A stretch of 64,000 nt of DNA from Parcubacteria group bacterium (GTDB lineage: Bacteria > Patescibacteriota > Minisyncoccia > Moranbacterales > UBA9337), in the NCBI GenBank assembly GCA_041662245.1, contig JBAZSW010000005.1, positions 57,837-121,836 on the forward strand, written 5' to 3'. Below, in pieces: positions 1 to 64,000 of the stretch. How positions within the stretch are numbered: the stretch's first letter is position 1; every line of letters begins with the position of its first letter. Both the position numbers and the translations under genes were made by a program. The notes beneath the pieces were generated by a model, which searched no databases, had not been told where the DNA came from, and saw only the letters and a list, made by a program, of their open reading frames with translations.

Positions 1-1326
1 GTGATTCCGATTATTTCGGGTTGCGCTGAAAGCAAGTCCCAAAAATACGCAGTTGACCTAGAAATTTGGGGAAGTTTTGATGACACAGGAGATTTCTCAG
101 AGATAATTGGAGAATTTAAAAAAGCTAATCCATTTGTAGATAATATAATTTATAAAAAAGTACCTGTGGATAGTTATGAAAATGAATTAATTAACGCAAT
201 GGCTTCTGGCAATGGTCCTGATATATTTTTGATTAACAATGCTTGGATGCCTCGTTATGAAGATAAAGTAGCGCCAGCTCCTGATTACATTCTCAATGAA
301 AAAGATTATCGATCCAACTTTATCGATATTGCTGCTAATGATTTTATCGGAAAGCAGGGAGAGGTATATGGAACGCCACTTAGTGTTGATTCTCTGGCCT
401 TATACTATAATAAAGATTTATTTAATGCAGCAGGAATAACTAATCCTCCTGCCACTTGGAGTGAGCTATTGGATGATAGCAAAAAAATTACAAAATTGGA
501 CGATGTGAGTGAGATAAAAAAGTCAGGAATAGCGATGGGTACAGTTGAAAACATAAACCGATCGACAGATATCATTGATCTATTATTGTTTCAAAATGGA
601 GCACAGTTGCCAACTAAAAATAGCATTGGCTTTAAGCCTGATTATGAAATAGGAAAAAATGTTTTAGAATTTTATACTCAATTTGCGAAATTTAGTTCCC
701 CCGCTTATACTTGGAATAAAAATATGCATTATTCTATCGATGCATTTTATGAGGGAGATTTGGGTATGATGATAAATTATTCTTGGCATATTGATACTAT
801 AAAAAATAAAAATGCAAAATTGGATTTTGGTATTGCGCCTATTCCACAAATATCCAAAGATAGACCAGTTAATTATGCTAATTATTGGTCTTTTGTGGTT
901 AATAAAAATAAACAAATAAAACAAAAGACAAATGCAACTGCCATAACTAATGATATGCGAGTTCAGGAGGCTTGGCAGTTTTTGAAATTTTTAACTTGTA
1001 AAAATGAGGGCAAATTTACAGCTGTTAATTTTATAACAAAAAATAAGAAAGATTATGTGGTTAAAATAGACCCCGCCAGTTTATACATAGAAAATACTAA
1101 AAAACCAGCAGCTAGAAGAGATTTAATTGAAAAACAAAAAAATAATCCTCTCTTGAGTCCATTTGTTTACGGTAATCTAATAACTAAATCATGGTATAAG
1201 AAAAACTCTAATGCTATTGAAGGTATTTGGGCGGAAGTTGTGGGAGACATAAATAAAGGAGATATTACAGAAGCGCAGGCCTTTCATTTGGTGGACTATA
1301 GGATAAAGCAAGTGAATGTGGAATAA
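1..1326 (+). CDS. ABC transporter extracellular solute-binding lipoprotein (family 1, MalE-like); 5' end runs off window
   Basis: Lipobox-like ISGC near N-term. Length and motif pattern are typical of SBP family 1. The ORF starts at base 1 with GTG, so it is 5'-partial. Confidence 0.65.
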   Translation: MIPIISGCAESKSQKYAVDLEIWGSFDDTGDFSEIIGEFKKANPFVDNIIYKKVPVDSYENELINAMASGNGPDIFLINNAWMPRYEDKVAPAPDYILNEKDYRSNFIDIAANDFIGKQGEVYGTPLSVDSLALYYNKDLFNAAGITNPPATWSELLDDSKKITKLDDVSEIKKSGIAMGTVENINRSTDIIDLLLFQNGAQLPTKNSIGFKPDYEIGKNVLEFYTQFAKFSSPAYTWNKNMHYSIDAFYEGDLGMMINYSWHIDTIKNKNAKLDFGIAPIPQISKDRPVNYANYWSFVVNKNKQIKQKTNATAITNDMRVQEAWQFLKFLTCKNEGKFTAVNFITKNKKDYVVKIDPASLYIENTKKPAARRDLIEKQKNNPLLSPFVYGNLITKSWYKKNSNAIEGIWAEVVGDINKGDITEAQAFHLVDYRIKQVNVE

Positions 1327-1364
1327 TATGAGATTATAATTGATGATTAAATATATTTTAATCA

Positions 1365-2441
1365 ATGAAACCAAAAACAAATAAAAAAATATTCTTTCTT
1401 TTAGCATTGTTTTTTTTAACTTTTGCTTTTCAAATTCAAGCAGCCGATACAAATACCGGATTAGTTCCTTGTGGTCTTGATTCCACTTATGCAAATAGAT
1501 GCACCCTATGTCATTTAATCGTAGGAATTAGAGATATTATTGATTGGGGAAAAACTATTTTAATTGTTGTGGCCTTAGTGGCTATTGTTGCAGGAGCCAT
1601 AATGTACATAGTTAGTGCTGGAAATAATACTTTAATGGAAGCAGCTAAAAATGTTATCAAACAAGCTCTTTGGGGCGTCGTTATAGTTTTAGGAGCATGG
1701 GTAATTGTTAACACTGCCCTATGGTTGATAACTTCCAAGCTAAATGATTCTGGATCTAGCAGTCAGAAATTTTTAGATATTTCCAGTTGGAATGATTTTC
1801 AATGTACGGGGGGAGGAACTACTCCGGGAACAGTTGACCCAGTTAGCAAGCCTCTTAATGCAGATGGTTCCTGCCCAAGTGGTTATCACAAATCGTCTAG
1901 CGGTACGTTGTGTATAGAGGATGATAAAGTCACCAACCCAGACATTGTAGATCCAGATACCACAGATCCAGATACTACTAATCCAGATGTCACCAACCCA
2001 GATGTTATTAATCCTGATACTGCAGCTAACGATGTGAGTAAATTAGATGAAGATGGAACCAGAAGTTATTTGAACGATCATGGGATAACTGTAAATAAAG
2101 GAGCTTGCACTGCAGGGCAAACCAGTGGTTGCACGGATACTGACGGGCTAAGAGAGAATACTATAAACGGTGTTGTTCTTTTTAAGGAAGAATGTGGTGC
2201 TAGTTGCAATGTTGTCGTAACAGGTGGATCAGAAGGAAATGGAATACATAGCGAGAGGGGAACTTATAACCATATTAACGGATATAAAGTAGATATAAGA
2301 ACAGGTGAGGCTGTGGATAACTATATCACTAACAATTATACAAAAATTCCTACTCGAAGTGATGGAGCAACAGGTTATATCGATAGCTCTGGAAATAAAT
2401 ATTATAAAGAAGGAGATCACTGGGACATAACTTATATTTAG
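1365..2441 (+). CDS. T4SS-pilin-like (TrbC/VirB2-like) N-terminal module fused to a [T/N]PD[V/T][T/I] repeat linker and a Cys/His-rich C-terminal domain (possible M15-like peptidoglycan peptidase)
   Basis: Signal peptide, a CGL..C..C motif, then two TM helices flanking the SAG..AK loop shared with the downstream pilin paralogs. Five-residue PD repeats at nt 1930-2020. The C-terminal pattern HINGYKVD....DHWD weakly resembles the M15 Zn-peptidase motif. Confidence 0.55.
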   Translation: MKPKTNKKIFFLLALFFLTFAFQIQAADTNTGLVPCGLDSTYANRCTLCHLIVGIRDIIDWGKTILIVVALVAIVAGAIMYIVSAGNNTLMEAAKNVIKQALWGVVIVLGAWVIVNTALWLITSKLNDSGSSSQKFLDISSWNDFQCTGGGTTPGTVDPVSKPLNADGSCPSGYHKSSSGTLCIEDDKVTNPDIVDPDTTDPDTTNPDVTNPDVINPDTAANDVSKLDEDGTRSYLNDHGITVNKGACTAGQTSGCTDTDGLRENTINGVVLFKEECGASCNVVVTGGSEGNGIHSERGTYNHINGYKVDIRTGEAVDNYITNNYTKIPTRSDGATGYIDSSGNKYYKEGDHWDITYI

Positions 2442-2444
2442 AAA

Positions 2445-3560
2445 ATGAAACCAAAAACAAATAAAAAAATATTCTTTCTTTTAGCATTGTTTTTTTTAAC
2501 TTTTGCTTTTCAAATTCAAGCAGCCGATACAAATACCGGATTAGTTCCTTGTGGTCTTGATTCCACTTATGCAAATAGATGCACCCTATGTCATTTAATC
2601 GTAGGAATTAGAGATATTATTGATTGGGGAAAAACTATTTTAATTGTTGTGGCCTTAGTGGCTATTGTTGCAGGAGCCATAATGTACATAGTTAGTGCTG
2701 GAAATAATACTTTAATGGAAGCAGCTAAAAATGTTATCAAACAAGCTCTTTGGGGCGTCGTTATAGTTTTAGGAGCATGGGTAATTGTTAACACTGCCCT
2801 ATGGTTGATAACTTCCAAGCTAAATGATTCTGGATCTAGCAGTCAGAAATTTTTAGATATTTCCAGTTGGAATGATTTTCAATGTAAGGGGGGAGGAGGT
2901 GGCACTTCCACATCAACATCAACTTCAACTTCTACCTCCACATCTACTTCCACATCAACTTCAACTTCTACCTCCACATCTCCCGGAACGGGTACTATCC
3001 CTGATGCTTGCAAAAAATATGAAAGTGACTTCAGCAGTGCTGCAGGTGGAGATAATAATTTAAAATGTTTAATGATTGGAATAGCTAATAGTGAAAGTAA
3101 TTGCAACCCAAATATAGGCAACAGTTCAGCAGGCGCTTGTGGGATGATGCAAATTGTTCCTACCAGTGGAGTGGATTGTAATGAGTTAAGGAGTAATCCG
3201 CAGTCAAGTATTACAAGGGCTACTAGTATGATAAATAGTAATAAAAGTACGCTTGGTAGCAGGTATAGTTCAACTTTTGATATAGGAAATAGTAGTGGAC
3301 TAAGTGGTAAAAGTGTAACTTACGGAAATCATACTTATGATACAGGCAATGATGATCTAATTGCTTCTTATAATGGAGGAACAGGATCAGGAATTAATAG
3401 TAATGGAACTAAGCAACCCTTTGCTAAATCAACGGATTGTCCCACGACCAATCCAGCCACTCCCGCTTGGCAATGCAATATTAATCCGGTGGGTTTTAAT
3501 AAGACTCAGGATTATGTAAAATCAGTGCAAGACACTCAGAAAAAATGTTTGGGCAATTAG
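2445..3560 (+). CDS. T4SS-pilin-like N-terminal module fused to a (Thr-Ser)n linker and a lytic transglycosylase (SLT/VirB1-like) domain
   Basis: N-terminal 147 aa are identical to the upstream gene (nt 2443-2886 = 1363-1806). C-terminal IANSESNC...GACGMMQIVPTSG...SYNGG matches the SLT family-1 catalytic motifs (ES, GLMQ, YN). Confidence 0.7.
   Translation: MKPKTNKKIFFLLALFFLTFAFQIQAADTNTGLVPCGLDSTYANRCTLCHLIVGIRDIIDWGKTILIVVALVAIVAGAIMYIVSAGNNTLMEAAKNVIKQALWGVVIVLGAWVIVNTALWLITSKLNDSGSSSQKFLDISSWNDFQCKGGGGGTSTSTSTSTSTSTSTSTSTSTSTSTSPGTGTIPDACKKYESDFSSAAGGDNNLKCLMIGIANSESNCNPNIGNSSAGACGMMQIVPTSGVDCNELRSNPQSSITRATSMINSNKSTLGSRYSSTFDIGNSSGLSGKSVTYGNHTYDTGNDDLIASYNGGTGSGINSNGTKQPFAKSTDCPTTNPATPAWQCNINPVGFNKTQDYVKSVQDTQKKCLGN
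2896..2988 (+). repeat. In-frame tandem (TS)n coding repeat (two ~40-bp units) forming a flexible linker
   Basis: acttccacatcaac...ttctacctccacatct occurs twice and translates to (TS)~23. Confidence 0.8.
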
Positions 3561-3594
3561 TAAAAAATAAGTTTGTGTGTTAAAATAAATTTAT

Positions 3595-3867
3595 ATGAAA
3601 ATAATAGAAATCGCTAAGGCAGGAGCAATTGAAGATGCCCCAACATTTTCTCAAATAGGGGGAAGTATAGTTAGTTTTATGTTGCAGGTTTTGGGAATTT
3701 TTGCTATAATAGGTTTGACGGTTACTGCTATCTTATATTTTACAGCAGGAGGGAATGAAGAAAGAATTAAGCTAGCTAAAAAATCATTTTTTTATTCTGT
3801 AGTGGGGATACTTATAGCCTTAGGTACGATGTTATTTTTATCACAGATCAAAAATTTTTTACAATAA
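3595..3867 (+). CDS. TrbC/VirB2-like T4SS pilin-like small membrane protein (paralog 1)
   Basis: Two TM helices flank a conserved YFTAGGNEERIKLAKKS loop. It is a paralog of the downstream array. Confidence 0.55.
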   Translation: MKIIEIAKAGAIEDAPTFSQIGGSIVSFMLQVLGIFAIIGLTVTAILYFTAGGNEERIKLAKKSFFYSVVGILIALGTMLFLSQIKNFLQ

Positions 3868-3915
3868 ATATATAAAAAAATAAAATAGAAATTTTCTTTG
3901 AAAGGAGGTGAGCTT

Positions 3916-4269
3916 ATGAAAACAAAAATAAAAAAAATAGTTTATTCAATTTCCTCTCTCGGTTTAGTAGCCCCTGTTATGATTCTTGCTTACACACCGC
4001 CATCTGATACAACTCTTCCAGAGGGAAGCATTACTGCTATCGTCAAACAATTTATGACTTGGATTTTAGGAATGGTGGGATTCTTAGGAGTAATTGGCTT
4101 TGCTATTGCTGGAATTCTTTATCTTACTTCTGCTGGTGATGAAGATAGAATTGGAACAGCTAAAAAGGCAATGACTTGGTCAATTGTCGGTGTAATCGTA
4201 GCTCTTTTGGGAGTAGTGATTATTAAAGCGGCTGATTCTATGCTTAAGGGAACATCTTCTGAGTTCTAA
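3916..4269 (+). CDS. TrbC/VirB2-like T4SS pilin-like protein (paralog 2)
   Basis: RBS aaaggaggtg precedes the ATG at 3916 (the ORF track starts at 3898). Signal peptide, LYLTSAGDEDRIGTAKKAMTWSI motif, and a C-terminal ML.GTSS tail. Confidence 0.65.
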   Translation: MKTKIKKIVYSISSLGLVAPVMILAYTPPSDTTLPEGSITAIVKQFMTWILGMVGFLGVIGFAIAGILYLTSAGDEDRIGTAKKAMTWSIVGVIVALLGVVIIKAADSMLKGTSSEF

Positions 4270-4343
4270 TTTTACATAAAATTAAAAATGGGGTTATTTT
4301 GATTATTTTATTTTTTTAAAATAACCCCGCTAAAAAAAATAAA

Positions 4344-4700
4344 ATGAAAAAAATAATTTATGGTTTGATGTCAGCGGCCTTGGTACTTCCTAGTTTTGCT
4401 TTGGGTCAATGGAGTGAGGGATATAATATGGCTTCTAGCTCAGGTGTGCCAGATGGAGGAATATTGGACATAGTAACTAATATAATGGATTGGCTTCTGA
4501 TACTTTTGGGAATATTTGGAATAATTGGTTTTGTTATTTCTGGTATTCTTTATTTGACAGCAGCAGGAGATGATGATCGAATGGCATCAGCTAAAAAAGC
4601 GATGTATTGGTCTATTTTGGGGGTAATCGTAGGAATAGTAGGGTTTGTAGTTATCAAAGCAGCCGATGCTATGCTTAGTGGAACTAGTTCTACTTTTTAA
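4344..4700 (+). CDS. TrbC/VirB2-like T4SS pilin-like protein (paralog 3)
   Basis: Signal peptide; NIMDWLLILLG...LYLTAAGDDDRMASAKKAMYWSI...AADAMLSGTSSTF. Confidence 0.65.
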   Translation: MKKIIYGLMSAALVLPSFALGQWSEGYNMASSSGVPDGGILDIVTNIMDWLLILLGIFGIIGFVISGILYLTAAGDDDRMASAKKAMYWSILGVIVGIVGFVVIKAADAMLSGTSSTF

Positions 4701-4722
4701 TATTTTATAAAAAAAGTAAAAT

Positions 4723-5067
4723 ATGAAAAAAACATTATCAAAATTTTTGGTATTGGGGCTATTTTTCCCTCTCATAACTTTGGCACAATGGACTAAGCCT
4801 ACCACGACTGGTTTACCGTCAAATACGATAAGTGCAATAGTAACCAATATAATGAATTGGCTTTTGATACTGTTAGGAGCTTTTGGAATAATTGGTTTCG
4901 TTGTTTCTGGAATTCTTTATTTGACAGCGGCAGGAAGAGATGACCAAATGGAATCAGCTAAAAAGGCAATGACTTGGTCTATTATTGGTGTGATTGTGGG
5001 TTTAATTGGACTGGTCATTATTACAGCAGCCGAAGCGATGCTGGGTGCAACTAGCGCTAGGTTTTAA
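4723..5067 (+). CDS. TrbC/VirB2-like T4SS pilin-like protein (paralog 4)
   Basis: Same architecture and motif (LYLTAAGRDDQMESAKKAMTWSI). Confidence 0.65.
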   Translation: MKKTLSKFLVLGLFFPLITLAQWTKPTTTGLPSNTISAIVTNIMNWLLILLGAFGIIGFVVSGILYLTAAGRDDQMESAKKAMTWSIIGVIVGLIGLVIITAAEAMLGATSARF

Positions 5068-5108
5068 AGATTTCTACGAAATTTGTTTATTTTTTTACAC
5101 TTTAAATT

Positions 5109-5462
5109 ATGATGATTAAAAAGACATCATTAAAAATATTTAGTTTTTTTGTTTTAACGCTGCCAATGTTAGTGTCGGCTCAATACACAGCGCCAAAAGA
5201 CACGAAACTTCCCACAGGAGAATTAGCCACTATTATAACTAATATAATGAATTGGCTACTGGTAATTTTGGGAGTAATTGGAGTAATTGGTTTTGTTATT
5301 GCAGGAATTTTTTATTTAACAGCGGCGGGAAATGATGATCAAATAAGTACAGCTAAAAAGGCGATGACTTGGTCGGTTGTGGGGGTAATTGTGGGGTTAG
5401 TAGGTTTGGTAATTATTACAGCTGTTGAAACAATGTTGGGCGGGACTGATCCTAAATTTTAA
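5109..5462 (+). CDS. TrbC/VirB2-like T4SS pilin-like protein (paralog 5)
   Basis: Same architecture and motif (FYLTAAGNDDQISTAKKAMTWSV). Confidence 0.65.
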   Translation: MMIKKTSLKIFSFFVLTLPMLVSAQYTAPKDTKLPTGELATIITNIMNWLLVILGVIGVIGFVIAGIFYLTAAGNDDQISTAKKAMTWSVVGVIVGLVGLVIITAVETMLGGTDPKF

Positions 5463-5475
5463 TTTTAATTAATAT

Positions 5476-5874
5476 ATGAAAAATAAATTTGCTATATTTT
5501 TTTTATTGCTAGGATTGGTTTTTTTTGCTGGAAAAGTTTTAGCTGTGACTTGTCCCAGCTCAGGGAGTTGGGATAGTTCGTCGGGAGTCTGCATTCCTAA
5601 TAATACTGGATTACCTTCTCCAGGAGGAGATAGCCCTTTGGCAACTGTAATTAATAATGTAATGAAGTGGCTGCTTCTTATAGTAGGATCTATAGCTATC
5701 ATTGCTTTTGTGATTTCGGGTATTCAATATTTAACTTCTGCGGGAGATCAAAATGCAATTGAAAACGCCAAACGAAATATGTGGTGGTCGATTGTGGGAG
5801 TAGTAGTTGCTCTAATAGGGATGATAATTCTTAATTTTGTTTTTACGACTATTTTGGGTGGGTCTTCTTCGTAA
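5476..5874 (+). CDS. TrbC/VirB2-like T4SS pilin-like protein (paralog 6, with an extra Cys-containing N-terminal segment)
   Basis: Signal peptide; CPSSGSWDSSSGVC; QYLTSAGDQNAIENAKRNMWWSI. Confidence 0.6.
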   Translation: MKNKFAIFFLLLGLVFFAGKVLAVTCPSSGSWDSSSGVCIPNNTGLPSPGGDSPLATVINNVMKWLLLIVGSIAIIAFVISGIQYLTSAGDQNAIENAKRNMWWSIVGVVVALIGMIILNFVFTTILGGSSS

Positions 5875-5928
5875 AGTTAATTAATCTGAATTTAAGTTTA
5901 TTTTAAATAATATAAATAAAATATTAAA

Positions 5929-6564
5929 ATGAAAATTTTAAATTTTAAAAAAATAATAGCCAGTTTTCTGATGAGTATTTTTATATTTTGTGGTTCCTTT
6001 AATTTAGCTTTAGCGGCTTGTGCTACAGGAACTACGGCTAGTGGAAATATTTGTTTTGAAAACCCTTTGTCTTATAATACCGTAGATGGAATTTTAAGCG
6101 CGCTTCTTATTCATTTACAGGGGATAATCGTGGTAATTTCGATGGTTTTTATTGTGATCGGAGCTATCCTTTATATGACTTCAGCTGGAGATGAAGGAAA
6201 AATGAAAATAGCTAAAGGAGCAATTTTTGCGGCGGTGATCGGACTGGCGATTGGAATCGCGGCGCCATCATTTTTAAAAGAAATTTATACTGCCTTAGGA
6301 AAAAGTACTAGTGATAGTCTTATTTCTTCTGCTCCAGATCTGGCTACAATTGCACTTAATGTCCTTAACTTTTTGCTTAGCGTTACAGGAGTGATTGGAA
6401 TTATAATGTTGGTAGCAGCAGGAATAGCCTATATGACCGCAGCTGGAAATGAAGGTCAAATTGAAACAGCTAAAAAAATGACTACTTGGGCAATTATTGG
6501 AATTGCAGTAGCTTTGGGAGCTTTGGTAATAGTTCAACAAGTGGCTAAATTTTTCTCTACATAG
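5929..6564 (+). CDS. Tandem two-domain TrbC/VirB2-like pilin-like protein (paralog 7, internal duplication)
   Basis: Two successive TM-loop-TM modules: LYMTSAGDEGKMKIAKGAIFAAV and AYMTAAGNEGQIETAKKMTTWAI. Confidence 0.6.
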   Translation: MKILNFKKIIASFLMSIFIFCGSFNLALAACATGTTASGNICFENPLSYNTVDGILSALLIHLQGIIVVISMVFIVIGAILYMTSAGDEGKMKIAKGAIFAAVIGLAIGIAAPSFLKEIYTALGKSTSDSLISSAPDLATIALNVLNFLLSVTGVIGIIMLVAAGIAYMTAAGNEGQIETAKKMTTWAIIGIAVALGALVIVQQVAKFFST

Positions 6565-6630
6565 AAATAGGATATTATTTAAAATCGCAAACACATTATA
6601 GGGTGTTTGTTTTTTTGTAAAATAAAAAAA

Positions 6631-6662
6631 GGCGGGGGCTCACAGACGTGAGCTCCCGCTTA
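6631..6662. terminator. Bidirectional rho-independent terminator between the pilin array (+) and the convergent gene (-)
   Basis: ggcgggggctcac agacg gtgagctcccgc GC-rich hairpin flanked by A/T runs. Confidence 0.6.
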
Positions 6663-6663
6663 A

Positions 6664-7809
6664 TTATTCCCGCACCTCCTTTTCGATAGTGATGGTCAAA
6701 GGATTGACCGTTGAATTTTTGAAGGCTGGCCTTCTTATCACTGAAGAATTAAATTCATCAGGTCTCATAAGGATGTTAATCCTCATTGAGAGATCCGAAT
6801 CTTTATTCATTGAAATGACGAATCCTTCTTCAGTTTTTGGAGTAATATTCTCTCCGTTATTGAGAAGGATTATGGCCCCAAAATTCATCTTCTTTTCTTG
6901 CCTGAATTCTGGTTTGCCCCCAAGGGCATTATCCCCCTGCCATGGAAATTCCGTCCATGAGTGATTACTCATGAAAAGTTGCCAGTTACCGGAAATTTTA
7001 ATCCGGTAATTTCCTTCCTCGAGTCTTTTAAGACTCAAAGGAATTTTAGCAATGCATTGGTTGTGAGCAATATCAAATTGCTCAACTTGAGAAAAGTCAA
7101 CAACCTTTTTTTCGATGACTTTCTCCCAACCGAATGTTTTTCCGTTAGGTCCCCATTCTATCATTCGAATAGGGACAAGAGCCTTGGGACTTTTCACAAA
7201 ATGACCGTGTTCATTAGATATTAACACGTAAGCCATTCCTTCGCTCCCATCATTTTGCTTTTTGCTTTCAATTCCAAGGGACATAACTTTCTGACCCTTT
7301 TTAAGAAACAGGTCTGATATTATGTTCCCATTCTCATCGTACGCCGGAGAGCTTTCTTTCATTTCTCCAAAAGTTCCGGTGTTAGACTCCGATTTCATCA
7401 TTTCTTTTTTCATTGAAATGGTGGAATCTTCGGTCCTTTTTACGAACAATTCTTTGCTACTTTTTTTGAATCCGGCGTAAGCAGGATTGTTTCTAGTGAC
7501 AAGATTGTCAATTGCAGGAAAAACTATTCCTAAAAAAACAACCTCGAAAACAAACCATACTGCCCAGATGGCGAGCAGGAAATTTCTTGCAGGCCTTATA
7601 ATGGGTATCCATATTCCCAAGGTAATCAATATAAATAGCACAAAGAAAATTTCTTTGTAAACTACTACAAATGAAAACCCAAAGATTATGCAGAAAAGAA
7701 ATAATCCCCCTAATAGTACAGGGATGATTATCCTTGTGGTAGGACCAGAAATAAAACTCCAGACGTAACCAATCAAAGCGCCGATAAAAGAAAAAATAGT
7801 TCTAAACAT
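6664..7809 (-). CDS. Hypothetical integral membrane protein (4 N-terminal TM helices plus a ~250-aa soluble domain)
   Basis: Long ORF with a hydrophobic N-terminus and no recognisable motif. Confidence 0.5.
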   Translation of the reverse strand: MFRTIFSFIGALIGYVWSFISGPTTRIIIPVLLGGLFLFCIIFGFSFVVVYKEIFFVLFILITLGIWIPIIRPARNFLLAIWAVWFVFEVVFLGIVFPAIDNLVTRNNPAYAGFKKSSKELFVKRTEDSTISMKKEMMKSESNTGTFGEMKESSPAYDENGNIISDLFLKKGQKVMSLGIESKKQNDGSEGMAYVLISNEHGHFVKSPKALVPIRMIEWGPNGKTFGWEKVIEKKVVDFSQVEQFDIAHNQCIAKIPLSLKRLEEGNYRIKISGNWQLFMSNHSWTEFPWQGDNALGGKPEFRQEKKMNFGAIILLNNGENITPKTEEGFVISMNKDSDLSMRINILMRPDEFNSSVIRRPAFKNSTVNPLTITIEKEVRE

Positions 7810-7830
7810 AGTAAAGAGCCTCCTTGGGCA

Positions 7831-8622
7831 TTATTGTTTTTTGTTGTCTTTGAGCCACTGAGTGGCATCTTTAACCAAATCACTTAAGTCTTGAGACTCA
7901 AGCTTGGCCTTGGTACCTAATTTTCCTGCTACTTTCGCGGCGGTAGATTTTTTTTCTACTGTGATAGTGGAGAAAAAATTCTTTCTCTTTAGCCACTGTA
8001 GAATAGAACCATGGTCGCTGTGGGACATCATTCGTTTAATGAATCCCTGAGCGAGAGTGTAATTGTAAACAATCTCAACTTCCACAGGTTTTCCATTCTT
8101 TCCGCCACCAGTTTTTATTTCCTTGCTGGTGATTTTTTTGACTATTACTTCACGAATTTTTTCGGATCGTTTTTTTCCATCGGGCTGTTGCTCTTCGAGC
8201 CAACCCATAAAACTTTCGAAGGAATCTATTATTGTCTGATCCATTCCTTCAAGGGCATTATCACAAAGCACTTCGTCTCCAAGAGATTTCTCGCCGATTT
8301 CAAACATCTTTTCCACCTGTGAGGTTAATTTCTCCCCGATTTTTCTACTTCCGCTTTCAATGGCGCTGGTAAAAATGTGTCCAAAGGGGGAACTTAAAAA
8401 ACTCCATATCTTTGAAAAAAATCCGATTGTTGCAGCTGCCATGGTAGTTCTCCTCATTAAGTTGTCAAAGAGCCTCTGGGAGGCTCCAGTTAATGTTGCC
8501 TCTGAGTCATCAGATATGCCGGTTCTTTTATGTGTTTTGGCATAAAAATGCCTAATATAGACACAAAAAGGGCAATATATTTGATGACCCTTAATACTAG
8601 CACGTTTTTGTGTTTTTGTCAA
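7831..8622 (-). CDS. Hypothetical protein (the true start is probably an internal Met, ~200 aa)
   Basis: Long ORF transcribed divergently from the PaaX-like gene. Confidence 0.4.
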   Translation of the reverse strand: MTKTQKRASIKGHQIYCPFCVYIRHFYAKTHKRTGISDDSEATLTGASQRLFDNLMRRTTMAAATIGFFSKIWSFLSSPFGHIFTSAIESGSRKIGEKLTSQVEKMFEIGEKSLGDEVLCDNALEGMDQTIIDSFESFMGWLEEQQPDGKKRSEKIREVIVKKITSKEIKTGGGKNGKPVEVEIVYNYTLAQGFIKRMMSHSDHGSILQWLKRKNFFSTITVEKKSTAAKVAGKLGTKAKLESQDLSDLVKDATQWLKDNKKQ

Positions 8623-8651
8623 CTATTTTTCGTTCCCTTTTTCTAATAATC

Positions 8652-8695
8652 TGTGTCAATTTTGTCCACGTGCGACTGGATGGACACTAATTTTT
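8652..8695. promoter_or_regulatory. 36-bp palindrome-containing repeat (copy 1): tgtgtcaattttgtccacgtgcgactggatggacac + aattttt
   Basis: Identical copy at 9417-9459. Contains inverted half-sites TGTCCA...TGGACA and a central CACGTG. Confidence 0.6.
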
Positions 8696-8787
8696 ATGCT
8701 ATATTAAAATTGAGAATATGAATCAATCTTGAAAATAGTTTAAAAAAAAGATAGAAAATTATTTTTTTATAAATAAAAATCAACAAT

Positions 8788-9381
8788 ATGAATATATCAA
8801 AAAATATTGAAGAATTTCGTTATTCGGATAGTTTGCCGGCGGTTGCCACCAAGATGATTTTAATGGCTGTTGCCATGGGTGGGATAGCTGTGGGTGGAGC
8901 AATTATTCCTGGGATAATTAAGGTTTTGGAAGATTTAGAATGGGGAAATAGTGATAATAAAGATTTTAGTAAGAAAGTCAGGAATTCCTTTCATTCGCTT
9001 AAGCGAAGAAAGTTTATTAAAATAATAAGAAATAAAAATGGAAAATTAAAATTGAGACTTACCAAAAGAGGGGAGAAAAAAGTGTTTGAAATTTATATAG
9101 ATAATTTAAGAATAAATCAGCCTCAAAAATGGGATAAAAACTGGCGTGTATTGATTTTTGATATACCGATTGGTTTAAATAGCGCTCGAACGGCTTTACG
9201 CAGAAAGGTTAAGGATTTGGGTTTTTATCAGTTTCAAGGAAGTGTTTGGTTTTATCCTTATCCCTGTAAAGATGAAATTTTGGCAATTGCGGAATTTTTT
9301 AAGGTTAGCGAATATGTAGAGATAATTACGGCGAATAACGTATTGCATGAAAAAGAGCTTAAAAAGCATTTTAAGCTATAA
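8788..9381 (+). CDS. PaaX-family-like putative transcriptional regulator (PaaX_C / Cas2-like fold C-terminal domain) with a hydrophobic N-terminal segment
   Basis: WDKNWRVLIFDIP...ARTALRRKVKDLGFYQFQGSVWFYP matches the PaaX C-domain pattern (W.G.W.lv.F.iP...R..LRr.L..lGF..lq.gvWisP). A wing-like LRLTKRGEKKV lies upstream. Confidence 0.5.
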   Translation: MNISKNIEEFRYSDSLPAVATKMILMAVAMGGIAVGGAIIPGIIKVLEDLEWGNSDNKDFSKKVRNSFHSLKRRKFIKIIRNKNGKLKLRLTKRGEKKVFEIYIDNLRINQPQKWDKNWRVLIFDIPIGLNSARTALRRKVKDLGFYQFQGSVWFYPYPCKDEILAIAEFFKVSEYVEIITANNVLHEKELKKHFKL

Positions 9382-9416
9382 ATTTAAAATAAGAAACTCT
9401 TTCTTGGTTATAAATT

Positions 9417-9459
9417 TGTGTCAATTTTGTCCACGTGCGACTGGATGGACACAATTTTT
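9417..9459. promoter_or_regulatory. 36-bp palindrome-containing repeat (copy 2), upstream of infB
   Basis: Identical to 8652-8687. Followed by aattttt. Confidence 0.6.
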
Positions 9460-9575
9460 GTTTAGCAGGGGATTCTATTTGATGAAGTGTTTTAATAACT
9501 CTTGAAGTTAGGCTATGTATCCTTTACATAAGCATAAACAGGTGTTAAGCTAATAATATTATAAATTAATTTTAT

Positions 9576-11414
9576 TTGGATTCGAACCGCTATGGGGGTG
9601 GTTTCGATTTATATATTATAATCATGACAGAAGAAATAACCGTAGAAAAAAAATCAGTCAAAATTCCTAATCCAGTAACTGTAAAAAAGTTTGCTGATAT
9701 TTTGAATTTGTCTGTTGCGGCCGTGATTACAGAACTGATGAAAAATGGTATTATGGCAACCATTAATGAGGAAATTGATTTTGATACAGCTAGTATTATT
9801 GCTGAGGACTTGGGATTTACAACGGAAGAGGACTTGGAGATTGTCGATGGAGAAGCGATAACTTTAGAAAAATTAACAGATATTTGTAAAAAAGAACAAG
9901 AATCAGATGAAAAATTACCACCTCGAGCTCCAATTGTGACAATTTTAGGGCATGTCGATCATGGAAAAACTACTCTTTTGGATACTATTCGCAAAGGAAA
10001 TGTAGCTGCCGGTGAAGCGGGAGGAATTACCCAGCACATTAGCGCCTATCAAGTAAAGAAAAAGGGAGAAGTAATAACTTTTGTGGATACTCCTGGGCAT
10101 GAAGCTTTTAGTGCTATGCGAGAAAGAGGAGTAAGTATTGCTGATGTAGCAATTTTGGTGGTAGCAGCCGATGATGGAGTACGACCTCAAACTAAAGAAG
10201 TAATAAATTATTTAAAAGAAAAGAAAATTCCGACGATTGTGGCGATAAATAAAATTGACAAACCGGAAGCTAATCCTCAAAGAGTTAAACAAGAATTAGC
10301 TGAGTTGGAAATTGTGATTGAAGAATGGGGTGGCGAGGTAATTGCCAATGAAATTAGCGCCAAAAACAATATTGGAATTAAAGAGTTATTGGAAAGCGTT
10401 TTGTTGGTTTCAGAAGTTTTGGAGTTAAAAGCTAGTCGAAAAAATAATGGGCTAGGTGTGGTTTTGGAATCACATCTTGATCCTAAAAGTGGTCCAATTT
10501 CAACAGTTTTAATCAAAACAGGAATGCTAAAAGTAGGACAAGATATTGTAATCGGGAAAACTTTTGGTCGTATCAAGAGAATGGAAGATTTTACAGGCAA
10601 ACAGATTGAATCAGCGGGACCATCTGAACCGGTAATAATTATGGGTATCAATGGTACTCCTGAAGTGAACGATATTATTCAAGTAGCGGAAAAGGAAACT
10701 GTTTTAAAAATGAAATCCAAAGGAGGATTTGGGTCTTCCGTGGGAAGAAATGTTATTAGAAGCAAAAAGGATCTCTATCAAAATTTAGACAATGATCAAA
10801 TAAAAAGATTAAATGTGATTATTAAAGCTGATGTCCCTGGGTCTTTGGAAGCGATTGATCAAATTCTTTCAGCTATAAAATCGGATGAAGTAATTTTGGA
10901 ATATGTTAATACAGGAGTGGGAAATATTACGGAATCAGATGTAAAGTTGGCTCAAAGTACCGGTGCAATTATTTTTGGTTTTAATATTAATGCTACCACA
11001 GTGGCCAAGAGAATGGCCGAAAAAGCTAATGTTATCATCAAACCTTTTAAAATTATTTATGAGTTGGTAGAAGTAATGAAAAATGATATGGCTGATCTTT
11101 TGCCACCAGAAATCGTGAGAACCGATTTTGGAAGGATGAAAATCTTGGCTATTTTTAAGAATGGAAAAACCGATATGATTGTAGGTGGAAAAGTAATTGA
11201 AGGAAAGATTGTTAAGAAATCATTGCTGGAAGTGATAAGAGAAAAAGAACTGATCGGAACGGGAGTTCTGGAAAATTTACAACAAAATAAAAAACCTACC
11301 GATGAGGTAAAGACTGGTAATGAATGTGGAGTTACTTTTGCCGGAGGAACAAAATTAATGGTGGGTGACGTTTTATTTTCTTATAAAGAAGAAGAGGTGA
11401 AGAGGAAATTGTAA
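9576..11414 (+). CDS. infB: Translation initiation factor IF-2 (short form; the start may be the ATG at 9624)
   Basis: G-domain GHVDHGKTTLLD, DTPGHEAF and NKID, plus IF-2 C-terminal domains. Confidence 0.9.
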   Translation: MDSNRYGGGFDLYIIIMTEEITVEKKSVKIPNPVTVKKFADILNLSVAAVITELMKNGIMATINEEIDFDTASIIAEDLGFTTEEDLEIVDGEAITLEKLTDICKKEQESDEKLPPRAPIVTILGHVDHGKTTLLDTIRKGNVAAGEAGGITQHISAYQVKKKGEVITFVDTPGHEAFSAMRERGVSIADVAILVVAADDGVRPQTKEVINYLKEKKIPTIVAINKIDKPEANPQRVKQELAELEIVIEEWGGEVIANEISAKNNIGIKELLESVLLVSEVLELKASRKNNGLGVVLESHLDPKSGPISTVLIKTGMLKVGQDIVIGKTFGRIKRMEDFTGKQIESAGPSEPVIIMGINGTPEVNDIIQVAEKETVLKMKSKGGFGSSVGRNVIRSKKDLYQNLDNDQIKRLNVIIKADVPGSLEAIDQILSAIKSDEVILEYVNTGVGNITESDVKLAQSTGAIIFGFNINATTVAKRMAEKANVIIKPFKIIYELVEVMKNDMADLLPPEIVRTDFGRMKILAIFKNGKTDMIVGGKVIEGKIVKKSLLEVIREKELIGTGVLENLQQNKKPTDEVKTGNECGVTFAGGTKLMVGDVLFSYKEEEVKRKL

Positions 11415-11521
11415 ATTAGGTAAGTAGTATCTTAGTATAGTAGCTTATTAGTTTTTTTAAAAATATTGTTTATATTTTAATTCTAAAAAACTACAAGCTA
11501 ACATCTAAAAAGCTAAACAAT

Positions 11522-11860
11522 ATGTCTTTTAGAATGCAGAAAGTAAACTCTCTTATCAGAGAGCAAATAGGGGAAATTATTAATCGGGAACTGGACTTAA
11601 AGTCGGGTGTTTTTTTGACTGTGTTTAAAGTTGACACTACTAGTGATTTGAGATACACTAACATATTCATCAGTGTTTTCCCTGAGAAAGAAGGCAAATA
11701 TGTGATGGTAGCGCTGAGGAACGAAAAGAGTAATATTCAAAGAATCCTAAATAAAAAATTGCACATGAAAATACTCCCTAAGTTGGTCTTTAAGCTGGAT
11801 AAGACCGAGGCGCAAGCGGATGAAATAGAAAAAATTCTGCGGGAGATTGGAAGTGAATAA
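11522..11860 (+). CDS. rbfA: Ribosome-binding factor A
   Basis: The ~110-aa sequence is similar to RbfA. The infB-rbfA order is conserved. Confidence 0.8.
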   Translation: MSFRMQKVNSLIREQIGEIINRELDLKSGVFLTVFKVDTTSDLRYTNIFISVFPEKEGKYVMVALRNEKSNIQRILNKKLHMKILPKLVFKLDKTEAQADEIEKILREIGSE

Positions 11861-12041
11861 GGGTGCCAGTTTTTAGAATTTAAATTTAAGAACTTTGAAT
11901 AGCTGATCTTTTCCGGTTGGCTTTTTTTAATCTTAAAATTTAGAACTTATATGTTTTGATATTTTTTAGAAATTGAGGTTGTAGTAAATCAAACATGAAA
12001 TTCCTAAAATTATTAAAATAAATTCAAGGAGATGAATATTT

Positions 12042-12998
12042 ATGAAATTTGAAAAAGAATTTAATACACTTAAATATATAGTGAAAAAATCTGATAAGAT
12101 TTTACTATTTGCGCATAGCCGTCCTGATAGCGATACAATCGGGTCTAATTTGGCGCTTTATTATTATCTTAAAGAAATTGGAAAAGAAGTAACGGTGGCA
12201 TGTTTTGATAAAATGCCCGAATATCTTATGATGTTTGCCCATTATGAATTAAAACATCCCGACGAAATTGATCTACAATCTTATGACTCAGTGATTGCAA
12301 TGGACAGTGTGGAGAGGGGATTTGAGAAAGTGCGAGATAAATTTTTAGATAAGCAGGCGATAGTTTTAGTTGATCACCATCCCGATGTAAAAGATGGAGG
12401 GGATTTAAATATTCTAGACGCAAGTTATTCATCTGTTTCAGAAATAATTTTTGATTTTTTCCAATTTCATAATTTAAAAATTAGTAGTCAAATAGCTACT
12501 TTACTTTTAATGGGAATTTTGGGAGATACGGGAAATTTGCAACATTCTAACACAACGCCTAAAGTGATGCATACAGTGGCTAAATTATTAAATCGAGGGG
12601 CGTCGGTTTCTAAAATTTCCAAAATGATTTTTTCTAATAATAGCTTTGCTACTTTAAAATTATGGGGGAGAGCTTTAGAAAAATCTAAGATAAATCCGGA
12701 TAACAAAATGATTTCAACTGTTATAACCAAAAAGGATTTGGAGGAATGTCGGGCGAGTTATGATGATACGGCTGAGATTGCTTCTATTCTAAATACTGTC
12801 CCCGAGACAAGTTTTTCATTAGTTTTGTCTGAGAGAGACGGTGGGATAATTAAGGGAAGCCTGCGTAGTGAAAAATATAAAGGAGTAGATGTATCAGAAG
12901 TAGCACATCAATTTGGCGGTGGTGGACATAAATTAGCGAGCGGATTTGAAATAAAAGGAAAAATCGTGGAAGATAAGGAAGGATGGAGGATTATATAA
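12042..12998 (+). CDS. nrnA: DHH/DHHA1 family phosphoesterase (NrnA-like oligoribonuclease/pAp phosphatase)
   Basis: LFAHSRPDSDTIGS and DHH motifs plus a C-terminal GGGH (DHHA1). Conserved position after rbfA. Confidence 0.8.
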   Translation: MKFEKEFNTLKYIVKKSDKILLFAHSRPDSDTIGSNLALYYYLKEIGKEVTVACFDKMPEYLMMFAHYELKHPDEIDLQSYDSVIAMDSVERGFEKVRDKFLDKQAIVLVDHHPDVKDGGDLNILDASYSSVSEIIFDFFQFHNLKISSQIATLLLMGILGDTGNLQHSNTTPKVMHTVAKLLNRGASVSKISKMIFSNNSFATLKLWGRALEKSKINPDNKMISTVITKKDLEECRASYDDTAEIASILNTVPETSFSLVLSERDGGIIKGSLRSEKYKGVDVSEVAHQFGGGGHKLASGFEIKGKIVEDKEGWRII

Positions 12999-13154
12999 AA
13001 ATTTTCAATGTCCAATTTTCAATGTTCAATCAATATTTAATGAATTAATGCTTTAATGTTAAAATAGAAATATAAATTTTTTTCAATCTCCTCCTCCCCT
13101 TTGAAGGGGAGAGTAGAGAGGGGTTAGTGCTTTCAAACTTTCTATATAAAAAAA

Positions 13155-13190
13155 GAAACGGAAATGCGACATGTCGCTTTCCGTTTTTGG
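13155..13190. terminator. Bidirectional rho-independent terminator
   Basis: aaacggaaa(t)gcgacatgtcgc tttccgttttt. Confidence 0.7.
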
Positions 13191-13200
13191 GTAAGGGGTT

Positions 13201-13404
13201 TCATGCTGGAAATCCTTTTGTTATGCCGTCTAGTTTTTCTTTGTAGTTTTCCAATATTTTTTTTACGTCTTCGGCGCTCCAGAAATTGCCGCTATTTAGT
13301 AGCGTGATCAATTTGTTTACGAGCAATTGTGTTTTTGCCAATTTTTCCCCATCCGAAATGAAGGGGTTTTTTTGCTGTTGTGTGGATTGTGCTGTTGTAC
13401 TCAT
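13201..13404 (-). CDS. Small hypothetical protein (67 aa)
   Basis: ORF with a start and a terminator hairpin downstream; no motif recognised. Confidence 0.35.
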   Translation of the reverse strand: MSTTAQSTQQQKNPFISDGEKLAKTQLLVNKLITLLNSGNFWSAEDVKKILENYKEKLDGITKGFPA

Positions 13405-13579
13405 TTTTGTTCTCCTCTTGTGTTTTGTTTTTTTGTTTGCATGAAATTAAACCCAAATAATACTACTATATTTTAAGATAATAGTCAATTAAATTATAAT
13501 TAAAAAATAACTTATCAAATCCTGTAACTTAAATCTTCCTTTATTCTATGCTAAAATGATAATATACTAACATACTAAC

Positions 13580-14413
13580 GTGAAGAATATGAAAATAGGT
13601 TGTCATATATCAATTGCAGGAGGGGTTTTTAATGCGCCACAGCGAGCGCATGAGTTGGGTTGCGAAGTAATGCAAATTTTTTCACGTTCTCCCCAAGGAG
13701 GTAAAACTCCTGAACTCACAAATGAAATTTGCGAGAAATTTAAGCTACAAGCTAAAAACTATAAACTACAAGCTACTTACATTCATTCCCCTTATTATAT
13801 TAATTTTGCCTCGGCCGATAATCGAATTCGTTATGGTTCAGTAAATGCTATTAAGGAAGAGCTAGAAAGAGCAAGTCGGCTGGGAGCCAAATATGTGATG
13901 ACACACTTGGGTTCAGCCAAAGATTTGGGAGAAAAAGCGGGGGTAGAAAAAACTATTGAGATGTTAAAAAAAACTTTAGAAAATTATAAAGGTAGCACTG
14001 AGTTACTTTTGGAAAACAGTGCCGGAGCCGGAGCGATAATTGGAGATAATTTAAGTGAGCTAGCTCATATAATAAAAAAAGTTAAAAGTAAAAACATTGC
14101 CGGAATTTGTCTAGATACTCAGCATAGTTTCGCTTCGGGTTATGATTGGAGGGATTTTGATGCTACCATTAAAAAAATAGATAAAGAAATCGGAATAAAA
14201 AATATTAAGTTAATTCATGCTAATGATAGTTTAACTGAATGTGGTTCTAATCGAGATAGGCACGCTCATATCGGACAAGGTTTAATCGGAACCGAGGCCT
14301 TCCAAAAAATTGTCACATTTGCCAAAAAGAATGATATTGATATGATTTTAGAAACTGAACATGATGAAGTGATAGAGGATATAGAAATTTTGAAATCTTT
14401 TCGGGGAAAATAA
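13580..14413 (+). CDS. nfo: Endonuclease IV (AP endonuclease family 2, xylose-isomerase-like TIM barrel)
   Basis: N-terminal MKIGCHISIAGG... and His/Asp/Glu metal ligands spaced as in Nfo. Confidence 0.8.
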   Translation: MKNMKIGCHISIAGGVFNAPQRAHELGCEVMQIFSRSPQGGKTPELTNEICEKFKLQAKNYKLQATYIHSPYYINFASADNRIRYGSVNAIKEELERASRLGAKYVMTHLGSAKDLGEKAGVEKTIEMLKKTLENYKGSTELLLENSAGAGAIIGDNLSELAHIIKKVKSKNIAGICLDTQHSFASGYDWRDFDATIKKIDKEIGIKNIKLIHANDSLTECGSNRDRHAHIGQGLIGTEAFQKIVTFAKKNDIDMILETEHDEVIEDIEILKSFRGK

Positions 14414-14460
14414 TCAAAAATTTCAAATTAAAAACATTAAATGAATTTTCAAATAACAAA

Positions 14461-14991
14461 ATGAAAAATAAAATTGTTATACCAGGCGAAATTATTGAGA
14501 ATAAAATATTTTTAATAAGAGGCAAAAAAGTGATGTTTGATAAGGATTTGGCTGTTCTTTACGGGGTAGAAACAAGGACGTTAAATCAGGCTGTTAGAAG
14601 AAATAAAGATCGTTTTCCGGACGATTTTATGTTTCAGCTGACAAAACTAGAATTTAATATTTGGAAGTCACAAATTGTGATATCCAATAAAGAGAAAATG
14701 GGATTAAGAAAAATTCCGTTAGTTTTTACTGAGCAAGGTGTGGCGATGTTGTCTAGTGTTTTAAAAAGCAAGCGTGCAATTCAAGTGAATATTCAAATAA
14801 TGCGAACATTTACCAAAATAAGAGAAATGATTATTAGTAATAAAGAATTACGTTTAAAAATAGAAGCGATGGAGAGGAAATATGATAATAAATTTCAGGC
14901 AGTTTTTGACGCTATAAAAAGAATTTTGATAACTCAAGTTGAGGAGACTCCAAAAAATAAAAGAAAAATAGGATTCAAGGTAAAAAAATAA
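14461..14991 (+). CDS. ORF6N-domain protein (phage antirepressor-like KilAC family)
   Basis: VMFDKDLAVLYGVETRTLNQAVRRNKDRFPDDFMFQLTKLEF matches the ORF6N signature. Confidence 0.7.
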   Translation: MKNKIVIPGEIIENKIFLIRGKKVMFDKDLAVLYGVETRTLNQAVRRNKDRFPDDFMFQLTKLEFNIWKSQIVISNKEKMGLRKIPLVFTEQGVAMLSSVLKSKRAIQVNIQIMRTFTKIREMIISNKELRLKIEAMERKYDNKFQAVFDAIKRILITQVEETPKNKRKIGFKVKK

Positions 14992-14996
14992 ATTAT

Positions 14997-15518
14997 ATGA
15001 AAATCGCTATCATTTCCGATGTGCACAATAACGAAACAAACTTGAAAAAAGTTTTAAATTATTGCGAGCAAAAGAAAATTAAAAAAATTATTTGTTGCGG
15101 AGATTTGGCTTCGGATGAGACTTTGGATTTTATGACGGATAATTTTGGCGGAGAAATTTTTTATACTTTTGGCAATATGGATAACGAGCAGTTGCGAGAA
15201 TTTCAATTCGTAGATGTTTATAAAAATGTAAATTTGTTCAAAAAATTTGGAGAATTAGAGTTAGATAGTAAAAAAATAGCGTTTGTTCACTATCCGCGAG
15301 AAGCAGAGGGTCTGGCTAGAACCGGTAAATACGATTTTGTTTTTTATGGACACACTCACAAGCCTTGGATTTCTCACCTAGATGCGACAGGAGATCATGG
15401 AAAATGCGTTTTGTTAAATCCCGGTAATGTGGCGGGAGAAATTTATCTGCCTACTTTTGCCACGTGGAACACTAAGGATGATAATTTTGAATTAATTAGA
15501 GTGCATGATTTAAAGTAA
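14997..15518 (+). CDS. Metallophosphoesterase (YfcE/MJ0936 family phosphodiesterase)
   Basis: ISDVHNN, CGDL, GNMD and GHTH motifs. Confidence 0.8.
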   Translation: MKIAIISDVHNNETNLKKVLNYCEQKKIKKIICCGDLASDETLDFMTDNFGGEIFYTFGNMDNEQLREFQFVDVYKNVNLFKKFGELELDSKKIAFVHYPREAEGLARTGKYDFVFYGHTHKPWISHLDATGDHGKCVLLNPGNVAGEIYLPTFATWNTKDDNFELIRVHDLK

Positions 15519-15527
15519 TAAAAAATA
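15486..15527. repeat. 42-bp direct repeat, left copy (3' end of the metallophosphoesterase gene plus spacer)
   Basis: tttgaattaattagagtgcatgatttaaaRtaataaaaaata. The second copy is at 16638-16679 with one mismatch. Confidence 0.85.
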
Positions 15528-16670
15528 ATGACTGATTTAACAAAAGTAAAAGCTTCAATGATATTAGCTTCGGCTAGATTTTGGGTAATAATTGTTGTTT
15601 TATATTTAACGACGAAAAATTTATCGCAAGAACAAATATATCAATCAATCGGATTTTATTATCTCGCCTCTATGATTTTTGAGTACCCCACTGGAGTTAT
15701 TGGTGATTATTTTTCACATAAAATTTCTGTAATTTGGGGATATTTAATCATTGCACTAGCTATGATTCTTTTTGTTGTTTCAACGACATTCTTAAATATT
15801 ACACTTGTTTATGTCATCTATGCGATTGGTGCAGCTCTCATCTCAGGAAGTGATACGGCTCTTCTTCATGCTGTATCTAAAAATTTTAAGAATGACATGT
15901 CTCAAGTGAGGATATATTCAACCCTGATTTCTGCTGGAGCTCTCGGTGTTGGGGGATGGCTAGGGTCGATAGATTTGAGATATCCATTTTATTTTAATGT
16001 TGTTTTCTTTTTGGGAGCTATCATTTTTCTCTTAAGTGTCAAAAGCAAAAATCAAGAAAAAACAACAGGAAATATATTCGCATTGGCTAAACATGGAATT
16101 TCTTATACTTTTTCAGTTAAAGAACTTCTTCATATAGTACTAGTCTCTTCATTGATAAGCTCTTTTTATTTGAATATTAAATGGTTTTACAATCCTTTAT
16201 TTTTGGCATTAGATATAAATTTAAAGTTCTGGGGTGTTTTGGGAGGAATTTCTATCTTATCTATTATGATGGGAACGTACATATATAAGAAAGTTCCAGA
16301 AAAGAGCATATATCTTTATATGTTTTTATTTATCGGTTCTTTAATTCTAATGGGATGTACTAATTTATTGTGGGTTTCTATGGTAGGTTTTTTTGTTGTT
16401 AACTTTATTAGAGGTTTCTTGGAAACTAAAATAGAAGTAGATATTAATAGGGCTATTAAATCAGAGGTAAGAGCTAGTGTATTATCATTTAGAAGTTTTT
16501 TGACTAGATTTGGAACATATATAATCGTTCTTATTTCGGGTTATTTTTTGCAAAGGTATTCTTTTCAAATGCTGATGTTTATCTTGGCTGGAATTATTTT
16601 TGTTGTAAGTTTTTATTCATTGATAGTAATTAGAAAGTTTGAATTAATTAGAGTGCATGATTTAAAATAA
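15528..16670 (+). CDS. MFS-type transporter (about 12 TM helices); its last 9 codons are supplied by the duplicated 3' end of the upstream gene
   Basis: Multiple TM segments. The C-terminal ELIRVHDLK is identical to the C-terminus of the phosphoesterase. Confidence 0.65.
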   Translation: MTDLTKVKASMILASARFWVIIVVLYLTTKNLSQEQIYQSIGFYYLASMIFEYPTGVIGDYFSHKISVIWGYLIIALAMILFVVSTTFLNITLVYVIYAIGAALISGSDTALLHAVSKNFKNDMSQVRIYSTLISAGALGVGGWLGSIDLRYPFYFNVVFFLGAIIFLLSVKSKNQEKTTGNIFALAKHGISYTFSVKELLHIVLVSSLISSFYLNIKWFYNPLFLALDINLKFWGVLGGISILSIMMGTYIYKKVPEKSIYLYMFLFIGSLILMGCTNLLWVSMVGFFVVNFIRGFLETKIEVDINRAIKSEVRASVLSFRSFLTRFGTYIIVLISGYFLQRYSFQMLMFILAGIIFVVSFYSLIVIRKFELIRVHDLK

Positions 16671-16679
16671 TAAAAAATA
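16638..16679. repeat. 42-bp direct repeat, right copy
   Basis: See 15486-15527. Confidence 0.85.
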
Positions 16680-16680
16680 T

Positions 16681-16968
16681 ATGAAACAGTAGTGCGTCTA
16701 TATCTTAGCCAGTCAAACAAAAGTTTTATATATTGGAGTAACTGGAAATTTACCGAGAAGGATTCAGGAGCATAAAAATAAATCAATAGAAGGATTTACA
16801 AAAAAATATAATTGCACAAGCTTGGTATATTTTCAGCAAACAGAAAATGTAATGAGTGCACTGGATAGAGAAAAGCAACTTAAGAAATGGAGAAGAAAGA
16901 AGAAAATAGATTTAATAGAGAAAACTAATCAGAATTGGGATGATCTAAATGAAAATTTGGGCTACTAA
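16681..16968 (+). pseudogene. GIY-YIG nuclease family (UPF0213/YhbQ-like) gene with an in-frame TAG at codon 4 (where family members have Trp)
   Basis: Translation is MKQ*CVYILASQTKVLYIGVTGNLPRRIQEH...KQLKKWRRKKKIDLI. The GIY/YIG and R..EH motifs are present. There is no alternative start downstream of the TAG. Confidence 0.6.
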
Positions 16969-17043
16969 TTTTGAGATCTTTCGACTCCACTATCGTTACG
17001 CTCAAGATGACATGCTTTGATTATTTTGTACCAATATTTGGTC

Positions 17044-17212
17044 TGTCATTCCGACCGAACAAAGCTTTGTACTCAAAGATTTGGAAGTGGAGGAATCTCA
17101 GATGTTGTATAATTAAGAAGTGGAAATAATAGCTTGAGATCTCTGTGCCACCGCTAAAGCTTTAGCGACACGCGGTCCATGCATAAATTTATTTAGTTGA
17201 GATGACATTCTT
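17044..17212 (+). mobile_element. MITE-like repeat element, copy A (TIR tgtcattccgacc.../...gagatgacat)
   Basis: Terminal ~60 bp are shared with 31663-31862 and, in inverse orientation, with 30835-30985. Includes the cgctaaagctttagcg hairpin. Confidence 0.6.
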
Positions 17213-17237
17213 GCGGGATTTAAAATGATATAATTTT

Positions 17238-17819
17238 ATGAATAAAGAAAAAGAATTGGAAAAATTAAATAAGCAAATGCTAGCTTGCACAAAGTGTGCT
17301 CTTCGTAGTGGATGCAAACAGGTAGTACCAGGGGCGGGAAGTGCCAAGGCTGAAATTATGTTTATTGGTGAAGCCCCTGGAAAAAAGGAAGATGAGCTGG
17401 GTGTGCCTTTTGTGGGAGCGGCGGGGAAGTTTTTAGATGAAATGCTGGGGATTATAAAACTAAAAAGAGAAGATGTTTATATCGCTAACACTATCAAATG
17501 CCGGCCACCGGCCAATCGTGATCCATCCCAAGAAGAAAAAGATATTTGCTGGCCATGGTTGGAAAAGCAGATTGCCATTATCAGACCAAAAATTATTGTC
17601 ACGCTTGGTAGGCACTCGATGAATTTATTTTTGCCAGAGCAAAAAATTTCCGAAGTGCATGGACGAGCTTTGCGTCGAAACTTCCCAGGACTAGGCAAGC
17701 AAGTATTTTTCACACTTTATCATCCGGCGGCAGCTCTTTATAATGGAGGAATGCGAGAAACTTTGATAAAAGATTTCAAAAAAATTACCAAAGTTTTGAA
17801 ATTGATAAATAATGATTAA
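17238..17819 (+). CDS. Uracil-DNA glycosylase, family 4
   Basis: CTKCALRSGCKQVVPGAGS..IMFIGEAPG..E...PFVG.AG family-4 UDG motifs. Confidence 0.8.
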   Translation: MNKEKELEKLNKQMLACTKCALRSGCKQVVPGAGSAKAEIMFIGEAPGKKEDELGVPFVGAAGKFLDEMLGIIKLKREDVYIANTIKCRPPANRDPSQEEKDICWPWLEKQIAIIRPKIIVTLGRHSMNLFLPEQKISEVHGRALRRNFPGLGKQVFFTLYHPAAALYNGGMRETLIKDFKKITKVLKLINND

Positions 17820-18255
17820 TTGTTAAGTTGATAATTTACCAGATAGAAAAATTTGATTCTCGACAATTTTTTATTAATTTTTTTGACAGCAAAAAAGTTA
17901 CAAAAAACTGCCACACGTACTACTAAAATAAATAAATCTAACTCTCATCACTAAAACTTTGTGTTCCGCATTCGCTTCATGACAAAGTTTCTTAACGCTC
18001 TTTTCGACCTGCCCGCCAATGCCTAACCAAATGTTACGAATAGTTTTTTTGATGTGCAGAATATATTAAGTCTATGAATTATTAATAGATAAGGCTTTGG
18101 CAGGCGGGGCTGATTTATTTTATTTTATCCGTAAAGTGTGGACGTGTATATGATTTGTATTTAAGGGGTATTTGAACTTAAAATAAAAAGTCACTAATTC
18201 CGTTTAGACGAAATTAGCGACTATGCCTGTTTTATAGGATGTTTTTGATTTTTTG

Positions 18256-18585
18256 TTATGAAAAAAAATCCATAATTTCTTGGCGATATTTTTCCGGAGT
18301 TTTTATTTCCATAGTGACGCTTTCCCAATCTTCAAATGTTACTTTCTGCTTATAAATAGATAAAAGCCCGGCGCCAACAGGTTTTTGATTCTCGAGAATA
18401 ATTACACCTGAGACTTTCTCGTGAATTTCTGCATGGTATTTGCCCTCGGGTAAATCTATAAATGCCATAATCAAAATTCCTCCACTGGAAAGTTTATAAT
18501 ACAGGAATTTAAAAATATCGCCAGTTATTACCCTAGAATCGTAGGGTATAATTTTTCCAAATTCATCAATATGAAAAGCTTCCAT
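18256..18585 (-). CDS. Hypothetical protein (109 aa)
   Basis: ORF only. Confidence 0.4.
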   Translation of the reverse strand: MEAFHIDEFGKIIPYDSRVITGDIFKFLYYKLSSGGILIMAFIDLPEGKYHAEIHEKVSGVIILENQKPVGAGLLSIYKQKVTFEDWESVTMEIKTPEKYRQEIMDFFS

Positions 18586-18768
18586 AGTGTTCTCCTTATA
18601 GAGAGTTTGATATTTCTTTTGTGATAGTAGGTACTATATGTATTCTAAACGTTTTTTTTGCGAAATGTCAACTAAAAGCTGTTTTTGTTTGTTTGACAGA
18701 AAAATATTTCTATAGTAAGCTGTGGAATCGTACGTTCCCAATTAAATAGTCAATCAATCAAACAATAA

Positions 18769-19317
18769 ATGCAATCATGCAAAGGAGGAATCGGTATGTC
18801 ATATAATTGCCCGTATTGTAAAGGTAATTTGCGGTTTGAGGTGGCTTGTTGTCAAGGTGAGAAGGCAGTAAAGCGCGTTCTCACAGAGGAAGAATATGAA
18901 AAAGTTGAGGCAGAGCATAAAGAGCAATTACGCATAGATAGGGAGATTGCCGAGAAAAAGAAAAAAATCCAAGCAGACTTTCGGAAGTTCGAAGGAAACT
19001 GGAAATATTGGACGAGAAATATCTTGGCAGATGGGGATCTTGCAATATTCTTTTATATGATATTTACTACATTTGCGTTCTTTTTCATTATAGCATGCAC
19101 TGCGGAGTATTATTTCCTCACATTTCAATTGGAGGCCTCAATTCGCCGAGTCTGTGTACTTTTATTTGGAGTGTCCATATTAGTGCTCTTTATTCTTGGG
19201 GGTGTATATTTTTGTCGCCGGAGGCGTTCTCTGATAGAAAGATATCTGGCAAATCTCAAAGCAAGATTTTTTGAGATTAATCCAAGAGCTGTTATGTATA
19301 TCGATGACTTGACATAG
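18769..19317 (+). CDS. Hypothetical membrane protein with an N-terminal CxxC...CC zinc-ribbon-like motif, a coiled-coil and 2-3 TM helices
   Basis: CPYCKGNLRFEVACCQGE followed by a charged helix and hydrophobic stretches. Confidence 0.45.
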   Translation: MQSCKGGIGMSYNCPYCKGNLRFEVACCQGEKAVKRVLTEEEYEKVEAEHKEQLRIDREIAEKKKKIQADFRKFEGNWKYWTRNILADGDLAIFFYMIFTTFAFFFIIACTAEYYFLTFQLEASIRRVCVLLFGVSILVLFILGGVYFCRRRRSLIERYLANLKARFFEINPRAVMYIDDLT

Positions 19318-19341
19318 GGCAGGAAAATTTCTGTCATCAAA

Positions 19342-19376
19342 AAGCCGTCGTTGGTCTAACTGACGCGGCTTTTTTC
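19342..19376 (+). terminator. Rho-independent terminator
   Basis: agccgtcg ttggtctaact gacgcggct tttttc. Confidence 0.65.
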
Positions 19377-19430
19377 TATGGGGAAATAAAAAATTAAAAC
19401 TTTATCATCATGTGAATAAGATGAGATGTG

Positions 19431-19459
19431 TTGACAAATCTTTCGATATACTATATATT
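19431..19459 (+). promoter_or_regulatory. Near-consensus sigma70-type promoter (TTGACA-17-TATATT)
   Basis: ttgacaaatctttcgatatactatatt in the 400-bp intergenic region upstream of secE. Confidence 0.5.
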
Positions 19460-19506
19460 TATAACGTAAAAGCCCCAAAAGGCTTTTTAAAAAAGGCTTA
19501 GAAACT

Positions 19507-19690
19507 GTCTAAAATCTTGACGCAAAATGACCGCAGAAAATAAATGCTCGTCCGCTAAAACACCGAAATTCTAGCTGCAAAACTTCGCTTCAGCCTCGAC
19601 GTATCTCGATATGCCTCGGCTTCCAACTTGTTTTTCGCTTAGAATTTCAGCGTTTTATCAGGACGCGAGATTTTAGACAGTTTCAATAAT
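19507..19690 (+). ncRNA. Candidate structured RNA or leader: a ~185-nt GC-enriched segment closed by a 17-bp perfect terminal stem (6S-RNA-like architecture, or a TIR-bounded element)
   Basis: The 5' gaaactgtctaaaatct pairs perfectly with the 3' agattttagacagtttc. Interior GC content is higher than the flanks. It lies downstream of a strong promoter and upstream of secE. Confidence 0.3.
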
Positions 19691-19714
19691 ATCCCTAAAA
19701 ATTAAAAAAAATAA

Positions 19715-19900
19715 ATGAAAGCAATTTTTAATTTTATCATAGAAGCTAAGGCAGAATTACTAAAGGTTAACTGGCCAACCAAGAAGCAAACTCTAAATTA
19801 TACGTTGATAATAATCGGCGTGAGTTTGGCGGTGGCTCTATTTTTGGGAGGATTAGACTATGCTTTTAGCGGAATTTTGAAAAAGTTTATAATTAAATAG
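19715..19900 (+). CDS. secE: Preprotein translocase subunit SecE
   Basis: A 61-aa single-TM protein preceding nusG, in the conserved secE-nusG-rplKA cluster. Confidence 0.8.
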   Translation: MKAIFNFIIEAKAELLKVNWPTKKQTLNYTLIIIGVSLAVALFLGGLDYAFSGILKKFIIK

Positions 19901-20004
19901 CTAAGATTAGTTCACGGTTATTGGTTGACGGTTCACAGTATTTATTTTTAAATTATTAATAATTTTACTAGTTACTGATTACAAGTTACTAGTTACTAAT
20001 ATAT

Positions 20005-20550
20005 ATGGCAAAACAAAGTCAACATCATGGGCGCGCTTGGTATGTGCTCCATACTTATTCCGGTTACGAAGATAACGTAGCATATAACCTAAAGCAAAGA
20101 ATCGAATCCATGGATATGCAAGATTTAATCTTTGATGTAATTGTTCCTAAAGAAAAAAAGATTAAGATTAAAAGTGGTAAAAGAGTAACGATAGAAGAGA
20201 GGATTTATCCCGGATATGTCCTAGTAGATATGATTGTAACAGACGCTTCTTGGTATGTGGTCAGAAACACACCCAATGTTACAGGATTTATCGGTCTGGG
20301 AACAACTCCAACTCCTATTGATCCAGAAGAAGTAAAGGCTCTTAAAAAGAGAATTGGAGTTTCTGAGCCAAAATATAAATTGGATATTAAAGAAGGAGAA
20401 TCAGTTAAAATTACTGACGGACCGTTTAAGGATCATGATGGTAAGGTAAAAGAAATTGATGAGGAGAGAGGAAAGGTAAAAGTTTCTGTTTCAATCTTTG
20501 GTAGAGAAACACCGGTTGAATTGGACTTTTTACAAATTAAGAAAATATAA
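20005..20550 (+). CDS. nusG: Transcription termination/antitermination factor NusG
   Basis: NGN domain (WYVLHTYSGYE) plus a KOW motif (KITDGPFKDHDGKVKEID). Confidence 0.9.
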   Translation: MAKQSQHHGRAWYVLHTYSGYEDNVAYNLKQRIESMDMQDLIFDVIVPKEKKIKIKSGKRVTIEERIYPGYVLVDMIVTDASWYVVRNTPNVTGFIGLGTTPTPIDPEEVKALKKRIGVSEPKYKLDIKEGESVKITDGPFKDHDGKVKEIDEERGKVKVSVSIFGRETPVELDFLQIKKI

Positions 20551-20672
20551 TTATTTAGCTTGTAGGTTGTGGGGTTAGCTTTTAGCCAGCTCAAAAATCT
20601 ACTGTCTAAAAAACTAATATACTAATAACAATTAACTACTAGCCACCAGCTACTAGCTAACTATCTAATAAA

Positions 20673-21095
20673 ATGGCAAAGGCAAAAACAGTTATAAAAC
20701 TTCAAATACCCGCCGGAAAAGCAAATCCGGCTCCACCAGTTGGACCAGCTTTGGGACAACATGGTGTTAATATTCAAGATTTTTGTTCTCAATTTAATAA
20801 TAGGAGCCAAGAGAGAATGGGAGATATTGTTCCTGTGGAAATTACAGTGAATGAAGACAGAAGCTTTTCTTTTATTATGAAAACTTCTCCTGCTTCAGAT
20901 TTATTAAAGAAAGCCGCCGGTGTTGAGAAAGGTGCTGGTAATCCATTGAAAGACAAAGTTGGAAAAGTTACCAAAGCTCAGGTAAAAGAAATTGCAGAGA
21001 AAAAGATGGAAGATTTGAACGCTGATGATGTGGAGGCAGCAATGAAAATTATTGAAGGAACTGCTCGTTCAATGGGAATTAAAGTTGAGGGTTAG
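20673..21095 (+). CDS. rplK: 50S ribosomal protein L11
   Basis: [34 protein letters not shown]. Confidence 0.95.
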
Positions 21096-21247
21096 GAATA
21101 TAAGAACTTAGAAATGTAGGAATTTAGGAAATTTAGATATAATAATTTAATTAATTTGTGGGAGAAAATTAGTTGAGAATAAAAAGTTAAAAGTTAAATA
21201 TTAACTTTAAGAATTTTACTAACTATTTTCGTTTACCACGAAAAAAT

Positions 21248-21919
21248 ATGAGAAGAGGAAAAAAATACAAAGGAATAGCCGAGAAAGTAGAAAGGAATAA
21301 AATTTATTCTTTAGAAGAGGCGTTGGCAATTATCAAAGAAAACAAGGCGGCTAATTTTGATGAATCAGTGGAAGCTCATGTAAAAACTAATATTGATCCT
21401 AAAAAAGGAGATCAACAACTTCGAGGTTCAGTAGTTTTGCCACATGGAACGGGTAAGGCTAAAAGAATTGCGGTTATTACTACTACTAAAGCTAAAGAAG
21501 CTAAAGAAGCTAAAGCAGATATTGTTGGTGGAGAAGAACTAATTGATAATATTAAGAAAGGAAAAATTAATTTTGATATTTTAGTTGCTACTCCAGAAAT
21601 GATGCCTAAACTTGCATCAGTGGCTAAAATTCTTGGACCAAAAGGAATTATGCCTAATCCAAAAACTGATACAGTAACTGATAAGATAAAAGAGGCGGTA
21701 GAAATGCTCAAAAAAGGAAAGGTGAGTTTCAAAAATGACAACACGGGGAATGTTCATCAAGTTTTTGGGAAAGCTTCATTTGAAGTTGCTCAATTAAAAG
21801 AAAATTTGGATGCTCTTCTTGAAGCACTTGAAAAAGCCAAACAAGAAGCAGTAAAAGGAAAATTAATGGAGAAAGTAGTGATTTGTTCTACGATGGGACC
21901 AGGACTACGAATCAAATAA
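21248..21919 (+). CDS. rplA: 50S ribosomal protein L1
   Basis: L1 family sequence and conserved position after rplK. Confidence 0.9.
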   Translation: MRRGKKYKGIAEKVERNKIYSLEEALAIIKENKAANFDESVEAHVKTNIDPKKGDQQLRGSVVLPHGTGKAKRIAVITTTKAKEAKEAKADIVGGEELIDNIKKGKINFDILVATPEMMPKLASVAKILGPKGIMPNPKTDTVTDKIKEAVEMLKKGKVSFKNDNTGNVHQVFGKASFEVAQLKENLDALLEALEKAKQEAVKGKLMEKVVICSTMGPGLRIK

Positions 21920-22068
21920 TTTTCAAAAAAACTTCATATAAAAAAACTGCTCTGAAATATGGGTGGTTTTTTGTTTGGCGCGAAGGGCTTGCTGTGTATA
22001 TTTTTAATTTTTTAATAGTTTATTGCTAAAATGTTTTATGTTTTATGTTTTTATGCTATTATTCAAAT

Positions 22069-22500
22069 ATGGAAAATAAAATAGTAATCTACACAGACGG
22101 TGGTTCGCGGGGCAATCCTGGGCCGGCCGGAATTGGTGTTTGGATTGAAACATTAAATAAGAAATATGGAGAGTGTATCGGAATAAAAACCAACAATGAT
22201 GCTGAATACGAAGCATTGATTTTTGGTTTGAAAAAAGTTAAAGCACTTTTGGGAAAAACTAAGGCCAAACAATTTAAAATTGAGTGTTATGCTGATAGTG
22301 AGCTAATGGTCAAACAACTCAATCATATTTATAAGCTTAAAGAAGAAAGAATTCAAAAATATTTTATTGAAATTTGGAATTTAATATTAGATTTTAAAAC
22401 AGTTAAATTTAATCATGTTCCACGTGAAAAAAATACTATAGCGGATGGGATGGTTAATGAGGCGTTGGATGGGAAATGCAAGCAAGAAAGCCTGCTGTAA
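22069..22500 (+). CDS. rnhA: Ribonuclease HI
   Basis: IYTDGGSRGNPGPAGIGV...YADSELMVKQLN RNase H catalytic residues. The start at 22069 is preferred over 22045. Confidence 0.8.
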   Translation: MENKIVIYTDGGSRGNPGPAGIGVWIETLNKKYGECIGIKTNNDAEYEALIFGLKKVKALLGKTKAKQFKIECYADSELMVKQLNHIYKLKEERIQKYFIEIWNLILDFKTVKFNHVPREKNTIADGMVNEALDGKCKQESLL

Positions 22501-22537
22501 GTGTGAATTATGAATCAAGAATTAAGAATTATGAATT

Positions 22538-22933
22538 ATGGAAAACAAAAAAGAAAAAATAAAATCATTTACTGATTTAAACGCTTGGAGAGAAGGACAT
22601 AAGTTGGTTTTAGAAATTTATAATATAACGAAACTATTTCCTGAAGATGAGAGATTTGGTTTAATTTCTCAGATGAGAAGATGTGCAGTTTCTATAACAT
22701 CAAATATCGCAGAGGGTTTTAGCCGTAAGGGTATGAAGGAAAAAATTCAGTTTTATCATATATCTCTTGGATCTATAACAGAATTGCAAAATCAGCTATT
22801 GATCTGTAGAGATTTAAAAATTTTAGATAATGATAAATTTAAAAAAATAGCCCAGCAGACGACGCTGGTACAAAAAATTACCAACGGATTAATCAAGTCA
22901 ACAAAATATATGAATTCTGAATTTAATTCATAA
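22538..22933 (+). CDS. Four-helix-bundle protein (23S rRNA intervening-sequence protein family), copy 1
   Basis: AW..GHKLVLEIY..T..FP..ERFGLISQMRRCAVSITSNIAEGF.R. Flanked by the inverted repeat tgaattaagaatta. Confidence 0.85.
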   Translation: MENKKEKIKSFTDLNAWREGHKLVLEIYNITKLFPEDERFGLISQMRRCAVSITSNIAEGFSRKGMKEKIQFYHISLGSITELQNQLLICRDLKILDNDKFKKIAQQTTLVQKITNGLIKSTKYMNSEFNS

Positions 22934-22956
22934 TTCTTAATTCACGTAAAATAAAT

Positions 22957-23970
22957 ATGAAAAGAAGAAAAAAAATAATAATTTGGGTAGTAATATTGGC
23001 AGTTTTAGGTGCAGGAGCCTATTATTATTTCAAGCCCAAAAAAACTGGTCTAGAATATACTACCGAAAAAGTAGCTAAGGCAGATATTAAACAGACAGTT
23101 TCTGTAACGGGAGAAGTGAGCGATATCAGCAGATTAGACATTACTCCTGAGATAAGTGGGACGGTAGATGAATTGTTAGTAAAAGTTGGAGACAAGGTTA
23201 TTAAAGGACAAAAAATTGCCAAGATAAATGATTCCGTTGTGCGGTCACAGTTAAATGAGTCAATGATTGCCCTTCAAACTCAGCAAGAGCAATTAACTTT
23301 AAAAAGAAGAAAATGGGAATCTCTGGCTCCCGAGGAAAGGGAGTTGGCAAAACTAGCTGTGGAGAGTGCTCGGGCGGCCACGTGGACGATTCAAAAGCAA
23401 CTTAAAAAAAATGTAGTCTATGCCCCCGTAGATGGAATAGTCACAAAAAAATATTTAGAAGTAGGAGAGATGGCTTCAGTGGCAACTCCTATAGTAACTA
23501 TTTCTGGAGAAAAAGGTTTTGAAATTAAAGCTAATATTCCAGAGTCAGATATTAATAAAATTGAAATAGGACAAAAAGGGAAATCAACTTTTGATGCTTT
23601 TCTTTCAGATGAAATATTTGAATTTGAAGTTACTGAAATTGAGCCAGCTGCAACCATTATTCAAGACGTGGTTTATTATGAGGTGACTTTTAAAATTTTA
23701 ACTCAAGATAATCGTATTAAATCAGGAATGAGTACAGATATTGATATTTTAACAGATGAAAAGAAAGATGTTTTGGCAGTTTCTAATCAAGCTATTAAAA
23801 ATGATGAAGGTAATCGATATGTGGAAGTTTTGGAATTAAAAGACAAGGTCAAAACTACTAGAAAAATAAATGTAAAAGCAGGATTAAGAGGAGATGATGG
23901 AATGACGGAAATTATTTCGGGATTAAATGGTGGTGAGGAAGTAATAACTTTTACAAAGGAAGCTAAATAA
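22957..23970 (+). CDS. Efflux transporter periplasmic adaptor subunit (HlyD/MacA-like)
   Basis: N-terminal TM, coiled-coil, and beta-barrel/lipoyl-like motifs of the membrane-fusion-protein family. Confidence 0.75.
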   Translation: MKRRKKIIIWVVILAVLGAGAYYYFKPKKTGLEYTTEKVAKADIKQTVSVTGEVSDISRLDITPEISGTVDELLVKVGDKVIKGQKIAKINDSVVRSQLNESMIALQTQQEQLTLKRRKWESLAPEERELAKLAVESARAATWTIQKQLKKNVVYAPVDGIVTKKYLEVGEMASVATPIVTISGEKGFEIKANIPESDINKIEIGQKGKSTFDAFLSDEIFEFEVTEIEPAATIIQDVVYYEVTFKILTQDNRIKSGMSTDIDILTDEKKDVLAVSNQAIKNDEGNRYVEVLELKDKVKTTRKINVKAGLRGDDGMTEIISGLNGGEEVITFTKEAK

Positions 23971-24018
23971 GAACTTAGGAATGCAAGAATTTAGGAATCT
24001 AGGAATATAAAAAATTAG

Positions 24019-24408
24019 GTGTTTAGAAATATGGGAAATGAAAAGATAAAGGATTTTACAGACTTAATCGTTTGGAAAGAGGGACATAAATTGGTATTAA
24101 TGATTTATGATGCTACAAATAACTTTCCTAAAAATGAAAGATTTGGTTTAGTTTCTCAGATGAGGAGATGCGCAGTTTCCATTACATCTAATATTGCAGA
24201 AGGATTTGGAAGAAAAGGATACAAAGAGAAACTGCAATTTTATTATGTGTCATCAGGATCGCTTAGCGAATTGAAAAATCAGACTTTAATTGCTAAAGAT
24301 GTAAAATATTTATCCGAAAAATCTTTTATTGATATTATGCAACGAGCTGATTCTACGCACAAACTTTTAAATTTATTTATATCGAAAACAAAAACATTTG
24401 TATCTTGA
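24019..24408 (+). CDS. Four-helix-bundle protein (23S rRNA IVS protein family), copy 2
   Basis: LIVWKEGHKLVLMIY...RFGLVSQMRRCAVSITSNIAEGFGRKG. Confidence 0.85.
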   Translation: MFRNMGNEKIKDFTDLIVWKEGHKLVLMIYDATNNFPKNERFGLVSQMRRCAVSITSNIAEGFGRKGYKEKLQFYYVSSGSLSELKNQTLIAKDVKYLSEKSFIDIMQRADSTHKLLNLFISKTKTFVS

Positions 24409-24475
24409 GTTTTTACATTTACAAATTCCAAAATTTTTAGTCTCTTAAATTCATATATTCTTAACTTCTCAAAAA

Positions 24476-25204
24476 ATGTCAACTCCATTAATTCAAATAA
24501 AAAATCTAACTAAAACTTACATTAACGGTGAAGTGGAAACTTTGGCGTTGGGCAAAAATTCTTTTAATATAGAAAAGGGAGAATTTGTTTCCATTATGGG
24601 CCCGAGCGGTAGTGGTAAATCAACCTTGATGCAAATGCTAGGACTTTTGGATAAGCCCAGTGGAGGGGAATATTTTTTAGAGGGTAAAAATACAAGAGAT
24701 TTTTCAGATGATATTTTGGCCGAAACTAGAAATAGTAAAATTGGTTTTGTTTTTCAAACCTTTAATCTCTTGCCTCGCACTAGCGTATATGAAAATGTCG
24801 AATTGCCCCTTCTGTATAATAGAGATATTAGTAGCAGTATTAATGAAAAGAAAATTACCGAAGCTTTAAAATCAGTGGGGATGGAACATCGAACTAGCTA
24901 TCTTTCTAATCAGCTTTCTGGAGGAGAAAAACAAAGAGTAGCTATCGCACGAGCGTTGGTAACTGATCCAGAGATAATTTTTGCTGATGAGCCAACAGGA
25001 AATTTAGATTCAAAAAGTGGAACCCAAATAATGGAAATTTTACAAAAACTGAATAATGAAGGAAAAACGATTATCTTGGTAACACATGAAACTTTTACTG
25101 CTCAACATGCTAAAAGAATTTTAAATGTAAAAGATGGTTTGATAATTTCTGACGAAATAGTAAAAGATAGAAAAATTGCCCAAGATGGAGAACTGCTAAA
25201 ATAA
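24476..25204 (+). CDS. ABC transporter ATP-binding protein (MacB/LolD-type)
   Basis: Walker [10 protein letters not shown], signature [15 protein letters not shown], and Walker [13 protein letters not shown]. Confidence 0.9.
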
Positions 25205-25230
25205 TTTCGAATTTCGAATTTCGAATTTCG
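25203..25230. repeat. (aatttcg)4 heptanucleotide tandem repeat in an intergenic spacer
   Basis: aatttcgaatttcgaatttcgaatttcg. Confidence 0.8.
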
Positions 25231-25318
25231 ATTGAATTTTAAATGAAATAATGTTTAAAAAATTAAAACATTAGAATTTGATTCAAAATTAAAAATTCTA
25301 AATTTAAAATTATTTGAA

Positions 25319-26566
25319 ATGCACATATTTATTCCCATAAAAATTTCTCTTAAAAATTTAATGGCGGCTAAATTCCGTTCTTTTTTAACTATTTTGGGAA
25401 TTATTATTGGGGTAGCTTCGGTGATTATTATTTTTGCTGTAGGGCAAAGTGCTCAAGAATTAATCCTTGATCAAATTAGGGGAGTGGGTTCAAATTTGGT
25501 GGGTGTTTTGCCAGGTGCCTCAGATGAAAAAGGTCCTCCTGCCTCGGCCATGGGCATAGTGATTACAACCTTGAAGTATAATGATTTTTTGGAACTTAAA
25601 AAACCAAAAAATGTAACTGGAGTAATGGCGGGGGCGGGTTATGTAATGGGAACGGCTACCATAGAAAATGATGGGACAGAACTGGGTATGTCTTTTACGG
25701 GCGTTACATCGCAGTATCCAGAAGTTGAAAGTACCGGAATGAGTGATGGAAGATTTTTTATTGAAGAAGAGGAAGTTAATTTATCCAAAGTTGTTGTTTT
25801 GGGAAAAACGGCAGCCAAGGATATTTTTGGAGATTCTGATCCAATAGGAAAAAAAATAAAAATTAATGATTATAAATTTACTGTAGTGGGGGTTCTCAAA
25901 GAAAGATCTTCAGCCGCTTTTGGTATGGCTAGTCAGGATGAAGCGGTTTTTGTCCCACTCTTTACAGCCCAAAAACTGCTTTTGGGTATCAATCATTTGG
26001 CTTACGTCAGGTTAAAAATAGATTCAATAGAGAATATTCCTATTGCCAAAGAAGATATTGCTATTACTCTCAGAAATCAGCATGATATTGAGGATCCAGA
26101 TGATGATGATTTTTCAGTTCGAGATCAGGCATCAGCTATAGATATAATAAGTACAATAACTAATGCCATGCGTTATTTTCTTTTGTCAGTAGGAACGATT
26201 TCTTTAATTGTGGGCGGAGTAGGGGTGATGAATGTGATGTTGATAGCTGTTAATCAAAGGATAAAAGAGGTGGGACTCCGAAAAGCAGTGGGGGCAAAAA
26301 ATAGTGATGTAATGCTTCAATTTTTAATTGAATCCGCCACGATATCTTTTATGGGAGGATTAATCGGAATAATCATTGGGATATCTTTTTCTTTTGGTGC
26401 CTCATTGATGATAAACTCATTGGGATATGATTGGAAATTTATTATTTCTCCCAGTTCGATTGTGATTGCTGCAACTGTTTCTATTATGATTGGAATAATT
26501 TTCGGTTTGTATCCAGCTTTAAAGGCAGCCAAAATTAGTCCGATGGAAGCTTTGCGTTATGAATAG
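25319..26566 (+). CDS. ABC transporter permease, FtsX/MacB-like (MacB_PCD plus FtsX domains)
   Basis: N-terminal TM, large periplasmic domain and a C-terminal 3-TM FtsX domain. Partner of the ATPase. Confidence 0.8.
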   Translation: MHIFIPIKISLKNLMAAKFRSFLTILGIIIGVASVIIIFAVGQSAQELILDQIRGVGSNLVGVLPGASDEKGPPASAMGIVITTLKYNDFLELKKPKNVTGVMAGAGYVMGTATIENDGTELGMSFTGVTSQYPEVESTGMSDGRFFIEEEEVNLSKVVVLGKTAAKDIFGDSDPIGKKIKINDYKFTVVGVLKERSSAAFGMASQDEAVFVPLFTAQKLLLGINHLAYVRLKIDSIENIPIAKEDIAITLRNQHDIEDPDDDDFSVRDQASAIDIISTITNAMRYFLLSVGTISLIVGGVGVMNVMLIAVNQRIKEVGLRKAVGAKNSDVMLQFLIESATISFMGGLIGIIIGISFSFGASLMINSLGYDWKFIISPSSIVIAATVSIMIGIIFGLYPALKAAKISPMEALRYE

Positions 26567-26622
26567 TTTTAATTAAAAATTAAAAGTGCAAAATTAAAAG
26601 TTGCAATCCAAAATTAAAATTT

Positions 26623-27000
26623 ATGGAAAAGGAAGAATTTAAAAAAATGTTAAAATTAAGAGCCTTCAATCTGGCTCGAAATATAATGAAATTAACAGAT
26701 AGATTTCCTCAAAAAAGATCTGCTTGGGTAATAGCTGATCAATTACTTCGTTCCGCCACTAGTATTGGAGCCAATATAATAGAGGCACAAGCGGCCAGTT
26801 CAAAAAGAGATTTTATAAATTTTTTAAACCATGCACTAAAGAGTGGCAATGAAACCAAATTTTGGTTGGCATTAGCTAAAGATTTGGATGATAAATTAGT
26901 TCCAGAAATAGAAAAACAACTCAAAGAAACTGATGAGCTAGTAAGAATACTAGGTTCTAGCATAACAACTTTAAAAGGTAAGAAAACTTTGAATTGTTAA
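26623..27000 (+). CDS. Four-helix-bundle protein (23S rRNA IVS protein family), copy 3 (divergent)
   Basis: AFNLARNIMKLTDRFP...QLLRSATSIGANIIEAQA. Flanked by an inverted gtgcaaaattaaaagttgcaa / tgcaaagttaaaaatta. Confidence 0.75.
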   Translation: MEKEEFKKMLKLRAFNLARNIMKLTDRFPQKRSAWVIADQLLRSATSIGANIIEAQAASSKRDFINFLNHALKSGNETKFWLALAKDLDDKLVPEIEKQLKETDELVRILGSSITTLKGKKTLNC

Positions 27001-27043
27001 CTGTAATTTTTAACTTTGCATTTTTAAATTTTAATTTAATAAC

Positions 27044-28321
27044 GTGAATAAATTTTTTATTTCAATTAAACTCGCTTTAAGAAATCTTTATGGCAATAAG
27101 GTGCGAACCGCTTTATCGCTTTTGGGTATTGTTATTGGAGTGACTTCAGTGATTTTGATTTTAGCTTTAGGTAATGGTTTGAGAAATTTTGTTACTGATC
27201 AGGTAGAGAGCTTTGGAACAGATATTGTGCAGATAGAGATCAAAGTTCCCAAAACTTCTCATGTTTCTTCAGAAAATATGGGGGCGATGGCTGGGGGAAC
27301 TCAAATTACTACTCTTAAAATAGAAGAGTTGGAAGAAGTGGCTAAGTTGGCTAATCTAGGTGATTGGTATGCAGGAATATTGGGTCAGCAAATTGTTACG
27401 CGAGAGGATGAAAATGAGCAAACTTATATTTTTGGTGTGACTAGTGGGATGATGGAGGCAGACAGTGGGGCAGAGCTGGAAAAGGGAACATTTTTTACCG
27501 ATGAGGATGATAGAGATTTAAAACAGGTAGCTATCTTGGGAAGCAAAACTAAAGATTTATTTTTCCCCAATGAGGAAGCTGTGGGCCAAAGTATTAAAAT
27601 TGGAAAAAATAAATATAAGGTTATTGGTGTGGTGAAAGAGCGGAGCTCGAGTGGTGGTTTTGATTTTAATAAAATTGTTTACATTCCAGTCAAGACTCTC
27701 CAAAAAAAGATAATGGGAATTAAACATGTGCAATTTGCTATTTTTAAAATAAAAAATATGGAAATTGTTGATCAAACTATGGAAGAAATGCGTTCTATTA
27801 TGCGAGATAAACATGATATAGAATATGAGAATGAGAAGGATAAAAAAGAAGGCATTGATGATGATTTTGCTATAATGTCGATAGCTGAAGCTAAGGAAAT
27901 TTTAGATAAAGTTTTTAATATTATTGATTATTTACTTTTAGCTCTAGTTTCGATTTCTCTGATAGTGGGAGGCGTAGGAATAATGAATGTGATGTATGTG
28001 GCAGTAGCTGAACGAACTCAAGAGATAGGCCTAAGAAAAGCGGTGGGGGCTAGAAATAGTGATGTGCTTTGGCAATTTATTTTTGAAGCAATATTTTTAA
28101 CTTTGTTAGGTGGCGCTGTGGGGATAATTTTGGGAATTTTATTTGCTGAATTAGCCACCTATTTAATTGCTCAATATAACTATAATATTATTTTTGGGGT
28201 TACTGGCCGGTCAGTATTTATCGCAGTGGGATTTTCTATGATCACGGGAATAGTTTTTGGGTTTTACCCTGCCAAAAGAGCTTCTCAGTTAACTCCCGCT
28301 GAGGCATTACGCAAAGAATAA
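27044..28321 (+). CDS. ABC transporter permease, FtsX/MacB-like (second permease)
   Basis: Paralogous architecture to 25319-26566. Confidence 0.8.
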   Translation: MNKFFISIKLALRNLYGNKVRTALSLLGIVIGVTSVILILALGNGLRNFVTDQVESFGTDIVQIEIKVPKTSHVSSENMGAMAGGTQITTLKIEELEEVAKLANLGDWYAGILGQQIVTREDENEQTYIFGVTSGMMEADSGAELEKGTFFTDEDDRDLKQVAILGSKTKDLFFPNEEAVGQSIKIGKNKYKVIGVVKERSSSGGFDFNKIVYIPVKTLQKKIMGIKHVQFAIFKIKNMEIVDQTMEEMRSIMRDKHDIEYENEKDKKEGIDDDFAIMSIAEAKEILDKVFNIIDYLLLALVSISLIVGGVGIMNVMYVAVAERTQEIGLRKAVGARNSDVLWQFIFEAIFLTLLGGAVGIILGILFAELATYLIAQYNYNIIFGVTGRSVFIAVGFSMITGIVFGFYPAKRASQLTPAEALRKE

Positions 28322-28379
28322 CTTAAAATATAAATTTTATTTCAGTTGTCTTTTTAGACGGTTCCGTGTAAGATTTAAA

Positions 28380-29012
28380 ATGGTTATGAACAGATACGAA
28401 TCTACACAATATAAATTATCAATAGCTCTGAAGATAATGATAGGAGCTTTGGTTTTAATTAGTGCTTTCCGGCAGGAGCTTTTTCTGACTTCTGTTTCTT
28501 TAACTGTTTTGTTTTTTTCTTTTATGCCCACTATTGTGAGCAAGAATTATCGAATAAGATTACCTATTGAAGTTGATTTTATTGTAACATTGTTGCTTTA
28601 TTTGCATTTTGTTTTAGGGGAATATGATCATTTTTATTTAAAATTTCCTTGGTGGGATCTTCTTTTGCATAGTGGGAATAGTATAATTCTTGGTTTTTTG
28701 GGTTTCATTTTGGCCTATTCACTGATGCTTACCAGCAAGATGTCTACTAAGCCAATATTGGCCTCTCTTTTCTCATTGTCTTTTGCGGTTTTTATTGGAG
28801 TACTTTGGGAGATTTTTGAATTTAGTATGGATTATTTTTTTGGTTTTAGCATGCAAAAAAGTGGATTAGTGGATACTATGACTGATTTGATGATGGATGT
28901 GGTGGGTGGAGCAGTAGTGAGCGTGGCGGGATTTTTTTATATGAAAAAAAAGAAAGAAGGACTTTTTAGTAGATTGTTGCGGAAATTTTTAGAACATAAG
29001 TATAGGGACTGA
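28380..29012 (+). CDS. Hypothetical polytopic membrane protein
   Basis: About six hydrophobic segments. Confidence 0.5.
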   Translation: MVMNRYESTQYKLSIALKIMIGALVLISAFRQELFLTSVSLTVLFFSFMPTIVSKNYRIRLPIEVDFIVTLLLYLHFVLGEYDHFYLKFPWWDLLLHSGNSIILGFLGFILAYSLMLTSKMSTKPILASLFSLSFAVFIGVLWEIFEFSMDYFFGFSMQKSGLVDTMTDLMMDVVGGAVVSVAGFFYMKKKKEGLFSRLLRKFLEHKYRD

Positions 29013-29063
29013 AATTAGATTTATTTATTTTATAAGTACAGTAAGTAGTGTTAAAATTATATT

Positions 29064-30785
29064 ATGAAAGAGATTATAAAGAATGGAATTATAGAAGTAA
29101 CAAAGGAAATTATTTCTCAATATGGAAGTGAAAAAGATTTTAATTTTGAAGAATTAAATTTTGAAATAAATTTTGTCAAAGAAGAAAAATTTGGAGATCT
29201 ATCCTCCAATGTCGCGATGATGCTAGCGGGAAAATTAAAAATAAGTCCGATGCAAATAGCTACTGAAATTGCAAAATTATTAGAAATTAAAAGTATTGAG
29301 AATATAGACAAGGTAGAAGTAGCGGTTCCCGGATATATTAATTTTTATTTGGCTAAAGAATATTTTAATCAGGAGATTAAAAATGTTTTAGATTTGGATG
29401 AAAAATGGGGAGAGACCAATCAGCTGGATAATAAAACGTATATTTTTGAACATTCCTCGCCCAATTTATTTAAGCCTTTTCATATCGGGCATTTAGTCAA
29501 TAATGCTATCGGCGAATCACTGTCGAGAATTGTTAAAAAATCTGGCGCACAAGTAACCAGACTCTCTTTTCCTTCGGATATTTCTCCGGGAATTGCCAAA
29601 ACTGTTTGGGCTATAAAAGAAAAAAATTGGCAAGAGGAGATGACAATTGAAAGAATTGGGGAGGCCTATGTTTATGGCACAAAGGAATACAAAGAAAATA
29701 AAAAATCTAAAGCAGAGATAGATGCTATTAATAAAGCTTTGTATTTAAAAGAAGAATCGACTGAATTGGAAATTTATAAAAAAGGACAGGCACTTTCTTT
29801 GGATTATTTTAAGGAAATAACAGCCCGATTAGGCTCTAGCTTTGATAGACTAATTTTTGAGTCTGAGTCAGAAGTGGTGGGTAAGGAAATTGTTAAAGAA
29901 AATATTCCAGATATTTTTAGAGAGTCTGAGGGTGCGATAATTTTTCCTGGTTCAGAGTACGGACTCTTTGATAATGTTTTTATCAATTCACAAGGATTTG
30001 GCACTTATCTAACTAAGGATATCGGACTTCTAAAAATAAAATTTGATAAATTTAAATTTGATAAATCGGTAACTATCACCGATGTTGAGCAAAAAGAGCA
30101 TTTTCGATTAGTTAAAAAAGCTGGCGAGTTGGTAAATAAAGAATGGGCGGATAAAAGCGAATATATCCAGCATGGAAGATTGAGTTTTTCGGGAGAAAAA
30201 ATCTCTTCTCGTTTAGGTAATGTTCCGTTAGCACAAGACTTGATCGAAAAAGTAAAAGATAAAATTTTAGCTAAAATTAAAGGGCAAGATTTCCCAGAAG
30301 AAGAAAAAAATGAGATAGCTGAAAAAGTGGCTATCGGAGCTTTGAAGTATTCTATTTTAAAATGTGGTGCAGGCAAGAATATTATCTTTGATTTTGAAAA
30401 AGCCACGGCTTTTGAGGGAGATACCGGACCTTATTTGCAGTACGCTCTAGTGAGAGCTAATTCTATTTTGAATAATGCCAAAGAATTGGAAATTGAAGAT
30501 AAATTAGAGTTAGAAGAAAGAAAAGGGGAAACTCCCTTGGTGGAAAAAATGATTTTAAAATTTCCCGCTTCAGTCAGCGACGCTTTGCGTGATAATTCTC
30601 CTCATCACGTGGCCAATTATCTTTATAATTTGGCTTCAGAGTTTAGTTCTTTTTACGCCCAGACAAAAATTCTCGACACCACTAATCCAGATTTTAAAAA
30701 TAATTTAGCCCTAGTTCGCGCGATGCAGATAACTTTGAGAAATGGGTTGGAATTGTTGGGAATGGAGACGTTAAAGAGGATGTAA
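29064..30785 (+). CDS. argS: Arginine--tRNA ligase
   Basis: HIGH-region PNLFKPFHIGHLVN and a C-terminal DALR anticodon-binding domain (DALRDNSPHHVANYLYNLA). Confidence 0.9.
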   Translation: MKEIIKNGIIEVTKEIISQYGSEKDFNFEELNFEINFVKEEKFGDLSSNVAMMLAGKLKISPMQIATEIAKLLEIKSIENIDKVEVAVPGYINFYLAKEYFNQEIKNVLDLDEKWGETNQLDNKTYIFEHSSPNLFKPFHIGHLVNNAIGESLSRIVKKSGAQVTRLSFPSDISPGIAKTVWAIKEKNWQEEMTIERIGEAYVYGTKEYKENKKSKAEIDAINKALYLKEESTELEIYKKGQALSLDYFKEITARLGSSFDRLIFESESEVVGKEIVKENIPDIFRESEGAIIFPGSEYGLFDNVFINSQGFGTYLTKDIGLLKIKFDKFKFDKSVTITDVEQKEHFRLVKKAGELVNKEWADKSEYIQHGRLSFSGEKISSRLGNVPLAQDLIEKVKDKILAKIKGQDFPEEEKNEIAEKVAIGALKYSILKCGAGKNIIFDFEKATAFEGDTGPYLQYALVRANSILNNAKELEIEDKLELEERKGETPLVEKMILKFPASVSDALRDNSPHHVANYLYNLASEFSSFYAQTKILDTTNPDFKNNLALVRAMQITLRNGLELLGMETLKRM

Positions 30786-30834
30786 AGGGCAGTTTATAAA
30801 GTTTTTAAAGTTCCTAAGGTTTATAAAGTGGAGC

Positions 30835-30985
30835 TGTCATTTTGACCGGATAAATTTATGCCTATCATGTTGAATAACATGGTACTCATAAATTTAGGAG
30901 TGAAGAAATCTACATATTTTATAGCTGAGATTCCTCCATTTCCAAATATTTGAGTACAAAGATTTATCCAGTCGGAATGACACAC
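30835..30985 (-). mobile_element. MITE-like repeat element, copy C (complete unit with ~22-bp terminal inverted repeats, inverse orientation)
   Basis: The left arm ctgtcattttgaccggataaatttatg matches the reverse complement of the right arm ttatccagtcggaatgacacac. The arms also match the ends of copies A and B. Confidence 0.6.
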
Positions 30986-31043
30986 ATGAAGTATTTGTTT
31001 TAATGTTTTTATTTATAATTCATCCCATTAATGTAAGATTCAT

Positions 31044-31649
31044 ATGACCAAATATATTTTAAATTCAGGTAATGCGAAAAATTTTCCCCAAAAGGAAATT
31101 GCTTTTATTAACGAAATATTAGCTGATTTCAAACTAGGCAGTGAAGTAAAAATTCTATATTGCTTTTTTTCTCAAGCACGGGGAGGTTGGGAAGAAAAAT
31201 ATGAAAAATATAAAGAAAGGTTTTTGCAATTAGCTGGTTCAAAATTTAAATTAACTTTTAAACTAGCTTTCCCAGAAAAATTTGAAGAGCAATCTCAATC
31301 TAGCGATGTTATCTTGGTTCAGGGTGGAGATGATTATCTTTTGCAATTTTGGCTTAGTAAATTTGATTTGCCAAAAATTTGGAATGGGAAAATTGTAGCA
31401 ACCAGTTCGGCTGGATCAGATGCTCTAGCTAATTCATTTTGGACTTGTGATTGGCGAAAGAGTTTAAATGGATTAAATATTTTGCCAATTAAATTTATTC
31501 CTCATTACAAATCTGAGACTTATGGATTGGATGATTCGCGTGGACCGATTGACTGGGAAAAAGCTTATCAAGAAATTTCTCAATACGGAGATAAAAACCT
31601 GCCAATTTATGCATTAGAGGAAGGTGATTTTATTGTTTTTAGGCAATAG
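31044..31649 (+). CDS. Peptidase S51 family protein (peptidase E / type-1 glutamine-amidotransferase-like)
   Basis: ILNSGN...VQGGDDYLL...ATSSAGSDALANSF, with the Ser nucleophile in SAGS context. Confidence 0.6.
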   Translation: MTKYILNSGNAKNFPQKEIAFINEILADFKLGSEVKILYCFFSQARGGWEEKYEKYKERFLQLAGSKFKLTFKLAFPEKFEEQSQSSDVILVQGGDDYLLQFWLSKFDLPKIWNGKIVATSSAGSDALANSFWTCDWRKSLNGLNILPIKFIPHYKSETYGLDDSRGPIDWEKAYQEISQYGDKNLPIYALEEGDFIVFRQ

Positions 31650-31662
31650 GATAATCGGAAAT

Positions 31663-31862
31663 TGTCATTTCGACCGGACAAAGCTGTGTACTCAAAGATT
31701 TGGAAGTGGAGAAATCTAGTGTTACGTATAATGGATGGCTATTAATTTGAGATTTCTGTGCCACCGCTAAAGCTTTAGCGACACGCGGTCCGTGCATGAA
31801 TTTCCGATTACCCCAGTTATTCAACGGAGCAGGCAGAAATTTATTTAGTCGAGAGGACATGT
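31663..31862 (+). mobile_element. MITE-like repeat element, copy B
   Basis: About 85% identical to copy A over its ends, with a 33-bp insertion. Confidence 0.6.
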
Positions 31863-32048
31863 TTTTATCAATTTGCACCAATGTTATTGATTTTTCTTTT
31901 ATTTTTCTCTATTATAATTAGAGGAGTAAATTAACAATTTATAAAAATATCAACTCAAGTAAGAACAATGTTGTCTTCTCAAGAAAACAGAGAGGTTTGG
32001 TAGAATAGGGAAATAAAGGAAGAAAATCTTAAATTATGGAGAGAGGAT

Positions 32049-32330
32049 ATGTGTAGGGAATTGGATTTGAATAAGTTGTATTATTTTGGATTGACGTTGG
32101 ACAGTAGTGATAAGAGCGCTTTGATAGATAGGGTTGTCTTGATAATACCAAAACGTGATGATGGAGCCAGTGGGTATTGGTGTGCATTTTTTCGCCGAGG
32201 GCAATATTCTTTGGGTTATTCCGATGGATGCGAAGGTGAGATTTACCCCATTGAAAACATTGAGGAACATCTTGTTGGCGCTGGAGTGGATATTTCAGAG
32301 ATAAGGGGAAAGTTAAATTTTTTGGAATGA
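32049..32330 (+). CDS. Hypothetical protein (93 aa; overlapping antisense ORFs also exist, so the call is uncertain)
   Basis: ORF followed by a strong terminator. Confidence 0.3.
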   Translation: MCRELDLNKLYYFGLTLDSSDKSALIDRVVLIIPKRDDGASGYWCAFFRRGQYSLGYSDGCEGEIYPIENIEEHLVGAGVDISEIRGKLNFLE

Positions 32331-32386
32331 AATTCAGCACTTGTAAAAGGAGATCAACGCAGTGCGTAGGTCTCCTAAATTATTTA

Positions 32387-32420
32387 TTAGCACTCGCTCT
32401 TGACGAGTGCTAATTTTTTG
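32387..32420 (+). terminator. Rho-independent terminator
   Basis: ttagcactcg ctcttga cgagtgctaa ttttttg. Confidence 0.8.
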
Positions 32421-32505
32421 TTATAATTAAATTGTAACAGTTATAAAGTTCATAAAGTTTTTAAAGTTGTAAGGTTTGTAAAGTTGAGAAAACTATATTA
32501 TAGAC

Positions 32506-33252
32506 ATGAATAAACGACAAGAAAAAATCTTAGAGTGCATCGTGGAAGAGTATACTTCGACCGCTGTTCCGATTGGCTCTAAAATTTTAGTAGAAAAATA
32601 TGGTATAGATGCCAGTAGCGCCACAATTAGAAATGAGATGGCGGAATTGGAAGAATTGGGTTATTTATATCAACCCCACATTAGTGCGGGTAGAATCCCA
32701 ACTGATAAGGGTTATCGTTATTTTGTGGAAGAATTAATGAAAGATAAAGAATTAAGCAAGAGAGAACAACTGAAGTTACAAGAGGAATTATTGAAATTGA
32801 AAGCTAAAAATATGCGACTTTCCAGAACGAGCGCAAAATTACTTTCAGGTATTACAGGTAATCTGGCAATTAGCGGAATATTAGACAAAGATGAATTTGA
32901 TGATTTTGGAATGAGTGATTTATTAAGTGAACCTGAGTTTCAGAAATTGGATGAAATCTGCCGTTTGACAGAAACAATGGATTATATTGATGAGATGTTT
33001 GATAAAATTGTAAAAGAAATTAAAGAAGGGGAAACGAAAATATTTATCGGCTTAGAAAACCCTGTTAGCAAAATTTCTAGTTGTTCAATGATTGTTTCGC
33101 CCTATAAATTAAAAAATGGCCAGCAAGGGGTGCTAGCCTTGATTGGTCCGAAAAGAATGAAGTATGCCAAAAATAAATCATTAATAGAATATATTAAGAA
33201 GATAGTAGGAGGAGCGAGTGCTGTAGTGTTGATAGCTTATACCTTGACTTAA
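32506..33252 (+). CDS. hrcA: Heat-inducible transcription repressor HrcA (short form)
   Basis: N-terminal wHTH RQEKILECIVEEYTSTAVPIGSKIL...SSATIRNEM. Position before grpE-dnaK. Confidence 0.8.
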   Translation: MNKRQEKILECIVEEYTSTAVPIGSKILVEKYGIDASSATIRNEMAELEELGYLYQPHISAGRIPTDKGYRYFVEELMKDKELSKREQLKLQEELLKLKAKNMRLSRTSAKLLSGITGNLAISGILDKDEFDDFGMSDLLSEPEFQKLDEICRLTETMDYIDEMFDKIVKEIKEGETKIFIGLENPVSKISSCSMIVSPYKLKNGQQGVLALIGPKRMKYAKNKSLIEYIKKIVGGASAVVLIAYTLT

Positions 33253-33326
33253 GAGGTGTTGCTGGGGTGAATTACGAATTAAGTATTATGAAATAAGATT
33301 TAAGATTTATGATTTAAGAAAAAAAT

Positions 33327-34232
33327 ATGAAAAAGGAAAATAAAAAAGAAGAAATAGAAGAAAAAGGATGGTCGATGCAATTGACCGTCAAGGCTGTAGT
33401 TGTAGATAAAGATGGAAAAATTCTCTTGCTCAAAAGAGCTGACAAGGAAGTAACTAATGGTGCTAAATATGACTTGCCTGGTGGAGGAATTGAAAAGGGA
33501 GAGAATGTAAAAAATTCACTAAAAAGAGAATTATTAGAAGAGCTTGGATTAGACAATATAGAAATTGGAGCAGTTATTAGAATAAGTGAATATCCAGAAG
33601 GTCATAAAAAAATGGATGAACTGAAAGCAATTAGATTTATCGCCTATTACAACGGTGGAGAAATAAAATTAAATCCCCGCGAGCATAGCGGATATGAGTG
33701 GCTAAATTTTGAGGAAGCGATAAAAAAATTAAACACTGGCGATGGGTTTGAAGAAGAAAAAATGGAGACCATCAAAGAAGCACAAAAATATTTATTGATG
33801 CAGGAGTCTTTAGATGGGTGGAAGAGAAGTTTGGCAGAATTTGAAAATTATAAAAAGATGCAAGCCGAAAGCCAAAAAGATAGAATTCGTTATGCGACTG
33901 AAAATATTGTGATGCAGATTATACCCGTCATCGATAACTTCCAAACTTCGACTGCGCACATTCCCGAAGATCAAAAAGATAATCCCTGGGTGACTGGTAT
34001 AATGTATATTCAAAAGCAGCTGGAAAACGTACTGGTAGAAAATGGGGTAGAAGAAATTAATTTAAAAGTTGGAGATAATTTTGATACTAAATATTGTGAG
34101 GCGGTACTCGATAATGAATGTGATGAATGTAAGGATAAGGAAAAATATAAGAATAAGATTAGCAAAGTTATTTTAAAAGGTTATAAAATTGGAGATAAAG
34201 TGATTCGAGCAGCGCGAGTAATTGTAAAATAA
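33327..34232 (+). CDS. grpE: NUDIX hydrolase-GrpE fusion protein (nucleotide exchange factor GrpE with an N-terminal Nudix domain)
   Basis: Nudix box GGGIEKGENVKNSLKRELLEELGL within residues 1-145. GrpE motifs FENYKKMQAE...IIPVIDNF...GVEEI...FDTKYCEAV...KGYKIGDKVIRAARV at residues 165-301. One continuous ORF. Confidence 0.8.
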   Translation: MKKENKKEEIEEKGWSMQLTVKAVVVDKDGKILLLKRADKEVTNGAKYDLPGGGIEKGENVKNSLKRELLEELGLDNIEIGAVIRISEYPEGHKKMDELKAIRFIAYYNGGEIKLNPREHSGYEWLNFEEAIKKLNTGDGFEEEKMETIKEAQKYLLMQESLDGWKRSLAEFENYKKMQAESQKDRIRYATENIVMQIIPVIDNFQTSTAHIPEDQKDNPWVTGIMYIQKQLENVLVENGVEEINLKVGDNFDTKYCEAVLDNECDECKDKEKYKNKISKVILKGYKIGDKVIRAARVIVK

Positions 34233-34498
34233 AAAACCACCCTCTAAGAGATTGCTCTAAGGCGAGGGCGGTTATGCGGGGGGGATAAGAAGAGGAAGAG
34301 CTGGTAGTTGAATGTTTTTTAGGAGGTGATATAGGGGTGGAGAGAAGTTTCTCTCCGAAAAATAATTCAACTTACCAGCTACTAAAAGATTAGACTATTT
34401 ATATTAAAAAGTCAAGTAATAATTAATAATTAAAATAAGTAATAAAGATTTTAGCTAATTATAACCAAAAAACTAATCAGCTAAAAACTAAAAAAAAT

Positions 34499-36415
34499 AT
34501 GGGTAAAATATTAGGAATTGATCTGGGAACTACTAATAGTGCGATGGCAATTGTTTCGGGCGGTAAGCCAGAAATAATTGAAAACAAGGAGGGAAATCGA
34601 ACCACTCCTTCAATGATAGCAGTCAATAAAGGTGGAGAAAGATTGGTGGGATTACTTGCTAAACGTCAAGCAGTAACTAATCATGAAAATACTTTGTTTT
34701 CAATCAAGAGATTGATTGGAAGAAAGTTTGATGATAAAGATGTTCAAGAGGACATTAAATTGATGCCGTTTAAAATTTCCAAAGCATCAAATGGTGGTAT
34801 CAATGTAAAAATGGGAGATAAAGAATATACCCCGCGAGAAATTTCCGCGATGGTACTGCAAAAACTTAAAGCGGATGCGGAAGAAAAATTGGGAGAAAAA
34901 ATTGAAGAAGCGGTAATTACTGTGCCAGCATATTTTGATGATTCTCAAAGAAAAGAAACTAAAGAAGCTGGAGAAATCGCAGGGCTAAAAGTAAAGAGAA
35001 TTATTAATGAACCTACGGCGGCCGCTTTGGCTTACGGATTTGATAAAAAGAAAAATGAAAAAATTGCTGTTTATGATTTGGGAGGAGGAACTTTTGATAT
35101 TAGTATTTTGGAAGTGGGAGATGATACCGTGGAAGTAATCAGCACCAATGGAGACACCCATTTGGGAGGAGATGATTTTGATCAGGTTCTTATCAATTGG
35201 ATTATTGACGAATTTAAAAAGCAAGAAGGGATTGATTTAGGAAAAGATAATTTGGCTTTGCAAAGAATTAAAGAATCGGCCGAAAAAGCCAAAATTGAAC
35301 TTTCTACTGCTCAAGAAACAGAAATTAATCAACCTTTCATAACTACTGATGCCAACGGTCCGAAACATTTAGTAATGAAACTAACTCGCTCCAAAATGGA
35401 AGAATTGGTGGGAGATTTGGTAATTAAAACCATGGAGCCAGTTAAAAAAGCTCTCAAGGATGCTAAGCTGGAAACCAAAGATATTAATGAAATCGTGATG
35501 GTAGGAGGAATGACTCGTATGCCACTTGTCCAAAAGAAAGTAGAGGAATTTTTTGGCAAGAAACCTAATTCTAGTGTAAATCCTGACGAAGTAGTGGCGA
35601 TGGGCGCAGCCATTCAAGGTGGGGTATTAGCCGGTGATGTAAAAGATGTATTGCTACTTGATGTAACACCACTAACACTGGGAATTGAAACAATGGGAGG
35701 TGTGTCTACAGCTTTGATTGAAAGAAATACAACTGTACCAACCAAAAAATCTCAAATTTTTTCTACGGCGGCCGATAATCAACCTAGTGTGGAAATTCAT
35801 GTGCTTCAAGGAGAAAGAGAAATGGCAGAGGGTAATAAAACCTTAGGAAGATTTATTTTAGATGGTATCGCACCGTCTCCTCGAGGAATTCCGCAAGTGG
35901 AGGTAACTTTTGATATTGATGCTAATGGAATTTTAAGTGTGAGTGCTAAAGATAAAGCAACTGGCAAAGAGCAATCAATTCGAATTGAAGCGTCTAGCGG
36001 AGTGAGTAAAGAAGAAATTGAAAGAATGAAACAGGATGCGCAGGTACATGCCGAAGAAGATAAAAAACGCAAAGAAAAAGTAGAGGCTAAAAATATTGCC
36101 GAGAGTCTAGTGTACTCCACGGAAAAAGCCCTGAAAGATTCTGGGGATAAAATTAGTGAAGATAAAAAGAAGCCAGTAATTGAAAAAATGGAAGCCTTAA
36201 AAGAAGTTCTAAAGAAAGAAGAATCAACTACGGAAGATATAAAGAAGGCAACAGAAGAATTTTCGACTGAAGCACAAAAGATTGGTGAAGAACTTTATAA
36301 AGCGGCACAACCTACACCAGAAGCTTCCGCCTCCGCTGAAGCTACGGGCGAGACGAAGGAAGATAATGTGAAGGATGCGGAGACTGAACCAAAAAAGGAT
36401 GAGGATAAAAAATAA
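34499..36415 (+). CDS. dnaK: Molecular chaperone DnaK (Hsp70)
   Basis: [21 protein letters not shown] and [11 protein letters not shown] signatures. Confidence 0.95.
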
Positions 36416-36422
36416 ATAACTA

Positions 36423-36449
36423 AACGGGAGTTCTTGCTCCCGTTTTTTT
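36423..36449 (+). terminator. Rho-independent terminator after dnaK
   Basis: aaacgggag ttcttg ctcccgttttttt. Confidence 0.8.
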
Positions 36450-36532
36450 ATCTTGTCATTTTTTCAGAAAGGGAAATCTAAAATTAAAAAACGACCTCGG
36501 GTGAGATCGTTTGGATTGTCCATGATAAGACT

Positions 36533-36721
36533 TTAGCATCGGCATTGCCTCAAATCAGAAAATGTTGCGTTACATGAGCGGCAATGATATTTATCTGGTC
36601 GAGATATTTGAGAAGTGTTTAGGCTTGTCTTTCCTTGGGCTGGATTGGTTTCAACGTCAGAACTGCTACAGTTAGGACAAGCCATTTTTGGAGGCTCCCA
36701 TTTGGCTAGCTTTCTTAGCAT
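36533..36721 (-). CDS. Small zinc-ribbon protein (IS1 InsA-like CxxC-x20-CxxC)
   Basis: MACPNCSSSD...GKT...YHCRSCNATF. Confidence 0.45.
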   Translation of the reverse strand: MLRKLAKWEPPKMACPNCSSSDVETNPAQGKTSLNTSQISRPDKYHCRSCNATFSDLRQCRC

Positions 36722-36797
36722 AATGTTGTTTCCTTTTTAGGTGAGTATCGGTGGCAGAAATTTACGAAATAACTCTCCACATGAGCGACATTTGTTT

Positions 36798-36926
36798 TTA
36801 ATTGTTCTGGCTTTGATGCCATCTTTTTTTAAAAAAGTGGTATTTCTCAAAACAATTGCTCGCTCCGCAATAGGGACAGCGTCTCTTGTCAACGATGTTT
36901 TTATTCATAGGGTATCTCCTTGTGTG
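36798..36926 (-). CDS. Small Cys-containing protein (CPYC..C); start taken at the internal Met
   Basis: MNKNIVDKRRCPYCGASNCFEKYHFF. Member of a tandem group of Zn-ribbon ORFs. Confidence 0.3.
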   Translation of the reverse strand, partial: HTRRYPMNKNIVDKRRCPYCGASNCFEKYHFFKKRWHQSQNN

Positions 36927-37113
36927 ATAGCGTAGTATCCCCAAAAAAATTTCCGCAGGTAAAACAGAACCATTTTGCATTCCGTAAAGAACAAGCGTCG
37001 ATATTATAATTTGGATTTAAAACGACACTTTCTTCGTTTTCTCCATCAGGATTGCAATAAGGGCAGAAAGGGCAGTCATCATGACTTGTGTCAATAAATT
37101 CATGAGTGTTCAT
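36901..37113 (-). CDS. Small zinc-ribbon protein (CPFCPYC ... CFTC)
   Basis: MNTHEFIDTSHDDCPFCPYCNPDG...WFCFTCGNFF. Confidence 0.4.
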   Translation of the reverse strand: MNTHEFIDTSHDDCPFCPYCNPDGENEESVVLNPNYNIDACSLRNAKWFCFTCGNFFGDTTLSHKEIPYE

Positions 37114-37138
37114 GGTAACCTCTTTGCGTAGAAAAATT

Positions 37139-37321
37139 TTAACCAAAATCATGTCCACAGCCAGAACAATAAAATTTTGTTATCCTAAAGCTATGAAGTT
37201 TCATTTTTTGAGCAGCAACGGTTTCTCTGATAGGGTTTTTTTTAACGTTTTTAGATGTTTTACACTCGGGACATTGGGGGCAAACGTTTTGTTTATCAGC
37301 TGACTTTTCTAATTGATTCAT
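37139..37321 (-). CDS. Small zinc-ribbon protein (CPQCPEC ... CSGC)
   Basis: VCPQCPECKTSKNVKKN...FYCSGCGHDF. Confidence 0.45.
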   Translation of the reverse strand: MNQLEKSADKQNVCPQCPECKTSKNVKKNPIRETVAAQKMKLHSFRITKFYCSGCGHDFG

Positions 37322-37540
37322 ATTATCTCCCTTGTCTGAGGATTTAAAAGGTACTGCATTAGTTTATCTTTTGATTATATAAGATAATATAATTATATCA
37401 TATAGTCAAGCGTTAATTTCTTGAGTTCAAGTTTTAAAACATTGACAAAATCCTAAAAATATGATATTTTTGGAGGTCAATGTTTTTTTGACAATTAAAT
37501 AGAACGTATAAATATAAAACCCAAAATAGGAGGTGGGAAT

Positions 37541-38722
37541 ATGAAAAGAGCACAGTGCTTTATTTCAAAATATTCCCAGCTACTTAAGTTGGGGATGTGG
37601 ATAGGAATTATTTTCTGGGCCACTCAGTTGGGTGGTCAAGTTTGGAAAATTCATCAAGATAATAATCTTGTTCCGGAGCTCACTGCTTCGGAGAGAGAAA
37701 CTGTCAATAAGGAGTTGCTATCTTTTTATGAGAATCTTCTTTCTGTGGCTAAGTCCAAAGGTGAAAATTATGGTCCTAAGGATTATTTTATTGATCTTCG
37801 GTTGATCGAAAAGAAAACGGAAGAGATTCAACAAAAATATGCAATGGGGTCAATTTGGTCAAGATATGCTAGCGAATTGCAAAGTATGTCTATGCGTAAT
37901 ATTGAAAGACCAAACTCTAAATTTACTCACCAGCAGATTAGCGATGAGGCAAGGAAATATAGCGATGAATTAAAAAACGCAACATCAATTGAATTTCACG
38001 AGAAATTCAGATCAATGAGTTTCAGTGAAAAACAGGAGGCAGTAAAACAGTTTTGTCGCTTGAACCTTCCTAAATTGATAAGTTGGATTTTTATTCTCTA
38101 TGTGAGGGGGACACTTTTAGCTTGGTGTTTGTTTTCCTTGAGGATGTGTGAGCGAAAAGGAATTCTGGCTACGATACTGAGCGATAAAAAAAGGTTTGCG
38201 TTAGCAATGATTTTTTGGCCGTTCCTTTTGGCAAAATATCCTGCTAATGTAATTCGCGAGATTGTTGTTGAAGCTGAGCTTCGTAGAATCGGAAACTTTT
38301 TTCGGAGACTTACAACTGAAGAAAAAGAACTGGTTCGTCACGTGGCTCAAAGCAGAGGTTTCCTAGGGTGGATCAGACAGTTTCATAAAGATAATGTCTG
38401 TCTATTTCAGAGATCTTTTGCAATGGCTTTGGTGGCAGTTGCAATCGTTAACTTTGTCCATATCGAGGAGAGTAAGGCGGATGAAATAAATTCCATTAGG
38501 GCGGGGACATCCATTCAAATGGAAATTTCTCAAGATGATAATGCAGATTGTACGAGTCTTAAATCTAAGTTTTTTAAGACTGATGTGGACTATGCAATCT
38601 TTCTGGAAAAAAATCTTAATATTGTAACGCCTGCTGGTATTTCTGGGTTAGTAGTTTTTATGGAAAGGATCTTCCGAAAGCAGGAGTTTGTAAGAAAAAT
38701 AGATCATATTCCTATTTGCTAA
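37541..38722 (+). CDS. Hypothetical membrane-associated protein (393 aa)
   Basis: The RBS aggaggtgggaat precedes the ATG. Contains TM segments. The region is GC-enriched. Confidence 0.5.
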   Translation: MKRAQCFISKYSQLLKLGMWIGIIFWATQLGGQVWKIHQDNNLVPELTASERETVNKELLSFYENLLSVAKSKGENYGPKDYFIDLRLIEKKTEEIQQKYAMGSIWSRYASELQSMSMRNIERPNSKFTHQQISDEARKYSDELKNATSIEFHEKFRSMSFSEKQEAVKQFCRLNLPKLISWIFILYVRGTLLAWCLFSLRMCERKGILATILSDKKRFALAMIFWPFLLAKYPANVIREIVVEAELRRIGNFFRRLTTEEKELVRHVAQSRGFLGWIRQFHKDNVCLFQRSFAMALVAVAIVNFVHIEESKADEINSIRAGTSIQMEISQDDNADCTSLKSKFFKTDVDYAIFLEKNLNIVTPAGISGLVVFMERIFRKQEFVRKIDHIPIC

Positions 38723-38781
38723 TTTTATTGACCGGCTGTCACTGGAGTTAATAAAATTACTAAGCAAATAAGGAGAAAGCT

Positions 38782-39423
38782 ATGTTTAAGAAAAATACTT
38801 GGATAATCGTCGTTGTTGTCAGCATGCTCTTGTCTTCAGAAATGGCGTTGGCAGGAAATGGAAGTATTGTCATGCGAACAAATCTGATTGACCCATCTCA
38901 CCAAGAAAGTTATTTCAGCAATGATATTAATTTTTATCTTACGGTGAGTGAAAAACTTAGTTTCGGATTTGAAACCAGTTTTTCTCCCAAGAGTGATTAT
39001 CTCAAGGTTAAACCTTTTGCAACTTGGGCAGTTGATAAGAGTTGGAGCTTGATTGGAGGATTTTCTTCCGATAGCTCTGATCATGAATATGTCCTAGGAG
39101 GTCTCAGTTATTTTAAGAGACTTAGCGAGAGTAACAGCATTTATATTTCCGCATGTTATTATGTGGGGACAAACGAAGGGTCAAGCGACTATGTTGATTC
39201 TTTTGCTGAAGTAAAGCATAACTTCGGCAATGGTTTTGCTCTGGCAATTGAAGTCATTTATGATTATTGGCCAAGCGAGGGAAATAATTGGATGCTGATT
39301 GGTCCAGTTCTTCACTACGCCGTTAGTGATAAAGTTGATCTCTTTGTAAGGGTCGCAGGTGAAAACAATCTGGAGCAATGGAATTCTATTGATTTCCGGA
39401 TTGGAGCGACCTATTCGTTCTAG
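38782..39423 (+). CDS. Outer-membrane-protein-like beta-barrel protein (OmpW/OmpA-like small barrel) with a signal peptide and a C-terminal aromatic beta-signal
   Basis: Signal peptide ...MALA|GNG. Alternating amphipathic strands. C-terminal FRIGATYSF (hydrophobic at -9, -7, -5, -3; terminal Phe). Confidence 0.55.
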   Translation: MFKKNTWIIVVVVSMLLSSEMALAGNGSIVMRTNLIDPSHQESYFSNDINFYLTVSEKLSFGFETSFSPKSDYLKVKPFATWAVDKSWSLIGGFSSDSSDHEYVLGGLSYFKRLSESNSIYISACYYVGTNEGSSDYVDSFAEVKHNFGNGFALAIEVIYDYWPSEGNNWMLIGPVLHYAVSDKVDLFVRVAGENNLEQWNSIDFRIGATYSF

Positions 39424-39433
39424 TTCTTTGTGA

Positions 39434-39472
39434 AAAGCAGGAAGTTGTATCTTACAATTTTCTGCTTTTTTG
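39434..39472 (+). terminator. Rho-independent terminator
   Basis: aaaagcagga...ttctgctttttt. Confidence 0.6.
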
Positions 39473-39513
39473 TGCTAAAATCAAGATAGAGCAATACTTT
39501 TTTAATACTATTT

Positions 39514-39609
39514 ATGGAAAAAACAATAAATATTTTTGGAGATAGCATCGCTTGGGGTGCATATGATGATAATGGTGATCGGGTAAATAGACTAAAAAAA
39601 TTAAATTAA
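39514..39609 (+). pseudogene. Truncated SGNH/GDSL hydrolase gene fragment (N-terminal 31 codons only)
   Basis: MEKTINIFGDSIAWGAYDDNGDRV... carries the GDS(L) catalytic motif, then stops. Confidence 0.4.
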
Positions 39610-39697
39610 AAAATAGTAATTTACTTCCACACTTCAAAGCGTAGCAGTAAAATGCAATTAAATAAATTTTTAAATAATTGAGACTAATAAAAAAAAT

Positions 39698-39988
39698 ATG
39701 AATCAGCCCAATCAAAATCAACAAGTCCAAATCAAAGCGACGGATGAAAAATTAAAAGGTGAGTATTCTAATGCGATGCAAATACTTCATACTAAAGAAG
39801 AATTTGTTTTGGATTTTTTAAATATTTTTCCACCGACGGGAACTTTAAATTCAAGAATGATTCTTTCTCCGGGACATTTCAAAAGAATGATAAAAGCGAT
39901 GGAAGAAAATTTAAAAAAATACGAAGAGCAATTTGGAAAAATCGAAATAGCCACTGAACCCAAGAATGAGATAGGATTTAGAGGATAG
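39698..39988 (+). CDS. Hypothetical small protein (DUF3467-like)
   Basis: 96-aa ORF with an N-terminal QN-rich segment. Confidence 0.4.
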   Translation: MNQPNQNQQVQIKATDEKLKGEYSNAMQILHTKEEFVLDFLNIFPPTGTLNSRMILSPGHFKRMIKAMEENLKKYEEQFGKIEIATEPKNEIGFRG

Positions 39989-40223
39989 CATATGGAGTAC
40001 CATATGAATTTCCAATTTCCAATTCTCAATTTCCAATCAATGGTCAATGTTTTAATTTTAAAAAAAGAACTTGATTTCTTAATATTTTTTTAACTTCTTT
40101 TTGAGCAGGGAGTTTTTTTTGTTGAGATATCGATAAGTATAAATTAAAGGTAACGTTAAAAATTGAAGAAAATAAAAAAAGCGGATTCTTGTCGTAGGTT
40201 CACGATGAATCCGTTTTTGCAAT

Positions 40224-40658
40224 TTAGTTCTTTTTTATTTTTTCTATTTTATAATCATTGAAATGAATTCCAGATAAAATCAATCCAACTATAAATAAGA
40301 AGGGGGATAATATTATTCCGTAGCGCACTTTAATCGCGACAATAATTGCTATGATGCAACAGAGAAGTGCCATCATCCCAAGAAAAATTCTTTTTATTTC
40401 TGACATAATATTTAGAGTATGATTTTTGGAGAATTTTTTTTCTTGGATTATTTTGTCTATTCGAGGAGTGTGAATGTAAACAGCCAAAGAAAAAGATCCT
40501 GTTATGGAAAAAATAACAAAAAAGATAAATCCGTAAGAAGCTCCGAAAACTAAAGTAATTGCACCTAGATAGCAGATAATAGCTGTTATTAAAAGGGTAG
40601 GATTATTTGTTTTTGGAAAGACATTCGTTTCGATTTTAATTATATTTTTAAATGACAT
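40224..40658 (-). CDS. Hypothetical membrane protein (4 TM helices)
   Basis: Hydrophobic ORF. Confidence 0.45.
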   Translation of the reverse strand: MSFKNIIKIETNVFPKTNNPTLLITAIICYLGAITLVFGASYGFIFFVIFSITGSFSLAVYIHTPRIDKIIQEKKFSKNHTLNIMSEIKRIFLGMMALLCCIIAIIVAIKVRYGIILSPFLFIVGLILSGIHFNDYKIEKIKKN

Positions 40659-40764
40659 AATTTCCCCCTAGAAATATTTTTAAATATCAAAGTAAAAAGA
40701 ACTGATTCTATTTTGTTATAACAAACAAAAATTTTATTGTCAAAAAATATTTTTAAAAAATTTA

Positions 40765-40802
40765 CAAAAAACTATTGTACAAATTTTTTATTGTTGTATA
40801 AT
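40765..40802 (+). promoter_or_regulatory. Promoter copy 1 (TTGTAC-16-TATAAT) within a 38-bp direct repeat
   Basis: acaaaaaactattgtacaaattttttattgttgtataat, repeated exactly 94 bp downstream. Confidence 0.55.
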
Positions 40803-40858
40803 AAAAGTAAATAAAAATATTTTACAAAAATAATTTTAGAAAAAAATAAAATTTTTTC

Positions 40859-40895
40859 AAAAAACTATTGTACAAATTTTTTATTGTTGTATAAT
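40859..40895 (+). promoter_or_regulatory. Promoter copy 2 (TTGTAC-16-TATAAT)
   Basis: Identical 38-bp repeat about 100 nt upstream of the Lys/Ala-rich small gene. Confidence 0.55.
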
Positions 40896-40994
40896 TATTA
40901 TATGACGAAATAATATGTGAGAAGTGGTCGAGCTTCTCAGTTAAAAATAAAAAATAATCCAGTGAGAAATTGCTGGCTAGCCTAAAATAAAAAA

Positions 40995-41150
40995 ATGGCA
41001 ACAAAGAAAAAAGCTGTTAAAAAAGTAGCTAAGAAAAAAGTAGCTAAGAAAACAGTTAAAAAAGCTGTAAAAAAAGTAGCTAAGAAAACAGTTAAAAAAG
41101 CTGTAAAAAAAGTAGCTAAGAAAACAGTTAAAAAAGCAAAAAGGAAATAA
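40995..41150 (+). CDS. Histone H1-like Lys/Ala-rich repetitive basic protein (51 aa, AVKKVAKKTVKK repeats); absent from the ORF track
   Basis: Translation is MATKKKAVKKVAKKKVAKKTVKKAVKKVAKKTVKKAVKKVAKKTVKKAKRK*. The underlying 36-nt DNA repeat occurs 3 times. A terminator lies immediately downstream. The annotated antisense ORF 40982-41173 is its shadow. Confidence 0.55.
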   Translation: MATKKKAVKKVAKKKVAKKTVKKAVKKVAKKTVKKAVKKVAKKTVKKAKRK

Positions 41151-41163
41151 AGACAAAAATTAG

Positions 41164-41203
41164 ATGACCACACTTCAAAAGATAGATGTGGTCATCTTTT
41201 TTT
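41164..41203 (+). terminator. Rho-independent terminator
   Basis: gatgaccacac ttcaaaagata gatgtggtcatc tttttttt. Confidence 0.8.
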
Positions 41204-41228
41204 TGTGAATTATTTTTATAATTAAAAA

Positions 41229-41266
41229 AAATAAAAAACGGAAAGCGTGAGAAGCCTTTCCGTTGG
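41229..41266 (-). terminator. Rho-independent terminator for the minus-strand gene 41289-41672 (functional in both directions)
   Basis: aacggaaag cgtgagaagc ctttccgtt with a T-run on the minus strand. Confidence 0.65.
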
Positions 41267-41288
41267 TAATATGTATTACGGCGTTTTA

Positions 41289-41672
41289 TTATTTTCTGCT
41301 GTATTTTTGTAACGCTCTAGAAATATCATCAAGCGCAATGGATTCTTTTTTTATCTCTTCGAATATATTTCTGTAATTGTTTAAGGAAGTTTCCTTAATC
41401 AATAGTTCTCTTTTTAATTGGTCAATCATTTCTAGCGCCGACTTGAGACTTAGTTGAAGAGCAATAATACGCTCTCTGTCGTTAACTAAATCGTCTAAGG
41501 TAAATTCTGTGAGAGAATATAAAAATTTTTCTGTACCTATTTCCGTTAATTCATTTTTCGAAAGTGACTTTTCTTGTTGGGAAAGGGCTGATCCTTTTAG
41601 GGAGGAAATCATCACCTTTAGTTCTCCTAGTAATGAAACTTCTAGTGGCAAACTGCTTGTTGTTTCAACCAT
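41289..41672 (-). CDS. Hypothetical coiled-coil protein (127 aa)
   Basis: ORF with heptad-like charge pattern. Confidence 0.45.
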   Translation of the reverse strand: MVETTSSLPLEVSLLGELKVMISSLKGSALSQQEKSLSKNELTEIGTEKFLYSLTEFTLDDLVNDRERIIALQLSLKSALEMIDQLKRELLIKETSLNNYRNIFEEIKKESIALDDISRALQKYSRK

Positions 41673-41855
41673 TTCAAATCTCCTTATGAAAATAAAATTA
41701 ATTGAGTTAGGGGCATTAAGTTACTATGTTAAATTTAGTAGTTTATTATGATTTAGTCAATTATTTCTATTTTGACATAAGGACTTATTTTTAGTACTAT
41801 ATATAGAGTAAAAACAAAAATAATTCTTTAGATAAGAAGCCTCGAATAGTTTTGC

Positions 41856-42959
41856 TTGGGGTTTGTTTGTATGTTTAAAAAAATTAGAAACTTTTATAGA
41901 AAAATAACAGGAAAAATATTTGGAAATTTTTCTAAAGATATTGGAATTGATCTAGGGACAGCTAACACTTTGGTATATGTAAGCGGAAAAGGAATTGTAA
42001 TTAATGAGCCTAGTGTCGTAGCTATAAATAAAAAAACAGGACAAATTTTGGCTATTGGAAAAAAAGCCAAACAAATGGTGGGTAAAACTCCTAGCCATAT
42101 TGTCGCCACTCGTCCGTTGGTAAATGGTGTAGTAAGTGATTTTGAAGTGACTGAACAAATGCTCCGATACTTTATCGATAAGGTTCATCAAGATTCTTTT
42201 TCGATTATGCCTCGACCAAGAGTATTGATCGGGATTCCTTCAGAAGTTACTGAGGTAGAAAAAAGAGCGGTAATCGATGCGGCTATTAGCGCAGGGGCGA
42301 GAGAGGCTTATATTATTGATGAACCAATGGCAGCCGCTATTGGAGCTCATCTACCAGTGACAACAGCCGCTGGAAATATGATTGTAGATATCGGAGGAGG
42401 AACTTCCGAAATCGCAGTTATTTCTTTGGGAGGAGTAGTTGCTTCAAGAAGTTTGCGAATTGCGGGAGATGAAATGAATGAAGATATTATTAGATATTGT
42501 CGAGACGAATTTAATCTATTAGTAGGAGAGAGAACAGCAGAGGAGGTAAAGATTGCTATCGGGAGCGCTTATCCACAAGAAAAAAAATTGACTATGGCAA
42601 TACGGGGAAGAGATTTAGTGAGTGGACTTCCCAAAGAATTAAAAATTAATGATGAACAGGCTCGAGAAGCGATTTCTCGTTCGATAAGAATAATCGTTAA
42701 TAATATCAAAACTATTATTGAAGATACGCCACCAGAATTAATTGCCGACATTATGCAACGAGGAATAATTTTGGCTGGAGGTGGTAGTCTGATAAGAGGG
42801 TTGGATAAGCTAATTGCTAATCAAACAGGGATATCGGTGCGCACTATGGAAGATCCGTTAACAGCTGTAGTAAGAGGAACAGGAATAGTTTTGGAAGATT
42901 TGGAATCGCTCAAAGAAGTTTTAGCTGCTAATCAATATGATGATAGTCCTTTAAGATAA
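41856..42959 (+). CDS. mreB: Rod shape-determining protein MreB (actin-like ATPase)
   Basis: IGIDLGTANTLVYV, DIGGGTSE and LAGGGSLIRGLD motifs. Confidence 0.95.
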   Translation: MGFVCMFKKIRNFYRKITGKIFGNFSKDIGIDLGTANTLVYVSGKGIVINEPSVVAINKKTGQILAIGKKAKQMVGKTPSHIVATRPLVNGVVSDFEVTEQMLRYFIDKVHQDSFSIMPRPRVLIGIPSEVTEVEKRAVIDAAISAGAREAYIIDEPMAAAIGAHLPVTTAAGNMIVDIGGGTSEIAVISLGGVVASRSLRIAGDEMNEDIIRYCRDEFNLLVGERTAEEVKIAIGSAYPQEKKLTMAIRGRDLVSGLPKELKINDEQAREAISRSIRIIVNNIKTIIEDTPPELIADIMQRGIILAGGGSLIRGLDKLIANQTGISVRTMEDPLTAVVRGTGIVLEDLESLKEVLAANQYDDSPLR

Positions 42960-42986
42960 TATTCAACATATTATCTTTTTAAAAAA

Positions 42987-43805
42987 ATGCCTAAAAAATT
43001 TACTTCTCAAAAAATATTTAAAGTAATCGTGATTTGTGTTTTGGCGTTGGGGTTGATAATGTGGAATCCTTATAATTTTTCTGGTGGAATGAGAAGATTT
43101 TTTTTGGGAATTACTTTGCCAATTCAAAAAATATTTTCTTTGGGAGCAGATAAGATACATTCTTTTGGTGAGGCCATTTCTTCTATCGGAAAAATAAAGA
43201 GTGAAAATAAACATTTATTTGAAGAAAATTTGAAATTGAGGGCCGAAAATGTTAATTTGGCGGATGTGATGAAAGAGAATAATGACTTGCGTAGCCAGTT
43301 AAATATTTTACCTAGAGATAAATTTAATCTGGAGGCAACTCATATCATTGGAAGGGATACTTATGATAGCAATAGTTGGATTTTAATTGATAAAGGCATT
43401 TCTGATGGAGTAGGAAAAGGCATGCCCGTAATTGTTTCAGAAGGAATTTTGGTAGGAAAAGTTGAGGAGTCTTTTGATTCTACAGCTAAAATTATTTTTA
43501 TCACAGACAAATCAATGAATGTTAATGTAGAAGCAGTTGAAACGGGAGCAATAGGGTCAGTGAAGGGAAATTATGGGTTAGGACTTATTATGGATTTGGT
43601 TTTACAGACAGACAATTTAAAAGTGGGAGATAAAGTAATTACCTCAGATATTAGTCAAAATATCCCTCGAGGTTTGCTGGTAGGAGAAATAAAAGAGATT
43701 AATTCAGCTAAAAACGATTTATTTCAACAAGCTATTATTTCTTCTCCAGTTGATTTTTCTAAATTGCGTTTTGTTTTTGTAATTAAGAATAGTAATAACC
43801 AATGA
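42987..43805 (+). CDS. mreC: Rod shape-determining protein MreC
   Basis: N-terminal TM, coiled-coil and beta-rich domain. Position after mreB. Confidence 0.8.
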   Translation: MPKKFTSQKIFKVIVICVLALGLIMWNPYNFSGGMRRFFLGITLPIQKIFSLGADKIHSFGEAISSIGKIKSENKHLFEENLKLRAENVNLADVMKENNDLRSQLNILPRDKFNLEATHIIGRDTYDSNSWILIDKGISDGVGKGMPVIVSEGILVGKVEESFDSTAKIIFITDKSMNVNVEAVETGAIGSVKGNYGLGLIMDLVLQTDNLKVGDKVITSDISQNIPRGLLVGEIKEINSAKNDLFQQAIISSPVDFSKLRFVFVIKNSNNQ

Positions 43806-44344
43806 AATTTTTTTTATTGAGGATTTGTATCATTTTTTTAATCATTTTTTTTCAGATAAATTTTTTGAATTTAATTTTTTCTGGAAATTATCTAATCAAT
43901 TTATCAATTTTGGCTGTAATCAGTTGGGTAATCACTTCTAGTTTTGAAAAAATATGGCCATGGATTATAGCATTGGGATTTTTTAATGATATATTTTTGG
44001 CACAAAAAATAGGATCTAATATTTTATTTTTTATCTTGTTAGCTTATCTAGTAAGTTTTATTTCCAAAAGATTTATAATTGAAAGACATTTTTCTGGATT
44101 TTTGTTGGTGATAGTTTTTATTTTGATAGGAAATTTTGGAGGAAGTATTTTTAACTTTTTGTTTGTCAGTCATGATATTCTTGGAGAGTTTTGGCTTTAT
44201 CTAAAAAGCTATTTTATAAATTGGGAGAGTCTTGCTCTGGTAAATATCTTCTCGGGAATTTGTTTTTATCTAGTTTATGTGTCGATAAATAGAGTGGAAA
44301 AATATATAGCCAAAAGTGAAAGTCGATTAAATATTTCTCTTTAG
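43802..44344 (+). CDS. mreD: Rod shape-determining protein MreD (polytopic membrane)
   Basis: Hydrophobic, overlaps the mreC stop, upstream of mrdA. Confidence 0.65.
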   Translation: MKFFLLRICIIFLIIFFQINFLNLIFSGNYLINLSILAVISWVITSSFEKIWPWIIALGFFNDIFLAQKIGSNILFFILLAYLVSFISKRFIIERHFSGFLLVIVFILIGNFGGSIFNFLFVSHDILGEFWLYLKSYFINWESLALVNIFSGICFYLVYVSINRVEKYIAKSESRLNISL

Positions 44345-44391
44345 GGATTAATTAAATAGAAAAGATGTAGAATATTTTAGATAGCTAACTT

Positions 44392-46263
44392 ATGCGATTT
44401 TATGCCAAAAAATATAAATTAAAGATGTCCAAAGAAATCGACGAGATAGCCGATACGGTTTTATTGAGTGGTTCGGAAGTGGCTAGAATAGAAATTCCTT
44501 TTAATAAATCTTTATTAAATATTTTTTGGTTTTTTATAGTTTTGACCCTGACGCTTCTTTTTAGTAGAACTGCTTATCTCGCTATTGCTAAGGGAGAGCA
44601 TTATCAGGCGGTAGCTAAGGAAAATAGATTGAGAGTAAGTTATGTGACAGCTCCAAGAGGAAAAATATTTGATCGATTTGGTAATACGTTAGTTTATAAT
44701 ATTCCTAGTTTGGATTTAATTATTGATGCGCGAGGGCTAGATAAGGAATTTAATTTTTCTTCAGAAACATTGGATGAAATTAAAAAAATATTTCCCAATA
44801 GATTTGGAGAAATTTTTGAAAATTTAAAAAATAAAAATGAAGATGACAAATTTATTTTACTTTTAAAAAATATTAGTCAAAAGGAAGCTTTGCTAGTAAC
44901 AGAGAACTATCAAAAACTTCCGGGAGTGCAAGTTACTAAAACAGCTATTCGAGATTACACCGATAGTTTAATTTTTTCTAACATTATCGGCTATGAAGGA
45001 AAGATAAAGAAAGAGGAATTGATTGATAATCCGGATTATCTAATGACGGATTCAATTGGAAAAAAAGGATTGGAAAAATATTATGAAAAGAACCTGCGAG
45101 GAATACCGGGTAAAACCAACGTAGAAGTCGACTCAATGGGGCACGTGGTCAGAGAATTAGGAGCAACTAACCCTGTGCCGGGGGGAGATTTAATTTTAAA
45201 TATTGATAGTCAACTGCAGAAAAAAATATTTGATAGCTTGTCAGGAATGCTTGAGAAAGAAGGATTAAAGGCGGGAGCTGCCTTAGCATTGGATCCGAGA
45301 AATGGAGCAGTGTTAGCTATGGTGAGTGTGCCTAGCTTTGATAATAATTTATTTGCTCAAGGAATTTCTAATGATGATTATTCTAAATTACTGAATGATG
45401 AAAATAAACCAATGTTCAATAGAGCTATTTCGGGTGAATATGCTCCAGGGTCAACTTTTAAGCCTATGATGGCCTCAGCGGCTTTAACGGAAGGAGTTAT
45501 TAATGAGAATACTCAAATAGAAAGTAGGGGAAGTATCAACGTGGGAGGATGGTCTTTTGGAGATTGGAAAGCTCATGGATTTACCGATGTGAGAAGAGCT
45601 ATCGCTGTTTCTAGTGATGTATTTTTTTATTCGATAGGAGGTGGATATGGCGGTGTGCGAGGAATGGGAATTAGTAATATAAAAAAGTATGCTAATTTAT
45701 TTGGATATGGAGAAGCTTCAGGAATTGATACTACCGGAGAGGTAGCTGGATTTATCCCAACAGAAGAATGGAAAGAAAAAACTTTTGGAGAGAAGTGGTT
45801 TGTAGGAAACACTTATCATGCCTCTATCGGACAAGGTTATATAACAGCTACGCCACTTCAAATAGCTAATAGTGTGGCAGTAGTAGCCAATGGCGGAACA
45901 TTATATCGACCAAGATTAGTTTCTCAAATTAAAGAAACTGATAAAACGATTTACAATAAAGCAGAGATAATAAGATCAAGTTTTATTAAATCTGATATTT
46001 TGAAAGTTGTAAGAGAAGGAATGCGGATGACTGTGACAGAAGGGACTGCTCAGTTACTTAAAGATTTGCCTGTGGAAGCAGCGGGAAAAACGGGAACTGC
46101 CCAATTTGGTAGTGAAAAAAAGACTCATGGTTGGTTTGTGTCTTTTGCTCCTTATCAAAATCCGGAAATTGTATTAGTCATCCTTGTGGAAGGGCAAAAA
46201 GAAGAAGGCTACAATGCGGTGCCAGTTACGAATGAGGTTTACAATTGGTATTTTTCAAGGTAA
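44392..46263 (+). CDS. mrdA: Penicillin-binding protein 2 (peptidoglycan D,D-transpeptidase)
   Basis: STFK (GSTFKPMMA), SSD (AVSSDVFF) and KTGT (AGKTGTAQ) active-site motifs, plus an N-terminal TM anchor. Confidence 0.9.
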   Translation: MRFYAKKYKLKMSKEIDEIADTVLLSGSEVARIEIPFNKSLLNIFWFFIVLTLTLLFSRTAYLAIAKGEHYQAVAKENRLRVSYVTAPRGKIFDRFGNTLVYNIPSLDLIIDARGLDKEFNFSSETLDEIKKIFPNRFGEIFENLKNKNEDDKFILLLKNISQKEALLVTENYQKLPGVQVTKTAIRDYTDSLIFSNIIGYEGKIKKEELIDNPDYLMTDSIGKKGLEKYYEKNLRGIPGKTNVEVDSMGHVVRELGATNPVPGGDLILNIDSQLQKKIFDSLSGMLEKEGLKAGAALALDPRNGAVLAMVSVPSFDNNLFAQGISNDDYSKLLNDENKPMFNRAISGEYAPGSTFKPMMASAALTEGVINENTQIESRGSINVGGWSFGDWKAHGFTDVRRAIAVSSDVFFYSIGGGYGGVRGMGISNIKKYANLFGYGEASGIDTTGEVAGFIPTEEWKEKTFGEKWFVGNTYHASIGQGYITATPLQIANSVAVVANGGTLYRPRLVSQIKETDKTIYNKAEIIRSSFIKSDILKVVREGMRMTVTEGTAQLLKDLPVEAAGKTGTAQFGSEKKTHGWFVSFAPYQNPEIVLVILVEGQKEEGYNAVPVTNEVYNWYFSR

Positions 46264-46371
46264 GCTAGAATAAATTAATAAATACAGGAATTAAATGTTT
46301 GAATAATATCTTTGGAAATTGATATTATATTATCTAAAACATGAAAGTTTTAAAGTTTTAAAAAATTATTT

Positions 46372-47442
46372 ATGGATATCAAGGAAGAATTAAAAAAGAT
46401 TCAAGATAAAATTAATCCAGAACTAAAAATATTTTTTGATGAAATTATAAAAGATTCTAAAAAAAATAATTTTATTACCACTGAAGCTTTAAAACAAGTT
46501 AAAAAAATAACTTTAGCAGGAGGAAAAAGATTACGACCAGCCTTGATGTACTGGGCGTATGCGGGTGTGGGTGGCAAAAATAAGAAGGAAATGATAAAAA
46601 CATCTATCAGCATTGAGTTGATTCACGTTTTTCTTTTAATCCACGATGATATTATTGATAATGATGCCAAGCGACACGGTGTTCAAACCGTCCATGCTAA
46701 ATATGATAAAATTGGAAAAATTATCTCTTTAGGAAAAAGAGATTCTCGGCATTTCGGAAATTCCATAGGGATTGTTACAGGAGATATTTTGGGGGCGTTG
46801 GGAAATCGAGTTCTTTTTAATTCAAAATTTGCTCCAGAATTGGTAGTTAAAGCACTTTCACAGTTGCAAAATATTGTAGCTAGAGTTGCGATTGGTGAGG
46901 CTCAAGATGTTTTTATTGAACATAAAAGATCAGCTACTGAAGCAGAAGTGATGGATATGTATAAAAATAAAACAGCTAAATATACCTTTGAGGGTCCTTT
47001 GCATTTGGGTGCGATTTTAGGTGGGGCTGATAAAAAATTATTAAATAGTATTACTAAGTTTTCTGTTCCTGTGGGAGTGGCTTTTCAAATTCAAGATGAT
47101 ATTTTAGGAATTTTTGGTGATGAAGAAAAAATAGGCAAACCTGTAGGTTCAGATATTCGGGAAGGAAAACAGACTATTTTAGTAGTAAGGGCTTTAAAAA
47201 ATGCCAATAAAAAACAGAAAGAAATTTTAACCAGATTAGTAGGAAAGAAAGATATTACTAAGGCAGAGGTAGAAGAATTTAGAAATGTTATTCGTGAAAC
47301 AAAGTCATTGGATTATGCTAATGCTTTGGCAAAAAAATTAATTGAAAAAGGTAAGGCAGAAATAAAAGATATTGGCTTTACAGAGGAAATAAAAACAATC
47401 CTCTTGGCTCTGGCGGATTATATGGCTAAACGAGATATTTAA
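46372..47442 (+). CDS. Polyprenyl diphosphate synthase (trans-isoprenyl diphosphate synthase, IspA/GGPPS family)
   Basis: FARM LIHDDIIDND and SARM FQIQDDILG motifs. Confidence 0.85.
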   Translation: MDIKEELKKIQDKINPELKIFFDEIIKDSKKNNFITTEALKQVKKITLAGGKRLRPALMYWAYAGVGGKNKKEMIKTSISIELIHVFLLIHDDIIDNDAKRHGVQTVHAKYDKIGKIISLGKRDSRHFGNSIGIVTGDILGALGNRVLFNSKFAPELVVKALSQLQNIVARVAIGEAQDVFIEHKRSATEAEVMDMYKNKTAKYTFEGPLHLGAILGGADKKLLNSITKFSVPVGVAFQIQDDILGIFGDEEKIGKPVGSDIREGKQTILVVRALKNANKKQKEILTRLVGKKDITKAEVEEFRNVIRETKSLDYANALAKKLIEKGKAEIKDIGFTEEIKTILLALADYMAKRDI

Positions 47443-47507
47443 ATTTTTAAAAATATTTAAGTAATTCTTTAATTATCAGTGACCTATATGCAATCGGTAG
47501 CTGATTA

Positions 47508-48569
47508 ATGATTATGATTCAAAGAAAAAAAACTAGAAAAATTAAAATAGGCAATATATTCATGGGCGGAGATGCGCCTATCGTTATTCAATCAATGTGT
47601 AATACTGACACTCGAGATGTGGAAGCGACAGTAGCTCAAATTAAAGAGCTTATTCAGGCGGGATGCGAAGTCATCCGAGTGGCAGTTCCTGATATGGAAG
47701 CAGCTCTGGCAATTGGTGAAATTAAAAAACAAATTAACATTCCAATTGTGGCTGATATTCATTTTTCGGCTGAATATGCCATGGAGGCTATCGCTCAAGG
47801 CGTTGATAAACTTCGAATTAATCCGGGAAATATTGGCGATGAAAAAAAAGTGACAATGCTGGTAAAGGCCTGCAAGAAAAAAAAGATTCCAATTCGAATC
47901 GGAATTAACGGCGGATCTTTAGAAAAAGATATTTTAAAAAAATATAAAGGAGAAGTTACGCCTCAGGGGATGGTTGAATCAGCGATGCGCCATATAAAAA
48001 TTTTAGAAAAAAATAAATTTTTCGATATTGCTATTTCTCTTAAAGCCAATGATGTGGAGAGGACAGTGGAGGCTTATCGATTATTGTCTAAAAAGGTAGA
48101 CTACCCGTTACATATTGGGATAACAGAAGCAGGAACGACTTTTCGAGGAACAATTCTATCGGCAGTGGGCTTCGGAATATTGCTTTATGATGGGATTGGA
48201 GACACAATCAGAGTTTCACTAACAGCCAATCCGGTAGAGGAGATAAAAGTAGCATGGGAAATTCTTAAATCTTTAGGACTACGAAAGCGAGGAATATCTG
48301 TAACTAGTTGCCCGACTTGTGGAAGAACTCAAATAGATTTGATAAAATTAGTTGGGGAAGTGGAAAAATTATTAGAAGGCATGGAAAAAGATATTCGTGT
48401 GGCAGTGATGGGTTGCGTAGTAAATGGTCCTGGAGAAGCGAGAGAAGCGGATTTGGCTATCGTAGGAGGTAGGGGAGTAGGATTGATTGTAAAAAAAGGA
48501 AAAATTATAAAGAAAGTGGACGAAAAAGATTTACTAGTTGAATTCATGAAAGAAATAGAAAAGTTTTAG
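47508..48569 (+). CDS. ispG: 4-hydroxy-3-methylbut-2-en-1-yl diphosphate synthase (flavodoxin)
   Basis: IFMGGDAPIVIQSM..., a C-terminal CPTCGRT...GC..NGPGE [4Fe-4S] motif. Confidence 0.9.
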   Translation: MIMIQRKKTRKIKIGNIFMGGDAPIVIQSMCNTDTRDVEATVAQIKELIQAGCEVIRVAVPDMEAALAIGEIKKQINIPIVADIHFSAEYAMEAIAQGVDKLRINPGNIGDEKKVTMLVKACKKKKIPIRIGINGGSLEKDILKKYKGEVTPQGMVESAMRHIKILEKNKFFDIAISLKANDVERTVEAYRLLSKKVDYPLHIGITEAGTTFRGTILSAVGFGILLYDGIGDTIRVSLTANPVEEIKVAWEILKSLGLRKRGISVTSCPTCGRTQIDLIKLVGEVEKLLEGMEKDIRVAVMGCVVNGPGEAREADLAIVGGRGVGLIVKKGKIIKKVDEKDLLVEFMKEIEKF

Positions 48570-48587
48570 GGTTAAATATCAATATTA

Positions 48588-48617
48588 AAAACCTCCATTT
48601 AGCGGAGGTTTTTTTGA
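48588..48617. terminator. Bidirectional rho-independent terminator (ispG on +, rpmB on -)
   Basis: aaaaacctcc atttag cggaggttttttt. Confidence 0.8.
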
Positions 48618-48637
48618 CCTTTAATATTGAAAGAAAA

Positions 48638-48811
48638 TTAAACTTCTTTGTTCATGGTTCGAATACATCTAGTACAAACTTTTATCTTTTGGCCTTCTAC
48701 TTTTTTCTGTTGGATATTTACCTTAAATTTTCTTTTAGTTGCAATGTTGGAATGACTTCTGGAGTGTCCGGTAGAAGTTCCTCTATTACAAATTTCACAG
48801 GTTCTACTCAT
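48638..48811 (-). CDS. rpmB: 50S ribosomal protein L28 (57 aa); absent from the ORF track
   Basis: The minus-strand translation MSRTCEICNRGTSTGHSRSHSNIATKRKFKVNIQQKKVEGQKIKVCTRCIRTMNKEV matches the L28 consensus (M.r.C...gk....G...SH..n.TKR.f.pN). Confidence 0.8.
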   Translation of the reverse strand: MSRTCEICNRGTSTGHSRSHSNIATKRKFKVNIQQKKVEGQKIKVCTRCIRTMNKEV

Positions 48812-48926
48812 AGTATATTACAGAACAAATTATTAACCACCGTCTCATATTTGGATGATTTATGTCCCTTAAATTAGTTTGCTTATTTACAAGATATAGA
48901 TTATCATAATAGATGTATTTTGTAAA

Positions 48927-49664
48927 GTGAAATCAGATAATAAGTTTAAAATAATATTTTTTATGTCAGGAGAAATAATTTTAATTATATTTCAGGTATT
49001 TATATTAATAATGTCAGTGGTGGTACATGAGGTATCTCACGGACTAATGGCTTTTAAATTGGGCGATTCAACTGCCAAATATGCTGATAGACTGAGTTTA
49101 AATCCAATTAAACATTTTGATCTGTGGGGCTCTTTGATTGTGCCATTTTTTATGATTATTAGCTTTGGTTTTGGATTTGGTTGGGCTAAACCGGTTCCTT
49201 ATAATCCTTACAATCTCAAAGACCAAAAAATGGGACCAGCTTGGGTAGCTTTGGCGGGACCAGCTTCTAATATTTTAGTGGCAATAATTTTTGGTTTAGG
49301 GGCGAGATTTATAGCCTTAAATTATATGATTAAGCTAGAAATAATCAAAAATTTGTTTAATTTTAGCGGGTTAAGCCCTCTTTTGTCTGGGTCATTTCCT
49401 GCCATATTTTTTTGGTTATTTATGATGATTATGGCGATTAATATTTTTTTGGCTGTTTTTAATCTCATTCCCATTCCGCCGCTAGACGGTTCTAAATTAC
49501 TTTTTGCAGTTGTCCCCATGAGCGACAAAAGTAAATTAATATTTGAACAGTTTGGGTTTGTATTTCTGTTGATAATCATATTTTTCTTATCTGCTCCTGT
49601 GAGTTATCTTTTGGGTGGGGTATTATCTTTATTTTTTCGATATATTGTTGGAATAGGAATTTAA
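48927..49664 (+). CDS. Site-2 protease family membrane metalloprotease (SpoIVFB-like)
   Basis: HEVSHGLMA (HExxH) in TM1, a downstream LNLIPIPPLDGSKL (LDG) motif, and a polytopic topology. Confidence 0.8.
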   Translation: MKSDNKFKIIFFMSGEIILIIFQVFILIMSVVVHEVSHGLMAFKLGDSTAKYADRLSLNPIKHFDLWGSLIVPFFMIISFGFGFGWAKPVPYNPYNLKDQKMGPAWVALAGPASNILVAIIFGLGARFIALNYMIKLEIIKNLFNFSGLSPLLSGSFPAIFFWLFMMIMAINIFLAVFNLIPIPPLDGSKLLFAVVPMSDKSKLIFEQFGFVFLLIIIFFLSAPVSYLLGGVLSLFFRYIVGIGI

Positions 49665-49665
49665 T

Positions 49666-50661
49666 TTGATAAAATCAAAAATAGTTTATAAATTTATAGC
49701 AGATAATAATATGCAAGAAATTAATGAAAAAAAACTAAATATTTCCGTGGTGGTTCCTATATTTAACGAAGAGGAAAATGTTGCTAAATTACATAGCCGG
49801 ATTTTAGAAGAGTGTCAAAAGCTGGAAAGAAGTTTTGAAATAATTTTTATTAATGATGGTTCTTCGGATAAGACCTTAGAGGAATGCAAAAAGCTAAGTC
49901 CTCTGAAATTAATAAATTTTAGAAAAAATTATGGTCAGACAGCAGCTTTTGATGCTGGTTTTCAAGCGTCTCAAGGAGAGATAGTAATAACCATGGACGG
50001 TGATTTGCAAAATGATCCTGCCGATATAAATAAATTGCTAGATAAAATAGCAGAGGGGTTTGACGTAGTAAGCGGTTGGAGATTTCAAAGGAAAGATTCT
50101 TTGAGTAAAAAAATATTTTCTCGGGGAGCTAATTTGTTACGAAAATTTTTTATTCAAGATAACATTCATGATAGTGGTTGCAGTCTGAAAGCTTATAAAC
50201 GAGAGTGCTTTAATGATTTAGAACTTTTTGGAGAAATGCATCGCTTTATTCCTGCTCTCTTGGAAATGGATGGATTTAAGGTAGCGGAAGTGAAAGTTTC
50301 GCATCATCCTCGGATAGCGGGGGTAACAAAATATAATTGGAGGAGAGCTTTTAAGGGAATGGTAGATATGATGTCCATTTGGTTTTGGAGAAAATATGCC
50401 AACCGGCCACTTCATCTTTTTGGAGCTAGCGGAGTGATTTTATCAGTTGCTGGAATAGGAATTCTAATTTGGATGTTTATAGAAAAAGTTTTCTTTGCGC
50501 AATCTATTGGAGAAAGAATTTGGCCGATGATAGGCGTGATGTTTACTCTAGTGGGCGTGCAACTCTTTATCTCGGGACTTTTAGCGGATATTATTATTAA
50601 AAATTATTTCAAAGCTAAAAATCATCGCGGATATTATATTAAAGAAGTTATTAATAATTAG
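49666..50661 (+). CDS. Family-2 glycosyltransferase (polyprenyl-phosphate sugar transferase, DPM1/ArnC-like) with 2 C-terminal TM helices
   Basis: VVVPIFNEE..., DGSSD and ITMDGDLQ(N)DP DXD motifs. Confidence 0.8.
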   Translation: MIKSKIVYKFIADNNMQEINEKKLNISVVVPIFNEEENVAKLHSRILEECQKLERSFEIIFINDGSSDKTLEECKKLSPLKLINFRKNYGQTAAFDAGFQASQGEIVITMDGDLQNDPADINKLLDKIAEGFDVVSGWRFQRKDSLSKKIFSRGANLLRKFFIQDNIHDSGCSLKAYKRECFNDLELFGEMHRFIPALLEMDGFKVAEVKVSHHPRIAGVTKYNWRRAFKGMVDMMSIWFWRKYANRPLHLFGASGVILSVAGIGILIWMFIEKVFFAQSIGERIWPMIGVMFTLVGVQLFISGLLADIIIKNYFKAKNHRGYYIKEVINN

Positions 50662-50880
50662 GAATTTAAGAATCTAGGAATTTGGTAATCTGAAAATTTG
50701 AGAATAAGCCAAAATAATATAAAAAGCTCTCTCTATGTCTGAGGGAGTTTTTTTACAAAATTTTCCTTGACAAAAATTGATTTTAGTAGTATTTTAACTG
50801 GAAACAAAAAAAGTACTTTATTAGGGGGAGAGGTGCGGTTTTGCCTTAAATTATAAGAGAAAAAAACGAGGAGAGAGATT

Positions 50881-51429
50881 ATGACGCAAGCTATCAGAAA
50901 TTATTTATTGGCAGATGGTAACATTGGTTCAATTTTATTGGTGGCGGTTGTCTTTTTGATAGGTGCCATTGGGGCTATTTTTTATGCAGCTTTTTTAACC
51001 AAAAAAATATTTGGAGCTTGGAATGACATTTCGGATTCCTTTGTTTGTGAATTGAATTCTATCGGTTTAGATATCGTCAATGTCTTAATTGAAATTGCGA
51101 TGATTGGAGCCGATAAGCATGCGGCATTTGCAATTGGAAAAGTAAAGCAAGAAATTGCAAATAGTAGCGCCAATCCTAATTTCTTTATCAATTTACTTGA
51201 ATTTTCTGAAAAAATTCATGACAATAATCATACTCAAGTTTTGAATAGCGATTATGCCAAAGCAAGGGAAGCTATCAAGGAGGCTATTGCATTGGCGGGG
51301 GCATATCAAAAAGTCAAAGGACTTGAAGAATTCGCTCAGTTGGCCGTCAAAACATCTGAGGCGAAGAAAGAAATCGCTGACGCTGCTGAAAATCTGAGGG
51401 GTATTCTCTATGGTCTTAAGCAAGCCTAG
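50881..51429 (+). CDS. Hypothetical N-terminally membrane-anchored protein
   Basis: RBS gaggagagagatt precedes the ATG. One TM followed by a helical region. Confidence 0.45.
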   Translation: MTQAIRNYLLADGNIGSILLVAVVFLIGAIGAIFYAAFLTKKIFGAWNDISDSFVCELNSIGLDIVNVLIEIAMIGADKHAAFAIGKVKQEIANSSANPNFFINLLEFSEKIHDNNHTQVLNSDYAKAREAIKEAIALAGAYQKVKGLEEFAQLAVKTSEAKKEIADAAENLRGILYGLKQA

Positions 51430-51449
51430 AGATAATCTTATTTTGCTTG

Positions 51450-51486
51450 AAAACTTCTTGATTAGATATTAATCAAGAAGTTTTTT
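51450..51486 (+). terminator. Rho-independent terminator
   Basis: aaacttcttgatta gatat taatcaagaagtttttt. Confidence 0.8.
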
Positions 51487-51595
51487 ATGTAAAAAACTAA
51501 AAAATAAATAAAAAAAGTGAAAAGTGAGGGATGTGGATAACTCATGAAAATGGCTCAAAATAAGGATAATTTCAGAGGCTTGCCAGCATTTTATC

Positions 51596-51624
51596 TTGTG
51601 GTATAATTACCCTGTAACATACAA
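51596..51624 (+). promoter_or_regulatory. Putative promoter (TTGCCA-16-TATAAT) for nrdR
   Basis: ttgccagcattttatcttgtggtataat. Confidence 0.45.
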
Positions 51625-51718
51625 CATGTAGTGTAAATATTCATTTAAACATAAAAATAGTCAAATAGCAAGGGTAAAATAACGGCATATATTTAGATGT
51701 TTAAATAAAAATAAAAAT

Positions 51719-52180
51719 ATGATTTGTCCAGCCTGTAATCATCCTGATACAAAAGTGGTTGATTCTCGCGATACCAACGAAGGCAAAGCTATCCGAAGAC
51801 GAAGAGAATGCGAGAAATGCAAGACCAGATTTAGCACTTATGAGGAAATAGAAATTATGAGACTTCTGGTGATAAAGAGAAATGGAGAAAAAGAAGAATA
51901 TAATCAGGAAAAAATAATAAAGGGAATCGAAAAGTCTCTGGAAAAGAGACCTGTCAATCAGGAAAAAAAAGAAAAGTTAGTAAATGAAATAGAATACCAA
52001 GTGCACATTAAAAGTAAGCAAGGTGAGATAGCTAGCAAAGAAGTGGGAAAAATAATTTTAGATAAGCTTAAGGAGATTGATGATGTAGCTTATTTGAGGT
52101 TTGCTAGCGTATATAAATCCTTTGGTAGTTTAAATAGTTTTAAAAAAGAACTAGAAAAGTTAGAAGAAGAAGAAAAATAA
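51719..52180 (+). CDS. nrdR: Transcriptional repressor NrdR
   Basis: Zn-ribbon MICPACNHPDTKVVDSR...RRRECEKC plus an ATP-cone domain. Confidence 0.9.
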   Translation: MICPACNHPDTKVVDSRDTNEGKAIRRRRECEKCKTRFSTYEEIEIMRLLVIKRNGEKEEYNQEKIIKGIEKSLEKRPVNQEKKEKLVNEIEYQVHIKSKQGEIASKEVGKIILDKLKEIDDVAYLRFASVYKSFGSLNSFKKELEKLEEEEK

Positions 52181-52235
52181 AATATAAAAATAATCTATAA
52201 TTTTCTTAGAAAATCAATCCGCCTGTGCTAGAGCT

Positions 52236-54365
52236 TTGGCGAGACAAGAAAAAAATAAAAATATGACTCAAAAGAAAAAAATAACAAATGAAGGAAAAGG
52301 GGTAGAAAAGAAACAAGAAGCTCAAAAAATAGTTGCTAAAATTATTAAAAGGAGTGGTAAGGTAGTTCCTTTTAGTGAAGAAAAAATAGTCAAAGCTGTT
52401 TTTAAAGCGTTCAAAGAGACTGAGGAGGGAGATTTGAAGGATGCCGAGAAAGTGGCCAAAAAAGTAACTCAACTTTTAAGCAAAAGTTTTCGTAAAGGTT
52501 ATGTACCAGAGATTGAAGAGATTCAAGATACGGTAGAAAAAGTTTTGATGATATTGGATTTTGAGGTAACTGCTAAAGCTTATATTCTTTATCGCGAACA
52601 ACATCGCAAAGTGCGAGAAACGGAAGAAGTTTTGGATGAGGCTGTAAGTTTGGTAGATAAATATATTGACGAATCAGATTGGCGAGTTAAGGAAAATTCT
52701 AATATGGGGTTTTCGTTGCAGGGTTTAAATAATTTTATCTCTTCGGCAGTTAGCGCTAAATATTGGATGAACAAGGTTTACACCAAAAATATTCGAGATG
52801 CTCATGAAGATGGAGATTTGCATGTACATGATTTGCAAATGGTGGCCGCGTATTGCTGTGGATGGGATTTGCATGATCTATTGATTAGGGGTTTTGGTGG
52901 AGTTCCTGGAAAAGTTCATTCTGGACCAGCTAAACATTTTCGAAGTGCGCTGGGACAAATGGTGAATTTTATTTATACTTTGCAGGGTGAAGCTAATGGC
53001 GCACAGGCTTTTGCTAATTTTGATACATTGTTGGCTCCTTTCGTTTATTACGACAAATTAAATTATAAAGAAGTGAAACAGGCTATCCAAGAATTTGTTT
53101 TCAATATGAATGTTCCGACTCGAGTGGGGTTCCAAACACCTTTTTCTAATATTACTTTAGATTTACAAGTACCTTCTAACTATAAAGATGAAGCTGTAAT
53201 TATTGGAGGAAAACCTTTAAGAAAGAAATATGGATCTTTCCAAAAAGAGATGAATATGATTAATCGAGCTTTTGCAGAAGTGATGAGCAAAGGTGATTCT
53301 CAAAACAGGGTATTTACTTTTCCGATTCCCACCTACAATATTTCTAAAGATTTTAATTGGGAGGATAAGGCGTTGGAGCCAGTTTGGGAAATGACCGCTA
53401 AATATGGGATGCCTTATTTTGCTAATTTTATTAATTCTGATATGAGTCCTGATGATGCTAGAAGTATGTGTTGTCGACTTAGGTTGGATAATCGTGAATT
53501 ACAAAGAAGGGGTGGAGGACTTTTTGGCGCCAATCCTATGACTGGTTCAATCGGGGTGGTGACTATTAATATGCCAAGAATCGGATATTTGGCAAAAGAT
53601 AAAAAAGATTTTTTTAGCAGATTGGATAAATTGATGGATATTGCCAAAGAAAGCTTAGAACTAAAAAGAGTTTTTATAGAAAAACTAACGGAAGCGGGAT
53701 TATATCCATATTCTAGATATTATTTAAGAGATATTAAAATGAGAAGGGGTGCATATTGGGGCAATCATTTTTCTACTATAGGGCTTTTGGGGATGAATGA
53801 GGCATTATTAAATCTTTTTGGAAAAGGAATTGCAACTAAGGAAGGAAATCTTTTTGCGCAGAAAGTTTTAGATCATATGCGAAGCAAAATGATTAAGTAC
53901 CAAAAAGAGACTGGCAATATGTATAATTTGGAAGCTACTCCCGCTGAAGGGACCACTTATCGCTTAGCAAATTTAGATAGAAAAAAATTCCCTGAAATAA
54001 TTTTTGCTAATAATGAATCAGTTAAAGCGGGAGCTGCTGAACCATATTATACCAATTCTTCTCAACTGCCAGTGGGTTATACTAGCGATATTTTTGAAGC
54101 TTTGGATCTACAAGACAATCTTCAAACTAAATATACTGGAGGAACAGTATTGCATGGATTTTTAGGTGAAAAGATTAATGATATAGAAGTGGTTAAAAAT
54201 TTGGTAAGAACTATTGCAACCAAGTATGCTCTTCCTTATTTCACTTTTACTCCGACCTTTAGCATTTGTCCGGAACACGGATATATAGCAGGGGAGCATC
54301 ATACCTGCCCAAAATGTAAAATAGCTATGAAAAAAGAAGATGTAAAGTTCGAGAAGGTGAGATAA
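52236..54365 (+). CDS. nrdD: Anaerobic ribonucleoside-triphosphate reductase, catalytic subunit (class III RNR); ends at the Zn-ribbon and lacks the glycyl-radical motif. The start may be the ATG at 52263.
   Basis: N-terminal ATP-cone. Conserved class III core. The C-terminus ...SICPEHGYIAGEHHTCPKC stops before any RVxG[YF] motif. Confidence 0.85.
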   Translation: MARQEKNKNMTQKKKITNEGKGVEKKQEAQKIVAKIIKRSGKVVPFSEEKIVKAVFKAFKETEEGDLKDAEKVAKKVTQLLSKSFRKGYVPEIEEIQDTVEKVLMILDFEVTAKAYILYREQHRKVRETEEVLDEAVSLVDKYIDESDWRVKENSNMGFSLQGLNNFISSAVSAKYWMNKVYTKNIRDAHEDGDLHVHDLQMVAAYCCGWDLHDLLIRGFGGVPGKVHSGPAKHFRSALGQMVNFIYTLQGEANGAQAFANFDTLLAPFVYYDKLNYKEVKQAIQEFVFNMNVPTRVGFQTPFSNITLDLQVPSNYKDEAVIIGGKPLRKKYGSFQKEMNMINRAFAEVMSKGDSQNRVFTFPIPTYNISKDFNWEDKALEPVWEMTAKYGMPYFANFINSDMSPDDARSMCCRLRLDNRELQRRGGGLFGANPMTGSIGVVTINMPRIGYLAKDKKDFFSRLDKLMDIAKESLELKRVFIEKLTEAGLYPYSRYYLRDIKMRRGAYWGNHFSTIGLLGMNEALLNLFGKGIATKEGNLFAQKVLDHMRSKMIKYQKETGNMYNLEATPAEGTTYRLANLDRKKFPEIIFANNESVKAGAAEPYYTNSSQLPVGYTSDIFEALDLQDNLQTKYTGGTVLHGFLGEKINDIEVVKNLVRTIATKYALPYFTFTPTFSICPEHGYIAGEHHTCPKCKIAMKKEDVKFEKVR

Positions 54366-54495
54366 TCTTTAAAAAATTGGGAATTTGTAAATCAAGAGCA
54401 GACAACTAATTGCTCGCAAGAGCATTTGAAATAACTCTATTTGAATACAATTTATTGTTATTTGAGGAGAGTGATAAATAAAAAAAATAAAAAAT

Positions 54496-54533
54496 AAATT
54501 TATAAATTGTGGAAATACAATTTATAAATTAAA
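54496..54533. promoter_or_regulatory. AT-rich inverted repeat aatttataaattgt-N6-acaatttataaatt (candidate NrdR-box pair or operator) immediately upstream of the small nrdD-C ORF
   Basis: A perfect 14-bp inverted repeat with an ACA...TGT-type palindrome, as in NrdR boxes. Confidence 0.35.
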
Positions 54534-54538
54534 AAAAT

Positions 54539-54832
54539 ATGGAAAACAAATTAATTTGTCATGATTGTGGCAAAGAATTAGTCAAAGGTGATGAGTATGT
54601 CAATTATACTCAAGATGAAAAAACTTATTTGGTAAAATGTCGCGAATGTTATGAAAAAAATTCAGTTATTGAGAATTTTCAACCTTGCGATGTGTATAGC
54701 CGGGTAGTGGGATTTCATACTCCAATTCAAAGATGGAATAAAGCTAAGACGGCTGAATGGAAGGATAGAAAAACTTTCAAGGTGGATGAATCTGAAAATA
54801 AGGATGATTCTGATACTAAAAAAGATTGTTAA
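54539..54832 (+). CDS. Stand-alone NrdD C-terminal glycyl-radical domain protein (Zn-ribbon plus RVVGF..WN.AK..E.KDRK motif)
   Basis: CHDCGKEL...CREC Zn-ribbon, then YSRVVGFHTPIQRWNKAKTAEWKDRKTF. This parallels the E. coli NrdD C-terminus RRVCGYLGSPDARPFNAGKQEEVKRRVKH. Confidence 0.65.
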   Translation: MENKLICHDCGKELVKGDEYVNYTQDEKTYLVKCRECYEKNSVIENFQPCDVYSRVVGFHTPIQRWNKAKTAEWKDRKTFKVDESENKDDSDTKKDC

Positions 54833-55019
54833 TTGTAACAACACTTTGGGCTAAAAAAGATAGTAGGGCGATTTCTATTTCAGAAATCGCCCTAAAAAGA
54901 CTCAATATTTTTTAATCTTTCCATGAGTTTGGTTTAAAATAATAACTTTCAATTTCCTGTGCAAGAAAATAAAAATATTAATTTGTAATACAAAATGCTT
55001 AATATATAATATTTAAGAA

Positions 55020-55718
55020 ATGAATATTGCCAGTTTTCAAAAATTTACACTATTGGATTATCCGGGGCATATCGCTACAACTGTTTTTACTGTGGGTTGT
55101 AACTTTCGTTGCTCTTTTTGTCATAACCCTGAACTAGTACTTAGCTCGCAATTTATGGTTCACAGCAATAATAATGAAAAAGATTTTTTTAAGTTTTTAA
55201 AAGAAAGAGCCGGCAAATTAGAGGCAGTCTGTATTACGGGGGGTGAGCCAACCTTGCAAAAGGATTTATTGGATTTTATGTCTAAGGTAAAAAAAATGGG
55301 ATATTTAGTAAAATTGGATACTAACGGTATGCGCCCTGATGTTTTAAAAAAAGCACTGGATTCAAAAATTGTTGATTATGTGGCGATGGATATAAAAAAT
55401 TCTCTTAAAAACTATGAAAAAACAGTATGTACGAAAGTGGACCTAGAAAGAATAAAAATGAGTGTGGAATTGATAAGAAATAGCAAAGTTGATTATGACT
55501 TTCGTACTACCGTGGTTCCTGGAATTCATAAGGAAAAAGATTTTCAAGATATCGCTCTTTGGATTGGCGGAGCAAAAAAATATTTTTTACAAAGATTTAG
55601 GGATATTAAAACATTAGATCCCGCATTAAAAGATAAAACCAGAGGGAAAAAGTTAGACTTAGAAAAAATTAAAAAGAAAATTGAAAAACATTTTGGAGAA
55701 GTAGGAATAAGGGGGTAA
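55020..55718 (+). CDS. nrdG: Anaerobic ribonucleoside-triphosphate reductase activating protein (radical SAM)
   Basis: CNFRCSFCHNP radical-SAM cysteine motif and a glycine-rich SAM site ITGGEPTL. Confidence 0.85.
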   Translation: MNIASFQKFTLLDYPGHIATTVFTVGCNFRCSFCHNPELVLSSQFMVHSNNNEKDFFKFLKERAGKLEAVCITGGEPTLQKDLLDFMSKVKKMGYLVKLDTNGMRPDVLKKALDSKIVDYVAMDIKNSLKNYEKTVCTKVDLERIKMSVELIRNSKVDYDFRTTVVPGIHKEKDFQDIALWIGGAKKYFLQRFRDIKTLDPALKDKTRGKKLDLEKIKKKIEKHFGEVGIRG

Positions 55719-55876
55719 TTAAAACTAAAAATATCAAAGAAAGTATTTTTGTTAAATTGAATATAAATGGTGCGGGGTATTTACAAAAAACAATAATAGT
55801 GGTACAAGTAATTAGCGACTTAATAAGGGGTTGCTTTTTAGTTAAGAATAAAAACAAGAAAAGGGGAGGAAAATTC

Positions 55877-56422
55877 ATGTTAAAATGGTTCTTTTGTATT
55901 GTCTTGGTAGTGTCTATGGGTACAGGTGTGGCGGGCGCTACACTGGTATCCGACACAGTTGCCTTGGGACCCACCTCAAATTTTGAGGGGTACGTAAGCC
56001 ATGGTCGTGGCGATGTGAACTTCCTGGATGGAATTGGCGACTTTGTGGCTTGGGAGCATACATTTAATGTTGCACCTAACGCTCAAGATGCCACATTGGA
56101 AATTTCTTTTCGGGATGATGACTCTGACAGTTGGAGGCCGTCGTCTTGGGAGCTAGCCATTTTTGTCGGGGAAAGTGCTCAGATACTGGTTACTGTAGGA
56201 GAGGTCAACACCGGAGTTTGGACGACGTCAATTGACCCCAGTTTTCTTTCAGATGGGATTTTCCAAGCTGTTATCTGGAGTGTTTGGGGAGATCTCTATG
56301 TGGATTCTGCCACTTTGAGTTTTGAGTCTGTTCCTGTGGCACCTGTTCCCGAGCCAGCAACGATGTTGCTATTCGGGGCTGGACTTTCTCTATTTGGGAT
56401 AGTGAGACGCAAACAGTCATAG
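55877..56422 (+). CDS. PEP-CTERM sorting-domain protein (secreted; start at 55877 after the RBS aaggggagga)
   Basis: Signal peptide. C-terminal VPEPATMLLFGAGLSLFGIVRRKQS is a PEP motif plus TM plus basic tail. Sits in a GC-enriched segment. Confidence 0.65.
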   Translation: MLKWFFCIVLVVSMGTGVAGATLVSDTVALGPTSNFEGYVSHGRGDVNFLDGIGDFVAWEHTFNVAPNAQDATLEISFRDDDSDSWRPSSWELAIFVGESAQILVTVGEVNTGVWTTSIDPSFLSDGIFQAVIWSVWGDLYVDSATLSFESVPVAPVPEPATMLLFGAGLSLFGIVRRKQS

Positions 56423-56624
56423 CGTCTTGTCGCAAAAGCACAACTCTCGGAGAGGATTTGTAATCCTTTTCGAGAGTTTTTTAATTTATAAATTAAATTA
56501 AATTTGGTTATTTCCTAAAATAAAAAAGTGTGGTACATTTTGAATATTAAAAAGTTCTTTGAAGAATTAAGTGAAATTTTTTCTGCTGGTTAACCTTATA
56601 AAAACTATATGGAGGCATAAAATT

Positions 56625-56825
56625 ATGCGAGGACATTATTCATCATGGTTATATGGAGAGAAACAACAGCATTTTTCTGGTAATACTCATGAGTGTCAAA
56701 AATGCGGGGAAAAATTTCCACCCAACAGTGCCAATTGTATAAAGTGTGGTTCCATGGAAGTTATCGCATTGAGAAACGATCCTCGTTTTTTTCAGTGTGC
56801 TCAAAGAGGAGAAAATAATGAATAG
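56625..56825 (+). CDS. Small zinc-ribbon protein (CxxC-x14-CxxC)
   Basis: RBS tatggaggc precedes the ATG. HECQKCGEKF...CIKCGS. Confidence 0.45.
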   Translation: MRGHYSSWLYGEKQQHFSGNTHECQKCGEKFPPNSANCIKCGSMEVIALRNDPRFFQCAQRGENNE

Positions 56826-57000
56826 GAAACCTTTGAATAATATCAGTGAAATTATCGCTCGCTTGCGAACCTCAGATGGAGCAAAAGATTTCAGGGAAAG
56901 ATTGAGAAAGAACGAAATTTTGACGGAGGAAGAACTTTTAAAATGCTATGTATTTGATCGAGATACGCTAAGGGACCATTGTGATCCCGTGGGTGATTAA
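56818..57000 (+). CDS. Small hypothetical protein (60 aa); its start overlaps the upstream gene by 8 nt
   Basis: RBS ggagaaaataATG. Confidence 0.35.
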   Translation: MNRKPLNNISEIIARLRTSDGAKDFRERLRKNEILTEEELLKCYVFDRDTLRDHCDPVGD

Positions 57001-57110
57001 TCGCCATAGATACATATATTATATAAAGAGACGATTTTCGCAAATGTGAAAATGTGTCTCTTTTTTTAAAATAAAAATCCCGCTCGGATATTAATAATCT
57101 AAGCGGGGTT

Positions 57111-57581
57111 TTAAAAAATATGGCCTCCATAGTCTAGAATTCTTCCACTAGTGGCAATATTGTCGCTGTGAGATATTTCACTTAGAAATGCCAGTTCTCC
57201 GCATTTGCGATTATGAGCGGATGCAATTAGCTTGTTAGAATAATCTTTTTCTACATCATCACGTTCTTGAATATTGATAATATAAAAAAACGTAAAAAGT
57301 GTAGGGACGTATCGGGTGTAATCGGGGCATCTTTTCCAGCGGTGGTACTCTGTATAATTGGCCCTAAAACAGGCCCAAAGCATATCTGTTAGAAGTTGAG
57401 TACGACTATGTCTGCGAAGTCTTTTAAAGGCAATCTTATCCCCAAACCTGCGTCTGTCGTATTCTAAATATAACAATTTGCAAATTAGATCAAATATACG
57501 GATGCGAACAATTTTATAAGCATAAGAACCCGTAACTATTACAATACGAGTTTTGCCTATGCGGATCTTGGTGCAATTCAT
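57111..57581 (-). CDS. Hypothetical protein with protein-kinase-like catalytic-loop motifs (H.D....N / DYG)
   Basis: HSDNIATSGRILDYGG resembles the HxDxxxxN...DFG of PKL-fold kinases. Only 156 aa. Confidence 0.3.
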   Translation of the reverse strand: MNCTKIRIGKTRIVIVTGSYAYKIVRIRIFDLICKLLYLEYDRRRFGDKIAFKRLRRHSRTQLLTDMLWACFRANYTEYHRWKRCPDYTRYVPTLFTFFYIINIQERDDVEKDYSNKLIASAHNRKCGELAFLSEISHSDNIATSGRILDYGGHIF

Positions 57582-57735
57582 GGCAGTTTCTCCTATTGAG
57601 ATAGATTTTTAATCAAAGAACTTTTTCAATATTTTAGTGCATTACGGAATAAATAGCAAGAGAGGGATTCTCTTGAAAAAAAGTCTATTTTACATTAAAC
57701 TAAGGTAAGGTAATATACTGATATTTTAAATTTAT

Positions 57736-59058
57736 ATGAAATATTTTAAGATCAACGGAGGCAAAAAACTTTCTGGAAAGATTGTAGTAAATGGTTCTAA
57801 AAATGCAGCAGTGGCATTGTTTGCAGCAGCGATGATAAACAAGGGTAAGACTACGCTAAAAAACGTTCCCCAAATCGAGGAAGTTAATCGTTGGGTAGAA
57901 GTTTTAGAAAGCATTGGGGTAAAAATAGAGAGAAAGGAGAAGACAATTATTTTAACTCCTCCAGCTAAAATTAAAATAGAAAATATCAATCAAGAAGCAG
58001 CGCAAAAAACCAGAAGCGTCATCATGCTAATTAGCGCCTTGATTGGAAAATCAAAAAAATATTTTATTCCTCAAGCGGGGGGTTGCAAATTGGGAGAACG
58101 AACTATTCGTCCCCATCTTTTTGCGATAGAAAAATTTGGAGTGAAAATAAAAGCGGTTGATTGTGGATTTGAAATTAATACAGAAAATTTTAAACCTGCT
58201 AAAAAAATAATACTTTACGAATCGGGAGATACTGTAACGGAAACAGCTTTGATGGCGGCGGCTCAAAGTTCAACTAAAACCATTATAAAAATGGCAACGG
58301 CTAATTATATGGTGCAGGACGTTTGTTTTTTTCTAGAAAAATTGGGCGTAAAAATTAAGGGAATTGGAAGCGGAACATTGGAGGTGACGGGAGTAAAGGA
58401 TATAAATAAGGATGTTACTTATGAAATTAGTGAAGATCCGATTGAAGCGATGTTTTTTATTTCAACGGCTATTGTTACTAGAAGCAAGCTAACAATTCAG
58501 AGATGTCCGATTGAGTTTTTAGAATTAGAACTTTTAAAATTAGAAAAAATGGGTCAAAGATATAATATTTTGAAAGAATATAAGTCTAAAAATGGAAAAA
58601 CTGATTTGGTAGATATTGAAATTATACCTTCTAAACTAATCGCTCCTCAGGATAAAATTCACGGGTTACCTTTCCCAGGAATTAATATGGATAATCTGCC
58701 ATTTTTTGTACCAATAGTTTCTTTGGCTGAGGGACGCACACTCATTCATGATTGGTCTTTTGAAAACCGAGCTATCTATTTCGTGGACTTAAATAGGCTT
58801 GGTGCCAAGATTTCTCTTTTGGATCCACATCGAGTTTATGTAGAGGGACCAATTGAATTTAGGTCAGCCGAGATGATGAGTCCGCCAGCACTGCGACCAG
58901 CAGCTATAATTTTGGTAGCGATGCTGGCCGCTAAAGGAAATTCAATTTTGCGGGACGTATATTCAATTAATCGAGGTTATGAGAATTTGGAAGAAAGATT
59001 GCAAAGCGTAGGAGCTGACATTGAGCTGAAAGATGATGAGGGGAGTTTAGAGATGTAG
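57736..59058 (+). CDS. murA: UDP-N-acetylglucosamine 1-carboxyvinyltransferase
   Basis: MurA/EPSP-synthase fold, about 440 aa. Catalytic Cys in the QAGGCKLGERTIRPH loop. Confidence 0.9.
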   Translation: MKYFKINGGKKLSGKIVVNGSKNAAVALFAAAMINKGKTTLKNVPQIEEVNRWVEVLESIGVKIERKEKTIILTPPAKIKIENINQEAAQKTRSVIMLISALIGKSKKYFIPQAGGCKLGERTIRPHLFAIEKFGVKIKAVDCGFEINTENFKPAKKIILYESGDTVTETALMAAAQSSTKTIIKMATANYMVQDVCFFLEKLGVKIKGIGSGTLEVTGVKDINKDVTYEISEDPIEAMFFISTAIVTRSKLTIQRCPIEFLELELLKLEKMGQRYNILKEYKSKNGKTDLVDIEIIPSKLIAPQDKIHGLPFPGINMDNLPFFVPIVSLAEGRTLIHDWSFENRAIYFVDLNRLGAKISLLDPHRVYVEGPIEFRSAEMMSPPALRPAAIILVAMLAAKGNSILRDVYSINRGYENLEERLQSVGADIELKDDEGSLEM

Positions 59059-59092
59059 GGGTAATTAAAAATTCAAAGTGCAAAGTTAAAAG

Positions 59093-59578
59093 TTGCAGTT
59101 CAAAATTCAAAATTATTTGTTAAATCATATGAACAAAAAGGAACAAAAACCAGGCAAAGATTATATCGGGGTAGGCGGAGGAGTTTTGATTTTTAATGAC
59201 AAGAAAGAGATCCTACTTTTAAAAAGAACAAATAAGACTAGAAATGAAGCGGGATATTGGGAGAAGCCGGGGGGAATGGTTGGTTACAATGAGAAAGCGA
59301 TTATTGCTATGAAGAGAGAAATAAAGGAAGAAGTTAATTTAAATATAAATATTTGGGGTTATCTCCCTCACACTGATCACATAATGAAAAGAGAAGGACA
59401 GCACTGGGTAGCCTTCAATTATTTGGCTAGTGTAAAATCAGGTGAGTTTAAAAATATGGAGCCGCACAAACACGATGAAGTGAAATGGTTTACTCTAGAT
59501 AAATTACCTAAAAAAATTAGTCAAACAACTAGAGAATCAATTAAGAATTATAGGGAGAAAAAATATATTAAAATTTAA
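59093..59578 (+). CDS. NUDIX hydrolase
   Basis: Nudix box GGMVGYNEKAIIAMKREIKEEVNL. Confidence 0.8.
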   Translation: MQFKIQNYLLNHMNKKEQKPGKDYIGVGGGVLIFNDKKEILLLKRTNKTRNEAGYWEKPGGMVGYNEKAIIAMKREIKEEVNLNINIWGYLPHTDHIMKREGQHWVAFNYLASVKSGEFKNMEPHKHDEVKWFTLDKLPKKISQTTRESIKNYREKKYIKI

Positions 59579-59668
59579 AGATGATGCAAATGTGCAAATG
59601 AATGCAAATACTGCGAATAGAGGTTAATTCCTAAATTCTTATATTCCTAAATTCTTAAAAACAAATAC

Positions 59669-59989
59669 ATGAAAAAATACTACGAAGCTATCCAAAAGTT
59701 CCACGCGAAACATAAAATGAAAGGGACCAATAATGAAGAGATGACTTTTCGTTTGAATTTAATGACGGAAGAATTGGGAGAATTGGCGCAAGCCGTGACG
59801 AAAGGAAAACCTAAAAAAGAATTTATTGAAGAAAATGTAGATTTATTTAATTTAATAATTGGAAATTTAATCAGTACGGACGTAACGCTGGAAGAATTTG
59901 ATAAGGCTTTTTGGGAAAAGAATAAAAAAATAATGGAACGAAAGAAAAGAAAAGTGAATGGGAAGTTTAGAGTTTCAGAATTTAAATAA
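59669..59989 (+). CDS. MazG-like nucleotide pyrophosphohydrolase (all-alpha NTP-PPase)
   Basis: EE.GEL..A motif (MTEELGELAQAV) and a 106-aa size typical of the MazG/dCTP-PPase-like family. Confidence 0.6.
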   Translation: MKKYYEAIQKFHAKHKMKGTNNEEMTFRLNLMTEELGELAQAVTKGKPKKEFIEENVDLFNLIIGNLISTDVTLEEFDKAFWEKNKKIMERKKRKVNGKFRVSEFK

Positions 59990-59994
59990 AAATT

Positions 59995-60047
59995 CAAGTC
60001 TAGTCATCGCATTAGCTAAAACCGAGCTCGCGAGGTTTTAGATGACG
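59995..60047. repeat. REP-like palindromic repeat, copy 1 (caagtctagtcatcgcattaKctaaaaccgagctcgcgaggttttagatRacgt)
   Basis: Second copy at 63119-63171 with 2 mismatches. An 8-bp stem ctaaaacc/ggttttag encloses a self-complementary GAGCTCGCGAG. Confidence 0.8.
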
Positions 60048-60195
60048 TATCCTCGATGTTTGAAGTCCTGTCGCTCGAGAGCGACGGGATTTGGGTGGGG
60101 CGAAAATATATTTTTTTTGTTTCTTTATTCTTGACTTTTTAAAGCGTTGTGATAATGTTGTGAAAAATGTAAAATTACTAAAAAGGAGGATAATA

Positions 60196-60402
60196 ATGTA
60201 CAAACGGGTACTGCTTTGGCACATATACGGTAACAAAGGCTCTTTCAAAAATGTTGTTACTTACTTTGAAGGAGGAATCAACGAACTGCAATATTACATT
60301 GAAAGAAATGAAACGTTATTATTTGAACAAGTTGAATTAGCACTAAAAGATGGGGAAAAAGTAGATAGGGCAGTGCTTCATCAAATAGAAAACCCAGAAT
60401 GA
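60196..60402 (+). CDS. Small hypothetical protein (68 aa)
   Basis: The strong RBS aaaaggagga precedes the ATG, and a terminator follows. Confidence 0.5.
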   Translation: MYKRVLLWHIYGNKGSFKNVVTYFEGGINELQYYIERNETLLFEQVELALKDGEKVDRAVLHQIENPE

Positions 60403-60455
60403 AGAAATAAAATTTTTATTTTCACGTACCAGATATTGAGTGTTACGTGTAATAT

Positions 60456-60494
60456 CCCTTGCTATAATCTTCGGATTAAGCAAGGGCTTTTTTA
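60456..60494 (+). terminator. Rho-independent terminator
   Basis: cccttgc tataatcttcggattaa gcaaggg ctttttta. Confidence 0.75.
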
Positions 60495-60554
60495 TTTGGA
60501 TTAAGCATTGCATTTGTGGGAAAATTTTGGGCGGGTTAATTCTTCAGACTGCCG

Positions 60555-61190
60555 TTAATCTAAAGAATTATATTCTTCCTTCCATTCAATGTTGCCTTTA
60601 TCAAATTCAGCTTTTAATTTTCTTTTTACGATTTTCAACATTTCTGACAATTCTGGAAACAATTTTACAGATTTATTTGCATAATTAGCAATAAATTCTG
60701 GTTTATCATATATCTTGTATCCACTTTCTGCTAATTGAGTTAGTGTCTCAATTTTGTCTAATGCTTTTACGAATTTTGCTTCACTGGTTTTGCAATTATT
60801 ATATTCATGCCACAAATCTGAAATCTCTTTCCCAATAACTTCCGGAAGAGTCTCTTGCAATTTAATAATCGCTCCAATTTCTTGCTTTTCTTTTTCGTCT
60901 TTAGAAAATTTACCTTCTGCAATTAAAATGGCATCGATATCCCCAGTCAGAGCTTCAGCGAGATCATGCACTAAAGCAATTTTTATTGCTTTATTTACAT
61001 CAATATCTAATTTTAATTCATCTGCGATTATGAAAGTAATTAATGCCAATCTCCAAGAGTGCTCAGCAGTTGATTCTTTTCTTCCAGAAGTTGTTTTATT
61101 ATACCTTAAAGTAGATTTCAGATTTTCAATTTTATGCAGAAAGTTAAATATTTTTTCTAAGTTTCCAGAATTGTTTGTTGTCATATTCAT
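60555..61190 (-). CDS. HD-domain phosphohydrolase (YfbR-like 5'-deoxynucleotidase family)
   Basis: HSWRLALI...VHDLAEALTGDI His/Asp metal-binding pattern of the HD superfamily. Confidence 0.75.
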   Translation of the reverse strand: MNMTTNNSGNLEKIFNFLHKIENLKSTLRYNKTTSGRKESTAEHSWRLALITFIIADELKLDIDVNKAIKIALVHDLAEALTGDIDAILIAEGKFSKDEKEKQEIGAIIKLQETLPEVIGKEISDLWHEYNNCKTSEAKFVKALDKIETLTQLAESGYKIYDKPEFIANYANKSVKLFPELSEMLKIVKRKLKAEFDKGNIEWKEEYNSLD

Positions 61191-61256
61191 TTGATAAAGG
61201 CTGAATTATATAAATTTTTATTGTGCAGGTGGTCGTAGGGTAATTTCATTTAACGT

Positions 61257-61451
61257 TTAGAAATATTTGAAGTTGTGTCCGTGTTTATTGGCAAAAACTT
61301 CAAATTCTTGCCTATCTGCTTTGATTGTATCACTAAACCTTGTCTTATCATAGCGCAATTTGGGTGTAGTGAAGGGAAATTTAATAAATAATTTTCCTTG
61401 TTGTTTTAGCTCTTTTGAAATTTTTGAAAAGTTACCTAGACAAATGATCAA
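61257..61451 (-). CDS. Small hypothetical protein (64 aa); a decayed partial copy lies at 63867-63940
   Basis: ORF. A 72-bp segment is repeated near the window end and carries a stop codon there. Confidence 0.35.
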   Translation of the reverse strand: MIICLGNFSKISKELKQQGKLFIKFPFTTPKLRYDKTRFSDTIKADRQEFEVFANKHGHNFKYF

Positions 61452-61548
61452 TATTATGCTTTACTTAATCAATACCGTAAGTTCTTTTTTGGAGCATGGG
61501 TAGGTCTAAATCATAAAACCTCAAACAATCAGAAGGGGGGATACTCTA

Positions 61549-61722
61549 ATGTGTGATGTCAAAATAACGATCACTATTAAAGACGCCGACAAAGAAGGAT
61601 GGAAATGTGATGGGTGCGGTAAAATTACCACCAATGAACCCGTAGATGACGAAGGAGGACAATACTGTTTTTGTACTTGGCAATGTGCATTGAGATGGGA
61701 GAATAAACGAGACCGAGATTAA
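61549..61722 (+). CDS. Small Cys-rich protein (57 aa, CDGC...CFCTWQC); absent from the ORF track
   Basis: RBS agaaggggggata precedes the ATG. Translation is MCDVKITITIKDADKEGWKCDGCGKITTNEPVDDEGGQYCFCTWQCALRWENKRDRD. The annotated antisense ORFs here are probably shadows. Confidence 0.45.
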   Translation: MCDVKITITIKDADKEGWKCDGCGKITTNEPVDDEGGQYCFCTWQCALRWENKRDRD

Positions 61723-62125
61723 GGCAGGGATTAATAATTTCCCCAGCAAGCCTGTTTAGAAATAAAAATTCTGCAGGCTTTTTTCTTTTTAAAAAGATTG
61801 AAAAAGGGGCTGTCAAAAAATAAAATTTCAGCTAACGTTTTCGAGTATGCGAAGTTCACTTTTCGGATTTATTGATTATTACTTGAATTATCTGATTACT
61901 ATTTTAGCTGAATACTTGGTGTTAGGCGAGGGTGAGTGGAATGGAGTAGAGCGAAAGCGTAGCATCCCCGTAGCGTTTTTTCAAATTATTTTTTGTGGGC
62001 TTGACAGATAAACCTTTACCTGTTATACTAAGATGTCAATAGTTGTGAAATCGTTATTAACCCAAAGGGGTGGTTCTCGCTATTGCGAGGATCTGCTCTT
62101 TTACAAAATCTTGAAGGAGGACAAA

Positions 62126-62344
62126 ATGTCCAAAAAATGGAAATTGAATATCGGATGTCATTGCAAAACACTAATGAGCCGTGATTTAGATGTCCGGGAG
62201 CACGACTCCCTTGAAGATTGCAAGCGCGACGTCAAGGAATCAGAGGAGTTTTGGGCAAGAATGGGATATTGTGTGTGGTTTGCTAAAGCTATTGGACCTG
62301 ACGGCGAGAAAGTGGAGCTACACAAAGACACCCCGTTCTATTAA
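62126..62344 (+). CDS. Small hypothetical protein (72 aa, CHC motif)
   Basis: RBS gaaggagg precedes the ATG at 62126, and a terminator follows. Confidence 0.45.
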   Translation: MSKKWKLNIGCHCKTLMSRDLDVREHDSLEDCKRDVKESEEFWARMGYCVWFAKAIGPDGEKVELHKDTPFY

Positions 62345-62368
62345 AAAGAGCAGATCCGGTTCACTCGT

Positions 62369-62399
62369 AAGGCGTTGACTACAAAGTTGACGCCTTTTT
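62369..62399 (+). terminator. Rho-independent terminator
   Basis: aaggcgttgac tacaaa gttgacgcc ttttt. Confidence 0.6.
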
Positions 62400-62480
62400 C
62401 CTTAATGTAAAAATATAATTGTAGGAAATTTTTGAACCAGATATTCTTTGTTATCGGATGTAATTTTAAAATCTCGTGTT

Positions 62481-62882
62481 TCATAGCAAGGTGAAAAGTT
62501 GTTTCACACTTTCATGCCCGACCGTGTATTCAGCACCAAGAAATTCATTTTTTGTTACCCACTTAAACTCAGTAATATTCTCATCGGCAGGATTTTTCGT
62601 TATATCAATTTCACCGTCGGCGGTACATAAAAATGTTGTGCAAACCACCTGATCGCCGTCGTTTCTAAAAAACCAGAAAAATCCGAGGGGTTTAACAATA
62701 TTGATAGAAAGATGAATTTCTTCGTTGACTTCACGCACCAACGTGTCATACGGAGACTCTCCAAAATCAACTTTGCCACCTGGTAAATCCCAAACTATTT
62801 TGTCGGCAAACTCTTGTTTAATCACAAGAAACTTTTCGCCTCTTTGTATTATAGCTTTAACTGCAGGATACACACGATTCAT
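62481..62882 (-). CDS. NUDIX hydrolase (start taken at MNRVYPAV; the ORF track extends to 63041)
   Basis: Nudix box GGKVDFGESPYDTLVREVNEEIHL. Confidence 0.75.
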   Translation of the reverse strand: MNRVYPAVKAIIQRGEKFLVIKQEFADKIVWDLPGGKVDFGESPYDTLVREVNEEIHLSINIVKPLGFFWFFRNDGDQVVCTTFLCTADGEIDITKNPADENITEFKWVTKNEFLGAEYTVGHESVKQLFTLL

Positions 62883-63118
62883 ATTTTTTGTACTAGATTT
62901 TAAAATTATTTCCGACAATGCGATGAATAGACGAAGTCTTACGAAAGGTGAGGGGAAAAATAAAAAAAACAAAGTTTTTTTATATTTTTTTGTGAACCTT
63001 GAGTGAGATTTGGGCGGGTATTTCTTCTTATAGTATAACACTGTAAATTTTAGCCGTCTATTCGGGAGTTAGGTGCCTGTCCGCCATCTTTTTGGGCGGA
63101 AAGCCACCGCACGCGAGC

Positions 63119-63171
63119 CCAAGTCTAGTCATCGCATTATCTAAAACCGAGCTCGCGAGGTTTTAGATAAC
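63119..63171. repeat. REP-like palindromic repeat, copy 2
   Basis: See 59995-60047. Confidence 0.8.
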
Positions 63172-63340
63172 GTTACTTATATCTGAAGTTTTTGTCTTCC
63201 TTCCTTATTGTAATATATAAAGAAAAGGAAGACAAAATTTTTTGGTGGAAGAAACTTACACTCCTTATTATTAGTTATTGATGCAAATTTCTGAAACCAG
63301 ACATGAGTTGTTGTGCGATGTCGGGCAAAGGTGGGCGAAT

Positions 63341-63733
63341 TTATCTCTCCCATTCTTTAATATGCGGTGAAAAATCAAGCTGATAATCCGGAATGCCTAA
63401 TGACACGCCGTATTTTGTTACATCATCATATTGCTCTGATTTGGAGCGATCAACTTTGAATACTTTATTGCGGAAGATAATGTAATGAAAATCATCATTT
63501 TTAAAATCAGCATACCAATTCTGTTTAGAATCTAATGCCTTGCTAATTCCTTCTGCAATATTGTCAGCTTGATTTTGAAAAATTTCAACGGTGTGCAATG
63601 TCCATTGTTTTATCCAAGGTGTTTGATGTTTTTCGGTTACTTGCTCAACATCCGTCTTGAGAATATTTACTTTTCCCAAAACATCTCTATTCTCAAGACT
63701 TTCCTCAATAATTACACCGTTGAAATTTTTCAT
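63341..63733 (-). CDS. Hypothetical protein (130 aa)
   Basis: ORF only. Confidence 0.4.
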   Translation of the reverse strand: MKNFNGVIIEESLENRDVLGKVNILKTDVEQVTEKHQTPWIKQWTLHTVEIFQNQADNIAEGISKALDSKQNWYADFKNDDFHYIIFRNKVFKVDRSKSEQYDDVTKYGVSLGIPDYQLDFSPHIKEWER

Positions 63734-63866
63734 ATGTTTGATTTAATTAAACTTTGTAAAATTCACGAACTGAGCCCGCCTTTGCCCGATTTCGTACGTA
63801 TCGGAATATCAGAAGTTTCATTTATTCTATCTTATTAAAATTATATAAGAAAAGAATAAATAAAAT

Positions 63867-63940
63867 TTTGGTGTAGTGAAAAGAAATTTAATAAATAATT
63901 TTTCTTGTTATTTTAGCTCTTTTGAAATTTTGCTCACTAT
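63867..63940. repeat. Degenerate partial copy of the 5' part of gene 61257-61451 (72 bp, contains a stop)
   Basis: ggtgtagtgaaRRgaaatttaataaataatttt(t)cttgttRttttagctcttttgaaatttt is shared with 61366-61437. Confidence 0.6.
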
Positions 63941-64000
63941 TGACAGAATGGTCGTTCTTTGCTACTTTTCAGTGAACTACTAACCTATAATAATCATGCG

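What the first reader, a model, noticed from the sequence alone, without database searches (positions are those of the whole stretch)
1363..3560. Two tandem genes share a 444-bp nucleotide-identical pilin-like 5' module but carry different linkers and different cell-wall-hydrolase C-termini
Nt 1363-1806 and 2443-2886 are identical base for base, covering the RBS region plus 147 codons. These encode a signal peptide, a CGL..C..C segment and a two-TM TrbC/VirB2-like pilin fold. From 1807 and 2887 the two genes become unrelated. Gene 1 continues into [T/N]PD[V/T][T/I] pentapeptide repeats and a Cys/His-rich domain with an M15-peptidase-like H..G.K.D...DHW pattern. Gene 2 continues into a (TS)23 linker and a domain with unmistakable SLT lytic-transglycosylase motifs (ES...GACGMMQIVPT...YNGG). 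Perfect identity over 444 bp beside complete divergence points to recent gene conversion or cassette-style exchange of effector domains on a constant pilin-like anchor. Functionally this is a pilus-tethered peptidoglycan-degrading pair, a VirB1-like activity fused to the pilin itself. It could serve its own T4SS-like pilus assembly or attack a host or partner cell wall. This domain-swapped pilin-hydrolase duplication may be an undescribed arrangement.
Basis: partly seen in the sequence, partly recalled or inferred. Interest (0 to 1): 0.85.

Follow-up and report, generated by a model that had tools for sequence, protein, structure and literature searches.

The report
Twin pilin-anchored cell-wall hydrolase genes
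Two neighbouring genes of an ultra-small (CPR/Patescibacteria) bacterium carry the same secretion-pilus subunit module fused to two different cell-wall-cutting enzymes; gene conversion keeps the shared module identical here and in several distant relatives, which may account for the wall-opening enzyme reported missing from these bacteria's type IV secretion systems.

Summary
Window 1364-1806 and 2444-2886 are identical (443 nt, 453/454 to 1817/2897), giving two tandem genes with the same first 147 residues and unrelated C-termini.

- **Gene 2:** a family-1 lytic transglycosylase (Pfam SLT above threshold, E217-S218).
- **Gene 1:** an uncatalogued domain of 1,910 cluster representatives. It has a Hedgehog/DD-peptidase (LAS) fold and an invariant H-x6-D...E-x2-H-x-D.
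- **Locus:** seven free pilin genes and a terminator-like hairpin follow, inside a conserved chromosomal neighbourhood.

The pair is old and widespread in Moranbacteria-like lineages. In five of eight genomes the two pilin modules are 96-100% identical at nucleotide level. Orthologues between genomes are only 54-70% identical, so gene conversion is recurrent.

In other CPR classes the pilin-peptidase fusion lies 1-3 kb from virB4. Most likely these are VirB1/PrgK-like wall hydrolases delivered by a pilin module. Pilus display or attack on a host wall is not excluded. No searched paper describes the fusion. I rate it a new variant of a known kind.

The parts
1364..1806 (+). Repeat copy A: 1 nt upstream of the ATG plus codons 1-147 of ORF1
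   Evidence: Exact 443-nt identity with 2444-2886; 453/454 to 1817
2444..2886 (+). Repeat copy B: 1 nt upstream of the ATG plus codons 1-147 of ORF2
1365..2441 (+). ORF1 (358 aa): pilin module, linker and Hedgehog/DD-peptidase-like 'X' domain. Identical to MFA6184207.1, 'MAG: pilin [Parcubacteria group bacterium]'
1365..1442 (+). Predicted signal peptide, aa 1-26 (...FQIQA|AD). The same sequence is at 2445-2522 in ORF2
   Evidence: Read from the sequence; hydrophobic segment aa 8-28. The cleavage site is inferred
1443..1805 (+). Mature pilin module, aa 27-147. It has a Cys motif (LVPCG..x..CTLCH; C36, C46, C49), two long hydrophobic helices joined by the Y-x-x-S-A-G-N loop, and a tail ending W..F.C147. 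The same sequence is at 2523-2885 in ORF2
1857..1922 (+). Small two-Cys 'knob' in the ORF1 linker (ADGSCPSGYHKSSSGTLCIEDD; C170, C183)
   Evidence: Conserved in homologues. In L001, L059 and L060 it sits on the SLT paralogue instead
1932..2021 (+). Six pentapeptide repeats [T/V/I][N/D]PD[I/T/V], aa 190-219 (linker)
2028..2438 (+). 'X' domain, aa 222-358. Putative zinc peptidoglycan peptidase with a Hedgehog/DD-peptidase (LAS) fold. Invariant E290, H295, H303, G306, K308, D310, E349, H352, D354, plus four conserved Cys
2445..3560 (+). ORF2 (371 aa): identical pilin module, (TS)13 linker and an SLT lytic transglycosylase
2904..2981 (+). (TS)13 low-complexity linker, aa 154-179
   Evidence: (family D5)
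3042..3413 (+). SLT domain core, aa 200-323. The catalytic candidate E217 is at 3093-3095. The conserved C-terminal region extends over 2970-3557
   Evidence: Pfam PF01464, E 2.2e-8, 34.1 bits against a cut-off of 21.3. A profile hits MltC, EmtA, Slt70 and MltF. E-S is invariant
3595..6564 (+). Array of seven free T4SS_pilin genes: 3595-3867, 3898-4269, 4344-4700, 4723-5067, 5109-5462, 5476-5874 and 5929-6564. The last encodes two pilin domains
   Evidence: Pfam PF18895 above the cut-off for the five array genes scanned; the 4723 and 5109 genes were assigned by phmmer to their neighbours. TrbC hit for the 5476 gene. Pairwise aa identity 26-61%
6587..6620 (+). Terminator-like hairpin plus T-run, directly after the last pilin gene
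   Evidence: This is a consensus match only
1..1326 (+). Upstream solute-binding protein gene (SBP_bac_1). It is the conserved left neighbour of the locus in relatives (context, not part of the system)

Best explanation
The locus is a chromosomal operon of a CPR/Patescibacteria (Moranbacteria-like) bacterium. It encodes two pilin-anchored peptidoglycan hydrolases followed by seven ordinary VirB2-like pilins.

Each hydrolase gene encodes the following, in order:
1. A cleavable signal peptide.
2. An extracytoplasmic Cys motif.
3. A two-helix T4SS pilin hairpin.
4. A flexible low-complexity linker.
5. An extracytoplasmic enzyme.

In ORF2 the enzyme is a family-1 lytic transglycosylase, which cuts glycan strands. 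In ORF1 it is a zinc peptidase of the Hedgehog/DD-peptidase (LAS) fold, which would cut the peptide stems or cross-links.

Inferred mechanism. The pilin module is inserted in the membrane and handled by the T4SS pilus-assembly platform like any pilin. This brings the two complementary wall-cutting activities to the place where the pilus or channel must cross the cell wall. They would thus serve as the VirB1/PrgK/CwlT-type hydrolase of this monoderm T4SS, split over two genes. With both pilin termini outside, the enzymes could also be carried on the outside of the filament.

Shown: the two pilin modules are kept identical by ongoing gene conversion between the tandem copies. The conversion tracts stop where homology ends, at the start codon or signal peptide on one side and at the linker on the other.

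Inferred: identity is favoured because both enzymes must fit the same assembly site or polymer.
For: Domains:
- N-module against the window's free pilins: hhalign 98.7%, E 3.9e-16.
- SLT is above the Pfam cut-off. A profile hits MltC, EmtA, Slt70 and MltF.
- H303-x6-D310 and E349-x2-H352-x-D354 are invariant in 39-148 diverse members. The motif aligns on the Hedgehog zinc site (Roelink 2018, PMC6027127).

T4SS link:
- Seven PF18895 pilin genes follow in the same orientation, ending at a terminator-like hairpin.
- The pilin-X fusion lies 1-3 kb downstream of a VirB4-like ATPase in L003, L004, L026, L027 and L032; L010 has a VirB4 fragment about 4.5 kb upstream.
- 86 of 148 X-domain representatives carry T4SS_pilin.
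- The essential Southlakia T4SS cluster has a lysozyme-like protein and a Hedgehog/DD-peptidase protein next to virB4 (Wang 2023, Table S2).
- Quinonero-Coronel 2025 report that most Patescibacteria with VirB2 lack a detectable VirB1.

Gene conversion:
- Within-genome nucleotide identity of the two modules: window 443/443; L056 99.7% over 326 nt; L051 97.6% over 291 nt; L048 95.9% over 315 nt; L039 80/80 nt before the contig ends. Orthologues are 54-70% identical.
- In L039 both copies share 7 differences from the window in the first 80 nt.
- In L001 a 92%-identical tract covers only the helical hairpin. There, 82% of same-residue codons are identical, against 40-52% between genomes.
- The N-modules do not cluster by C-terminal domain type.
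Against: - No VirB4, VirB6 or other T4SS core gene is in the 64-kb window or within 10 kb upstream of the syntenic L001 locus. The link to a T4SS therefore rests on the pilins and on other lineages.
- The N-module scores below the Pfam gathering threshold on its own (18.6 vs 26.6 bits).
- The second zinc motif is H-x-D, not the canonical H-x-H.
- Enzyme activity, membrane topology, pilus incorporation and the substrate (own wall or host wall) are all untested.
- In L001, L059 and L034 the modules have diverged (82-84% and 69%), so identity is not obligatory.
Confidence: 0.65

Rival explanations
1. Enzyme-decorated attack pilus. The fused subunits are polymerised into the T4SS pilus as minor pilins, with their C-terminal enzymes on the filament surface or tip. 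Their target is the cell wall of the host or partner bacterium, to breach it for attachment, nutrient or DNA uptake or effector delivery, rather than the producer's own wall.
For: - The pilin family's most conserved loop motif (Y-x-x-[ST]-A-G-[ND]...AK) is retained in the fused module.
- With a VirB2-like topology the C-terminus lies outside the membrane and pilus. This is my own knowledge of F and T pilus structures, not tested here.
- Long flexible linkers of 48-78 aa.
- CPR bacteria are epibionts, and their T4SS and pilin array are essential for growth on hosts (Wang 2023).
- The X domain also occurs in toxin-type contexts (PT-TG, WXG100, eCIS_core) and with PG-binding domains.
- Close X homologues exist in Actinobacteria, the known hosts of Saccharibacteria.
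- Strict identity of the two modules would suit co-polymerisation.
Against: - There is no evidence that any CPR pilin polymerises, and none for incorporation of a subunit with a 20-kDa appendage.
- Monoderm conjugative T4SSs need membrane-anchored hydrolases for their own wall (PrgK, TraG, CwlT; references in PMC12102498). That is the simpler role.
- No immunity or inhibitor gene is apparent at the locus.
Confidence: 0.2
2. Generic membrane anchor. The pilin-like hairpin has been co-opted only as a two-helix membrane anchor for housekeeping autolysins (growth or division wall remodelling). It would have no functional tie to a T4SS, and the adjacency to the pilin genes would reflect common descent only.
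For: - No T4SS core genes lie near the locus in the window, L001, L034 or L037.
- The neighbourhood is housekeeping: SBP, PGI, RNase J, IF-2, RbfA.
- The fused module forms a distinct Cys-motif subfamily only about 20% identical to the free pilins.
- Some genomes have lost one of the two genes: L037 has no SLT gene, and L060 has only an X remnant.
Against: - The fusions are always directly upstream of, and co-oriented with, a free-pilin array in Moranbacteria-like loci.
- They are next to virB4 in Paceibacteria-like, Wolfebacteria and other lineages.
- Nearly all hits to this X subfamily in CPR carry the pilin module.
- The conserved pilin loop motif is retained. A mere anchor would not need that.
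Confidence: 0.1
3. Assembly artefact. The perfect identity, or the second gene itself, was produced when a metagenome assembler collapsed or mis-joined two similar sequences.
For: - The window comes from a MAG contig.
- A 443-nt exact repeat is longer than typical k-mers. Assemblers can pop bubbles between near-identical copies, which would overstate the identity.
- The ORF2 protein is not present in the protein collection, although ORF1 is.
- Contigs of the relative break inside the repeat.
Against: - Both genes are complete and in frame, with different well-formed C-terminal domains.
- The X-stop/AAA/ATG junction recurs in two independent assemblies of a relative.
- The gene pair exists in at least 8 genomes. 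Three of them have 96-99.7% identical modules that still contain a few mismatches, so the copies were assembled separately.
Confidence: 0.04

Closest known systems
VirB2-like pilin arrays of the Patescibacteria T4SS (Wang et al. 2023, Cell, PMC10633639; Quinonero-Coronel et al. 2025, Microb Genom, PMC12102498; Pfam PF18895 T4SS_pilin)
   Same: - Same protein family, by hhalign and Pfam.
- Same tandem-array organisation: 2-11 pilin genes in the literature, 7 free plus 2 fused here.
- Same phylum.
- Free pilins in the window are 26-61% identical to each other, much as reported (mean 25%, maximum 54%).
   Different: - Two array members carry C-terminal enzyme domains, which those papers do not mention.
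- The pilin modules of these two members are 100% identical, far above the reported maximum of 54%.
- The fused module is a distinct subfamily with four Cys.
- The array here is not next to virB4.
Membrane-anchored cell-wall hydrolases of monoderm conjugative T4SSs (VirB1 analogues): PrgK of pCF10, TraG of pIP501, CwlT of ICEBs1 (as cited in PMC12102498; details from my own knowledge)
   Same: - An N-terminal membrane anchor plus an extracytoplasmic glycan-cleaving domain (SLT or muramidase) combined with a peptide-cleaving domain.
- They are required locally to let the T4SS cross a thick wall.
   Different: - In the known systems both activities sit on one polypeptide with a simple TM helix or lipid anchor, and the peptidase is CHAP, NlpC/P60 or LytM.
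- Here the activities are split over two genes, the anchor is a pilin module, and the peptidase has a Hedgehog/DD-peptidase fold.
SEML1_0006 and SEML1_0007 of Southlakia epibionticum: a lysozyme-like plus cysteine-proteinase protein and a protein of more than 1,100 aa with an ECOD 'Hedgehog/DD-peptidase' domain. Both are encoded beside virB4 and essential in Tn-seq (Wang 2023, Table S2)
   Same: The same two enzyme fold classes (lysozyme-like/SLT and Hedgehog/DD-peptidase) associated with a CPR T4SS.
   Different: - Those are large multidomain proteins that were not reported as pilin fusions.
- Homology of their peptidase domain to the X domain was not tested here.
Hh/DD-peptidase (LAS) zinc peptidases: MEROPS M15 (VanX, VanY, LdcB, Streptomyces albus DD-peptidase), MepA (M74), Hedgehog N-domain and 'bacterial hedgehogs' (Roelink 2018, PMC6027127)
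   Same: - The H-x6-D zinc motif.
- A conserved upstream Glu/His (T-G-G-S-E-x-x-x-x-H against Hedgehog [10 protein letters not shown]).
- A conserved Glu shortly before the last metal motif.
   Different: - No Pfam, NCBIfam or PDB sequence match at any useful threshold.
- The last motif is H-W-D, not H-x-H.
- Two extra disulfide-type Cys pairs.
- The family is uncatalogued, although it has 1,910 cluster representatives.
Concerted evolution of tandem paralogues by gene conversion (for example tuf or rRNA genes, and pilin or antigen cassettes in Neisseria and Anaplasma; my own knowledge)
   Same: Paralogues within a genome are identical while orthologues diverge. There are mosaic tracts with sharp ends.
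   Different: - Conversion is confined to one module of two genes that otherwise encode unrelated enzymes.
- It homogenises rather than diversifies.
- It recurs in deeply separated lineages.

Membership tests
T4SS pilin (Pfam PF18895 T4SS_pilin / VirB2-TrbC superfamily) | Family HMM match at or above the curated threshold | tested here: not met
   18.6 bits against a gathering score of 26.6, E 0.002, aa 55-117. Many homologues of the module do carry precomputed PF18895 hits
T4SS pilin (Pfam PF18895 T4SS_pilin / VirB2-TrbC superfamily) | Homology to bona fide family members by profile-profile comparison | tested here: met
   hhalign of the module family (26 sequences) against the window's 8 free pilin domains: probability 98.7%, E 3.9e-16, 70 columns spanning both helices and the loop. 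The free pilin at 5476-5874 hits PF18895 (2.9e-12) and TrbC PF04956 (6.2e-5)
T4SS pilin (Pfam PF18895 T4SS_pilin / VirB2-TrbC superfamily) | Signal peptide followed by two long hydrophobic helices joined by a short loop (conjugative-pilin hairpin fold) | tested here: met
   [not shown]
T4SS pilin (Pfam PF18895 T4SS_pilin / VirB2-TrbC superfamily) | Encoded with T4SS core genes (VirB4 and others) | tested here: inconclusive
   Not met in the window or in L001, L034 and L037. Met for pilin-X fusions in L003, L004, L026, L027 and L032. The remaining half of the source contig (about 64 of 127.7 kb) was not visible
T4SS pilin (Pfam PF18895 T4SS_pilin / VirB2-TrbC superfamily) | Polymerises into an extracellular pilus | not testable with these tools
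   Needs microscopy or biochemistry. It has not been shown for any CPR pilin in the papers read
SLT / family-1 lytic transglycosylase (Pfam PF01464, GH23) | Family HMM match above the curated threshold | tested here: met
   34.1 bits against 21.3, E 2.2e-8, aa 200-323. A profile of three orthologues hits MltC (1.4e-5), EmtA, Slt70 and MltF in the PDB
SLT / family-1 lytic transglycosylase (Pfam PF01464, GH23) | Catalytic Glu in the E-S motif, plus the G-[LM]-MQ and AYN-x-G motifs | tested here: met
   E217-S218, G-M-M-Q at 233 and Y-N-G-G at 309. E-S, MQ and YN-G are invariant in the three aligned orthologues
SLT / family-1 lytic transglycosylase (Pfam PF01464, GH23) | Muralytic activity producing 1,6-anhydro-muropeptides | not testable with these tools
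   Requires an enzyme assay
Hh/DD-peptidase (LAS) zinc peptidases, MEROPS M15 and relatives | Sequence-model match to an M15, VanY or related family | tested here: not met
   No Pfam or NCBIfam hit for ORF1, for actinobacterial homologues or for 39 diverse members even at E<=10. No significant PDB sequence hit
Hh/DD-peptidase (LAS) zinc peptidases, MEROPS M15 and relatives | Hedgehog/DD-peptidase fold | tested here: met
   [not shown]
Hh/DD-peptidase (LAS) zinc peptidases, MEROPS M15 and relatives | H-x(6)-D zinc-ligand motif | tested here: met
   H303-INGYKV-D310 is invariant in 148 and in 39 diverse sequences. It aligns with the Hedgehog LHYEGRAVD motif, which holds H141 and D148 of Shh (PMC6027127)
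Hh/DD-peptidase (LAS) zinc peptidases, MEROPS M15 and relatives | Second motif H-x-H, with a catalytic Glu upstream | tested here: inconclusive
   The family has an invariant E349-G-D-H352-W-D354, that is E-x2-H-x-D. The Glu and the first His are present, but the second His is replaced by Asp.
T4SS-associated cell-wall hydrolases (VirB1 / PrgK / TraG / CwlT functional class) | Peptidoglycan-hydrolase domain(s), membrane or secretion targeting, and encoded within a T4SS gene cluster | tested here: inconclusive
   The hydrolase domains and the targeting module are met. Cluster membership is met only through the pilin array here, and through virB4 adjacency in other lineages
T4SS-associated cell-wall hydrolases (VirB1 / PrgK / TraG / CwlT functional class) | Required for T4SS assembly or transfer | not testable with these tools
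   Needs genetics. The Southlakia hydrolase genes next to virB4 were reported essential, but these are different proteins

The most novel reading that the evidence does not exclude
CPR bacteria build a type IV secretion pilus whose shaft or tip is studded with covalently attached wall-degrading enzymes, a glycan cutter and a peptide cutter on otherwise identical pilin subunits. This would be an 'enzymatic drill' that opens the host bacterium's cell wall for the epibiotic lifestyle. Gene conversion is selected to keep the polymerisation module of the two enzyme-bearing subunits identical so that both are incorporated equally.
Probability: 0.2. Interest if true: 0.85.

Novelty: new variant of a known kind. 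Interest (0 to 1): 0.62.

Why it matters
The Patescibacteria T4SS and its pilin array are essential for the epibiotic lifestyle of the one genetically tractable member. How it is built and what it does are both open questions. The 2025 survey (PMC12102498) concluded that most genomes with VirB2-like pilins lack a recognisable VirB1, so pilus biogenesis apparently does not need one.

The fusions described here offer a concrete alternative. The wall-opening enzymes are there, but they sit on pilin-family proteins, where a pilin HMM hit would count them as pilins. One of them also belongs to a large uncatalogued peptidase family that no HMM library names.

This gives directly testable predictions:
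- muralytic activity of the two domains;
- dependence of pilus and T4SS assembly on them;
- presence or absence of the fused subunits in pili.

It also defines a new Hedgehog/DD-peptidase-fold family of 1,910 cluster representatives, shared between CPR bacteria, Actinobacteria and toxin-like proteins.

Finally, it gives an unusually clean natural example of module-restricted concerted evolution. One domain of two otherwise unrelated enzymes is kept identical in several deeply diverged lineages, which points to a functional constraint on that module.

Tried and rejected
- **Exact-protein contig look-ups for ORF1 and ORF2** found nothing on record, although ORF1 is in the protein collection. The window's own contig could therefore not be extended.
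- **Sequence searches of the X domain** gave no usable hit. These covered Pfam, NCBIfam and PDB, with a single sequence, a 10-sequence profile and a 39-sequence profile. Classification rests on fold and motifs.
- **phmmer of the SLT domain alone against the PDB** gave nothing. A three-sequence profile did hit.
- **Search for virB4 in the window.** Pfam scans of the 30 ORFs tested, including all those of 380 aa or more, and a phmmer search with the L004 VirB4 found none.
- **Purifying selection alone as the cause of the identity** was rejected. Synonymous positions are identical too, and both copies co-vary between genomes.
- **A recent one-off duplication in this genome** was rejected. The SLT/X pair with pilin modules exists in at least 8 genomes with conserved synteny.
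- **A simple recombination path for the gene order** was not found. I could not derive the X->SLT order (window, L039) from the commoner SLT->X order; this remains unexplained.
- **A mobile-element origin** was rejected. The flanks are housekeeping genes in conserved order in several genomes.
- **Promoter scan.** It gave no more sites than shuffled sequence within error, and I did not use it.


Full report
**1. Observation**

The repeat is real. Window 1364-1806 equals 2444-2886 base for base (443 nt). There is then one C/A mismatch, followed by ten more identical bases, giving 453/454. Identity starts one base before each ATG, so it does not cover a ribosome-binding region.

ORF1 (1365-2441, 358 aa) and ORF2 (2445-3560, 371 aa) share residues 1-147 and are unalignable afterwards. 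The ORF2 linker is (TS)13, not (TS)23. ORF1 has six [T/V/I][N/D]PD[I/T/V] repeats.

ORF1 is identical to GenBank MFA6184207.1, 'MAG: pilin [Parcubacteria group bacterium]', from a 127,673-nt contig. The ORF2 sequence is absent from the protein collection.

**2. The shared module**

Residues 1-26 look like a signal peptide. The mature part has these features:
- an LVPCG...C-T-L-C-H motif;
- two long hydrophobic helices joined by Y-I-V-S-A-G-N;
- a tail ending W-x-x-F-x-C.

The four Cys are conserved across 26 homologues.

Pfam T4SS_pilin matches below threshold (18.6 vs 26.6 bits). A profile of the module family matches a profile of the window's own eight free pilin domains with 98.7% probability (E 3.9e-16) over both helices and the loop.

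I accept the module as a divergent member of the VirB2-type T4SS pilin family.

**3. The two C-termini**

*ORF2.* Residues 200-323 match Pfam SLT above threshold. A three-sequence profile finds MltC, EmtA, Slt70 and MltF in the PDB. The E-S, G-M-M-Q and Y-N-G-G motifs are present and conserved.

*ORF1.* Residues 222-358 (the 'X' domain) have no Pfam, NCBIfam or PDB sequence match. They nevertheless define a large family: 1,910 representatives at E<=1e-3 among 1.84 billion 50%-identity clusters.

Across 39-148 diverse members the invariant residues are E290, H295, H303, G306, K308, D310, E349, H352 and D354. This gives H-x6-D plus E-x2-H-x-D. A sub-significant HMM alignment places the first block exactly on the Hedgehog zinc-site motif [24 protein letters not shown]. 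That motif contains the Shh zinc ligands H141 and D148 (PMC6027127).

The canonical second motif is H-x-H, whereas this family has H-x-D. So it works like an M15/LAS peptidase but cannot be filed in an existing family.

Some members carry PG_binding domains. Others carry PT-TG, WXG100 or eCIS_core modules. Actinobacteria encode it as a free secreted protein of about 167 aa.

**4. Context**

Seven co-oriented free pilin genes (3595-6564) follow. The last is a double pilin, and a terminator-like hairpin lies at 6587-6610. The free pilins are 26-61% identical to each other.

The rest of the window is ordinary chromosome: IF-2, RbfA, ArgRS, DnaK, MreB, PBP2, NrdD and MurA. It contains no virB4.

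The neighbourhood SBP5-PGI-RNase J-methyltransferase-SBP1-[pilin-SLT]-pilin-X-pilins is conserved in Moraniibacteriota and metagenome relatives.

In Paceibacterota, Wolfebacteria and unclassified Patescibacteria/bacterium MAG loci (L003, L004, L026, L027, L032) the pilin-X fusion lies 1-3 kb downstream of a VirB4-like ATPase; L010 has a VirB4 fragment about 4.5 kb upstream.

Of the 148 best X-domain representatives scanned, 86 hit T4SS_pilin and 15 hit TrbC. Pilin-SLT fusions form about 15 clusters. So the fusions are common, not a peculiarity of this genome.

**5. Gene conversion**

Eight genomes have both genes. The table gives the within-genome nucleotide identity of the two pilin modules.

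| Genome | Identity of the two pilin modules |
|---|---|
| window | 443/443 |
| L056 | 99.7% over 326 nt (323 exact) |
| L051 | 97.6% over 291 nt (242 exact) |
| L048 | 95.9% over 315 nt (178 exact) |
| L039 | 80/80 nt, then the contig ends |
| L059 | 84% |
| L001 | 82% |
| L034 | 69% |

Four lines of evidence point to repeated gene conversion:
- Over the mature module, L048, L051 and L056 are 100% identical in protein and 99-100% in DNA within a genome. Between genomes they are only 46-64% (protein) and 54-66% (DNA) identical.
- In L039, the closest relative, both copies share 7 differences from the window in the first 80 nt, and identity again begins 1 nt before the ATG.
- In L001 a 92%-identical tract covers only the helical hairpin. 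There, 82% of same-residue codons are identical, against 40-52% between genomes.
- The modules never cluster by C-terminal domain type.

This is the signature of repeated gene conversion, not of selection on protein sequence and not of a single recent duplication. These data, together with the independent junctions in L039 and L040, also argue against an assembly artefact. Bubble-popping could still hide a few real differences in the window.

The gene order is SLT->X in seven genomes and X->SLT only in the window and L039. I could not derive one order from the other. Losses also occur: L037 has no SLT gene, and L060 retains only the last ~43 codons of X.

**6. Mechanism**

Shown:
- two secreted, membrane-inserted pilin-family modules carrying complementary wall-hydrolase folds;
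- co-orientation, and presumably co-transcription, with free pilins;
- adjacency to virB4 in other lineages;
- recurrent homogenisation of the module.

Inferred: the pilin module delivers the enzymes to the T4SS pilus-assembly site. There they open the producer's peptidoglycan, taking the role that PrgK, TraG and CwlT play in monoderm conjugation systems. Identity of the modules would ensure that both enzymes use the same docking or polymerisation interface.

The main rival is that the fused subunits are built into the pilus and act on the host wall. With a VirB2-like topology the C-terminus would face outward. The X domain also occurs in toxin contexts and in Actinobacteria.

**7. Comparison with what is known**

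Pilin arrays and an essential T4SS in Patescibacteria are published. The Southlakia cluster already pairs a lysozyme-like protein and a Hedgehog/DD-peptidase-domain protein with virB4 (Table S2).

Three things appear in none of the papers found:
- fusion of such enzymes to pilin modules;
- the X family as such;
- the module-restricted concerted evolution.

The 2025 survey states that most genomes with VirB2 lack VirB1, and that array members share at most 54% identity. This locus bears on both statements.

**8. Verdict**

This is a real and well-supported feature. It is a new variant of a known kind: T4SS-associated wall hydrolases in an unreported pilin-fused, two-gene, concerted-evolution format. 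Interest is moderate to high (0.62). The functional claims remain inferences until tested.

Noticed in passing
window 5929-6564; also L001 13199-13822, L042 2982-3608, L060 6892-7515: The last gene of the pilin array encodes two T4SS_pilin domains in one 207-211-aa protein, a tandem pilin. It is conserved at the same position in relatives.
   Followed up: partly
window 3595-3867; also L001 11184-11456, L037 7586-7858, L042 921-1193, L060 4852-5124: The first free pilin is a conserved 90-aa protein that seems to lack an N-terminal signal peptide (MKIIEIAKAGAIEDAPTF...), unlike the other array members.
   Followed up: no
L005-L009, L011-L018, L020, L021, L023, L025 (Streptomyces, Micromonospora, Nocardioides, Knoellia, Amycolatopsis): The X domain occurs at 37-45% identity as a stand-alone secreted protein of about 165-170 aa in many Actinobacteria. 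It has no Pfam or NCBIfam family there either. This could reflect exchange between CPR epibionts and actinobacterial hosts, or a shared antibacterial enzyme.
   Followed up: partly
L029 730-7779 (Nanoarchaeota MAG JBBSYF010000001); P0084 (988 aa): The X domain is also embedded in a 2,349-aa protein of a DPANN archaeon MAG and in a PT-TG (pre-toxin) protein. Other members carry WXG100 or eCIS_core hits, suggesting use as a toxin or effector domain.
   Followed up: partly
L060 4536-4769; L037 5039-7543; L042, L053, L054, L061: The pair decays in some genomes. L060 keeps only the last ~43 codons of X, directly after the SLT stop. L037 has pilin-X but no SLT gene. Four loci have pilin-SLT followed directly by free pilins.
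   Followed up: partly
window 1857-1922; L001 SLT gene; L059 and L060 SLT genes: A small two-Cys 'knob' (DG-x-C-P-x-G-Y-H...C) in the linker sits on the X paralogue in some genomes (window, L034, L037, L039) and on the SLT paralogue in others (L001, L059, L060). Linkers are otherwise unrelated low-complexity sequence (TS repeats, PD repeats, or a charged E/A/Q/R-rich, possibly helical, stretch in L001). This suggests that recombination sometimes carries linker parts across.
   Followed up: no
window 6664-7809 (-) and 7831-8622 (-): Two divergently oriented ORFs (381 and 263 aa) directly after the pilin operon have no Pfam or NCBIfam match. The first has a 52%-identical fragment at the same relative position in L042. 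It begins with several hydrophobic segments.
   Followed up: partly
window 2445-3560: The exact ORF2 protein is not in the 15-billion-protein collection, although ORF1 from the same contig is. ORF2 may be unannotated, called with another start or marked as a pseudogene in the source record, possibly because of the repeat or the TS run.
   Followed up: no
window vs L001, L034, L046, L048, L051, L056, L059: The gene order is X->SLT in the window and L039/L040 but SLT->X in seven other genomes. No simple recombination path between the two orders was found.
   Followed up: partly
window 4039-5476: Four central free pilin genes form a repeat family with 69-78% nucleotide identity and 51-61% aa identity. 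This is slightly above the 54% maximum reported for Patescibacteria pilin arrays (PMC12102498).
   Followed up: partly

Follow-up and report, generated by a model that had tools for sequence, protein, structure and literature searches.

The window analysed here is a 64-kb stretch from a Moranbacteria-type Patescibacterium with an ultra-small genome, which carries the NCBI name "Parcubacteria group bacterium". Between positions 3595 and 6564 its plus strand holds seven adjacent open reading frames of 90, 123, 118, 114, 117, 132, and 211 aa (p1 to p7; Table 1), all intact, with short gaps between them and one terminal terminator in common. Each of the seven passes the gathering cutoff of the Pfam T4SS_pilin family (PF18895, 26.6 bits) with 30.9–60.3 bits (E 3e-7 to 2e-16), and p7 is matched over two stretches. 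At the DNA level the loop-coding segment forms an eight-copy direct-repeat family (D2). The count of seven same-strand genes with eight pilin domains given in a preliminary description of the locus stands. The published definition of a VirB2-like array is at least two VirB2-type genes of a Patescibacteria genome that are in tandem or have one non-pilin gene between them, and seven adjacent PF18895 genes are present here. An assembly artefact is ruled out because identical genes occur in an independent read-level assembly (L001) and orthologous loci hold the same genes. Homology searches returned relatives from Moranbacteria MAGs alone; the genome scan for relatives was seeded with a four-sequence alignment, the eight-module alignment being too divergent for seeding. 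A promoter scan gave a count not above shuffled expectation.

Table 1 Features of the pilin locus and its upstream neighbours, in window coordinates.
Feature	Position	Strand	Evidence
Orphan ABC-type solute-binding protein gene, 3' part (context, not pilin)	1..1326	+	homologs at related loci
~450-nt repeat, common 5' part of f1 and f2	1364..1817, again 2444-2897	+	offset 1080, one mismatch; repeat family D3
f1: pilin-like anchor (aa 1-147), D/P/T-rich linker, C-terminal domain, tentatively a LAS-type zinc peptidase	1365..2441	+	local HMM 43 bits
f2: pilin-like anchor identical to that of f1, (TS)n linker, C-terminal SLT lytic transglycosylase	2445..3560	+	PF01464
p1: 90-aa pilin module without signal peptide	3595..3867	+	PF18895 30.9 bits; two hydrophobic helices only
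Perfect Shine-Dalgarno AGGAGG	3903..3908	+	7 nt ahead of p2 ATG
p2: 117-aa pilin, candidate major subunit	3916..4269 (ORF listed from TTG 3898, 123 aa)	+	PF18895 34.5 bits
13-bp stem-loop, p2-p3 gap	4290..4328	+	MFE -17.5 kcal/mol, z = -3.8
p3: 118-aa pilin, fast-evolving middle block	4344..4700	+	PF18895 34.0 bits
p4: 114-aa pilin, middle block	4723..5067	+	PF18895 41.7 bits
p5: 117-aa pilin, middle block	5109..5462	+	PF18895 40.5 bits
p6: 132-aa pilin, Cys-x12-Cys insert behind signal peptide	5476..5874	+	PF18895 46.9 bits
p7: 211 aa, two pilin modules, four TM helices behind signal peptide	5929..6564	+	PF18895 60.3 bits, two stretches
Terminator-like hairpin and T-run	6587..6620	+	23 nt past p7 stop

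Hydropathy scans, alignment, and an AlphaFold2 (AF2) model of p7 give the array proteins a pair of hydrophobic helices with a short polar loop between them, arranged as helix-loop-helix hairpins behind a signal peptide. A structure prediction incompatible with a two-helix hairpin had been named as evidence against a pilin; helical hairpins are what AF2 predicts. The loop motif and GTSS-like tail outlined earlier fit p2–p6 well and describe p1 and p7 only loosely; p1 lacks the signal peptide altogether. Divergence between neighbours was correctly called high, since identity between modules is 23–60% (mean ~36%), with up to 74% in the core of p3 and p4. In the p7 model (pLDDT 80.9) the helices span residues 52–84/89–123 and 138–170/175–210. 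The gene had been taken for an internal tandem duplication. Its halves share only 24–28% identity, and the order as a whole retains the fusion, with more than 120 two-module orthologs at 50–80% identity, which points to an ancient fusion of divergent modules and not to a recent duplication. Elsewhere, relatives of the family carry 4 to 17 modules per polypeptide.

At the family level, the reading of these proteins as VirB2/TrbC-like pilins is borne out. Of the two profiles proposed for a search, T4SS pilin recognizes all seven genes, and TrbC (PF04956) matches p6 alone, below its cutoff (23.6 bits, E 6.2e-5, versus 27.9); many p7 orthologs carry a precomputed PF04956 match. Profile–profile comparison with annotated VirB2/TrbC by hhalign scored 29.0 (probability 52%, P 1.4e-4; confident over helix 1 only), versus 10.6 ± 1.8 for shuffled controls (maximum 14.9) and 15.4 for a reversed template, and the similarity is colinear from the A-x-A|Q cleavage site over both helices and the loop between them. 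Scores above these controls suggest a distant relationship of the array proteins to TrbC/VirB2. A profile of the eight modules found nothing among PDB sequences, even at E ≤ 10, and a Foldseek search of the PDB with the p7 model, which is non-specific for helical hairpins, returned generic helical bundles only, none at E ≤ 1e-3.

Upstream of the array lie two fusion genes, f1 and f2, preceded by a solute-binding protein gene whose homologs occupy the position directly upstream of fusion and pilin genes in nine related loci. The ortholog of the latter in L014, a syntenic locus on a 1.27 Mb contig, matches PF01547/PF13416 and has no adjoining permease genes; in the window ORF, visual inspection suggests a possible lipobox, "ISGC", close to the first listed residues. 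Modules in the two fusions had been counted as pilin-like. The f1 and f2 anchors miss the PF18895 cutoff (18.6 bits, E 0.002, versus 26.6), but a local HMM (43 bits) and a homolog with PF18895 support the count. In L014, and again in L009, the two anchors share 94% identity, but anchors of those genomes are only 64–73% identical to the ones in the window; judged from these sequence comparisons, the pilin anchor shared by f1 and f2 is homogenized. The SLT domain of f2 scores 34.1 bits on PF01464 (cutoff 21.3) and matches PHROG endolysin and transglycosylase families, and the translation reads "SESNCNP...GMMQI...SYNGG", including the catalytic E-S motif. The pilin genes follow f2 directly, which matches the virB1-virB2 order of MPF-T systems. 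The C-terminal domain of f1 has no match in Pfam, NCBIfam, or PHROGs and chance-level matches only in a phmmer search of the PDB. Only seven homologs were found, and TGG.E, H-x6-D, and E..HWD are invariant across the eight sequences. The AF2 model is confident (pLDDT 86.8) but gave uniformly weak fold matches: non-significant ones to the N-domain of Sonic hedgehog and the zinc domain of VldE (Foldseek E 0.17–0.66), and others to phage lysin-like proteins. We assign the domain only tentatively to zinc peptidases of the LAS type (M15/M23/hedgehog-N fold).

Expression signals in the array concentrate at p2. Its start is most likely the ATG at 3916, behind a perfect AGGAGG that is kept with equal spacing in L004, L006, L008, L009, and L014; no other array gene has a perfect Shine-Dalgarno, and just one of the 42 other plus-strand genes in the window does. 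p2 is also the most conserved member of the array (80–95% identity to orthologs, dN/dS 0.05–0.18). In the gap that follows, a GGGGUUAUUUU/AAAAUAACCCC stem recurs in five orthologous loci (z -3.4 to -4.4). In a covariation alignment with one misaligned row the stem is conserved in sequence, hence no covariation signal is readable. This stem-loop has no U-tract in the sub-lineage of the window and is not a canonical terminator; it is a candidate for attenuation, or for a role in RNA stability or processing. Among distant loci, a p2-type gene with a Shine-Dalgarno was found in six of eight, and in seven of eight the gene bearing Shine-Dalgarno and terminator best matches p2; a canonical terminator stands behind the p2-type gene in most, often with a promoter-like TGnTATAAT after it. 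The perfect, conserved Shine-Dalgarno and the conserved hairpin suggest one major subunit accompanied by conserved minor subunits.

Our best explanation, which taken as a single joint claim we hold to be slightly better than an even bet, is that the locus represents an operon inherited vertically on the chromosome and encoding filament or conduit subunits of a Patescibacteria T4SS-like apparatus, with p2 as the major subunit and the rest as minor ones. Each pilin would be inserted through Sec, six with cleavable A-x-A-type signal peptides and p1 without, and would form a helical hairpin whose two termini are extracellular and whose short charged loop is cytoplasmic. Marked by the sole perfect Shine-Dalgarno and the conserved hairpin after it, p2 would predominate; p1 and p3–p7 would be stoichiometrically minor, individually conserved, and suited to distinct roles, e.g., initiation, base, tip, or host contact, with p7 acting as a covalent two-subunit unit. 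f1 (a putative zinc peptidase) and f2 (SLT) would each use the identical pilin-like hairpin to hold a wall-cutting enzyme on the outer side of the membrane. Their part may be that of VirB1: to clear a path through peptidoglycan for the structure, or possibly to attack the wall of the host. Assembly would fall to a machine of the VirB4 type whose genes lie in another part of the genome. To our knowledge, such a pilus has so far not been observed in any Patescibacterium.

VirB4, VirB6, and VirD4 are absent from the window as judged by inspection of ORFs of at least 100–120 aa and Pfam scans of the unassigned ones, in agreement with the preliminary description, which saw no VirB4 or VirB6 ATPase or channel gene there. 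VirB3 is missing from the window too. It had been suggested to look for such genes outside the window; around the syntenic L014 locus, 10 kb to either side contain none of VirB3, VirB4, VirB6, and VirD4. The lack of T4SS machinery nearby is what one would expect if the proteins were T4SS-independent two-helix membrane proteins (a ring or platform, or exported membrane-active peptides) and "pilin" denoted shared ancestry only. The weak similarity to true VirB2 and the mostly pilus-free state of monoderm T4SSs (PMC12857230) fit this as well, as do the family polyproteins of up to 17 modules, hard to square with a classical pilus of extractable single subunits. Table S1 of the survey by Quiñonero-Coronel et al. 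2025 lists GW2011_GWF2_35_54, a 1.22 Mb draft and the nearest relative that has a name, as VirB4-negative. Among the rows of that table considered here, 13 of 15 Moranbacteria assemblies, including two with p7 orthologs, are VirB4-positive, and a VirB2-like gene lies near virB4 in 1,135 of 1,948 assemblies (PMC12102498). A homologous series in S. epibionticum moreover resides inside an essential T4SS cluster (PMC10633639), and an SLT wall hydrolase directly upstream suits an envelope-spanning structure. We consider it rather unlikely that these proteins are small T4SS-independent membrane proteins and not filament subunits.

The order solute-binding protein, two fusions, pilins, ... infB is kept in at least ten Moranbacteria loci, including the 1.27 Mb contig. 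Positional orthologs of p1, p2, p6, and p7 share 64–95% identity (68–79% for p1 at the matching array position, 64–67% for p6), versus 23–60% among paralogs, and dN/dS of ~0.05–0.28 across the array genes indicates purifying selection on each. The middle block behaves differently: p3–p5 evolve 2–3 times faster (dN 0.28–0.39) than p1, p2, and p7, have no clear one-to-one orthologs, and vary in copy number from one species to another, p3 reaching 54–60% identity to any ortholog candidate (dN 0.28–0.35). Such behaviour, with the strong divergence of the paralogs, lends itself to the idea of a variable repertoire, in which interchangeable or combinatorial major subunits serve antigenic or host-range variation. 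Both the preliminary description and, as speculation, the published survey offered this idea, the latter citing the multiple VirB2 paralogs of Bartonella and Anaplasma as precedent (PMC12102498). Comparison across genomes nevertheless showed a kept order and kept p1, p2, p6, and p7, with variation confined to p3–p5; a repeat scan found no conversion tracts, silent cassettes, or inverted repeats inside the array; and intact genes on one strand with a single terminal terminator, all under purifying selection and only one with a strong ribosome-binding site, argue against switching too. A variable repertoire is thus unlikely, and the minor pilins that had been proposed alongside it are the better fit, given the conserved positional orthologs and the p2 signature. 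An identity as T4P pilins or type II-like pseudopilins is almost certainly wrong, as the proteins have A-x-A signal peptides and two TM helices, no class III leader (G|F-x-x-x-E), and no passing score on any T4P pilin Pfam family (p5 alone reaches Flp_Fap, at 13.5 versus 32.2 bits); T4P do occur in Patescibacteria, where they are required for host contact (PMC12857230).

Arrays of VirB2-like genes have already been described, and the locus is no new kind of system; that they typify Patescibacteria, as had been proposed, is published (PMC12102498, PMC10633639). The survey reports 441 such arrays of 2–11 genes each in Patescibacteria (PMC12102498), and our seven genes resemble them as tandem PF18895/PF04956-type genes of low member identity on a Patescibacteria chromosome, where pilins are not always beside virB4. 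The window array belongs to Paceibacteria/Moranbacteria, whereas the published arrays are most abundant in Microgenomatia and Saccharimonadia, and its top pairwise identity is 60% versus 54%. Positional orthology, a major-subunit signature, fused two-module pilins, and pilin-anchored hydrolases are not described in that survey. In the monoderm epibiont Southlakia epibionticum, the one Patescibacteria species tested, Wang et al. 2023 found a T4SS-like system with a pilin series to be essential (PMC10633639). That series (SEML1_0006-0019; reviewed in PMC12857230) likewise comprises several sequence-divergent, structurally similar VirB2-like pilins, and neither system has a relaxase or conjugation context; there the pilin genes form part of the T4SS cluster and are essential by Tn-seq, whereas the window array, from a different class, lies apart from T4SS genes.

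Gram-negative MPF-T VirB2/TrbC proteins (Agrobacterium T-pilin; PF04956) share with the window pilins a long signal peptide ending in A-x-A|Q, two hydrophobic helices, a short loop, and a small C-tail, and have a lytic transglycosylase gene immediately upstream. Unlike them, the window pilins fall below the PF04956 cutoff and have a loop ~9 residues longer with a T-A-A-G-D/N-D/E...AKK motif, and the locus has multiple paralogs, no virB3/virB4 downstream, and a monoderm host. PrgK, TraG of pIP501, and CwlT, VirB1-like wall hydrolases that belong with the transfer apparatus of Gram-positive T4SSs, likewise join a membrane-anchored lytic transglycosylase to a second peptidoglycan-cutting activity, putative in f1. 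Those are two-domain proteins, whereas f1 and f2 split the activities over two proteins, each on the same pilin-like hairpin, and the second domain, in f1, is not CHAP or NlpC-P60 but uncharacterised, with an H-x6-D...H signature. The Mbov_0395 family of pilin-like conjugal transfer proteins from Mycoplasma ICEs (NF045849), small two-helix proteins of T4SSs in wall-less or monoderm cells, matches all seven genes, at 20.5–38.3 bits and so under its 40-bit cutoff throughout; the window has no ICE context.

A large fraction of bacterial diversity belongs to the Patescibacteria, whose members grow attached to other microorganisms. What the comparison adds is that positional orthologs are kept, that one gene is marked, as read from the sequence, for high expression, that two-module pilins are conserved, and that paired wall hydrolases, one of them tentative, ride on a homogenized pilin anchor. 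The vague notion of a variable repertoire thereby gives way to a testable model of major and minor subunits. f1 and f2 also point to VirB1-type enzymes of a sort that coverage filters may have hidden from HMM surveys. A bolder version, which we regard as a long shot, is that a monoderm here builds a heteropolymer, a T4SS-type filament with p2 as major subunit and a fixed set of conserved minor ones including the covalently doubled p7, into which two wall-degrading enzymes are incorporated through the same pilin hairpin. If true, such an "enzyme-armed" pilus would cut a way through the wall of the epibiont itself, that of the host, or both, and the family's polypilins of up to 17 modules would be pre-assembled tube segments.

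The seven consecutive same-strand genes of the preliminary description (p1–p7) were recovered in the ORF listing at exactly the same coordinates. All seven score above the Pfam cutoff for PF18895 (T4SS_pilin; 30.9–60.3 bits vs 26.6), with two stretches of p7 matched, and this family assignment is solid. The true start of p2 is almost certainly the ATG at 3916 (117 aa), because the listed TTG start would translate across a perfect AGGAGG. A DNA repeat search groups the loop-coding segments into an eight-copy direct-repeat family (D2), and a hydropathy scan places two strong hydrophobic helices in each module. An N-terminal signal-like segment is present in all genes but p1, so the signal peptide proposed for every gene applies to p2–p7 and not to p1. 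The described loop motif and GTSS-type tail hold for p2–p6 and fit p1 and p7 only loosely. An AlphaFold2 model of p7 (33 orthologs in the alignment, mean pLDDT 80.9) begins with a signal helix, after which come two long hairpins (helix-loop-helix), in keeping with the two-helix hairpin anticipated for these pilins. In pairwise comparison the eight modules share 23–60% identity (mean about 36%), with up to 74% in the p3/p4 core. The halves of p7 are 24–28% identical, no closer to each other than to other modules; the gene is better described as an ancient fusion of two divergent modules than as a recent internal tandem duplication.

Coordinates of features in the window, with amino acid identity to positional orthologs where determined
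Feature	Position	Strand	Description	Identity
SBP	1–1326		ABC-type solute-binding protein gene	
f1	1365–2441		Pilin-like anchor fused to wall-hydrolase-type domain	
f2	2445–3560		Pilin-like anchor fused to wall-hydrolase-type domain	
f1/f2 shared stretch	1364–1817, 2444–2897		About 450 nt, one mismatch	
f1 linker	about 1900–2020		D-P-D-T/N repeats	
f1 C-domain	2022–2441		Residues about 220–358	
f2 linker	2903–2986		(Thr-Ser)n	
p1–p7	3595–6564	+	Seven PF18895 genes	
p1			90 aa	68–79%
p2	3916 (start)	+	117 aa; 123 aa from the listed TTG start	80–95%
p3			118 aa	
p4			114 aa	
p5			117 aa	
p6			132 aa	64–67%
p7			211 aa, two modules	68–76%
Any two paralogs in window			BLASTP	30–58%
Membrane protein	6664–7809	−	381 aa	
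Three paralogous ORFs	22538–22933, 24019–24408, 26623–27000		About 125–130 aa	
Low-GC segment	40001–42000		GC down to 0.27 (about 0.34 elsewhere)	
Small ORFs in low-GC segment	40224–40658, 41289–41672	−	Unassigned function	
PEP-CTERM ORF	55757–56422		C-terminal sorting motif	

The VirB2/TrbC label itself was upheld through PF18895 and not through the TrbC/VirB2 model (PF04956), which gave only a sub-threshold match to p6 (23.6 bits, cutoff 27.9). All seven genes also match NF045849, the Mycoplasma ICE ‘pilin-like conjugal transfer protein’, again below threshold. A 26-sequence Moranbacteria module profile was compared by hhalign with a reference profile of eight annotated VirB2/TrbC genes from conjugative alphaproteobacterial plasmids. 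The score was 29.0 (P = 1.4e-4, probability 52%), confident over helix 1, and a greedier alignment is colinear through the A-x-A↓Q signal-peptidase site, helix 1, loop, and helix 2. Because 30 column-shuffled templates scored 10.6 ± 1.8 (maximum 14.9) and the reversed template 15.4, this profile comparison argues that the kinship of the modules to true VirB2 is real but distant. The module profile found no match among all PDB sequences, and a Foldseek search with the four-helix p7 model returned generic helical proteins only. The family is very large, with 61,098 clusters (50% identity) at E ≤ 1e-3 in an exhaustive profile search. The main uncertainty is an alternative in which the hairpins are components of a membrane-embedded structure or of a pre-assembled tube rather than of a filament; in its favor, relatives carry 4, 6, 8, and even 17 hairpin modules in one polypeptide (P0214, P0130, P0128, P0133; the largest 1775 aa). 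The searchable literature naming PF18895 or T4SS_pilin holds no mention of such polypilins.

The paralogs had also been proposed to form a variable or combinatorial repertoire for switching. Comparison across relatives argues otherwise. A local HMM scan of four nearer loci (L004, L006, L008, L009) found the window's layout of a 90-aa gene, three to four genes near 120 aa, one near 130 aa, and a two-module gene of about 208 aa. In a fifth (L014, a 1.27 Mb contig), the gene calls run SBP, two fusion genes, seven PF18895 genes, three unknowns, infB, rbfA ... secE, nusG. The positional orthologs of p1, p2, p6, and p7 are far nearer than the window paralogs; for calibration, IF-2 is 89–93% and RbfA 85–89% identical in the same genomes. 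With three genomes as comparison, the seven genes have Nei-Gojobori dN/dS values of 0.05–0.28, which are rough since dS exceeds 1. The middle genes p3–p5 have a dN of 0.28–0.39 and lack clear one-to-one orthologs, and copy number varies in this block, with one copy fewer in L008 and L009 than in the window. In more distant Moranbacteria (IF-2 59–64% identical), the two-module gene and a p2-type gene are retained together with two or three further members, but the gene order differs. A variation repertoire is the less likely reading, given the order and positional orthologs conserved across species and the absence from the array DNA of long identical tracts (at most 78–82% identity over 245 nt), which speaks against either gene conversion or cassette exchange in the recent past. 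On these comparisons, the array reads as a conserved operon and not as a shuffling repertoire.

Within this operon, p2 stands apart. It has the sole Shine-Dalgarno site in the array, a perfect AGGAGG 7 nt 5′ of its ATG; elsewhere in the array the leaders are A/T-rich and match at 3 of 6 positions at most. All five orthologous loci keep this site at the same spacing, and a perfect site occurs in 1 of the 42 other + strand genes of the window. The gap after p2 is the longest intergenic stretch in the array and holds a 13-bp stem-loop (−17.5 kcal/mol, z = −3.8); in five other genomes, the p2 ortholog is followed by the same stem (z −3.4 to −4.4). In the window's sub-lineage the hairpin is without a U-tract and covariation is uninformative, so a role as attenuator or RNA 3′-end stabiliser is one we can only infer. 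Across eight distant loci, the best window match of the correspondingly marked gene is p2 in seven (56–66% identity, as conserved as IF-2), AGGAGG or GGGAGG precedes the p2-type gene in six of the eight, and most (six by eye) carry a canonical stem-plus-U-tract terminator 3′ of it, often followed by a TGnTATAAT-like promoter. A further terminator-like hairpin, 23 nt past the p7 stop, marks the operon end. A strong ribosome-binding site combined with a downstream hairpin is the classical device for a high major-to-minor ratio in chaperone-usher and type IV pilus operons. The data favor p2 as the major subunit and the other array members as conserved minor subunits, in line with the minor-pilin option raised earlier.

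The product of the stretch shared by the upstream fusion genes f1 and f2 consists of a signal peptide, a segment with Cys residues (LVPCG...C..C), and a hairpin of pilin-like type. Because their topology is taken to be the same as that of the pilins, the C-terminal domains are predicted to be extracellular. That of f2 is an SLT lytic transglycosylase domain (34 bits; ES, GMMQ, and YNGG motifs). Classical MPF-T clusters run virB1 (SLT), virB2, virB3, and the window locus keeps the first two steps. The f1 domain has seven detectable homologs among 5.8 billion proteins, with invariant TGG.E, H-x6-D, and E..HWD. Its AF2 model is confident (pLDDT 86.8, pTM 0.82). Long structural alignments, none of them significant, were limited to two zinc hydrolases of the LAS fold (the Sonic hedgehog N-domain and VldE of pneumococcus) and to proteins resembling phage lysins. 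Together, the invariant residues, confident model, and these alignments suggest, at low confidence, a probable zinc peptidase, possibly a new branch of the LAS type. L009 and L014 keep the pair. Identity between the two anchors is 100% in the window and 94% within each of L009 and L014, compared with only 64–73% between the window and these loci; this excess of within-genome identity indicates concerted evolution, with gene conversion still acting between f1 and f2. Both genes carry low-complexity linkers, and strains could differ in the length of the 12-nt periodic repeat of f2.

The window is chromosomal and of low GC (about 34%), with housekeeping genes including infB, rbfA, nusG, rplK/rplA, dnaK/grpE/hrcA, mreBCD, a PBP2-type gene, and nrdD. 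No tRNA or Rfam family was found within it. Neither inspection of all larger ORFs nor Pfam scans of those left unassigned revealed VirB4, VirD4, VirB6, or any other T4SS component in the window; for VirB4 and VirB6 this had been noted before. The exact p7 sequence is a ‘hypothetical protein’ in NCBI. Related loci in species-representative genomes all come from Moranbacteria, Moraniibacteriota, or Parcubacteria MAGs (12/12); four (L005, L007, L010, L011) are titled ‘uncultured Bdellovibrionales’ despite syntenic infB/SBP genes and pilin arrays of the Moranbacteria type, probably a taxonomic mislabelling. In all Moranbacteria loci examined (the window, L002–L014), the fusion and pilin genes are directly preceded by an orphan SBP gene, and permease genes are absent beside it in L014. 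Downstream of the array, the 381-aa protein has several N-terminal transmembrane helices, a soluble C-domain, and no family match, with homologs similarly placed in L004, L009, and L012. Three paralogous ORFs are interleaved with MacB-type ABC exporter genes; from their appearance, we take them as candidates for the four-helix-bundle ‘23S rRNA intervening-sequence protein’ family. Elsewhere, a PEP-CTERM motif (29 bits vs 20.7 cutoff), unusual for a Patescibacterium, was found with no exosortase noticed in the window.

A pilin series within the essential T4SS gene cluster of Southlakia epibionticum was described by Wang et al. 2023 (PMC10633639). A survey that applied PF18895 and PF04956 to 3,035 Patescibacteria genomes reported 441 arrays of 2–11 pilin genes in 383 assemblies, with a mean identity of 25% (maximum 54%) and pilins near virB4 in 1,135 of 1,948 assemblies (Quiñonero-Coronel et al. 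2025, PMC12102498). Its authors speculated on host-range versatility and concluded that most VirB2-bearing genomes are without VirB1; fused pilins, pilin-anchored hydrolases, and positional orthology are not mentioned (PMC12102498). In the Table S1 rows covered, 13 of 15 Moranbacteria assemblies are VirB4-positive, including GWE2_35_164 and GWE2_35_2-; GWF2_35_54, the closest named relative, is listed there as VirB4-negative (PMC12102498). Orthologs of p7 are present in GWE2_35_164 and GWE2_35_2-. Possible pili of monoderm Patescibacteria T4SSs were highlighted in a 2025 review (PMC12857230), and the function of the system has been termed completely unknown (PMC11665869). The locus is a genuine instance of this already published phenomenon. 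We infer a pilus function and dependence on a distant VirB4 machine, and the faster-evolving middle block (p3–p5) may face the host.

Follow-up and report, generated by a model that had tools for sequence, protein, structure and literature searches.

The closest described counterparts of the elements reported here are the ORF-bearing intervening sequences (IVSs) of 23S rRNA genes of the Leptospira, Coxiella, Xanthomonas and Brucella type. Both have an ORF of the PF05635 ('S23p') family set between inverted repeats which pair into a closing stem, with tandem heptamers immediately before the start codon; both also share the orientation of the host transcript and a sporadic, horizontally patchy distribution. 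In the Coxiella 23S IVS, GACAGAT x3-4 lies immediately 5' of the S23p ATG, a complementary array lies past the stop codon of this PF05635 ORF, and the first repeat is the site of RNase III cleavage (PMC4990558). PF05635 ORFs also occur within CPR 16S and 23S insertions (PMC11270868). Heptamer repeats are additionally known as the STRRs of heterocystous cyanobacteria and as GGGAATC and TAACTGA in Xanthomonas and Beggiatoaceae (PMC2670836, PMC4692102, PMC4679880). Like the arms described below, these are tandem 7-nt units, mostly in about 4 copies between co-directional genes, and often form convergent (inverted), hairpin-capable pairs for which roles in stability or translational coupling have been proposed. 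These papers describe the repeats alone, whereas here they are the arms of a gene cassette, with AT-rich units and in a CPR genome; neither there nor elsewhere did we find a paper linking tandem heptamer repeats to four-helix-bundle (4HB, PF05635) genes outside rRNA.

Two further groups of systems are comparable in part. The Avd proteins of diversity-generating retroelements (DGRs) are pentameric four-helix bundles of a homologous fold family. The RNA stem-loop that Avd binds is encoded right beside the avd gene, whose 3' end pairs with downstream RNA (bioRxiv 10.1101/2023.10.23.563531). The Avd system has the DGR spacer where the elements described here have tandem-repeat inverted arrays. MITEs, REP/BIME elements and free-standing homing-endonuclease genes share with our cassettes an intergenic location, inverted-repeat boundaries, presence/absence polymorphism and gene-less derivatives. 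A further likeness to this group is the presence of small GIY-YIG or PD-(D/E)XK (GxxExxY) nuclease genes at the same junction in relatives. The cassettes differ from the group in lacking a transposase, RAYT-type (REP-associated tyrosine) or other, and a target-site duplication, in carrying a cargo other than a nuclease, and in having tandem-repeat arrays as arms, which vary from one cassette lineage to another.

The window, by which we mean the whole 64 kb stretch of DNA that was analysed, contains an operon assigned to Moraniibacteriota (CPR) with the gene order RNase H, adaptor, ABC ATPase, permease, permease (Table 1). Three 4HB genes, the only ones in the window, occupy three of its four junctions. 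The initial annotation had placed them before the adaptor, between adaptor and ATPase and between the two permeases, and Pfam assignments of the host genes bear this out; its ORF positions and family likewise agree with matches of copies 1, 2 and 3 to PF05635 (E 1e-35, 2e-36 and 3e-23) and of all three to TIGR02436. The mechanical ORF of the second gene spans 24019-24408; by homology with copy 1 its start is most likely ATG 24031, GTG 24019 being the mechanical start only. 4HB1 and 4HB2 are 62% identical in amino acid sequence. The motif RFGL..NIAEGF, formerly ascribed to all three copies, is present in copies 1 and 2 but not in copy 3, a distant paralogue (~30% identical). Whereas 23S IVSs reside in helix 25 or 45 of the rRNA, these elements lie between cistrons of an mRNA operon, with three copies and a gene-less hairpin in one operon.

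Table 1. Host genes, cassettes and repeat arrays, with positions in the window
Feature	Position	Strand	Remarks
RNase H (RVT_3/RNase_H), upstream host gene	22045..22500	+	Pfam
Cassette 1 5' arm, TGAATTA x5.3 tandem heptamers	22503..22540	+	4HB start codon within last unit
Cassette 1 inverted repeat	22519-22538 / 22924-22943		20 nt, perfect; extendable to 22503-22945
4HB1, cassette 1 cargo, 131 aa	22538..22933	+	PF05635 E 1.3e-35, TIGR02436; PDB 2gsc E 1.7e-20
Cassette 1 3' arm, complement heptamers, includes 4HB stop codon	22923..22945	+	
HlyD-family (HlyD-type) membrane-fusion adaptor, host gene	22957..23970	+	
Cassette 2 5' arm, GAATTTAG x4.5 octamers	23970..24030	+	first base is last base of adaptor stop codon
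Cassette 2 inverted repeat	23970-24006 / 24433-24469		37 nt, 73%
4HB2, cassette 2 cargo, 125 aa from most likely start ATG 24031	24031..24408	+	PF05635, TIGR02436
Cassette 2 3' arm, TCTTAAAT x3.9	24417..24473	+	ends 3-7 nt before ATPase start
ABC ATPase, host gene	24476..25204	+	
Gene-less hairpin filling ATPase-permease spacer, AATTTCG x4.1 arm and complement	25199..25315	+	58-nt arms, 74% matched, 1 nt between arms
MacB_PCD/FtsX permease 1, host gene	25319..26566	+	
Cassette 3 5' arm, AAAGTGCAAAATTAAAAGTTGCA type, 7/14-nt period	26568..26622	+	2 nt after permease-1 stop codon
Cassette 3 inverted repeat	26568-26622 / 26985-27039		55 nt, 78%
4HB3, cassette 3 cargo, 125 aa, distant paralogue	26623..27000	+	PF05635 E 3.4e-23; PDB 2rld E 1.4e-15
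Cassette 3 3' arm	26985..27039	+	ends 5 nt before permease-2 start
MacB_PCD/FtsX permease 2, host gene	27044..28321	+	
Solo 5'-arm-type array, cassette-3 family, between murA and NUDIX gene	59063..59114	+	no partner arm, no 4HB gene

At each 4HB junction the inverted-repeat arms span from the upstream stop codon to the following start codon; cassette 1, for example, begins 2 nt past the RNase H stop codon and its 3' arm ends 12 nt short of the adaptor start. The flanks had been described as short imperfect inverted repeats; the inverted repeats are real and above chance, but their arms are tandem 7-8-nt repeats. Upstream/downstream duplex energies of the cassettes rank 2nd, 4th and 5th among the 64 window genes, and comparison with shuffled downstream flanks gave z = -4.0, -2.6 and -6.0 for the three cassettes. 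Folding of the flanks as RNA, which the initial annotation had suggested, predicts stable pairing, with the flank stem closed in both minimum-free-energy and centroid folds of all three whole cassettes. That annotation had overlooked a fourth element, the gene-less AATTTCG hairpin in the remaining junction. None of the operon junctions contains an intrinsic-terminator-like site on the + strand, promoter-like sites occur in them at chance frequency, and none of the window ORFs that were tested encodes RNase III.

Comparison with 13 orthologous Moraniibacteriota operons revealed junctions that are not co-linear, contrary to what the initial annotation had expected of ordinary operon members. Some junctions are empty, with a spacer of 3 nt, and some have only a gene-less hairpin; others contain a 4HB gene, intact or reduced to a pseudogene or deletion remnant, or one from another 4HB lineage, and still others a nuclease gene of the GxxExxY or GIY-YIG type. 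One relative (L010) has cassette 1 (96% aa identity) and an adaptor-ATPase spacer of just TAA-AAT-ATG, and three others (L008, L011, L013) lack a 4HB gene at every junction; the element-free spacers of these four measure 3-60 nt. L012 retains a deletion remnant, the 5' arm with the opening 36 nt of the 4HB1 ORF; in L003 two in-frame stops make 4HB2 a pseudogene. The 4HB gene at the permease-permease junction of L004, L006 and L007 belongs to another lineage (33-38% identical) and has other arms, and the RNase H-adaptor junction holds a GxxExxY/PDDEXK_3 gene in L006 and a GIY-YIG gene in L009. Furthermore, the ATPase-permease hairpin arms of L001 and L010 enclose non-coding inserts of 150-220 nt, and gene-less versions are also found at other junctions in relatives. 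As junction occupancy differs between relatives, the unit has been gained, lost and replaced at the DNA level, and also pseudogenised and internally deleted; as close relatives exist without any element, the operon does not need it.

The same cassette lineages, co-directional and with the same arm family, were also found between SecD and SecF, FtsW and MraY, and CorA and CysS, after GatA and between glycosyltransferase genes; a Levybacteria atp operon (L178) has three copies, and close 4HB homologues also lie between tRNA genes. Proteins of the 4HB3 type are 75-98% identical across CPR phyla. Arms and ORF are inherited and relocated together as a unit, and the suggestion that the cassettes could be mobile at the DNA level is upheld by these unrelated operons and other CPR phyla as well as by the differences between relatives. 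Plasmid-borne 4HB genes of Nostocales are likewise flanked by heptamer arrays, (GGGTGTA)n/(TACACCC)n in Calothrix.

In a sample of 58 independent metagenomic 4HB genes, from loci of 32% to 66% GC, the median flank inverted-repeat score was 33 against 15 for 203 control genes (Mann-Whitney p = 9e-18); 81% exceeded the control 95th percentile, with ~19% having no clear inverted repeat. Autocorrelation of the arms was 0.65-0.67 at lag 7 and ~0.25 at other lags, and the best lag was 7 in 31 of 43 cases and 8 in 11 of 43. Neighbours are co-directional in 46/48 cases upstream and 44/47 downstream, with median gaps of 34 nt; the unit sits between unrelated genes essentially without spare spacer. A gene's own 3' arm scores 36.7 against 15.0 for foreign 3' arms (0 of 5000 permutations as high), and protein identity correlates with arm 6-mer sharing (Mantel rho 0.28; 0 of 2000 permutations as high); arm sequence tracks the 4HB protein lineage. 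Within the tight 4HB3 lineage own arms (47.6) match no better than same-lineage foreign arms (47.3), which indicates that the arms are conserved as sequence; recognition by a protein or a recent origin would account for this as well as pairing would. If the arms were selected for sense-RNA pairing alone, G:U should be in excess among their mismatches, but no such excess was seen on the sense strand (G:U-type 54, A:C-type 81; p = 0.025 in the opposite direction).

Purifying selection acts on intact 4HB copies as strongly as on host genes (dN/dS 0.02-0.19 for 4HB orthologues, 0.03-0.11 for host genes), which implies that the protein does something. This differs from the Coxiella ORF, which is reported to be decaying and probably untranslated. 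Cassette dS is about half the flank dS in 3/5 comparisons, a weak signal of cassettes younger than their flanks because dS values above 1 are saturated.

As the enclosed-gene architecture recurs in many bacteria and varies between close relatives, the three elements are insertions of a poorly described IVS-like cassette and not pump components. The initial annotation's proposal of IVS-like selfish cassettes is supported in part: the insertion of an IVS-like cassette is upheld by the non-co-linear orthologues, the stably pairing flanks and an anatomy that matches the ORF-bearing Coxiella 23S IVS. The excision or processing of RNA that it also envisaged did not show in the arm-mismatch comparison, and 'selfish' needs qualifying in view of the purifying selection. 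That the 4HB proteins might instead serve the MacAB-like efflux system as ordinary components or regulators could be argued from this same selection, from the grouping of all three genes of the 64 kb in one operon and from six Acidobacteria loci where 4HB genes adjoin MacB-like permease genes, an association that is biased because these loci were picked through a permease query. This is very improbable, as junction occupancy in orthologous operons falls to none, a nuclease gene can replace the 4HB gene at the same junction, and close homologues lie in SecDF, dcw, atp and glycosyltransferase operons and between tRNA genes. Moreover, the 92 neighbours in the unbiased metagenomic sample match 129 Pfam families, each at most 3 times, with ABC_tran seen 3 times and neither FtsX nor MacB_PCD among the 25 commonest. 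Barely credible is an identity with Avd accessory proteins of a DGR: matches to bAvd (PF22296), NCBIfam DivGenRetAVD and the PHROG 'Avd protein of DGR' are weak and score far under the cut-offs (for the equivalog NF033474 no more than 32 bits where 80 are required, for PF22296 27-32 against 40), no reverse transcriptase gene adjoins, every neighbour being assigned to other families, and no template/variable repeat (TR/VR) pair was seen. It is also unlikely that the hairpins are host-beneficial, STRR-like intercistronic elements that set the stability or processing of mRNA segments, or translational coupling, where subunits are required in unequal amounts, with the 4HB ORF as an incidental or secondary loop passenger. 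The gene-less hairpin of the same build in the ATPase-permease spacer and the gene-less versions in relatives would suit this reading, as would the 7-bp STRR hairpins between hupS and hupL, for which transcript stabilisation or translational coupling has been proposed (PMC2670836), and the observation that multi-cassette operons specify multi-subunit membrane machines (MacAB-like here, atp in L178). Yet close relatives manage with element-free spacers, a given junction can have different arm families in different relatives, these families moving with the cargo lineage, the host contexts are functionally unrelated, and the ORF is under strong purifying selection.

A possible, if tentative, alternative is that RNA pairing is irrelevant and the arms are DNA terminal inverted repeats or iteron-like binding arrays of a transposon-like cassette, serving a trans-acting recombinase or the 4HB protein itself, with gene-less hairpins as MITE-like derivatives. 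The missing G:U excess, the lineage-specific conservation of arm sequence, the L012 remnant together with gene-less hairpins sharing arm families, the dispersed solo arms, and the gain, loss and replacement at one junction all favor it. Against it, no transposase occurs in or beside the cassettes and no consistent target-site duplication, target site or mobilising enzyme was identified; the window copies are old (62% and 30% aa identity); orientation nearly always follows the host transcript; and the identical rRNA architecture is an RNA stem experimentally known to be processed by RNase III (PMC4990558). This alternative overlaps the DNA-mobility part of the preferred explanation, the sole difference being whether the RNA stem matters.

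We give a probability of roughly 70% to the reading as a widespread cassette of IVS build, lodged in mRNA operon spacers and acting through an RNA stem. In each copy a promoter-less PF05635 gene is flanked by two inverted arrays that meet it precisely at its start and stop codons, each array having about 4-5 tandem units of 7 nt (sometimes 8 nt). The cassette would be transcribed by read-through from the host operon, and RNA fold predictions suggest that its arms pair in the transcript into a 20-55-bp stem, whose base would set the upstream stop codon beside the downstream start codon. The stem may seal off the cassette and, by analogy with rRNA IVSs, could be a substrate for RNase III, by which excision has been shown for rRNA IVSs. 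Another possible effect is to maintain coupling of the cistrons on either side, as a terminating ribosome would melt the stem base, and either RNase III processing or such coupling would allow insertion to be tolerated in operons. More speculatively, the pentameric 4HB protein might bind its own repeat arms, since its Avd relatives bind an RNA stem-loop near their own gene and the arm units track the protein lineage.

Solo arms are dispersed in other spacers of the window. One of them, the array between murA and the NUDIX gene, accounts for the lone copy-3 arm motif that had been noticed near 59073-59100, and contains an exact 23-mer match at 59075-59097 where 0 are expected.

The initial annotation had placed three genes of the protein family encoded by intervening sequences (IVSs) of 23S rRNA within a MacAB-like efflux operon, and all three (4HB1, 4HB2 and 4HB3, for four-helix bundle; copies 1 to 3) matched both the PF05635 and TIGR02436 models above the respective cut-offs of 33.8 and 24 bits. 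In sequence comparisons, 4HB1 and 4HB3 also matched the pentameric four-helix bundles of known structure 2gsc (XCC0516, E 1.7e-20) and 2rld (E 1.4e-15), respectively. The first two copies share 62% identity, copy 3 shares about 30% with each of them, and tblastn recovered no further copy in the 64-kb window, which has a G+C content of 33.9% and nearly all of its genes on the + strand. Related loci place the window in a genome of Candidatus Moraniibacteriota (CPR/Patescibacteria). The host operon combines the HlyD-family adaptor, ABC ATPase and MacB_PCD/FtsX permease that define MacAB-like systems, with the ATPase as a separate polypeptide and with two permease genes. Its gene order is identical in 13 orthologous operons of Moraniibacteriota (L001-L013; fetched loci are denoted by L-numbers), which were recovered by a genome scan with a permease query.

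Genes of the efflux operon in the window, and Acidobacteria 4HB genes lying between MacB-like permease genes in tandem
Feature	Coordinates	Strand	Remarks
RNase H	22045-22500	+	first gene of the string
4HB1	22538-22933	+	PF05635 E 1e-35, 122 bits; TIGR02436 118 bits
HlyD-type adaptor	22957-23970	+	host gene
4HB2	24019/24031-24408	+	PF05635 E 2e-36, 125 bits; TIGR02436 113 bits
ABC ATPase	24476-25204	+	host gene
MacB_PCD/FtsX permease (first)	25319-26566	+	host gene
4HB3	26623-27000	+	PF05635 E 3e-23, 82 bits; TIGR02436 100 bits
Second permease	27044-28321	+	host gene
Acidobacteria 4HB	L035:7526-7921		
Acidobacteria 4HB	L069:7546-7935		
Acidobacteria 4HB	L046:9326-9709		
Acidobacteria 4HB	L062:9272-9667		
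Acidobacteria 4HB	L037:9280-9543		

The inverted repeats that had been reported on the flanks of these genes are real and above chance by repeat search, duplex-energy ranks and shuffling: copy 1 is enclosed by a perfect 20-nt pair (22519-22538 / 22924-22943), copy 2 by a 37-nt pair (73%) and copy 3 by a 55-nt pair (78%). Ranked by the energy of the upstream/downstream duplex, the three copies are second, fourth and fifth among the 64 window genes, with z-scores against shuffled downstream flanks of -4.0, -2.6 and -6.0 for copies 1, 2 and 3, and when the whole cassette (the 4HB gene with its 5' and 3' arms) was folded as RNA, the flank stem of every copy closed in the minimum-free-energy structure and in the centroid alike. 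Two features had escaped the initial annotation. The arms are tandem repeats, namely TGAATTA x5.3, whose end falls in the copy-1 ATG, an array of 8-mers (GAATTTAG x4.5) preceding copy 2 and an array with a 7/14-nt unit preceding copy 3; and the fourth junction, between the ATPase and the first permease (25199-25315), is occupied by a similarly built hairpin that encloses no gene (AATTTCG x4 plus its complement). At each of the four junctions, 0-3 nt separate the upstream stop codon from the outer end of one arm, and 4-12 nt separate the outer end of the other from the following start codon, which implies that the element is the spacer itself. The start and stop codons of the 4HB genes in turn fall within the arms.

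A lone copy of the copy-3 arm motif had also been noted elsewhere in the window, and is indeed present at 59075-59097 against a chance expectation of 0 matches. Further intergenic spacers of the window carry solo tandem arrays of 7-9-nt units in the absence of a 4HB gene (13000-13030, 19965-19998, 21092-21136, 30791-30829, 32428-32486, 33269-33320, 40007-40037, 50651-50691 and 59626-59659), for example TTAGGAAT x5.5 in the rplK-rplA spacer and GAATTAA x7.4 ahead of 33327. Part of this set shares unit families with the cassette arms, and the arrays may represent relics or else landing sites.

Had the 4HB genes been ordinary operon members, relatives would be expected to retain them co-linearly and without repeats; the 13 operons show the opposite, as the content of their junctions is not conserved. 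In L010 the RNase H, adaptor, ATPase and permeases are 87-92% identical to those of the window: this operon possesses cassette 1 (96% amino acid identity), has only TAA-AAT-ATG between adaptor and ATPase, and shows gene-less hairpins elsewhere. Three operons (L008, L011 and L013) lack 4HB genes throughout, and their junctions inside the pump operon, three in each, are 20-100 nt long; in L012 the 5' arm is retained together with the initial 36 nt of the 4HB1 ORF, after which comes a deletion. The copy of 4HB2 in L003 is broken by two in-frame stop codons, and was the sole detection when the ORF-less spacers were searched for decayed 4HB genes with the family HMM on six-frame translations. At the permease-permease junction of L004, L006 and L007 there are PF05635 genes merely 33-38% identical to 4HB3 with unrelated arms, while the RNase H-adaptor junction is filled by a GxxExxY/PDDEXK_3 gene in L006 and a GIY-YIG gene in L009. 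Long spacers without an ORF separate adaptor and ATPase in L001 (3338-4254, 917 nt), L004 (6692-7158, 467 nt) and L006 (6686-7119, 434 nt); they hold no intact ORF of a known family, and the HMM search detected no 4HB remnant in them.

Mobility at the DNA level, which had been raised as one option, is thus evident from the comparison of relatives in the gain, loss, replacement and decay of cassettes, with the arms transferred together with the ORF. Filled and empty junctions of the window and L010 revealed no consistent direct repeat or target-site duplication; rather, the cassette substitutes for the whole spacer between TAA and ATG. Intact 4HB orthologues display dN/dS values of 0.02-0.19 against 0.03-0.11 for full-length host genes, i.e. 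equal constraint. In three of the five comparisons the cassette shows roughly half the synonymous divergence (dS) of its flanks, though the values are near saturation and several are saturated. At the sequence level, these elements are seen to insert into spacers of co-directional gene strings, and the 4HB protein to be under purifying selection.

A 5' arm matches its own 3' arm with a score of 36.7 as against 15.0 for the 3' arms of other cassettes (0/5000 permutations), and within the AT-rich 4HB1 lineage alone the corresponding values are 35.7 and 25.4. In the tight 4HB3 lineage own arms match no better than foreign ones, both arms being simply conserved, and classical compensatory covariation could therefore not be demonstrated by a test in which the arm repeats also slip in alignment. 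Protein identity correlates with the 6-mers shared between arms (Mantel rho 0.28, 0/2000 permutations), and this remains so for pairs of hosts differing in G+C. Together with the own-arm matching, this correlation indicates that arms and ORF form the unit of inheritance; the two arms stay matched while the repeat unit differs between lineages.

The same architecture recurs across the 4HB family. Close homologues of 4HB1 (70-75% identity) are tightly and co-directionally lodged between SecD and SecF, FtsW and MraY, and CorA and CysS, all with heptamer inverted-repeat arms. Proteins of the 4HB3 type, 75-98% identical across Moran-, Buchanan- and Levybacteria, are encoded after gatA and in the gaps that separate glycosyltransferase genes or giant surface-protein genes, and every cassette of this type examined has arms of the AAAGTTN / NAACTTT family. 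The F-type ATP synthase (atp) operon of Levybacteria (L178/L179) is interleaved with three PF05635 genes (1261-1668, 2501-2869 and 3122-3493), one of them of the 4HB3 type, a triple insertion that parallels the one in the window. Furthermore, six Acidobacteria loci of 60-63% G+C, fetched via the permease query, carry 4HB genes, five of them on the + strand with strong (TAGACAG)n-type inverted arrays; where a 4HB gene separates MacB-like permease genes in tandem, the strong inverted arrays on its flanks are of the (TAGACAG)n, (TAGAGNN)n or (AGTGAAT)n type, reminiscent of the heptamer GACAGAT in the Coxiella IVS. On Nostocales plasmids, heptamers resembling short tandemly repeated repetitive (STRR) sequences, e.g. 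(GGGTGTA)n/(TACACCC)n, bracket 4HB genes. The 'four helix bundle protein' family is very large and multi-copy, with thousands of homologues per query.

An independent metagenome scan yielded 58 4HB genes with both flanks and 203 control genes from the same contigs; since the diverse alignment (A1) was too divergent, a narrower one (A2) was used, and the sample covers mainly the 4HB1/2-like subfamily. The median inverted-repeat score was 33 for the 4HB genes and 15 for the controls (Mann-Whitney p = 9e-18), with 81% of the former exceeding the control 95th percentile. Autocorrelation of the arms peaks at lag 7 (0.65-0.67, with the remaining lags near 0.25); lag 7 scores best in 31 and lag 8 in 11 of 43 loci, and the 5' arm is purine-rich in 36/43; locus G+C spans 32% to 66%. 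Neighbouring genes are co-directional upstream in 46/48 and downstream in 44/47 cases, with median gaps of 34 nt. The Acidobacteria loci had hinted at a specific link of 4HB genes to MacB, which this unbiased survey rejects as a general transporter association: the 92 neighbours map to 129 Pfam families, each encountered at most three times. Two of the sampled cassettes occupy spacers of stable-RNA operons, each with a tRNA gene on either side and both tRNA genes in the same direction (L134:1231-1850 and L152:187-906).

ORF-bearing rRNA IVSs reside in helix 25 or 45 of 23S rRNA, whereas the window elements lie between protein-coding genes; no rRNA or any other Rfam family was detected at the gathering threshold in the window, nor any Rfam family in L001 and L010, and ARAGORN found no tRNA gene in the 64 kb. 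Inverted repeats forming a stem that encloses the ORF are present here, as in the 81% of independent genes noted for the family at large, and the tandem heptamers directly 5' of the ORF start in the Coxiella IVS (PMC4990558) have their counterpart in the TGAATTA array of copy 1 and in the 8-mer and 7/14-mer arrays that precede copies 2 and 3. The window elements thus depart from rRNA IVSs in location but share every other testable feature. They also conform to STRR-type hairpins, in which tandem 7-nt units between co-directional genes face an inverted partner array (PMC2670836, PMC4692102). A DNA transposon with terminal inverted repeats, or a MITE derived from one, is a poor match: there is no consistent target-site duplication, the cargo is PF05635 only and lacks a transposase, and the copies are 62% and 30% identical. 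Nor are these the Avd accessory proteins of diversity-generating retroelements, given NF033474 scores of 16-32 bits against a cut-off of 80 and neighbours that encode RNase H, adaptor, ATPase and permeases. PADLOC returned no match for the 4HB, GxxExxY or GIY-YIG proteins, and hence no support for a known defence system.

How the arms act may be envisaged at either of two levels. The cassette would be transcribed by read-through of the host operon, whose junctions lack terminator-like sites on the + strand and contain promoter-like sites about as often as expected by chance, and in the resulting RNA the arms would pair into a stem that closes off the cassette. On the model of rRNA IVSs, of which the Coxiella stem is cut by RNase III at the first heptamer (PMC4990558), this stem might be cleaved by RNase III, a gene for which was not recovered among ten window ORFs of suitable size. 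Alternatively, the base of the stem, by joining upstream stop to downstream start, may preserve translational coupling, a role proposed for the 7-bp repeat hairpins of cyanobacteria (PMC2670836). A serious rival to pairing in RNA is that the arms operate in DNA, as terminal repeats or protein-binding arrays. The arm mismatches lack the G:U excess taken as a proxy for pairing in sense RNA (54 G:U-type versus 81 A:C-type), which counts against a purely RNA-level rationale.

Avd, a relative of the 4HB proteins, forms a pentamer and binds an RNA stem-loop beside its own gene (bioRxiv 10.1101/2023.10.23.563531); this behaviour, and the lineage-specific repeat units present in about 4-5 copies, lead us to speculate that the 4HB protein might bind its own arms. 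Extending this, we propose, with a probability of roughly one in four, that PF05635 cassettes constitute a single, self-contained class spanning phyla, in which a pentameric 4HB protein recognizes the heptamer arrays bounding its gene, and the pair, in conjunction with RNase III or recombination functions of the host, mediates insulation in polycistronic transcripts (rRNA, tRNA and mRNA operons) and spread without a canonical transposase. Such recognition would explain both the lineage-specific unit and the 4-5 units per arm. If it holds, the STRR sequences of cyanobacteria, the GGGAATC repeats of Xanthomonas, which include 70-75 convergent pairs, and other heptamer families would largely be arms and relics of PF05635 cassettes.

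Both the PF05635 family and ORF-bearing rRNA IVSs are already known, and heptamer repeats in intergenic regions, frequently arranged as inverted pairs with some four units, have been described from cyanobacteria, Xanthomonas and Beggiatoaceae (PMC2670836, PMC4692102, PMC4679880). In the literature covered, which is partial and leaves room for an earlier description, we found neither a link between heptamer inverted-repeat pairs and PF05635 genes outside rRNA nor a report of IVS-type cassettes in mRNA operons. Our observations suggest that the rRNA-IVS ORF, the intergenic heptamer repeats and the 'four helix bundle protein' family, hitherto described apart and without function, belong to a single element, a gene cassette bracketed by a stem, which colonizes spacers of every kind of polycistronic transcript with fast turnover between relatives. 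In annotating genomes of Patescibacteria and others, 4HB genes should accordingly not be taken for operon components, and their arms are better read as element boundaries than as terminators or random low-complexity sequence.

Several other small elements were noticed. Slots of the same type accommodate GxxExxY/PDDEXK_3 genes (TIGR04256; L006:5233-5634 and L137:2330-2707, the latter with CGCAGAT(A) repeats and their complement on its flanks) and the gene for a 109-aa GIY-YIG protein (L009:5679-6008). A MITE-like, palindromic, non-coding element with TGTCATT...AATGACA termini follows argS in the window (30835-30982), with further sites at L001:5025-5200, L001:6570-6680, L010:7400-7620 and L009:5560-6050; in relatives, heptamer hairpins contain related copies in their loops. 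Termini of this kind (TGTCATTGCGAGG...CCTCGCAATGACA and CGTGGCAATC...GATTGCCACG) also bracket the L009 GIY-YIG gene, suggesting a second class of cassette with gene-less derivatives, nested in the first. A 48-nt dispersed repeat with an internal hairpin (CTAAAACC..GGTTTTAG) occurs as two intergenic copies that differ by one base (59996-60043 and 63121-63168), and accounts for the high flank-duplex scores of the ORFs at 60091-60402 and 63341-63733, both without a Pfam match. Finally, a perfect 36-nt tandem repeat (x2.9, 100% identity; 41034-41137), one frame of which would read as Lys/Ala/Val-rich, lies within a 630-nt stretch devoid of ORFs of at least 100 aa.
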